Origin: a virus
Direction: 5' to 3' (one strand)
Virus record (IMG/VR): IMGVR_UViG_3300020029_000021
Location: 1-6,062 of that record
Length of the DNA stretch: 6,062 nt
This document shows positions 1-6,062 of the stretch, in pieces (within the stretch, counting starts at the first letter, position 1; every line of letters begins with the position of its first letter). Below the pieces are notes generated by a model. It searched no databases. It had not been told where the DNA came from and saw nothing but the letters and a program-made list of their open reading frames with translations. The position numbers and the translations under genes were made by a program.

Positions 1-121
1 CCTCGTCGTAAGAGGCTCGAAATTCGTTAAAACACGGCTCGTAAGCCACAGTTTCCGTGGCCGAGGTTGTTCCGAATCCAAATTGAAATCCAGGAACGTC
101 CTGGTATCCAATGTCGTTGTA
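1..121. repeat. Terminal direct repeat, copy 1. It is identical to 5942..6062 and is the overlap left by assembling a circular genome.
   Basis: Base-by-base comparison shows 1..121 equals 5942..6062 (offset 5941). The minus-strand capsid reading frame continues without interruption across the implied junction. Confidence 0.97.
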
Positions 122-1543
122 AATCGGGTTAAAATAATCGGGACCAGTATAATGAAGATAATCCGGGTAAATTCCTGCCCAATAGTAGACAGGGCGAATA
201 CTCAGCATATCAATCATATAACCAGGTTCGCGGAAATAATAAGACTGACGACGACCGAGGCGCTCATTAAAGGCGATAGCACCACCTTGTTGACCAAGAG
301 GGCCACTCGAGGAATCACCTCCAAAATTGTTAAAGCCAGCCTGATTCATAACAACCTGAACGTTAACAGTTTGCGAAGCGCTAAAAAGAAGCTTGGGACG
401 GTCTACATGCTCAATTTTGGAAGCAAAAAACGTCTCCAACCAATCACTATAACGACTACCGCCAGCGCCGAGTAAATCCTTGTACTCCTGGAGACGAGAA
501 GCAATAGCCAGTTGCGGTATAGTGGAAACGCCAGACATGGAAACACCATCAGAACTACCAACGGGAAGTAAACGGCTATAACGGTCAGGATTCGAAGGCA
601 CAACAGCCATCGGGTGAGATACGAGGAACGCTCCAAGCGTGGTAACGGTCGTAGCGCCAGGATCGACAGAGAACTGATTCGTGGGACCTGCGGTAGACAA
701 TGAGGTGCTACCGGGATAGATAGAAGAAACGGGGTACCCATTCTTAGAGGCGGTAATTGTAGCGCCGAGGTCCGAAAGAACTATCTGGGAAAAAAGATTC
801 CCTCTATTATACGTATTATTCGAAGACGACACGGCCGAAGGATAGAACTGACTCTCGAAATAAGCATCCAAAAATTCAAGGTTACCAAATCTTTGAGAAA
901 AGAATCTCGAATCGGCTCCGAACTGAAGAACGTTATACGCAGCACCGGTACTATTAGGAATGAAATACCAACTACCGGGCCAAGCAAAAGAGTAGAGTCC
1001 CCACTGGGAGTAACTGTAGTAATTACGAACAATGTCCCAATAAGCCAAATAAGAGTCGGCAGTACACCAACCTAAAGGGTACGCCAACTGAGCGGCCGAG
1101 AGGTTAGGCGACATAGGGACATTACTGGAGGTCGACGCCGGAATGGAAGCAGGAATGATACGCAACCAACGAAGCAGCGAATTAGAGTAGGGGTAGTTAT
1201 CGGTAGTAAATTCGTAAGAACCAGTCGTCGAAGCGGCAACAAAGTTCAGACTCAAGTTGTTCATATCGAATTTGCTGCTATTCGTCCTCATCTCGGGATG
1301 ATATAGCTGAAGCGGCACCCAAAAGCGATGAAGCCGAACAGTATAGGGGTTAAACGTCGGAACAGCAAGAGGATTGCTACGAACATCAATGCCCTGCTCG
1401 ATAGCTACACGGTCACGAGCATTAATAAAATCGATTCGCACAGGATACAAAATACCCGGTGTGCACGTAAAGGCCTTACTCTCAGGGACGTCGTACCGAG
1501 AGTAGCCATTTACGGTGTGTGAGATAAAAGGTTGTTTTCCCAT
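1..1543 (-). CDS. VP1: Major capsid protein VP1 (Microviridae F/VP1 family), 5' portion of 514 codons plus 1 nt. It runs off the window start and continues at 5941..5694 through the circular junction, giving 596 aa in total.
   Basis: Manual translation from the ATG at 1543..1541 found no in-frame stop down to position 1. The product reads MGKQPFISHTVNGYSRYDVPESKAFTCTPGILYPVRIDFINARDRVAIEQGIDVRSNPLAVPTFNPYTVRLHRFWVPLQLYHPEM ... GGSRYSDWLETFFASKIEHVDRPKLLF ... YYFREPGYMIDMLSIRPVYYWAGIYPDY ... AYEPCFNEFRASYDEV. These segments look like microvirus capsid proteins. The frame (codon ends congruent to 2 mod 3) maps onto the frame of track ORF 5694..5990 after adding 5941. The ORF is absent from the track only because it has no stop inside the window. 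Confidence 0.95.
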   Translation of the reverse strand, partial: MGKQPFISHTVNGYSRYDVPESKAFTCTPGILYPVRIDFINARDRVAIEQGIDVRSNPLAVPTFNPYTVRLHRFWVPLQLYHPEMRTNSSKFDMNNLSLNFVAASTTGSYEFTTDNYPYSNSLLRWLRIIPASIPASTSSNVPMSPNLSAAQLAYPLGWCTADSYLAYWDIVRNYYSYSQWGLYSFAWPGSWYFIPNSTGAAYNVLQFGADSRFFSQRFGNLEFLDAYFESQFYPSAVSSSNNTYNRGNLFSQIVLSDLGATITASKNGYPVSSIYPGSTSLSTAGPTNQFSVDPGATTVTTLGAFLVSHPMAVVPSNPDRYSRLLPVGSSDGVSMSGVSTIPQLAIASRLQEYKDLLGAGGSRYSDWLETFFASKIEHVDRPKLLFSASQTVNVQVVMNQAGFNNFGGDSSSGPLGQQGGAIAFNERLGRRQSYYFREPGYMIDMLSIRPVYYWAGIYPDYLHYTGPDYFNPIYNDIGYQDVPGFQFGFGTTSATETVAYEPCFNEFRASYDE

Positions 1544-1546
1544 AAA

Positions 1547-2617
1547 TTAAATGTTTAGTTGAAGTTTATAATGTTCTCGCCAAAACTGGAGAATGTCCAA
1601 ATCCAACCAAGTAGGGGGATCAAAGTCGGGCATTTTCCGGGAAGAGGAAGAGAAGCGCATTATTTGCTTTTGCTCCCACGTGTATGACGCTCTACGGGAT
1701 ACGGCGGAATTGAGATTGAACCGCTCAACACACAAAGACACAATACGCTTAACCAAAGGAGACTTGCTAAAACGTGCATAAGCGTCAGCAGCGGTAATCG
1801 AGCGTACCACCTCATCCTCCGATTTAAGGTACTTAAGGTAATATCGAGGAATCGCGTATTTATAATTGATATCCTTCTCACTATCATAATAAGACCACGA
1901 CGAAACGCGAGCAGAAGGACGAGGCATATAGCCAAGAAAATCACCAACGCCAGCAGATACGAATTTTCGCGTATAGCGGCGATGCTGGAGGAGGCAAGAT
2001 AAAGGTGTAAGATTTCCATCTACGGTAACATGTTTATCCGAGATTTCCTCGGGATTAAATTGAATCTGTTTAGTAACATACTTTACGCAATAGCGAGCGC
2101 GTTTGTGGGTGGCCTTCGCGAGCCACACAAAGCCAAGGTCTCGAACGGCAGAGCGAATAGTGTTATAGAGAACATTTGTGCCAAACAGAAAACCATGGAA
2201 ATGTAATCGAGGCTCATTTCCTGTCTCCGGGTGAGTGCCGAACTCCTGGAAAAAGGCATGCTTGAACGAATGGCCGAGTTTATGCCGCAAGCGCTCATTG
2301 AAGCGGCGGATGAATCGGGAGGGGTCGAGCAAGGCTTCATTATAATACTTCGGAGCAATAGTTATTGTAATAAAAATAGCCTGCTGATCATTAGCCTTGC
2401 AGTAGGCGAGCTCACGCTCTAGCCTAACAAACCAACTATTACGCTGACGACGCAAGCAGTCTTCACACTTTCCGCAGGGGACCATCAGCCACTGGCGAGC
2501 GACATCCCAGGGTCGAAGAGCTAAAGCCGACTTAGCGACATCAGAACCACTTCGGCAAGGATTTTTCTTGTCGAAATAACGGCGGTTGCGAATCCATATG
2601 GGAGACGAACAAGGCAT
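1547..2617 (-). CDS. VP4: Replication initiation protein VP4 (rolling-circle HUH endonuclease, phage gpA family), 356 aa from the ATG at 2617.
   Basis: The N-terminus MPCSSPIWIRN is typical of microvirus Rep proteins. It has a CxxCxxC element (PCGKCEDCLRRQRNSW), motif 1 (AIFITITIAP), the HUH motif (RLHFHGFLFG) and a double-tyrosine motif (YCVKYVTK, compare phiX174 A YVAKYVNK). The track start at 2638 is a TTG. The ATG at 2617 overlaps the upstream ORF stop as TAATG. The stop lies 3 nt before the VP1 ATG. Confidence 0.93.
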   Translation of the reverse strand: MPCSSPIWIRNRRYFDKKNPCRSGSDVAKSALALRPWDVARQWLMVPCGKCEDCLRRQRNSWFVRLERELAYCKANDQQAIFITITIAPKYYNEALLDPSRFIRRFNERLRHKLGHSFKHAFFQEFGTHPETGNEPRLHFHGFLFGTNVLYNTIRSAVRDLGFVWLAKATHKRARYCVKYVTKQIQFNPEEISDKHVTVDGNLTPLSCLLQHRRYTRKFVSAGVGDFLGYMPRPSARVSSWSYYDSEKDINYKYAIPRYYLKYLKSEDEVVRSITAADAYARFSKSPLVKRIVSLCVERFNLNSAVSRRASYTWEQKQIMRFSSSSRKMPDFDPPTWLDLDILQFWREHYKLQLNI

Positions 2618-2817
2618 TAGAGTAAACTTCGAAGACAATCAAATTTAATACTAGGGTGGTCGAGACGACAACGAATAAGGTAATCATTCGCAGGGGTCTC
2701 GTCGGCGAACCAAGCAATAACAACTCGTTTCCGACCTCTGTATGCGCCAATAGAATAGCGATGAGGAATGCTATTGATAGTAGGGGAGAATCTAGGACGA
2801 AAATCGAAATAATCCAT
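2617..2817 (-). CDS. Hypothetical small, mildly basic protein of 66 aa from the ATG at 2817, possibly translationally coupled to VP4.
   Basis: The product is MDYFDFRPRFSPTINSIPHRYSIGAYRGRKRVVIAWFADETPANDYLIRCRLDHPSIKFDCLRSLL. Its TAA stop (2619..2617) shares one base with the VP4 ATG (2617..2615). It sits where small VP5/J-like proteins sit in related genomes. I recognise no motif. No clear promoter lies between the upstream terminator and this ORF. Confidence 0.5.
   Translation of the reverse strand: MDYFDFRPRFSPTINSIPHRYSIGAYRGRKRVVIAWFADETPANDYLIRCRLDHPSIKFDCLRSLL
2640..2672 (-). promoter_or_regulatory. Candidate Bacteroidota-type promoter P2 for VP4 and downstream genes, located inside ORF66.
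   Basis: The minus strand reads GTTG-N21-TAAATTTG. The -7 box (plus strand caaattta, 2640..2647) matches TAnnTTTG exactly. The -33 box matches TTTG at 3 of 4 positions. The -7 box ends 22 nt upstream of the VP4 ATG. It shares the 9-mer TTGTCGTCT at the -33 position with P1. Confidence 0.35.
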
Positions 2818-2820
2818 AGT

Positions 2821-2864
2821 CAAAAAAAATACTTTGCGCTTCGAAAGACGGTACTTTCGAACGC
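2821..2864 (-). terminator. Hairpin followed by a T8 tract directly upstream of the ORF66 start. It may be a second terminator or attenuator, or a U-rich translation leader.
   Basis: The minus strand reads GCG-TTCGAAAG-TACCGT-CTTTCGAA-(G)-CGC, then AAAGTA, then TTTTTTTT, then GACT-ATG. The core stem is 8 bp and perfect, with 3 further bp across a 1-nt bulge. The 6-nt spacer between stem and T tract is not canonical for an intrinsic terminator. Confidence 0.3.
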
Positions 2865-2967
2865 GAAAACTACTACGTTTCGCCGGCCGACAGCCTTAAC
2901 GGCTGGGACGCTGCGCGTCTTCGGCCTCCATGGCTTCACTCCGTTTGGGATATACCGGCAAAGCCGG
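2863..2967 (-). other. Cluster of GC-rich stem-loops in the large intergenic region, including a compact three-way junction. It is a candidate ssDNA origin or priming structure, or a structured RNA.
   Basis: Hairpin GCGAAA(2863..2868)/TTTCGC(2878..2883). Three-way junction 2885..2926: outer stem GGCCGA/TCGGCC encloses CAGCC-TTAAC-GGCTG (2891..2905) and GACGC-TGC-GCGTC (2907..2919), giving 16 Watson-Crick pairs in 42 nt. Hairpin CCGGC-AAA-GCCGG (2955..2967). No ORF explains this region. Confidence 0.6.
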
Positions 2968-2972
2968 TGGAC

Positions 2973-3008
2973 AAAAAAGCCCACAGGAGAAGGAATATCT
3001 CCTGGGGC
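2973..3008 (-). terminator. Rho-independent terminator downstream of ORF107.
   Basis: The minus strand reads GCCC-CAGGAGA-TATTCCT-TCTCCTG-(T)-GGGC followed directly by TTTTTTG. The stem has 11 bp with one bulge and is GC-rich at its base. The structure begins 45 nt after the ORF107 stop codon. Confidence 0.75.
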
Positions 3009-3053
3009 CTAACAAATCAAAGAACTTTTCCACCAAGCGGGCGGGTTACTACT

Positions 3054-3377
3054 TTAGTTCCCTTTCCCTTCTTCCTGCGACGTGCCTTCATCGGGAGTCA
3101 AATCAAAGTCAAACATAAGAACAAATGTATTGTCGAAAAACTCGACATCAAAATTTGGATACGTGCTCAAGGCGCCCATGAGGCCCGAAACAGAACGATG
3201 CTCAATATAGGGAGAATCAGCAATACTGGAATGCTCAACATAGGTAGAAATGGGGGTACGCTTAAGAGCATCAAGAGAGAGCGCCGAGAACTGTCCATTT
3301 TCAATGTAGCCTACCTGGACAAGATCAATCTTAAAGGCAGGATTAATGCGACGAATAACAACATGAATCTGTGTCAT
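3054..3377 (-). CDS. Hypothetical acidic protein of 107 aa from the ATG at 3377.
   Basis: The product is MTQIHVVIRRINPAFKIDLVQVGYIENGQFSALSLDALKRTPISTYVEHSSIADSPYIEHRSVSGLMGALSTYPNFDVEFFDNTFVLMFDFDLTPDEGTSQEEGKGN. I count about 15 D/E against 7 K/R. The ATG lies 16 nt after the ORF104 stop. The longer track start at 3491 is a GTG and would overlap ORF104 by about 100 nt. A strong terminator follows. I recognise no family. Confidence 0.7.
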   Translation of the reverse strand: MTQIHVVIRRINPAFKIDLVQVGYIENGQFSALSLDALKRTPISTYVEHSSIADSPYIEHRSVSGLMGALSTYPNFDVEFFDNTFVLMFDFDLTPDEGTSQEEGKGN

Positions 3378-3393
3378 AATTAAAGAGGTTGAG

Positions 3394-3708
3394 TTAAAAG
3401 CGAAAAAAGTATTTACAAAAATCTGACCAGCGCCGAGATGCGTCACACCAGAATTCACGACCTTCGGGGGTTGATTCGAAAAGGAATGCACCAGTCATAA
3501 GAAAAGAATAATCGGTAACGGGAAATGCTGCATAAGTACGAATGCGAAGCCGAATGTAGCTGCGAGCAGACATAGTAGTGTGTCTGTCCGCCACGAGATT
3601 CTTCGCGAATCTACGATAAAGACGATTTCGAATAAGCCACTCAACGAAAAGGTAGTCTAAAGCATCAACTCGTAAATCAAACTGACTAAAAGATTTTTGT
3701 GCTTTCAT
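3394..3708 (-). CDS. Hypothetical basic protein of 104 aa.
   Basis: The product starts at an ATG and reads MKAQKSFSQFDLRVDALDYLFVEWLIRNRLYRRFAKNLVADRHTTMSARSYIRLRIRTYAAFPVTDYSFLMTGAFLFESTPEGREFWCDASRRWSDFCKYFFRF. I count about 18 K/R against 11 D/E. The C-terminal F-x-F-x-x-TPEG-x-x-FW-x(6)-W pattern looks like something I have seen in small uncharacterised phage proteins, but I cannot name a family. It is the first gene after candidate promoter P1. Confidence 0.75.
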   Translation of the reverse strand: MKAQKSFSQFDLRVDALDYLFVEWLIRNRLYRRFAKNLVADRHTTMSARSYIRLRIRTYAAFPVTDYSFLMTGAFLFESTPEGREFWCDASRRWSDFCKYFFRF

Positions 3709-3734
3709 AATAGTGTGGTTATTGGTTTACAATG

Positions 3735-3765
3735 CAAACATACAACAAAGGGAATAGACGACAAA
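3735..3765 (-). promoter_or_regulatory. Candidate Bacteroidota sigma-AB type promoter P1 (-33 TTTG / -7 TAnnTTTG) driving ORF104 and ORF107.
   Basis: The minus strand reads TTTG-tcgtctattccctttgttg-TATGTTTG. The -33 box is plus-strand caaa at 3762..3765, the spacer is 19 nt, and the -7 box is plus-strand caaacata at 3735..3742. It lies in the 80-nt gap between the VP2 stop and the ORF104 start, and the -7 box ends 26 nt upstream of the ATG. Confidence 0.65.
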
Positions 3766-3788
3766 GTTCAAAAGGTCGAAAAGAATGT

Positions 3789-5057
3789 TTAATTTCTCCC
3801 ACGATAGGTGCGGCGGGCATAGGTAGCACCTTCTCTGTCGCCGTTAGGTCCGTAAAACTCCCTCAACTCTTCGTAACCTTCGGGTCCGGCAGGACCTGCG
3901 GCCTTGCGACCAACATAGGAAGCACCGGCAACGCCTGCGGCAGTAGCAAAGGACCGAATAATGTCATGAGCAAGACGAAGGCGAGAATTACGCAAATCCC
4001 AGCGAGCATTCCCAGTCTCAAGTTGAGCAGCTTCAGCAGCAGCAGACTTCAAAATAGCCGTAGTTTCGGCAACTTTCATCATCTTCGTCTCAACGACCTC
4101 ACCTTTATCATTGCGAATCTGAACAGGAACTTCCTTCTCCCAGTTGAGTTCATACCAATTCTGCAAATCCTTGAGTTCTTGATAGTTAAGTTTCGTACGA
4201 GACTTGGACTCAGCAGCGGCGGAAACGTTGGCGATAGCCGAAGACCAGGCAACAGCGAGGGCAGCTCCAGCTTGAGGCTCAAACCAATCATTCACCATAC
4301 GAATATTCTGATATTTTTCCTCCAGAATGCCAGCCATAGCCATAATAGAAGACATTTTGTAACCTTGAGTAATATTGGCTAAATAAGCGTCAATCGCCAC
4401 AATCTGAGCCTGCGCTTCATGAAGGTTGGCGAGCTCACGGGCATCTTTGACATTATGCTGCGCAATCTGTAATTCAAGATTATCCATTTTCTCTCGCCAC
4501 TCTTGCGTATGAGTGTTACCACGAAGATTTTCTGCTTCCGCATCATCTCGGTTAGCGGCAGCAGTATTGCGGTCAACCGTGGACCGAGCAACCATATTCT
4601 GCGCGATAGCGGCGGGGTCACCGGGGACGAAAGCACCAGGGCTAACTGGAGAACCGCCGGAAGGGCCGGAAGCGGAGGGCATGCCTGCAGAACCGCCAGA
4701 CATAGTAGCGTTGATACCAACACCCGAAGAGCCTAAAACAGCAGCAGGGGTTACGCCAGCCTTCAAATAACGGTCAAAGACCTTTGAGGGATCATTATAT
4801 GAATTTTCATAATCAAACTGCTTTTGCCAATTAGTATAAGAAAGCTCAGACTGTCTCTGCATCTGCTCCAAAGCATATTTCTGCTGAAGAGCCATCTGCT
4901 TCTGCTGAAAACGCCATTGGCGACGAGCGTTCATGCCGCCAAAAAGCTGGCCTAAAAAGCCATTAATCAGGCCGGTAGTGCCGGTAGAGGCGGCAGATTC
5001 TCCAAGGGCGCGGCCGAAAGAGGCAGCACCGGCGGCTGCAATAACAGGGGCGGGCAT
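3789..5057 (-). CDS. VP2: Minor capsid / DNA pilot protein VP2-like, 422 aa.
   Basis: It has a Gly/Ala-rich hydrophobic N-terminus (MPAPVIAAAGAASFGRALGE...GLINGFLGQLFGG) and a Q-rich helix (RRQWRFQQKQMALQQKYALEQMQRQ). FDRYLKAGVTPAAVLG resembles the AGLNP..L motif I recall in microvirus pilot proteins. It also has a Gly/Ser/Pro-rich linker and a long helical, coiled-coil-like centre (REKMDNLELQIAQHNVKDARELANLHEAQAQIVAIDAYLANI). Its size and gene context fit VP2. Confidence 0.85.
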   Translation of the reverse strand: MPAPVIAAAGAASFGRALGESAASTGTTGLINGFLGQLFGGMNARRQWRFQQKQMALQQKYALEQMQRQSELSYTNWQKQFDYENSYNDPSKVFDRYLKAGVTPAAVLGSSGVGINATMSGGSAGMPSASGPSGGSPVSPGAFVPGDPAAIAQNMVARSTVDRNTAAANRDDAEAENLRGNTHTQEWREKMDNLELQIAQHNVKDARELANLHEAQAQIVAIDAYLANITQGYKMSSIMAMAGILEEKYQNIRMVNDWFEPQAGAALAVAWSSAIANVSAAAESKSRTKLNYQELKDLQNWYELNWEKEVPVQIRNDKGEVVETKMMKVAETTAILKSAAAEAAQLETGNARWDLRNSRLRLAHDIIRSFATAAGVAGASYVGRKAAGPAGPEGYEELREFYGPNGDREGATYARRTYRGRN

Positions 5058-5058
5058 G

Positions 5059-5250
5059 CTACATATTAGTTAAATTGTTAGAGCGAATAATGTAATCGAC
5101 ACGCACTGTATCGACGTGAACACCGCTACGCTGCATTCGTGCTTGAGCAGAACAAGATGAAAGAAAGAAAGCGGCCAAAGCAGCAACGATAGACGAAACG
5201 AGTGTCCAAAACGCTTTCGACTTATAAAAGGGTTGTTTAGTATCAGACAT
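5059..5250 (-). CDS. Small predicted lipoprotein of 63 aa (31-aa mature peptide). It is a candidate lysis or receptor-masking/superinfection-exclusion protein.
   Basis: From the ATG at 5250 the product is MSDTKQPFYKSKAFWTLVSSIVAALAAFFLSSCSAQARMQRSGVHVDTVRVDYIIRSNNLTNM. It has a Lys-containing n-region, a hydrophobic h-region, and the lipobox L-S-S-C. The TAG stop is 1 nt from the VP2 ATG (ATGTAGCATG). The longer track start at 5355 is a GTG and would read through the intergenic hairpin. Confidence 0.7.
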   Translation of the reverse strand: MSDTKQPFYKSKAFWTLVSSIVAALAAFFLSSCSAQARMQRSGVHVDTVRVDYIIRSNNLTNM

Positions 5251-5281
5251 AGGGATAAAATTTAAAGAACGATAGAAAAAT

Positions 5282-5353
5282 GCGCGGCCTCTCCTGCAGT
5301 CGCTACCAATAACCTTCAGCAATTCACGAACTCTTGCAGAAAGGGGTCCGCGC
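5282..5353 (-). other. Long imperfect hairpin in the ORF98/lipoprotein intergenic region. It may be a leaky terminator or an ssDNA structural element.
   Basis: GCGCGG(5282..5287) pairs with CCGCGC(5348..5353). CC(5288..5289) pairs with GG(5345..5346) across a 1-nt bulge. CTGCAG(5294..5299) pairs with TTGCAG(5334..5339), with one G-T pair. The loop is about 34 nt. On the minus strand the hairpin is followed by ATTTTTCT. Confidence 0.45.
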
Positions 5354-5384
5354 ACGTAGCATATATCGTCAAGTAAAGGATATA

Positions 5385-5681
5385 CTATTTTTCTTCAGAA
5401 TTGGAAGATTTAGAAGTAGGCCTCGACCTATCCAACTCTGAATCAATAAGTTCCTGACCAACCTCGAGGCCATCAAACTTATCCATACGAGAGAAAGAAT
5501 TAGGGTCAAAGTCAATCTCAGGGTTAAACTTTTCGCCCTTATCGAAGTCAGACGAGGACGCCTCGACGTCCGGACGACCAGGGAGAACGTCAACGGAACC
5601 AGAACCATCGAGAACAGAAAGAATACGCTGACCGCGAGAAACATAGGCGGGGGCGTCCTCAAGAAGCCATTCAAGTGCCAT
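5385..5681 (-). CDS. Hypothetical strongly acidic protein of 98 aa. It is a possible scaffolding-type protein, suggested by position and composition only.
   Basis: The ATG at 5681 lies 12 nt after the VP1 stop. The product is MALEWLLEDAPAYVSRGQRILSVLDGSGSVDVLPGRPDVEASSSDFDKGEKFNPEIDFDPNSFSRMDKFDGLEVGQELIDSELDRSRPTSKSSNSEEK. It is rich in D/E and looks largely disordered. I recognise no family. Confidence 0.7.
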   Translation of the reverse strand: MALEWLLEDAPAYVSRGQRILSVLDGSGSVDVLPGRPDVEASSSDFDKGEKFNPEIDFDPNSFSRMDKFDGLEVGQELIDSELDRSRPTSKSSNSEEK

Positions 5682-5693
5682 AAAATCAATGTA

Positions 5694-6062
5694 TTAACGA
5701 TTAGACAAACGGGTTGCAAAAGTTTTATTTACCAGATTCTTCTTCTGAACGGAATACGAAAGGTTAATGAAAAAATTGTCTTCCCTCTTAGAGAAAAACG
5801 GCGAGTTAACCTGGTCAATATCCACAAACAGGAGAGAGTAGTACTGGTTATAGCTCGCAGACAAAACGCGCTGCTGGACCCAATAAGAGTAAAGGGGTAC
5901 AGCGCTGTCGGAAACCTGGAACCGAGACAACTGACCCATGACCTCGTCGTAAGAGGCTCGAAATTCGTTAAAACACGGCTCGTAAGCCACAGTTTCCGTG
6001 GCCGAGGTTGTTCCGAATCCAAATTGAAATCCAGGAACGTCCTGGTATCCAATGTCGTTGTA
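5694..6062 (-). CDS. VP1: Major capsid protein VP1, 3' portion. 5694..5941 holds the unique C-terminal codons and stop. 5942..6062 duplicates 1..121.
   Basis: It is in the same frame as 1..1543 after the 5941-nt offset. The junction codon GTC (positions 1/5941/5940) gives ...SYDEVMGQLSRFQVSDSAVPLYSYWVQQRVLSASYNQYYSLLFVDIDQVNSPFFSKREDNFFINLSYSVQKKNLVNKTFATRLSNR followed by a stop (TAA at 5696..5694). The M at 5990 in the ORF track is an internal GTG (Val). Confidence 0.95.
   Translation of the reverse strand, partial: YNDIGYQDVPGFQFGFGTTSATETVAYEPCFNEFRASYDEVMGQLSRFQVSDSAVPLYSYWVQQRVLSASYNQYYSLLFVDIDQVNSPFFSKREDNFFINLSYSVQKKNLVNKTFATRLSNR
5942..6062. repeat. Terminal direct repeat, copy 2 (identical to 1..121).
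   Basis: It is an exact 121-nt match to the window start. Confidence 0.97.

Follow-up and report, generated by a model that had tools for sequence, protein, structure and literature searches.

Where the complementary strand starts in the thousands of uncultured microviruses outside phiX174 and G4 is essentially unknown, and this start is the first obligatory step of infection. Among better-studied systems, the intergenic module of f1 and M13 works in either orientation with respect to the genes beside it, and its orientation sets which strand is packaged, as in phagemids. In G4, and in St-1 and alpha3, the priming sites of the complementary-strand origin, ori(-), carry DNA mini-hairpins (GCGAAAGC and GCGTTAGC, respectively), which also occur in RSF1010 ssiA (CCGAAGG) and in the single-stranded DNA promoters of N4 (PMC13037366). 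As DNA, mini-hairpins of the GCGNAGC and GCGNNAGC types have extraordinary stability (GCGNAGC has a Tm of 70-76 C) and are poorly bound by SSB, their RNA versions being much less stable (r(GCGAAAGC) melts at 39 C; PMC13037366). The T_F terminator hairpin of phiX174 overlaps ori(-), and the viral-strand origin, ori(+), lies inside gene A (bioRxiv 10.64898/2026.07.25.740675). The single-strand origins (sso) of plasmids are structured, orientation-specific cassettes of several classes, which limit host range and are shuffled (PMC5703833). Lastly, conserved hairpins with compensatory substitutions upstream of Rep in the reekeekee- and roodoodoo-microviruses have been proposed as negative-strand initiation sites (PMC9865509).

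The locus that we compare with these systems belongs to the IMG/VR record IMGVR_UViG_3300020029_000021, analysed as a window of 6,062 nt (the whole stretch of DNA studied), which holds a circular gut Microviridae genome of 5,941 nt whose genes are all on the minus strand of the window. The region under study, 2818-3053, lies between ORF107 and ORF66, that is, between the structural genes and the replication gene. The original prediction took all 236 nt to be non-coding; in fact positions 3017-3053 are the final 37 nt of a conserved, previously unannotated basic ORF of 24 codons (MKARRRKKGKGTKVVTRPLGGKVL; 3017..3091, minus strand, stop codon TGA at 3017-3019), which overlaps the 3' end of ORF107 in a different frame, and the true non-coding stretch is 2818-3016 (199 nt). 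Among relatives this ORF shows third-position, codon-like variation, its stop varies between TGA, TAA and TAG, and its 44 peptide variants, of 24-25 aa, carry conservative K/R changes. It matched no Pfam or PHROG family; from its sequence it is a candidate J/VP8-like DNA-binding protein (the J protein of G4 has 25 aa), and the annotation is corrected accordingly to place a putative J-like gene of 24 aa at the region's 5' edge. Searches of Pfam and PHROGs with ORF66, ORF107, ORF104, ORF98 and the small ORFs matched only the Rep and the pilot protein. Two mechanically called minus-strand ORFs, of 54 aa (2820-2984) and 46 aa (2896-3036), were rejected as coding because relatives differ by 1-nt indels (GTTAA versus GTTA; GCGTAACG versus GCG-AACG) and by paired compensatory changes. 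ARAGORN found no tRNA or tmRNA in the region.

The dense packing of hairpins in 2818-3053 is real, and the region is the strongest folding outlier in the genome, with z about -5. Folding of both strands as RNA and as DNA against dinucleotide shuffles gave z = -5.04, -5.40, -4.80 and -4.88, with none of 200 shuffles as good as the region for either strand or chemistry; in a genome-wide scan of 120-nt segments with DNA parameters (genome mean z = -0.23, sd 1.16), 2841-2960 was the top outlier on the viral strand (z = -4.32). Of the five consecutive hairpins originally described, the terminator, the CCGGC/GCCGG hairpin, the Y-shaped junction and the TTCGAAAG/CTTTCGAA hairpin were upheld, and the fifth, GCGAAA/TTTCGC, was not. 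The terminator, CCGGC/GCCGG and TTCGAAAG/CTTTCGAA hairpins each fold alone (z = -3.3 to -4.6) and are all conserved in relatives, as is the pairing of the junction, and the predicted compensatory changes were found in an alignment of 65 relatives. There, 99.2% of the cells of the four-module structure are paired and 10 pairs have changed on both sides; none of 500 shuffles matches the observed values, in a control that kin sequences without any structure can also exceed, and slid controls are 31-47% paired. The four modules (the terminator, hairpin B with its GGTATAT box, the Y-junction and hairpin D) are found again in some 190 sequences from viruses and gut metagenomes.

Module A (2973..3008, minus strand) has the features of an intrinsic (rho-independent) terminator: a GC-rich stem-loop (2979-3008) on the mRNA-sense strand, directly after the stop codon of the small ORF, and a TTTTTT run (2973-2978). 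It folds with z = -4.6 as DNA and -4.4 as RNA, and the terminator scan placed a site at 3004-2984, then TGGGCTTTTT, first among the terminator-like sites listed. In relatives, 4 pairs of its helix 1 show double changes, with many G.U pairs on the sense strand. Module A would end the transcript of the structural-gene block. Module B (2950..2968, minus strand) combines the hairpin ACCGGC-TTT-GCCGGT (2954-2968), which folds alone with z = -4.4, with the GGTATAT box (2950-2956), whose TAT is invariant. At its pair 69-76, 33 sequences have GC and 32 have AU, a full compensation across the CCGGC, CCGAA and CCGGA versions. An alternative GGCTTT/GAAGCC pairing from single-sequence RNA folding was rejected, since the CCGAA and CCGGA variants cannot form it and retain hairpin B instead.

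Between module B and the junction lies a conserved, mostly unpaired segment, GTGAAGCCATGGA (2927..2941, minus strand), in which the A, GCC and GGAG columns do not vary. By pairing with GGC (2882-2884), its GCC (2932-2934) lengthens the Y-junction stalk over an internal loop, ATGGA; this helix 3 is paired in 65/65 sequences and is invariant, and thus offers no covariation evidence. The junction itself, module C1 (2885..2926, minus strand), is exactly the 42-nt three-way structure described at the outset, with 6+5+5 = 16 pairs and two unpaired junction bases. It comprises the outer stem GGCCGA/TCGGCC, arm 1 (GAC-GCGCAGC-GTC, 2907-2919, with the GCGNAGC-type mini-hairpin GCGCAGC at 2910-2916) and arm 2 (CAGCC-GTTAA-GGCTG, 2891-2905), and folds alone with z = -3.1. 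All 19 pairs are formed in all 65 relatives (100%) and 5 have changed on both sides, the outer stem existing in six different fully compensated versions among 36 unique junctions. The wobbles in the junction (4 G.T versus 1 A.C) fill too few informative cells for strand inference. The NAGCGT of arm 1 resembles the CS-6 motif of sso elements (TAGCGT), at most a lead.

The GCGAAA/TTTCGC stretch (2863..2883, minus strand) is better described as a linker between the Y-junction and hairpin D. As a hairpin it is 84% paired, no better than shuffles, with uncompensated breaks in 42/65 sequences at one pair and in 19/65 at another, and was not chosen by RNAalifold; in the consensus fold the GC of its 5' arm pairs with the Y-junction stalk, and the extension of hairpin D takes in the CGC of its 3' arm. 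Module D (2836..2865, minus strand), the near-invariant hairpin TTCGAAAG-TACCGT-CTTTCGAA (2840-2861) with a CGC/GCG extension, is the most conserved piece and is common to three very divergent microvirus lineages. Its helix 7 is invariant, the hairpin folds alone with z = -3.5 and -3.3, and a further TTT/AAA extension is only partially compensated. The exact pattern of hairpin D occurs in 84 viral and 43 metagenome contigs. One match, L160, was excluded as a chance hit in GC-rich coding DNA. An A/T-rich leader, AAAGTATTTTTTTTGACT (2818..2835, minus strand), variable in sequence and T-rich in most relatives, precedes the ORF66 start codon (ATG, 2815-2817).

The absence of hairpins D and B from a number of close relatives (classes b, c and d) means that no single module is indispensable. 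Class c/d regions carry CCGAAGG, the same heptamer as the mini-hairpin of RSF1010 ssiA, and their terminator stem itself forms the stalk of a Y-junction; unrelated cassettes of relatives likewise fold as three-way junctions, with arms CCGCGAAGCGG and CAGCCGAAGGCTG. A clear structural rule, a three-way junction with GNA- or GNNA-capped arms, describes a sequence-defined candidate element. Gut samples from pigs, pets and humans contain it in abundance, and its natural variants are directly testable.

The arm loops, G-N-A and 4-nt, fit the DNA mini-hairpin motif of the G4, St-1 and alpha3 complementary-strand origins. Arm 1 appears with GCA, GAA, GTA or GGA loops (N = A, C, G or T), and the arm 2 loop is always G...A (GTTA, GTTAA or GTTGA), its 4-nt form differing from the RNA GNRA type. 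Counted within the region in 69 genomes, the motif has 86 occurrences on the viral strand against a single one on the complement. With G4 as a positive control, the same search matched GGCGAAAGCC at 3976-3985, within the annotated primer (3970-3997), and the G4 F-G region folds with z = -4.69, compared with -4.3 to -5.4 here. The region resembles the G4-type origins further in its cluster of stable intergenic hairpins on a strand that is probably the packaged one, as judged from its T-rich signature, in its GCGNNAGC/GCGNAGC mini-hairpin at a putative priming site, and in its place beside the end of a transcription unit. In G4, however, three hairpins stand side by side between the capsid and spike genes, whereas here two mini-hairpin arms form a tight three-way junction with invariant flanks, upstream of rep; the two share no sequence similarity (blastn-short of the region against the G4 genome gave nothing beyond chance matches, 9-13 nt long and all outside the origin), and the block described here is exchanged as a cassette between distant lineages.

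We consider the 199-nt stretch best explained as two separate devices, a terminator and then a portable cassette (B with GGTATAT, the Y-junction and D), and put at roughly 50% the probability that the cassette is a single-strand (complementary-strand) initiation signal on the packaged, T-rich strand, by analogy with the G4 origin and plasmid sso. The complementary-strand origin suggested by the original prediction is consistent with all tests run (stems, loops, Rep independence and orientation), though unproven and without homology to G4; a role as packaging signal is also possible. We infer both in vivo formation of the structure and a priming start at the cassette. On entry of the single-stranded DNA, the GC-clamped arms with their G-N-A and G-NN(N)-A loops would fold, and the very stable junction would resist melting by SSB, a unique landmark on a circle coated elsewhere with SSB; it may then be read, together with GGTATAT, GTGAAGCCATGGA and hairpin D, by a host primase, an RNA polymerase or a PriA-type primosome, which would lay the primer.

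Other precedents are instructive in different ways. As in the phiX174 ori(-), the PriA primosome assembly site, a terminator and a putative complementary-strand origin are combined in one short intergenic region, recognition may be structure-specific, and the (+) origin probably lies elsewhere (gene A in phiX174). The phiX174 site is, however, a single long imperfect hairpin, whereas here terminator and cassette are separable, having opposite orientations in one lineage (L074). With f1 and M13 the locus has in common an order of terminator-like hairpin, putative (-) origin hairpins and elements adjoining the initiator gene; those phages are of a different family with no sequence relation, the (+) origin here is probably outside the cassette, and a linear-sequence scan found no promoter-like site in the region akin to the -35/-10 mimic of Ff phages. 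The reekeekee- and roodoodoo-microviruses also have conserved intergenic DNA hairpins beside Rep with compensatory substitutions, but their hairpins are simple and their genomes much smaller; the part of their description used here makes no mention of a three-way junction, a loop rule, cassette exchange or a link to strand skew (PMC9865509).

Exchange independent of Rep is how plasmid sso cassettes behave. A single VP4 cluster (at most 10% divergence) carries five different cassette combinations, Reps about 90% identical adjoining D with Y1, C2 without D, c/d-type regions without D and GGTATAT, or Y1 without D. The cassette is 85-93% identical in nucleotides across lineages with Reps (VP4) only 26-31% identical (about 28%), and its central part has been replaced in mosaic fashion between conserved B and D flanks. 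It is present as one copy per genome at a fixed locus, directly upstream of rep in two lineages and, in a third (L073), within a non-coding region of about 1 kb that is not adjacent to rep. Like the sso of rolling-circle plasmids (ssoA, ssoU, ssoT, ssoW, ssoL) and the ssiA and ssiB sites of RSF1010, it spans about 150-200 nt with extensive secondary structure, would function on a single strand, combines short conserved motifs with variable structured parts, and falls into several classes swapped independently of Rep (PMC5703833). The sso reside in plasmids of Firmicutes and Proteobacteria, whereas the cassette is found in phage genomes, and the likeness is a descriptive one. If the reading as a complementary-strand origin is correct, a host-read origin that moves between unrelated microviruses might be a host-range determinant in the manner of plasmid sso.

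In the window's clade the viral single strand and the mRNA have the same sense, and DNA and RNA roles are inseparable from this genome alone. One lineage, L074, represented by 4 IMG/VR and 10 gut-metagenome contigs, carries the cassette in the opposite orientation to every gene. At four-fold sites the coding strand there has A at 0.41-0.46 and T at 0.07-0.09, the mirror image of the window's clade (T 0.46-0.51, A 0.10-0.12); the known packaged strand of G4 has T at 0.47 and A at 0.16. Non-coding DNA has the same sign of skew as four-fold sites, the short non-coding DNA of G4 having almost no AT skew. The cassette-sense strand is the T-rich strand in 132/132 viral-contig extracts, including the 4 IMG/VR contigs with opposite genes, and also in the 10 metagenome contigs with an inverted cassette, although this orientation evidence comes from one informative lineage, in which homologous recombination may have exchanged the Y1 and C2 versions, and may thus represent a single event. 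Preference for NNT is a known signature of the single-stranded state (PMC3278643), and by inference the T-rich strand is the one packaged in these uncultured phages.

The wider L074-like lineage, sampled through VP1 relatives down to 46% identity, has coding-strand four-fold A at 0.34-0.74 and T at 0.02-0.11; its non-coding, T-rich strand bears the cassette along with other mini-hairpins, and its coding strand bears the terminators. An independent relative, L172, has none of these cassettes; upstream of its Rep, the T-rich non-coding strand has two mini-hairpins and the coding strand has none. Because the cassette is 85-93% identical while the L074 skew is fully equilibrated, the replication polarity of that lineage appears to predate the recent arrival of the cassette. 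In L074 the terminator-like hairpin remains on the coding strand, the rest of the block being flipped, and because the terminator stays with the genes when the cassette flips, the two are separate elements, contrary to the original grouping of the terminator with the other hairpins. The compound claim, that the cassette is a host-read, horizontally swapped complementary-strand origin and that the L074-like lineage packages the strand antisense to its genes, is held tentatively, at somewhat less than even odds; an incomplete literature search for reversed skew, antisense packaging or negative-sense Microviridae found none described. If the cassette is such an origin, it would mark the packaged strand. 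The lineage of reversed composition, to which its orientation already points, makes the question of whether all Microviridae package the coding strand a testable one.

In an unlikely alternative, the cassette is or contains the viral-strand (+) origin, and VP4, an HUH endonuclease, reads D or GGTATAT beside the branched structure (compare the T-shaped hairpin read by AAV Rep). On this view the block would form a complete origin module fixing the displaced, packaged strand, like the f1 origin in +/- phagemids, and a module with both origins would explain inversion with respect to genes together with a constant T-rich strand. D and GGTATAT are invariant in sequence and not just in structure, as expected of a protein recognition site, and the block adjoins rep in the two lineages noted above. 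Nick-site motifs can be common to very divergent HUH Reps, as in CRESS-DNA viruses, and motif sharing of this kind would be compatible with a (+) origin. Against this, cassette type is decoupled from Rep clade, near-identical cassettes serve Reps as distant as those above, the polarity of L074 is older than its cassette, and the phiX174 (+) origin resides inside its initiator gene.

We regard as improbable a role for the hairpins as RNA in cis, either as a 3' stabilizer or processing signal after a leaky terminator or as a 5' leader for ORF66/VP4. The folding strand is the mRNA-sense strand in the window's clade, the RNA fold is as good as the DNA fold, a terminator and the following start codon flank the region, and intergenic hairpins of phiX174 have transcriptional roles. 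However, the L074 cassette is antisense to every gene while its terminator-like hairpin is not, and the L073 cassette is remote from rep. The G-N-A triloop of arm 1 and the 4-nt GUUA form of arm 2 are not of the GNRA or UNCG type, RNA versions of such mini-hairpins being much less stable, and a permissive Rfam search of the region found no family (two sub-threshold chance matches, E = 6-9). The structured RNA originally offered as an alternative is thus weakened in its cis-acting version.

Similarly improbable, to our minds, is a selfish or recombination-prone mobile cassette, or a dsDNA binding site, with no part in replication; conserved flanks that promote exchange between co-infecting microviruses would account for its persistence, and D, an 8-bp inverted repeat with a 6-bp spacer, has the geometry of a palindromic operator. 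Horizontal spread over three lineages, the mosaic centre between the B and D flanks and the lack of individual modules in some relatives would all follow. The cassette is nonetheless single-copy at a fixed locus with no scattered copies, and the hairpin D pattern has 0 matches in 185,579 bacterial and archaeal genomes. A duplex site needs none of the compensated pairing seen in the six outer-stem variants, and would predict neither the strand-specific loop rule (86 versus 1) nor the constant orientation on the T-rich strand.

Still less plausible is an independent small ncRNA gene in which GGTATAT would be the -10-like box and D the 3' hairpin. A conserved TATAT box does stand upstream of a structured core with a hairpin at its end, a T-run follows D in the window, and an autonomous gene would tolerate either orientation. 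That T-run is, however, variable in the clade and absent from the L073 and L074 lineages, Rfam is empty, and the link to the T-rich strand would be coincidence. A sigma-70-like promoter scan, which reads linear sequence rather than hairpin duplexes and whose consensus may not be the host's promoter type, found none in the region and a genome-wide count below shuffle expectation.

An L073-like lineage with the cassette is integrated beside the bacterial genes ZnuA, FocA, ArgRS and RelA/SpoT, and about 0.6 kb or less separates the cassette from one end of the prophage. For the window's own clade the searches returned no integrated relatives, nor any VP1 prophage relatives in GTDB genomes. An attachment site (attP, or a dif-like site for host Xer recombinases) was rejected as contradicted in the L073 lineage, since in 6/6 independent integrated copies phage homology stops at 3546-3569 in the rotated coordinates of L073, some 550 nt away from hairpin D, which places the junctions outside the cassette and the cassette inside the prophage. 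Elsewhere in the window, a second conserved non-coding region (5253-5384) folds with a z of only -1.85.

The window proved to be a 5,941-nt circular genome, terminally redundant over 121 nt (1-121 = 5942-6062), and its closest GenBank relatives are uncultured Microviridae from the faeces of pig, dog, civet and musk-deer. The minus strand carries all long ORFs, encoding the VP1 capsid protein (from 1543 downwards, wrapping around), the VP2 pilot protein (5057-3789), ORF104, ORF107 (3377-3054), ORF66 (2817-2617) and VP4/Rep (2638-1547). The reverse complement of the window is thus the mRNA-sense strand, the one that known microviruses package, and structures are described on it here. The region between ORF107 and ORF66 (2818-3053) is indeed packed with hairpins, folding on both strands, as RNA and as DNA, better than any dinucleotide-preserving shuffle (z = -4.8 to -5.4; 0/200), and when the whole genome was scanned under DNA parameters, 2841-2960 was the strongest single outlier (z = -4.32 vs -0.23 +/- 1.16). 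The terminator, the CCGGC/GCCGG and TTCGAAAG/CTTTCGAA hairpins and the Y-junction (2885-2926; 16 pairs, 2 unpaired junction bases) each fold alone. The region, described in the original prediction as non-coding throughout, is so except for its first 37 nt (3017-3053), which are better assigned to a small J-like gene, being the end of a 24-codon basic ORF (MKARRRKKGKGTKVVTRPLGGKVL; 3091-3017, minus) that overlaps the ORF107 3' end in a different reading frame. This ORF, unannotated in the GenBank records of relatives examined, varies there at third codon positions, stops at TGA, TAA or TAG, and encodes 24-25 aa with conservative K/R changes; similar in size and charge to the G4 J protein (25 aa), its highly basic product may be a J/VP8-like protein for DNA binding or packaging. 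Elsewhere, a second non-coding region (5253-5384, minus) shares 86-89% identity over ~135 nt with otherwise unrelated microviruses, in which it is unannotated; it holds a long, imperfectly paired hairpin (GCGCGGACCCC...GGAGAGGCCGCGC) with ATTTTT after it, folds modestly (z = -1.85), and may be another terminator or regulatory element. The adjoining small ORF (MSDTKQPFYKSKAFWTLVSSIVAALAAFFLSSCSAQ...; 5059-5252, minus), which had no match in Pfam or PHROG, encodes a hydrophobic N-terminus that runs up to a lipobox-like L-S-S-C motif, and the product is possibly a lipoprotein with a lysis or exclusion role.

Relatives gathered by ORF107-anchored and DNA-pattern searches (~150 IMG/VR loci and 43 metagenome loci, mostly human gut) align as four sense-strand modules: a terminator hairpin with T-run (A); a small hairpin and, after it, GGTATAT with its TAT invariant (B); a central cassette (C); and a near-invariant hairpin, TTCGAAAG-TACCGT-CTTTCGAA (D). 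The central cassette exists in unrelated versions, namely Y1 (the Y-junction of the window), C2 (110 nt) and shorter c/d regions, in which the terminator stem itself forms the stalk of the junction; three-way junction folding is common to all. Compensatory changes, a proposed check on the stems, are present among 65 sequences sharing Y1, scored across terminator, B, Y and D: 99.2% of cells are paired, with both-sided changes at 10 pairs (158 cells), compared with 0/500 shuffles reaching the observed values and 31-47% pairing in slid-partner controls. All 19 pairs of the Y-junction and stalk are paired in 65/65 sequences. Across the 36 unique junctions, outer stems read GCTCGA, GGCCGA, GCCCGA, GTCCGA, GACCGA or GCGCGA, with an exact complement each time, and arm 2 reads CGGCC, CAGCC, CCGCC, TGGCT or CGGCT, with matching partners; in hairpin B, switches between CCGGC, CCGAA and CCGGA are likewise compensated. 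A GCGAAA/TTTCGC hairpin (2863-2883), also postulated, was dropped given uncompensated breaks in 42/65 and 19/65 relatives. Hairpin D does not vary among the 65 sequences and so contributes no covariation evidence, and its invariance suggests sequence-specific recognition. In one member of the window clade (L014, IMG/VR), B and the Y-junction are kept and D has given way to a short, unrelated hairpin, GCGTCCTTACGC, indicating that even the most conserved module can be swapped. Separately, adjacent alignment columns flanking the Y-junction domain covary (A2 columns 92-93 with 163-164; window ~2942-2943 with 2873-2874), reading AC...GT in 24-28 sequences and GT...AC in 30-35, and may represent a 2-bp closing helix, a tertiary contact or clade structure.

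The favoured interpretation of the original prediction, that these hairpins form a complementary-strand origin, remains the best-supported reading, to which we assign a probability of roughly 0.5; the terminator should be treated apart from the cassette, as a separate element. The loops are consistent with this reading. The arm 1 loop is G-N-A with every N seen (GCA 11, GAA 15, GTA 6, GGA 2), yielding GCGNAGC; arm 2 loops always begin with G and end with A (GTTAA, GTTA, GTTGA); and c/d regions contain CCGCGAAGCGG and CAGCCGAAGGCTG. These G-N-A and 4-nt loops fit motifs that Kimoto and Hirao reviewed as 'mini-hairpin DNA' (PMC13037366), which bind SSB poorly and occur at the complementary-strand priming sites of G4 (GCGAAAGC) and St-1/alpha3 (GCGTTAGC), in the single-stranded promoters of N4 and in RSF1010 ssiA (CCGAAGG); as DNA, GCGNAGC has a melting temperature of 70-76 C, against 39 C for r(GCGAAAGC) (PMC13037366). 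As the complement reads C-TNC-G, the motif is not self-complementary, and across 69 genomes the region holds 86 copies on the sense strand and 1 on the other. G4 served as a positive control: the sole GNNA match in G4, GGCGAAAGCC (3976-3985), falls within the annotated primer (3970-3997), adjoining the annotated origin (3998), and folding of the F-G region gave z = -4.69. The two regions share no sequence similarity, and the window element lacks homology to the G4 origin; nor does any Rfam family match it, a known RNA family having been another proposed check.

Orientation provides further evidence, through a lineage typified by locus L074, in which the cassette, located in the corresponding intergenic region ahead of the Rep gene, is inverted with respect to all genes. 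It is carried by four IMG/VR contigs (four samples) and 10 gut-metagenome contigs, in Y1, C2 and D-only versions, and the genes are genuine (Phage_F and Rep domains were found). The strand composition is reversed: four-fold degenerate sites on the coding strand are A 0.41-0.46 and T 0.07-0.09, compared with T 0.46-0.51 and A 0.10-0.12 in the window clade, T 0.35-0.44 and A 0.08-0.09 in the L073 lineage, and T 0.47, C 0.27, A 0.16 and G 0.09 in G4, whose packaged strand is known. With the cassette masked, non-coding DNA is skewed with the same sign, so codon selection is not the cause, and the coding strand is likewise A-rich in distant relatives of the lineage (VP1 46-48% identical). The cassette-sense strand is the T-rich strand in 132/132 cassette-bearing viral-contig extracts, some of which overlap one another, and free contigs of the metagenome scan agree. 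Preference for T at synonymous sites is a recognised signature of a strand that spends time single-stranded (PMC3278643). We infer that the cassette must lie on the single-stranded (packaged) strand regardless of transcription direction, an argument drawn from one informative lineage and in which, for uncultured phages, we infer 'packaged' from 'T-rich'. The L074 skew is fully equilibrated and its cassette near-identical to those of other lineages, implying an old polarity and a recent arrival, inserted in the orientation matching the T-rich strand, which favours a complementary-strand signal over a cassette that sets polarity itself. A cis-acting mRNA element is disfavoured, as the cassette follows the T-rich strand whatever the transcription direction, which argues for a role at the DNA level, coupled to the polarity of replication.

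A and purines are in strong excess on the coding strand throughout one microvirus lineage (L074, L096, L102, L114, L171, L172 and L174, and metagenome loci L185, L188, L190, L191, L195, L198, L201, L204, L212 and L215), with A 0.34-0.74 and T 0.02-0.11 at four-fold sites and non-coding DNA skewed likewise; the L074-type composition mirrors that of the window clade and G4. This suggests a reversal of polarity in the replication and packaging of such phages, with the antisense strand the packaged one; literature searches found no report of a reversed-polarity microvirus lineage. L171 and L172 have a terminator-like hairpin and T-run on the coding strand, and L172, which lacks any of the three cassettes, bears two mini-hairpins (GTCGAAGAC, GCCGTAAGGC) on the non-coding, T-rich strand upstream of Rep.

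Were the cassette a Rep-specific (+) origin, it would be expected to follow Rep, and it does not. A single VP4 cluster (<=10% divergence) holds D with Y1, C2 without D, c/d regions, D with C2, and Y1 without D; conversely, in two other lineages, Rep is 26-31% identical to that of the window and the cassette 85-93% identical in nucleotides, and tblastn with the VP1 of the window did not detect their capsids. This pattern fits host-read elements, matching plasmid single-strand origins, which fall into several classes, are structured and orientation-specific, limit host range and are shuffled in cassette form (PMC5703833). phiX174 has its T_F terminator hairpin overlapping ori(-), the PriA site, with ori(+) inside gene A (bioRxiv 10.64898/2026.07.25.740675). 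The excerpted text of PMC9865509 describes conserved, compensated hairpins adjoining Rep in very small microviruses, proposed without proof as negative-strand initiation sites. The window element is of the same kind, but differs from the hairpins as excerpted there in its tight three-way junction, two mini-hairpin arms and invariant flanking elements, in its modularity and horizontal spread among lineages whose capsids are unrelated and whose Reps are distant, and in the coupling of its orientation to strand composition. In a fuller reading, which we advance tentatively as rather less probable than the origin itself, the cassette would be a host-read origin capable of transfer and would also reveal a microvirus lineage packaging the antisense strand.

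A phage attachment site (attP) was considered because L073-like genomes are integrated beside bacterial genes (ZnuA, FocA, ArgRS, RelA/SpoT), and ruled out because, in six integrated copies, homology to the circular form stops at rotated L073 coordinates 3546-3569, ~550 nt from hairpin D, placing the cassette inside the prophage. That ~24-nt segment, within a 1-kb non-coding region, forms the att core of these prophages (L196, L205, L194, L209, L180, L192 and L127), whose neighbours also include an ABC transporter. An 8,343-nt metagenome contig (L203) has two D copies with C2, 2.65 kb apart, in a partly duplicated L073-type genome, which suggests a prophage in tandem or rearranged form, or else an artefact of assembly. 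The integrated loci could point to the host of a cassette-bearing lineage.

Follow-up and report, generated by a model that had tools for sequence, protein, structure and literature searches.

Between the pilot protein and Rep genes of a gut microvirus lie a promoter, a pair of small genes and a hairpin: do these form an inserted accessory cassette, or do they belong to the core genome? Microviruses of this kind are abundant in the gut, and phiHBP1, a recent and distantly related microvirus of Bacteroides fragilis, is the only one from Bacteroidota in culture (PMC13064476). Only three of the approximately eight genes in such genomes have assigned functions. The original prediction described the locus as a self-contained unit resembling a moron, with products that might serve anti-defence, host takeover or a toxin/antidote-like pairing; its conservative alternative was that the two proteins fill VP3/VP5-type scaffolding and DNA-binding roles. 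Morons of lambdoid phages are promoter-gene-terminator units inserted between core genes.

The account that we favor, and to which we give about an even chance, is that the locus is a core transcription unit ending in a leaky hairpin, in which ORF107 is a replication factor and ORF104 a host-interaction protein. On this account the locus is ordinary core genome with no inserted accessory cassette, because it is conserved across approximately 60 related microviruses. Such an arrangement would not overturn the current understanding of microviruses.

The genome and its relatives

The DNA analyzed (the window, 6,062 nt) consists of a circular microvirus genome of 5,941 nt plus a 121-nt terminal duplicate. 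All genes lie on the minus strand, and a capsid protein, a pilot protein (phrog_8689) and a Rep are encoded. The virus is an Alpavirinae-like gut microvirus. It shares the plan of that group, a genome of approximately 6 kb in which VP1, VP2 and VP4 alone are recognizable and genes are arranged as VP4-VP1-small ORFs-VP2 (Krupovic & Forterre 2011, PMC3091885; Roux et al. 2012, PMC3394797), with membership being judged from this plan. The host is probably a member of Bacteroidota; scans of the bacteria and archaea in GTDB (one genome per species) with ORF107 and Rep alignments yielded no prophage copies.

The relatives counted below are 63 circular genomes of approximately 6-kb gut microviruses. 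The order VP2 - ORF104 - ORF107 - noncoding - Rep is the same in essentially every one of them, and the gene order of GenBank relatives matches that of the window. ORF107 is present in all 63 genomes and ORF104 in 61, each at a fixed position. The cultured phiHBP1 has neither ORF, nor does it carry an informative promoter; its only related protein is the capsid protein, at 21% identity. Within the window there is no Rfam match, and literature on Alpavirinae isolates and virion proteomics yielded nothing on ORF104 or ORF107.

The promoter, both ORFs and the hairpin proposed in the original prediction are all present on the minus strand (Table 1). The contrast drawn there between a basic and an acidic protein also holds: ORF104 has 18 K+R against 11 D+E (pI 9.85), and ORF107 has 7 against 15 (pI 4.55).

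Table 1. Features of the locus and the adjoining replication genes, with positions in the window.
Feature	Position	Strand	Remarks
P1 (putative promoter), -33 element TTTG	3762..3765	-	strict pattern match; conserved column in 60 anchored relatives
P1, -7 element TAtgTTTG	3735..3742	-	strict match to consensus TAnnTTTG
Near-invariant 13-mer GTAAACCAATAAC	3718..3730	-	P1 leader, ~10 nt before ORF104 ATG
ORF104	3394..3708	-	104 aa, basic; all-helical; C-terminal motif F.F..TPEG..FW....W
ORF107	3054..3377	-	107 aa, acidic; alpha/beta fold; starts 16 nt after ORF104
Second strict promoter-pattern match	3122..3152	-	inside ORF107 3' end, codons for NFDVEFFDNTFV
Conserved 35-nt element AGTAGTAACCCGCCCGCTTGGTGGAAAAGTTCTTT	3019..3053	-	directly 3' of ORF107 stop; putative small CC.CC/GG.GG hairpin
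GC-rich hairpin	2979..3009	-	11 pairs, one bulge, 7-nt loop
T6 tract after hairpin	2973..2978	-	varies among relatives
Rest of structured GC-rich noncoding region	2818..2972	-	length variable
ORF68	2617..2817	-	66 aa, MDYFDFRPRFSP...; stop overlaps Rep ATG (TAATG)
Rep (VP4)	1547..2617	-	356 aa from ATG 2617; phrog_942 1.7e-21, PF23343 7.6e-10; frame checked

A conserved promoter-like site upstream of ORF104

The two elements of P1 are separated by 19 nt (TTTG-N19-TAtgTTTG), within the 19-21 nt required by the TTTG/TAnnTTTG pattern. We take this pattern to be the Bacteroides-type consensus of the Bacteroidota primary sigma factor; a scan with a sigma-70 model detects no promoter at the P1 position. 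Two strict matches are present in the window, compared with 0.20 expected, and 4 of 200 shuffled sequences reach two. Counts of TTTG-type motifs are inflated because the coding strand is T-rich, with 221 such sites in the sense orientation and 21 in the antisense orientation.

P1 stands alone as a conserved promoter-like site in the genome, with no other site comparable: it recurs at the same position with at most one mismatch in 56 of the 63 relatives. The strict match within ORF107 is found, at the same tolerance, in 33 of 63, and may simply reflect conservation of the FFDNT peptide. At the level of motifs, P1 is a candidate promoter and the hairpin a candidate terminator. P1 would drive ORF104 and ORF107, and is likely the main promoter of the virus.

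The P1 leader carries a further conserved element. Exactly one copy of AAACCAATAA per genome is found in 59 of the 63 relatives, always in this leader, and the 13-mer is retained in MG945141 despite the absence of ORF104 there. It is a candidate 5' UTR element or Rep nick site. Its likeness to the phiX174 origin is confined to TTG...AATAAC, and we treat this as a lead and not as a finding.

The hairpin downstream of ORF107

The hairpin, which is followed by T6 (3009..2973 in all), has a predicted free energy of -20.7 kcal/mol, and the 91-nt region around it folds at -30.6 kcal/mol (z = -3.5). A generic terminator scan of the whole genome finds 8 candidates where 7.2 are expected. This is no enrichment, and the case for the hairpin therefore rests on conservation. 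RNAalifold applied to a MAFFT alignment recovered 8 pairs only, because of register shifts in the alignment, and was replaced by per-sequence folds and a hand-specified structure. With these, 89% of cells are paired, compared with 43-58% in slid controls, and five pairs show compensatory changes on both sides. In most relatives, a hairpin with a folding energy between -18 and -36 kcal/mol is located approximately 47 nt past the ORF107 stop, and the stem sequences differ.

The window thus has both parts of an intrinsic terminator, a GC-rich hairpin and a U tract, with the T tract being variable across relatives. The window and many relatives have 6-9 T after the hairpin, and the tracts include TTTTTTT, TTTTGTA, TTCCTTT and TCTCTTT; in many genomes they are weak.

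The spacing of the downstream genes limits how complete termination could be. The distance between ORF107 and ORF68 falls into classes of about 105-119, 135-139 and 208-247 nt. In 10 compact relatives, the 104-119 nt from the ORF107 stop to the ORF68 ATG place the start of ORF68 only approximately 30 nt past the hairpin, and ORF68 would therefore be transcribed through it. ORF68 has no family match; it is found in 62 of 63 relatives, and in 55 of these 62 it overlaps Rep by 1 nt (TAATG). Because this conserved gene lies so close downstream in the compact relatives, the hairpin is unlikely to be a full stop, and we infer that termination there is at most partial. The locus is also open at its other end, with no terminator between VP2 and P1. 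The description of the unit as self-contained accordingly does not hold, since transcription must also read past the hairpin.

Transcription in phiX174 provides the closest parallel. That phage has promoters PA, PB and PD and leaky rho-independent terminators TJ, TF, TG and TH, and it shares with the present virus a small circular ssDNA genome, a single coding strand, internal promoter(s) and terminators that are read through. The transcription map of phiX174 has been determined, whereas the present unit is known from its sequence, has a TTTG/TAnnTTTG promoter pattern with one conserved site, and encodes unrelated proteins. By analogy, the hairpin and T tract may bring about leaky termination or attenuation.

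The hairpin might instead be primarily an element of the single-stranded DNA, either a complementary-strand origin or a structure recognized by Rep, with the supposed cassette being simply the last genes before a replication-control region. The hairpin opens a series of six or seven such structures in a 236-nt noncoding stretch (3053..2818) that folds as ssDNA at -47.9 kcal/mol (z = -5.4). Its stem is kept by covariation and its T tract is not, the genes downstream need read-through, and the conserved 35-nt element adjoins it. Helix 1 of the putative structure in this element is 100% paired and has no two-sided changes. However, the run of 6-9 T following the hairpin in the window and many relatives is the classical signature of a terminator, and the terminator and DNA roles are not mutually exclusive. 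We consider a primarily DNA-level role possible but somewhat unlikely. A leaky terminator, the function that we favor, could also be the first of several ssDNA hairpins upstream of ORF68-Rep. Two conserved DNA elements that occur once per genome are candidate replication origins.

ORF107 occurs in microviruses only

Pfam, PHROGs, NCBIfam and PADLOC returned no named family for either protein, in agreement with the original prediction; the only exceptions to a complete absence of matches are two weak PHROG matches of ORF104 (phrog_10949, E = 0.003; phrog_16354, E = 0.041). For some family members, PADLOC gave only chance-level matches above E = 0.001.

ORF107 is a core protein specific to microviruses, and its fold is unlike those of solved structures. 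It is under purifying selection (dN/dS 0.27), and its acidic C-terminal tail (DE.S.EEGKGN) is disordered and conserved. Its homologues form 554 clusters, nearly all on contigs of approximately 6 kb or less, and it is found in microviruses only. Distant syntenic homologues are present in Tortoise microvirus 7, bajarodmic virus 608 and Dulem virus 225, and fold matches in BFVD are exclusively uncharacterized Microviridae proteins such as that of Microvirus mar42.

Two candidates from the PDB searches were rejected. GFRP, the best Foldseek match of ORF107, has E = 0.4 and a TM score of approximately 0.35. The sequence-profile match to 8fje “E8” (E = 4e-6) is spurious, as this is a hallucinated designed repeat protein that aligns through four weak repeats.

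ORF104 belongs to a family shared with tailed phages

ORF104 is likewise under purifying selection (dN/dS 0.37), and it evolves fast, is exchangeable and is sometimes absent. Its mean pairwise identity is 44% across genomes whose Rep averages 86%. In one relative (L012), ORF104 is 37% identical to that of the window beside an ORF107 that is 87% identical, and further genome pairs have swapped ORF104 alleles next to near-identical ORF107. The gene is missing from MG945141 and Tortoise microvirus 7.

The predicted structure of ORF104 is helical (pLDDT 83). Alignments define a helical module of approximately 75 aa with the C-terminal pattern F/W-x-W/F-x2-T-P/x-E-G-x2-F/Y-W-x6-W, and in ORF104 the motif is preceded by F..(W/F)L..N..Y..F..N, as in other members of what we term the “TPEG..FW” domain family. 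A search with the ORF104 profile (A2) retrieved 201 representatives at E ≤ 0.001, including tandem-repeat proteins; the DUF11-repeat protein P0211 from the ORF104 profile search is a repeat-driven false positive. The remote members retrieved strongly match phrog families 16354, 10949, 25460, 30073 and 20568, all annotated as “unknown function”, which have the C-terminal motif ..F.W..TPEG..FW in common with ORF104. Relative to these families, the microvirus proteins, ORF104 included, are 101-109 aa long and form a subgroup that is basic and divergent. ORF104 also weakly matches genes of Bacteroides phage SJC.

Outside microviruses, homologues are found on a 151-kb gut phage contig (L093), which carries at least 13 ORF104-family paralogues in two arrays. 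These are detected at 31-48 bits by a profile built from microvirus ORF104 sequences only, and in the reciprocal tblastn with one paralogue as query the only match was a microvirus ORF104 homologue. Megablast of the contig against GenBank phages gave no match. Neither a Foldseek search with ORF104 nor comparison of the A2 and A4 profiles with the PDB identified a solved structure for the superfamily. ORF104 is thus a member of a previously unnamed and unannotated helical domain family that is also present in tailed gut phages, and its link to the paralogue arrays of large phages defines a family worth description.

These properties of ORF104 speak for a moron-like module, in which promoter, genes and terminator were inserted together as an autonomous unit and the encoded proteins target the host, for example in anti-defence or takeover. 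The architecture of P1, two ORFs and a hairpin with T6 between core genes resembles that of lambdoid morons, the ORF104 family extends to paralogue arrays and repeat fusions in tailed gut phages, and the gene itself is fast-evolving, swapped and occasionally lost. Moreover, the VP2-VP4 interval of Alpavirinae holds lineage-specific genes, and ORF104 and ORF107 occupy the slot in which some members carry an acquired M15 peptidase (PMC3394797). Set against this are the near-universal presence of both genes at a fixed position, the restriction of ORF107 to microviruses and its reach into distant relatives, and the lack of Pfam and credible PADLOC matches. Unlike a lambdoid moron, the unit is conserved, syntenic and uninsulated on both sides, and only ORF104 is accessory-like. 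Of the moron interpretation, then, a promoter and terminator belonging to the unit stand as motif-level calls, and sporadic presence and insulation do not. The survey of relatives that the original prediction had called for places the unit as a whole in the core, with ORF104 alone being occasionally absent or swapped. An inserted module is therefore unlikely.

Within the core unit that we favor, ORF104 is probably an exchangeable accessory protein for host interaction or counter-defence, and would act on the host or counter its defences as a member of a family whose F.W..TPEG..FW....W motif is common to tailed gut phages. A broader proposal is that the TPEG..FW family is a diversifying counter-defence or host-takeover module traded between microviruses and tailed Bacteroidales phages, with ORF107 being a new-fold, lineage-specific replication cofactor. 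This we offer tentatively, at well under an even chance.

ORF107 is co-inherited with Rep

Co-inheritance was assessed by correlating gene-pair distances among 58 mosaic genomes, with significance from a Mantel test. The ORF107-Rep pair has the highest correlation of all gene pairs (r = 0.43, p = 0.0005). The correlation of ORF107 with the capsid protein VP1 is not significant (r = 0.05, p = 0.16), that of Rep with the capsid protein is 0.07 though their genes are adjacent, and that of ORF104 with VP1 is 0.06. These patterns suggest a putative replication module of ORF107, ORF68 and Rep with the structured noncoding region, a capsid module of VP1 together with its downstream acidic ORF, and an entry module of a small lipoprotein-like ORF and VP2. 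ORF104 appears to move freely, outside these modules.

ORF107 is probably an accessory factor of the replication module or of ssDNA synthesis. It would be a functional analogue, and not a homologue, of phiX174 C or gokushovirus VP5, to which hhalign assigns probabilities of at most 0.6%. Sorting by co-inheritance in this way gives testable roles to two hypothetical proteins. ORF107 lies approximately 0.44 kb from Rep, and physical linkage could explain their co-inheritance. Inspection of the ORF107 sequence and model revealed nothing specific to DNA or Rep binding.

The same distances bear on a pairing for morphogenesis, in which a highly expressed ORF107 is the scaffold and ORF104 a DNA-binding or packaging protein, taking VP3/B and VP5/J/C roles. 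The slot between the pilot and Rep genes corresponds to that of VP3/ORF8 in Chp2, the acidic and basic charges fit, and a strong promoter with a terminator would suit a stoichiometric scaffold equally well. In addition, Pfam, PHROGs and hhalign reveal no recognizable J/VP8 or C/VP5 in the genome. Gokushovirus VP3, VP5 and ORF8 and phiX174 B, C, D, J and K are also small non-capsid microvirus proteins, but ORF104 and ORF107 have no profile or fold similarity to them. In hhalign comparisons with 15 known microvirus small proteins, among them Chp2 VP3/ORF5/ORF8, phiMH2K Vp3/Vp5/J and phiX174 B/C/D/J/K, every probability was below 1%; for Chp2 VP3, phiMH2K Vp3 and phiX174 B it was at most 0.4%, and PF09675 and PF02304 were unmatched.

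Furthermore, co-inheritance with the capsid gene is seen for the acidic 98-aa ORF that follows this gene (r = 0.23, p = 0.0005) but not for ORF107. The post-VP1 ORF is a candidate VP3, located where Alpavirinae are predicted to encode a VP3-like scaffold (PMC3091885). ORF104 is dispensable in some relatives, is common to tailed phages and is far less basic than J/VP8-type proteins. The VP3/VP5 roles that the original prediction had held as its conservative alternative are thus distinctly unlikely, and a replication-associated ORF107 remains our preferred reading.

Lysis and toxin-antitoxin functions

Single-gene lysis by ORF104 or ORF107 is very unlikely. No gene for a peptidase or endolysin is present in the genome, and other Alpavirinae carry lysis peptidases in the VP2-VP4 slot (PMC3394797, PMC9239249). 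However, inspection of the two sequences shows no membrane segment in either protein, and a 63-aa ORF with a lipobox and transmembrane segment (5247..5059) is a better candidate.

A toxin-antitoxin-like cognate pair, as suggested by two small adjacent genes for a basic and an acidic protein behind one promoter, is scarcely credible: neither protein has homology to toxin or antitoxin families, a core pair of this kind is not expected in a lytic-type 6-kb virus, and the genes occur apart, with ORF107 present without ORF104 in MG945141 and Tortoise microvirus 7, ORF104-type domains present without ORF107 in tailed phages, and ORF104 alleles exchanged beside ORF107 sequences that are nearly identical.

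Organization of the genome

The window of 6,062 bases consists of a circular genome of 5,941 nt plus a 121-nt terminal duplicate, and every gene lies on the minus strand (see table). The capsid gene is missing from the ORF list because it spans the window ends. In gene order, in size and in that only VP1, VP2 and VP4 can be recognized, the genome appears to match the Alpavirinae as described (PMC3394797, PMC3091885). GenBank relatives from pig, civet, musk-deer, rodent, lemur and tortoise faeces share the order VP2, ORF104-like gene, ORF107-like gene, gap, VP4. A peptidase is absent from the window genome. The 63-aa ORF with a lipobox-like motif is a candidate lysis or membrane protein. A scan of viral contigs (IMG/VR) yielded 80 loci, 58 of which form a comparison set of 63 circular genomes together with four GenBank relatives and the window.

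Features of the window genome and of a related phage contig
Feature	Position	Strand	Remarks
Exact terminal direct repeat, 121 nt	1..121 and 5942..6062		Typical of circular assembly
Major capsid protein VP1	Start near 1540, off window start, resuming 6062..5694	-	
Rep (VP4)	1547..2617	-	phrog_942 at 1.7e-21; PF23343
ORF68, 66 aa	2617..2817	-	MDYFDFRPRFSP...; conserved, unannotated; stop overlaps Rep ATG
Noncoding region, 236 nt		-	After ORF107, before ORF68
Structured GC-rich part	2818..2972	-	Variable length in relatives
Hairpin, then T6	2979..3009, 2973..2978	-	Fold z = -3.5
35-nt element	3019..3053	-	AGTAGTAACCCGCCCGCTTGGTGGAAAAGTTCTTT; directly after ORF107 stop
ORF107	3054..3377	-	pI 4.55
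Second perfect promoter pattern match	3122..3152	-	Bacteroides pattern; inside ORF107 3' end
ORF104	3394..3708	-	pI 9.85
13-mer	3718..3730	-	GTAAACCAATAAC; between -7 box and ORF104 ATG; nearly invariant
Promoter P1	TTTG 3762..3765, TAtgTTTG 3735..3742	-	19-nt spacer
Pilot protein VP2	3789..5057	-	phrog_8689
Small lipobox/transmembrane ORF, 63 aa	~5059..5247	-	MSDTKQ...; lipobox-like LSSC; hydrophobic segment
Acidic ORF, 98 aa	5385..5681	-	Disordered-looking; directly 3' of capsid gene
'TPEG..FW' paralogue arrays	4556..5340 and 7107..10255 of contig L093		

A core, putative transcription unit

A sequence check confirms the positions assigned by the original prediction to the promoter, ORF104, ORF107 (16 nt apart) and the hairpin with its T6 tract, and the unit is a real feature. 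It is not the accessory insertion that had been put forward as one possibility: ORF107 is present in 63 of 63 genomes and ORF104 in 61 (both by tblastn), and P1 occurs at the same place with at most one mismatch in 56, which makes the unit part of the core genome. Both genes are under purifying selection (median dN/dS of 0.27 for ORF107 and 0.37 for ORF104, compared with 0.09 for Rep and 0.36 for VP2). They are known already as hypothetical proteins (for example, in MG9454xx GenBank records and as UniProt A0A8S5NNI9). What is new is modest: the core status of the unit, the grouping of the genes into co-inherited modules, the delineation of an ORF104 superfamily, and the identification of two conserved DNA elements, each occurring once per genome.

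The account that we consider most likely, with about even confidence, is as follows. P1 would be the principal promoter, read by the polymerase of a Bacteroidota host, and would give rise to an abundant ORF104-ORF107 message. The hairpin would attenuate transcription into ORF68-Rep and beyond, ORF107 would act with the replication module, and ORF104 would act on the host. Internal promoters and leaky terminators are a known feature of microviruses, and the architecture follows this pattern. Layout, conservation and distribution are observed directly; the way in which the unit is transcribed and the functions of the two proteins are inferred.

Promoter and leader

We take the P1 boxes to be a Bacteroides-type -33/-7 consensus and not a sigma-70 promoter. 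The strict promoter pattern has two sites in the window versus 0.20 expected, and P1 is the sole promoter-like site conserved across the 63 genomes, those upstream of Rep occurring in only 10-14. Next most conserved is the second match (at most one mismatch in 33/63), which overlaps the codons of a conserved NFD.EFFDNT.V peptide and may be a coding by-product; if active, it would produce an RNA of ~140 nt with its 3' end at the hairpin.

The 13-mer in the leader is better conserved than the promoter boxes and the flanking proteins, and AAACCAATAA is found in exactly one copy per genome in 59/63 relatives. The 13-mer is retained in MG945141 despite the absence of ORF104, with P1 and the leader directly before ORF107. 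A role as a 5' UTR or translation element is conceivable, as is one as the Rep nick site; TTG...AATAAC is the only part common to it and the phiX174 origin. The 35-nt element likewise exceeds coding sequence in sequence-level conservation. Within it, a small CC.CC/GG.GG hairpin shows no covariation. Candidate roles for the element are those of an origin, a Rep-binding site or an RNA element.

The hairpin and transcription of ORF68 and Rep

A generic terminator scan of the window shows no enrichment over chance, and therefore the significance of the hairpin depends on conservation. In most genomes a hairpin lies ~47 nt past the ORF107 stop, with a folding energy of -18 to -36 kcal/mol and several differing stem sequences. 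An alignment of 30 sequences has 89% paired cells, versus 43-58% in slid controls, and five pairs changed on both sides. The T tract that follows varies among relatives.

The interval from the ORF107 stop to the start of ORF68 falls into classes of ~105-119, 135-139 and 208-247 nt, the middle class having a 65-nt branched hairpin instead of a simple one. In 10 relatives it is only 104-119 nt, and contains the 35-nt element, the hairpin and ~30 nt further. As this remainder is too short for a -33/-7 promoter, ORF68 would have to be transcribed through the hairpin. The same would apply to Rep, since its ATG and the ORF68 stop overlap (TAATG) in 55 of the 62 genomes (of 63) that have ORF68. This overlap suggests that translation of ORF68 and Rep is coupled; the Rep start would then be ATG 2617 instead of the TTG at 2638 given by the ORF finder. 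ORF68 has no PHROG match, and in Pfam only a chance-level match to Redoxin (E=0.013, below the cut-off). With read-through needed here, and VP2 not separated from P1 by a terminator, the unit is not, strictly speaking, a self-contained cassette. At best the hairpin would stop transcription partially or attenuate it, by analogy with the leaky terminators of phiX174.

The hairpin might function mainly in DNA, for example as a complementary-strand origin. Folded as ssDNA, the noncoding region reaches -47.9 kcal/mol (z = -5.4) and forms several hairpins, of which the ORF107-proximal one is the first. We regard a mainly DNA-level role as a serious though less likely alternative, roughly a one-in-four prospect; it would be compatible with attenuation.

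ORF104 belongs to a phage-wide family

ORF104 diverges fast, with a mean pairwise identity of 44% versus 86% for Rep. It is missing from MG945141 and Tortoise microvirus 7, and in one relative (L012) is only 37% identical to that of the window but accompanied by an ORF107 that is 87% identical; further pairs of this kind were found. The ORF104 model is all-helical (pLDDT 83), with no match in the PDB.

A direct search recovers only 48 clusters; a profile search gives 201 hits among 1.84 billion representatives. Those outside microviruses are single-domain proteins of 77-131 aa or have 2 to ~10 tandem copies (P0200, P0201, P0206 and P0228, among which are fusions of 3 to ~10), and all have the motif F..FLK.N..Y..F..N ... 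AF.W..TPEG..FW......W. A 151-kb human gut phage contig (L093; ENA ERZ1310124 NODE_39) encodes at least 13 paralogues of 87-112 aa in two tandem arrays, found at 31-48 bits even by a profile built from microviruses only; among GenBank phages, the sole match to an L093 paralogue is a microvirus ORF104 homologue. Another copy, on a 46.7-kb contig, adjoins Mfa-like fimbrillin, NrdD, SprT and Mom genes, and a weak homologue lies among small hypothetical genes in SJC-group Bacteroides thetaiotaomicron phages. From these losses, swaps and spread in other phages, ORF104 appears to be an exchangeable accessory protein of a phage-wide family, not a microvirus-specific one.

The original prediction had recognized no family for either protein. 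ORF107 matches nothing in Pfam, PHROG, NCBIfam or PADLOC. The relatives of ORF104 fall in PHROGs 16354, 10949, 25460, 30073 and 20568, each of 'unknown function'; their matches in PADLOC are at chance level (E above 0.001), and they match nothing in Pfam, NCBIfam or the PDB. A moron or anti-defence pair is unlikely, at perhaps one chance in five: the exchangeability of ORF104 would suit it, and the core status of the unit speaks against it.

The promoter type, faecal sources and ORF104 relatives in Bacteroides phages lead us to infer a Bacteroidota host. A one-genome-per-species bacterial and archaeal (GTDB) collection yielded no prophage copy. phiHBP1, the one cultured Bacteroides microvirus (PMC13064476), is distant and has neither ORF104 nor ORF107.

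ORF107 and co-inherited modules

A search of 5.8 billion proteins with ORF107 returns 554 clusters, nearly all on contigs of ~6 kb or less and nameless except for one generic 'Uncharacterized protein' entry. Local profiles add distant syntenic homologues in Tortoise microvirus 7, bajarodmic virus 608, MG945453 and, weakly, Dulem virus 225. The AlphaFold2 model (pLDDT 85) has an alpha/beta fold and a conserved disordered acidic tail; there is no fold match in the PDB, and BFVD matches are solely to uncharacterized Microviridae proteins (for example, Microvirus mar42 at 15% identity). A PDB profile match to 8fje, a designed repeat protein, is spurious.

The relatives are strongly mosaic: VP2 is 37% to 92% identical to that of the window, and Rep 82-94% in most and 66-94% over the whole set. 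Distances of neighbouring genes are often uncorrelated among the 58-63 relatives, and conserved intergenic sequences may be crossover points. We correlated pairwise protein distances across 58 genomes using Mantel tests. ORF107 correlates with Rep (r=0.43, p=0.0005), the top value among all pairs, and with ORF104 (r=0.31, p=0.0005), but not significantly with VP1 (r=0.05); the adjacent Rep and VP1 are also not significantly correlated (r=0.07). These values place ORF107 in the replication module, with the caveat that it lies only ~0.44 kb from Rep, and argue against a role in capsid-protein binding.

The conservative reading of the original prediction, a scaffolding and DNA-binding pair, is improbable, somewhat more so than a moron. 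In profile comparisons ORF107 resembles none of Chp2 VP3, ORF5 and ORF8, of phiMH2K Vp3, Vp5 and J, or of phiX174 B, C, D, E, J, K and G. A lysis protein is very unlikely, and a toxin-antitoxin pair can nearly be dismissed.

In Alpavirinae, a VP3-like internal scaffold has been predicted directly after the capsid gene (PMC3091885), and the acidic 98-aa ORF fits this prediction. Its distances correlate with those of VP1 (r=0.23, p=0.0005), and those of the small membrane ORF with VP2 (r=0.36, p=0.0005).

What the first reader, a model, noticed from the sequence alone, without database searches (positions are those of the whole stretch)
5059..5250. A 63-aa lipoprotein gene abutting VP2 is a candidate lysis or receptor-masking factor
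The ORF has a textbook signal peptidase II signal: a Lys-rich n-region, a hydrophobic core WTLVSSIVAALAAFFL, and the lipobox LSS-C. The mature peptide is only 31 aa (CSAQARMQRSGVHVDTVRVDYIIRSNNLTNM). The residues after the Cys are not acidic, so it lacks the Bacteroidota surface-export signal and probably faces the periplasm. The lysis genes of non-phiX microviruses are largely unknown. phiX174 E is a small membrane protein. Small phage lipoproteins have known roles as o-spanins (Rz1) and as receptor blockers (T5 Llp, Cor). Its stop is 1 nt from the VP2 start, so it is co-expressed with a structural gene.
Basis: partly seen in the sequence, partly recalled or inferred. Interest (0 to 1): 0.7.

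Follow-up and report, generated by a model that had tools for sequence, protein, structure and literature searches.

The report
Conserved small lipoprotein gene in gut microviruses
A tiny single-stranded-DNA gut phage carries a real, strongly conserved 63-residue lipoprotein gene fused end-to-end to its DNA-delivery ("pilot") gene; it probably acts at the host cell envelope, most likely by blocking entry of rival phages rather than by lysing the cell, but its function is untested.

Summary
Window 5059-5250 (minus strand) encodes a 63-aa protein with a Lys-rich N-terminus, a hydrophobic core, the lipobox LSS-C and a 31-aa mature peptide. Its stop lies 1 nt from the VP2 start.

It is a real gene. 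It has 96 distinct nucleotide versions with dN/dS 0.07. It occurs in every complete relative and in about 774 protein clusters, all on microvirus-sized contigs. The Cys and the small -1 residue are nearly invariant. No known family matches.

The 98-100-aa gene calls are artefacts. They read into a conserved, structured non-coding element.

Function is inferred only.
- The signal part is constant, whereas the mature peptide comes in discrete types.
- Those types are inherited together with the N-terminal half of VP2. The rest of the genome shows almost no linkage.
- The mature peptide is periplasmic, so it could meet VP2 only when VP2 arrives from outside. I therefore favour type-specific entry exclusion (about 0.4) over lysis (about 0.3).
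- A previously unannotated 119-aa two-TMD ORF overprinted in Rep shows a clear dual-coding signature. It is a rival lysis candidate.

The host is not established. Absence of Shine-Dalgarno motifs is consistent with Bacteroidota.

The parts
5059..5250 (-). Lipoprotein gene (63 codons plus TAG stop). This short form is the true gene.
   Evidence: ORF. dN/dS 0.07 over 96 distinct versions. Present in 113/113 complete relatives. 774 clusters at 90% identity.
5215..5250 (-). n-region, MSDTKQPFYKSK (three Lys). Predicted cytoplasmic side.
   Evidence: dN/dS 0.026 in subtype A. K12 is invariant in alignment A3.
5164..5214 (-). Hydrophobic core, AFWTLVSSIVAALAAFF. It includes the family-invariant FWTL, A24 and F29.
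   Evidence: Invariant columns. dN/dS 0.056 with pS 0.56, so the constraint is on the protein and not the DNA. AF2 models a helix here with pLDDT about 90.
5152..5163 (-). Lipobox L-S-S-C. Cys33 is the predicted lipidation site and the first mature residue.
   Evidence: Cys sits at a fixed offset in 340/351 members. Position -1 is S/G/A in 343/351. 328/354 pass the PROSITE-type rule.
5062..5154 (-). Mature 31-aa peptide, CSAQARMQRSGVHVDTVRVDYIIRSNNLTNM (type A1). The core GVHxDTVRVDYIIRS alternates hydrophobic and polar residues, which suggests a beta strand. No acidic residue follows the Cys.
   Evidence: Core dN/dS 0.03. Discrete types A1, A2, B, C and others. One LD block with VP2 codons 1-170.
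3789..5057 (-). VP2 DNA pilot protein (422 aa). The start lies 1 nt after the lipoprotein stop. The N-terminal half (about codons 1-170, window about 4548-5057) co-varies with the lipoprotein mature type.
   Evidence: PHROG 8689 'pilot protein for DNA ejection', E 3.5e-6. Relatives are annotated as pilot protein or VP2. Clusters of VP2(1-170) at 80% identity match the lipoprotein type in 89/90 type-A genomes.
5254..5384 (-). Conserved structured non-coding element between the VP3-like gene and the lipoprotein gene. It sets the true 5' limit of the gene and may be an origin, a terminator or a 5' leader for the lip-VP2 message.
   Evidence: 86-89% DNA identity to otherwise divergent microviruses. 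Indels among relatives. 110 IMG/VR contigs share a 33-nt core. Covarying hairpin, GC-rich closing stem and T-run. No Rfam hit.
1660..2019 (-). ORF-X: a 119-aa ORF with two hydrophobic segments, overprinted in the +1 frame of the VP4/Rep gene. It is a rival or partner candidate for lysis and is not part of the lipoprotein gene.
   Evidence: ATG ORF in 89/89 complete genomes. Synonymous diversity of VP4 falls to 0.184 inside the overlap against 0.467 outside, p 6.5e-18. It is the only such region in VP1, VP2(N) and VP4. Conserved motifs. Found in 32 GenBank records.

Best explanation
The ORF is a genuine microvirus gene for a signal peptidase II-type prolipoprotein (about 0.85 that it is exported and lipidated in the native host).

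Inferred pathway:
1. The 63-aa precursor is inserted post-translationally, with its Lys-rich N-terminus in the cytoplasm.
2. Cys33 is diacylglycerol-modified and the 32-residue signal is cut off.
3. This leaves a 31-residue lipopeptide on a periplasm-facing leaflet. It carries no acidic surface-export signal.

Proposed function (inference, about 0.4): type-specific entry exclusion.
- The short, probably beta-structured mature peptide binds one of two things. It binds either the incoming pilot protein VP2 of a later-arriving virion, or the envelope component that VP2 uses as its conduit.
- DNA delivery by phages carrying the same VP2 type is thereby blocked. Progeny may also be spared from ejecting into debris or vesicles.
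- The mature peptide and the N-terminal half of VP2 behave as one exchangeable specificity cassette. Several such types (A1, A2, B, C) co-circulate in one metagenome. This resembles the exclusion groups of conjugative elements.

The gene is read from the same message as VP2, with termination-reinitiation spacing of 1-2 nt.

Shown here: the gene is real; the lipobox conservation pattern; the allelic types; the linkage to VP2. Inferred: export, lipidation, topology, binding partner and phenotype.
For: - Real gene with lipobox-specific constraints.
- The signal part is conserved across types, while the mature part falls into discrete types, each under purifying selection.
- Types A1, A2, B and C occur in the same IMG sample, 3300020029 (loci L014, L026, L008, L060).
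- A1/A2 differentiation (Fst) is 0.02-0.06 across the VP1 C-terminus, the VP3-like gene, the non-coding element and the lipoprotein's own signal region. It rises sharply at the signal/mature junction to 0.2-0.47. It stays high to about VP2 codon 170, apart from a dip to 0.03-0.08 over about VP2 codons 77-116.
- Mean r2 between the mature region and VP2(1-170) is 0.128. It is 0.034 with the signal region, 0.016 with the upstream element and 0.017 with the VP1 C-terminal segment.
- Clusters of VP2(1-170) at 80% identity match the lipoprotein type in 89 of 90 type-A genomes.
- Topology argument (inference): a periplasmic peptide and a cytoplasmically assembled VP2 can meet only when VP2 comes in from outside.
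- Known stand-alone small lipoproteins without a spanin partner are exclusion factors. Examples are T5 Llp (PMC9586334), Ltp of TP-J34 (PMC3952083) and TrbK (NCBIfam name).
- In the one isolated Bacteroides microvirus, host-range escape mutations map to the capsid and pilot proteins (PMC13064476).
- A separate lysis candidate exists in ORF-X.
Against: - There is no sequence or structural similarity to any exclusion protein.
- A 31-aa mature peptide is half the size of Llp.
- The linkage with VP2 could be mere physical contiguity. No conserved sequence separates the two parts, so homologous recombination may simply be unable to split them.
- Type B lipoproteins occur with several VP2 N-half clusters. 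One of them (L005) looks close to type A over the first 110 residues of VP2.
- The very strong, sequence-specific conservation of the signal/TMD (FWTL...A...F) is not explained by an exclusion role. It fits a membrane-active or TMD-targeted (lysis-type) mechanism better.
- A gene present in every member of a clade with six to eight genes looks essential. Exclusion genes usually are not.
- Type B has Glu at -2 of the lipobox, which is atypical.
- AF2 gave no confident fold for the mature part.
Confidence: 0.4

Rival explanations
1. Lysis effector or lysis accessory. Two versions are possible. (a) It works like a colicin lysis protein (bacteriocin release protein): the small lipopeptide, together with a stable and functionally active signal peptide, accumulates in the envelope and destabilises it. 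(b) It works like phiX174 E: the conserved N-terminal transmembrane segment, cleaved or not, inhibits a membrane step of envelope synthesis. It could act alone or together with ORF-X.
For: - No endolysin or peptidase domain was found in any ORF of the genome.
- By contrast, the isolated Bacteroides microvirus phiHBP1 carries an M15 peptidase.
- It is the only non-overlapping ORF with a hydrophobic segment.
- It is universal in the clade. It also sits at other genome positions in other microvirus lineages, like a self-sufficient cassette.
- The signal/TMD is the best-conserved part, and the constraint is on the protein. This matches E, whose TMD is the active part (own knowledge). It also matches colicin lysis proteins. 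PMC2896534 describes them as 47-aa lipoproteins with a 19-aa signal peptide whose overexpression is lethal, and cites papers titled as showing that the signal peptide itself kills the cell.
- The mature length of 31 aa matches that class.
Against: - No match to Pfam Lysis_col or to any lysis family.
- Colicin lysis proteins permeabilise the envelope but do not breach peptidoglycan, which a 25-nm virion must cross (own knowledge).
- ORF-X is a more typical single-gene-lysis candidate: overprinted and membrane-embedded.
- The mature part has split into discrete types, each under purifying selection and each tied to a VP2 allele. This is not expected for an effector aimed at conserved host machinery.
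Confidence: 0.3
2. Another envelope function unrelated to exclusion or lysis. Possibilities include titrating or perturbing the host lipoprotein-processing or sorting pathway, modulating vesiculation or cell-surface phase state to favour release, or serving mainly as an upstream 'leader' cistron that sets the translation level of VP2 by coupling.
For: - The 1-2 nt stop-start spacing is invariant.
- A structured element with a T-run sits directly upstream. It could attenuate transcription into lip-VP2.
- Type B carries an atypical Glu at -2, which might slow processing.
- Long read-through forms of 190-220 aa exist in another lineage, which shows that the C-terminus tolerates large changes.
Against: - A pure leader cistron would not show dN/dS of 0.03-0.09 along its whole length, nor an invariant lipobox.
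- In other lineages the gene is not next to VP2.
- No data point to any specific alternative target.
Confidence: 0.15
3. Not lipidated. The protein stays as an uncleaved N-in/C-out single-pass membrane protein, and the Cys serves another purpose.
For: - Type B has Glu at -2, and 23 of 354 members fail the PROSITE-type rule.
- No dedicated predictor could be run.
- The host, and therefore its lipobox preference, is unknown.
Against: The Cys is essentially invariant at a fixed distance from the start of the hydrophobic core. Position -1 is restricted to S/G/A in 343 of 351 members. These are exactly the constraints of a signal peptidase II site. The only weak profile hits are to the signal regions of lipoprotein families. 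An nr record already names a member 'lipoprotein'.
Confidence: 0.12

Closest known systems
T5 Llp and Cor-type superinfection-exclusion lipoproteins of tailed coliphages
   Same: A small phage-encoded lipoprotein with no spanin partner, facing the periplasm. It is encoded next to a gene of the entry apparatus and varies together with that gene. [quoted passage not shown]
   Different: No sequence similarity. The mature peptide is about half as long. The phage is a tailless ssDNA microvirus. Covariation is with the pilot (DNA-conduit) protein and not with the capsid or receptor-binding protein. The target is unknown.
Ltp of Streptococcus phage TP-J34, and plasmid entry-exclusion lipoproteins such as TrbK of RP4
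   Same: Lipoproteins that block incoming DNA after adsorption. Ltp is the prototype of a family of exclusion lipoproteins (PMC3952083), and its target is the tape-measure protein, the DNA conduit (own knowledge). Exclusion systems of conjugative elements form specificity groups in which the exclusion protein and its target co-vary (own knowledge). The lipoprotein/VP2 types mirror this pattern.
   Different: Ltp is much larger and comes from a Gram-positive temperate phage. The TrbK model matches only the signal region, and far below its cutoff (11.9 bits against 23). No exclusion phenotype has been shown here.
Colicin lysis proteins (bacteriocin release proteins, Pfam Lysis_col)
   Same: The same design: a precursor of about 45-63 aa, a mature lipopeptide of about 28-33 aa, and a signal peptide that is itself conserved and biologically active. 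Expression is lethal or lytic (PMC2896534).
   Different: No Pfam match. Encoded by a phage rather than a colicin operon. Those proteins act through outer-membrane phospholipase A in enterobacteria, and no such link is known here.
phiX174 E (single-gene lysis protein) and K
   Same: A small membrane-targeted protein of a microvirus whose transmembrane segment is its best-conserved part.
   Different: E and K are overprinted inside other genes and have no lipobox. This gene stands alone. The E/K-like element in this genome is ORF-X inside Rep.
o-spanins (lambda Rz1) and unimolecular spanins (T1 gp11)
   Same: A small phage lipoprotein with a short mature part.
   Different: No i-spanin partner, no holin or endolysin, no C-terminal TMD, and no Pro or second Cys in the mature peptide.

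Membership tests
Bacterial prolipoprotein (signal peptidase II substrate) | A positively charged n-region followed by an uninterrupted hydrophobic core | tested here: met
   K5, K10 and K12 are followed by a 17-residue uncharged core. K12 and FWTL are invariant in the family.
Bacterial prolipoprotein (signal peptidase II substrate) | Lipobox [LVI][ASTVI][GAS]-C, with Cys at position 15-35 | tested here: met
   LSSC with Cys33. 328/354 members pass the PROSITE-type rule and -1 is S/G/A in 343/351. Type B has Glu at -2, which is atypical.
Bacterial prolipoprotein (signal peptidase II substrate) | Actual lipidation and globomycin-sensitive cleavage | not testable with these tools
   Needs labelling or a mobility shift in a host. 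SignalP and LipoP were not available.
Bacteroidota surface-exposed lipoprotein | An acidic lipoprotein export signal directly after the Cys | tested here: not met
   There is no D or E at +2 to +5 in 350/351 members. The definition of the signal is from my own knowledge.
o-spanin (Rz1-like) | A cognate i-spanin gene that is embedded, overlapping or adjacent | tested here: not met
   The neighbours are the acidic VP3-like protein and VP2. No type II membrane protein with a long periplasmic domain exists among the conserved ORFs.
o-spanin (Rz1-like) | A holin-endolysin lysis cassette in the genome | tested here: not met
   No muralytic domain was found in any ORF.
Unimolecular spanin (T1 gp11-like) | An N-terminal lipobox plus a C-terminal transmembrane domain | tested here: not met
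   The mature peptide is 31 polar or amphipathic residues with no second hydrophobic segment.
Colicin lysis protein (Pfam Lysis_col) | Sequence membership in the family | tested here: not met
   No Pfam-A hit at E up to 1.
Colicin lysis protein (Pfam Lysis_col) | A small lipoprotein with a mature part of about 28-33 aa and a conserved signal peptide | tested here: met
   31 aa mature. The signal is more conserved than the mature part. The class description is from PMC2896534.
Llp/Cor/Ltp/TrbK-type exclusion lipoproteins | Sequence or fold similarity to a known member | tested here: not met
   Nothing in Pfam, PHROGs, NCBIfam, PADLOC or PDB sequences above noise. TrbK scored 11.9 bits against a cutoff of 23, over the signal region only.
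Llp/Cor/Ltp/TrbK-type exclusion lipoproteins | Genetic linkage and covariation with the phage's own entry protein | tested here: met
   The gene abuts VP2. The mature type matches the VP2(1-170) cluster in 89/90 type-A genomes. r2 is 0.128 against about 0.02 elsewhere. Simple contiguity cannot be excluded as the cause.
Llp/Cor/Ltp/TrbK-type exclusion lipoproteins | Expression blocks infection by the cognate phage | not testable with these tools
   Needs a cultured host and a resurrected phage.
phiX174 E-type single-gene lysis protein | Overprinted in another gene, an uncleaved N-terminal TMD, lysis on expression | tested here: not met
   The gene stands alone with normal synonymous diversity (pS 0.62), and it has a lipobox. 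The lysis phenotype is not testable here.

The most novel reading that the evidence does not exclude
Gut microviruses carry exclusion groups. A roughly 30-residue periplasmic lipopeptide and the N-terminal half of the pilot protein form matched specificity alleles. A cell infected by one type shuts out virions with the same pilot type but still admits other types. This would maintain several cassette types by frequency-dependent selection. It would also help explain why these genomes recombine so freely everywhere else. It would be the first dedicated superinfection-exclusion gene known in Microviridae, and a phage counterpart of plasmid entry-exclusion systems. An even more unusual variant remains open: the conserved signal peptide could itself be the active agent, for example by jamming lipoprotein processing.
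Probability: 0.3. Interest if true: 0.75.

Novelty: new variant of a known kind. Interest (0 to 1): 0.55.

Why it matters
Microviruses are among the most abundant phages of animal guts. Outside the phiX174 group, neither their lysis genes nor any superinfection-exclusion gene is known.

This family is large: about 774 clusters at 90% identity and 73 at 50%. It is found only on microvirus-sized contigs and is frequently left unannotated or mis-called in GenBank. It is also small enough to synthesise and test directly.

If it is an exclusion factor matched to the pilot protein, it would show how the pilot protein meets the envelope. It would also show how co-circulating microviruses compete and recombine. 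If it is a lysis factor, it would give a new lipoprotein-based route to lysis.

The analysis also supplies two further testable elements in the same genome: an overprinted two-TMD gene in Rep and a structured, ultra-conserved intergenic element.

Tried and rejected
- Host or prophage search. The 33-nt core of the conserved element gave 0 hits in 185,579 species genomes. VP1 back-translated patterns gave no confirmed relative. The host therefore remains unknown.
- Larger genomic context. All family members sit on contigs of about 6 kb or less. The two 12-kb contigs are head-to-tail dimers of the genome, not prophages.
- Homology. Pfam, PHROGs, NCBIfam, PADLOC and PDB sequences gave nothing above noise for the lipoprotein, ORF-X or the other small ORFs.
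- Rfam. No hit anywhere in the window.
- Promoter and terminator scan around the gene. Nothing useful.
- AlphaFold2 on a 28-sequence alignment. The TM helix is confident. The mature part has pLDDT 52-65 and is modelled as a continuation of the helix, so it is uninformative. I ran no fold search on it.
- Literature. No paper in the library combines 'lipobox' with microvirus terms. The microvirus diversity and isolation papers I checked do not mention this gene.
- The 98-100-aa version of the gene was rejected.
- The o-spanin and u-spanin readings were rejected on missing defining features.
- I guessed that the conserved C-terminal motif of the long forms is a Shine-Dalgarno site for Rep. This was checked and not supported in L122.

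Full report
**What the window is.** The 6062-nt window has a 121-nt direct terminal repeat, so it is a circular genome of 5941 nt. All genes lie on the minus strand.
- VP4/Rep is at 1547-2638 (Pfam REP_ORF2-G2P and PHROG 942).
- The 596-aa major capsid protein VP1 runs across the ends of the window. Its homologue on a related contig carries Pfam Phage_F.
- An acidic 98-aa VP3-like gene is at 5385-5681.
- The ORF in question is at 5059-5250.
- The pilot protein VP2 is at 3789-5057 (PHROG 8689).
- Three small conserved ORFs of unknown function follow.

The nearest GenBank relatives are uncultured Microviridae from pig, deer, civet, lemur, rodent, tortoise, dog and bird faeces.

**Checking the observation.** The ORF, its sequence, the lipobox LSSC (5152-5163), the 31-residue mature peptide and the 1-nt gap to the VP2 ATG are all as described.
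- The protein satisfies a PROSITE PS51257-type lipoprotein rule. It is the only ATG-initiated ORF in the genome that does. Shuffled genomes give one such ORF in about 12% of cases. A single occurrence would therefore be only weak evidence.
- The strong evidence is comparative. A 33-nt core of the conserved element just upstream retrieved 110 IMG/VR microvirus contigs. In all 113 loci where the region is intact, a 61-65-aa ORF with the same architecture follows. The four exceptions are cut by contig ends or are rearranged at contig ends.
- Subtype A has 96 distinct nucleotide versions with pS 0.62, pN 0.086 and dN/dS 0.07. Nucleotide diversity is concentrated at third codon positions.
- Database searches found 774 clusters at 90% identity and 73 at 50% identity. 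All lie on contigs of microvirus size. The two 12-kb contigs are genome dimers.
- One nr entry already carries the automatic name 'lipoprotein [Microviridae sp.]'. Many GenBank records leave the gene unannotated or merge it into a mis-framed VP2.

**The true start of the gene.** About half of the database entries, and the GTG-start ORF listed for the window (5059-5355), extend the protein to 98-100 aa. That extension is not coding.
- The region is 86-89% identical at the DNA level even to microviruses that otherwise barely align.
- It has single-base indels between relatives.
- Its distance to the ATG ranges from 119 to 316 nt.
- It folds into a structure with compensatory base changes.

The 63-aa form is the gene.

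**Is it a lipoprotein?**
- Across 354 distinct members, the Cys lies exactly 19 residues after the F of an invariant FWTL motif in 340 of the 351 that have the Cys.
- The residue before it is S, G or A in 343 of 351.
- Position -3 is mostly L, V, T or A.
- 328 of 354 pass the PROSITE-type rule.
- Only one member has an acidic residue in the four positions after the Cys.

These are the constraints expected of a signal peptidase II site. They argue that the protein is lipidated and is not surface-exported by the Bacteroidota route. One subtype (B) has Glu at -2, which is atypical. Dedicated predictors and biochemistry were not available, so I put lipidation at about 0.85.

**Host.** I could not establish it. 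No prophage or genome match was found. None of the seven gene starts examined has a Shine-Dalgarno motif, and their upstream regions are A/T-rich. That is consistent with Bacteroidota but is not proof.

**Anatomy and evolution of the family.**
- The signal part (K-x-FWTL...A...F...[SGA]-C) is nearly constant across all lineages. The constraint acts on the protein, because synonymous sites vary freely.
- The mature part falls into discrete types:
  - A1: ...ARMQRSGVHxDTVRVDYIIRSNNLTxx
  - A2: ...AKVxRxGVHIDTVRVDYIIRSNNFSLP
  - B: CTARHYVVQSASSIKSGDTTRTTITYEQIGNFKRP
  - C: CATSHRVQQTATSFSGKDSIVMTITYDSRGNIKKL
  - Further variants occur in other microvirus lineages.
- The purifying selection is measured for subtypes A and B (mature core dN/dS 0.03 in A).
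- All four types occur in one IMG sample.
- In more distant microviruses the gene sits after the pilot gene or directly after the capsid gene. It therefore behaves as a movable cassette.
- In one lineage the stop codon is missing. There the ORF runs on for about 130 codons over a downstream gene in another frame.

**Linkage to the pilot protein.** I classified 80 complete type-A genomes as A1 or A2 and scanned differentiation along 3 kb.
- Fst is 0.02-0.06 across the VP1 C-terminus, the VP3-like gene, the non-coding element and the lipoprotein's own signal region.
- It jumps to 0.2-0.47 at the signal/mature junction. It stays high to about VP2 codon 170, with a dip to 0.03-0.08 over about VP2 codons 77-116.
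- Mean r2 between the mature region and VP2(1-170) is 0.128. That is as high as within either region. It compares with 0.034 for the signal region and about 0.016 for everything upstream.
- Clustering VP2(1-170) at 80% identity reproduces the lipoprotein type in 89 of 90 type-A genomes. VP2(1-170) identity is 0.87-0.90 within a type and 0.65 between types.
- In a 26-genome subset, VP1, VP4 and the VP3-like protein showed no such association.

So these genomes recombine almost freely, yet the mature lipopeptide and the N-terminal half of VP2 travel as one unit.

**A competing lysis candidate.** Among conserved ORFs, a 119-aa ATG ORF (window 1660-2019, +1 frame inside VP4) is open in 89 of 89 complete genomes. 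It has two strongly hydrophobic segments and a basic tail. Synonymous diversity of VP4 collapses exactly over this overlap, to 0.184 against 0.467 outside (p 6.5e-18). No comparable dip exists in VP1 or in the N-terminal part of VP2. This is the classic signature of an overprinted gene. In position and character it recalls phiX174 K and E. The ORF occurs in 32 GenBank microviruses, always inside the Rep annotation. The lipoprotein has a wider distribution than ORF-X, so the two are not obligatorily paired.

**Mechanism.** The shown facts fit a periplasm-facing lipopeptide acting on the envelope. I favour type-specific entry exclusion (about 0.4) for five reasons.
1. The variable, selected part is the mature peptide, and it varies in discrete, co-circulating types.
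2. Its type is tied to the pilot protein and to nothing else.
3. A periplasmic peptide can meet VP2, or VP2's docking site, only during entry of another virion.
4. Stand-alone small phage or plasmid lipoproteins without spanin partners are, where studied, exclusion factors: Llp, Ltp and TrbK.
5. The genome has another plausible lysis gene.

The main rival (about 0.3) is a lysis role of the colicin-lysis-protein or E type.
- The extreme conservation of the signal/TMD favours it.
- So does the gene's universality in a very small genome.
- So does the absence of any muralytic enzyme.
- So does the close match in design to colicin lysis proteins (PMC2896534).

The linkage evidence has a neutral explanation, which is contiguity without an intervening recombination-permissive stretch. 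It is therefore suggestive rather than decisive.

**Comparison with known systems and novelty.** The protein belongs to no described family. It fails the defining features of spanins. It resembles Llp, Ltp, TrbK and colicin lysis proteins in design only. No paper in the searchable library discusses a microvirus lipoprotein. I class it as a new variant of a known kind: small mobile-element lipoproteins acting at the envelope. It is found here in ssDNA microviruses, with function still open.

**Verdict.** Interest is moderate (0.55). It would be higher if the exclusion-group model or a lipoprotein-based lysis mechanism were demonstrated.

Noticed in passing
window 1660-2019 (minus strand), inside VP4/Rep 1547-2638: A 119-aa ORF is overprinted in the +1 frame of Rep. 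It has two hydrophobic segments and a basic C-terminal tail (MEILHLYL...HVLASLLW...PPYPVERHTRGSKSK). It is open with an ATG in 89/89 complete relatives. Rep's synonymous diversity drops from 0.47 to 0.18 exactly over the overlap (p 6.5e-18). It is unannotated in all 32 GenBank records that contain it. It is a candidate E/K-like membrane protein and possibly the lysis gene.
   Followed up: yes
window about 5254-5384 (minus strand): An ultra-conserved non-coding element of about 130 nt lies between the VP3-like gene and the lipoprotein gene. It is shared by 110 IMG/VR contigs and by otherwise divergent GenBank microviruses. It contains ACTTGACGATAT, which resembles the phiX174 viral-strand origin CAACTTG^ATATTAATAAC. 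It also has a covarying hairpin, a GC-rich closing stem and a T-run. It could be the origin, a terminator that lowers lip-VP2 expression, or both. No Rfam family matches.
   Followed up: partly
L122 3001-3576 and L123 3001-3630; proteins P0202-P0238: In another microvirus lineage (for example bajarodmic viruses 393 and 634) the lipoprotein ORF lacks its stop. It continues for about 130 codons over a downstream gene in a different frame. It ends just before Rep in a conserved basic motif, RRGGRRG..PK..IP(L/I)GG(S/R)HL, which looks like a phiX174 J-type DNA-binding tail. Long forms of about 160-220 aa make up about 30 of the 73 clusters at 50% identity. It is unresolved whether this is a true fusion or an in-frame small gene.
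   Followed up: partly
window 1-121 and 5942-6062: An exact 121-nt terminal direct repeat, meaning the contig is a circular genome of 5941 nt. VP1 spans the junction, which is why the ORF list does not show it.
   Followed up: yes
window 3394-3708, 3054-3377 and 2617-2817 (all minus strand): Three further small genes (104, 107 and 66 aa) are conserved in 87-88 of 89 complete relatives. None has a hit above threshold in Pfam, PHROGs or NCBIfam. None has a hydrophobic segment.
   Followed up: partly
whole genome, 80 related complete genomes: Linkage disequilibrium among co-occurring relatives is almost nil between regions (inter-region r2 about 0.016). Two blocks inside VP2 are the exception. 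This implies very frequent recombination, and hence frequent co-infection, in this microvirus population.
   Followed up: partly
GenBank relatives, for example MG945664, MG945509, MK765557, MT135342, MG945498 (L002, L004, L118, L125, L121): The lipoprotein gene is often missing from deposited annotations. In some records it is swallowed by a mis-framed 'VP2' feature. About half of the metagenomic gene calls use the spurious 100-aa start.
   Followed up: yes
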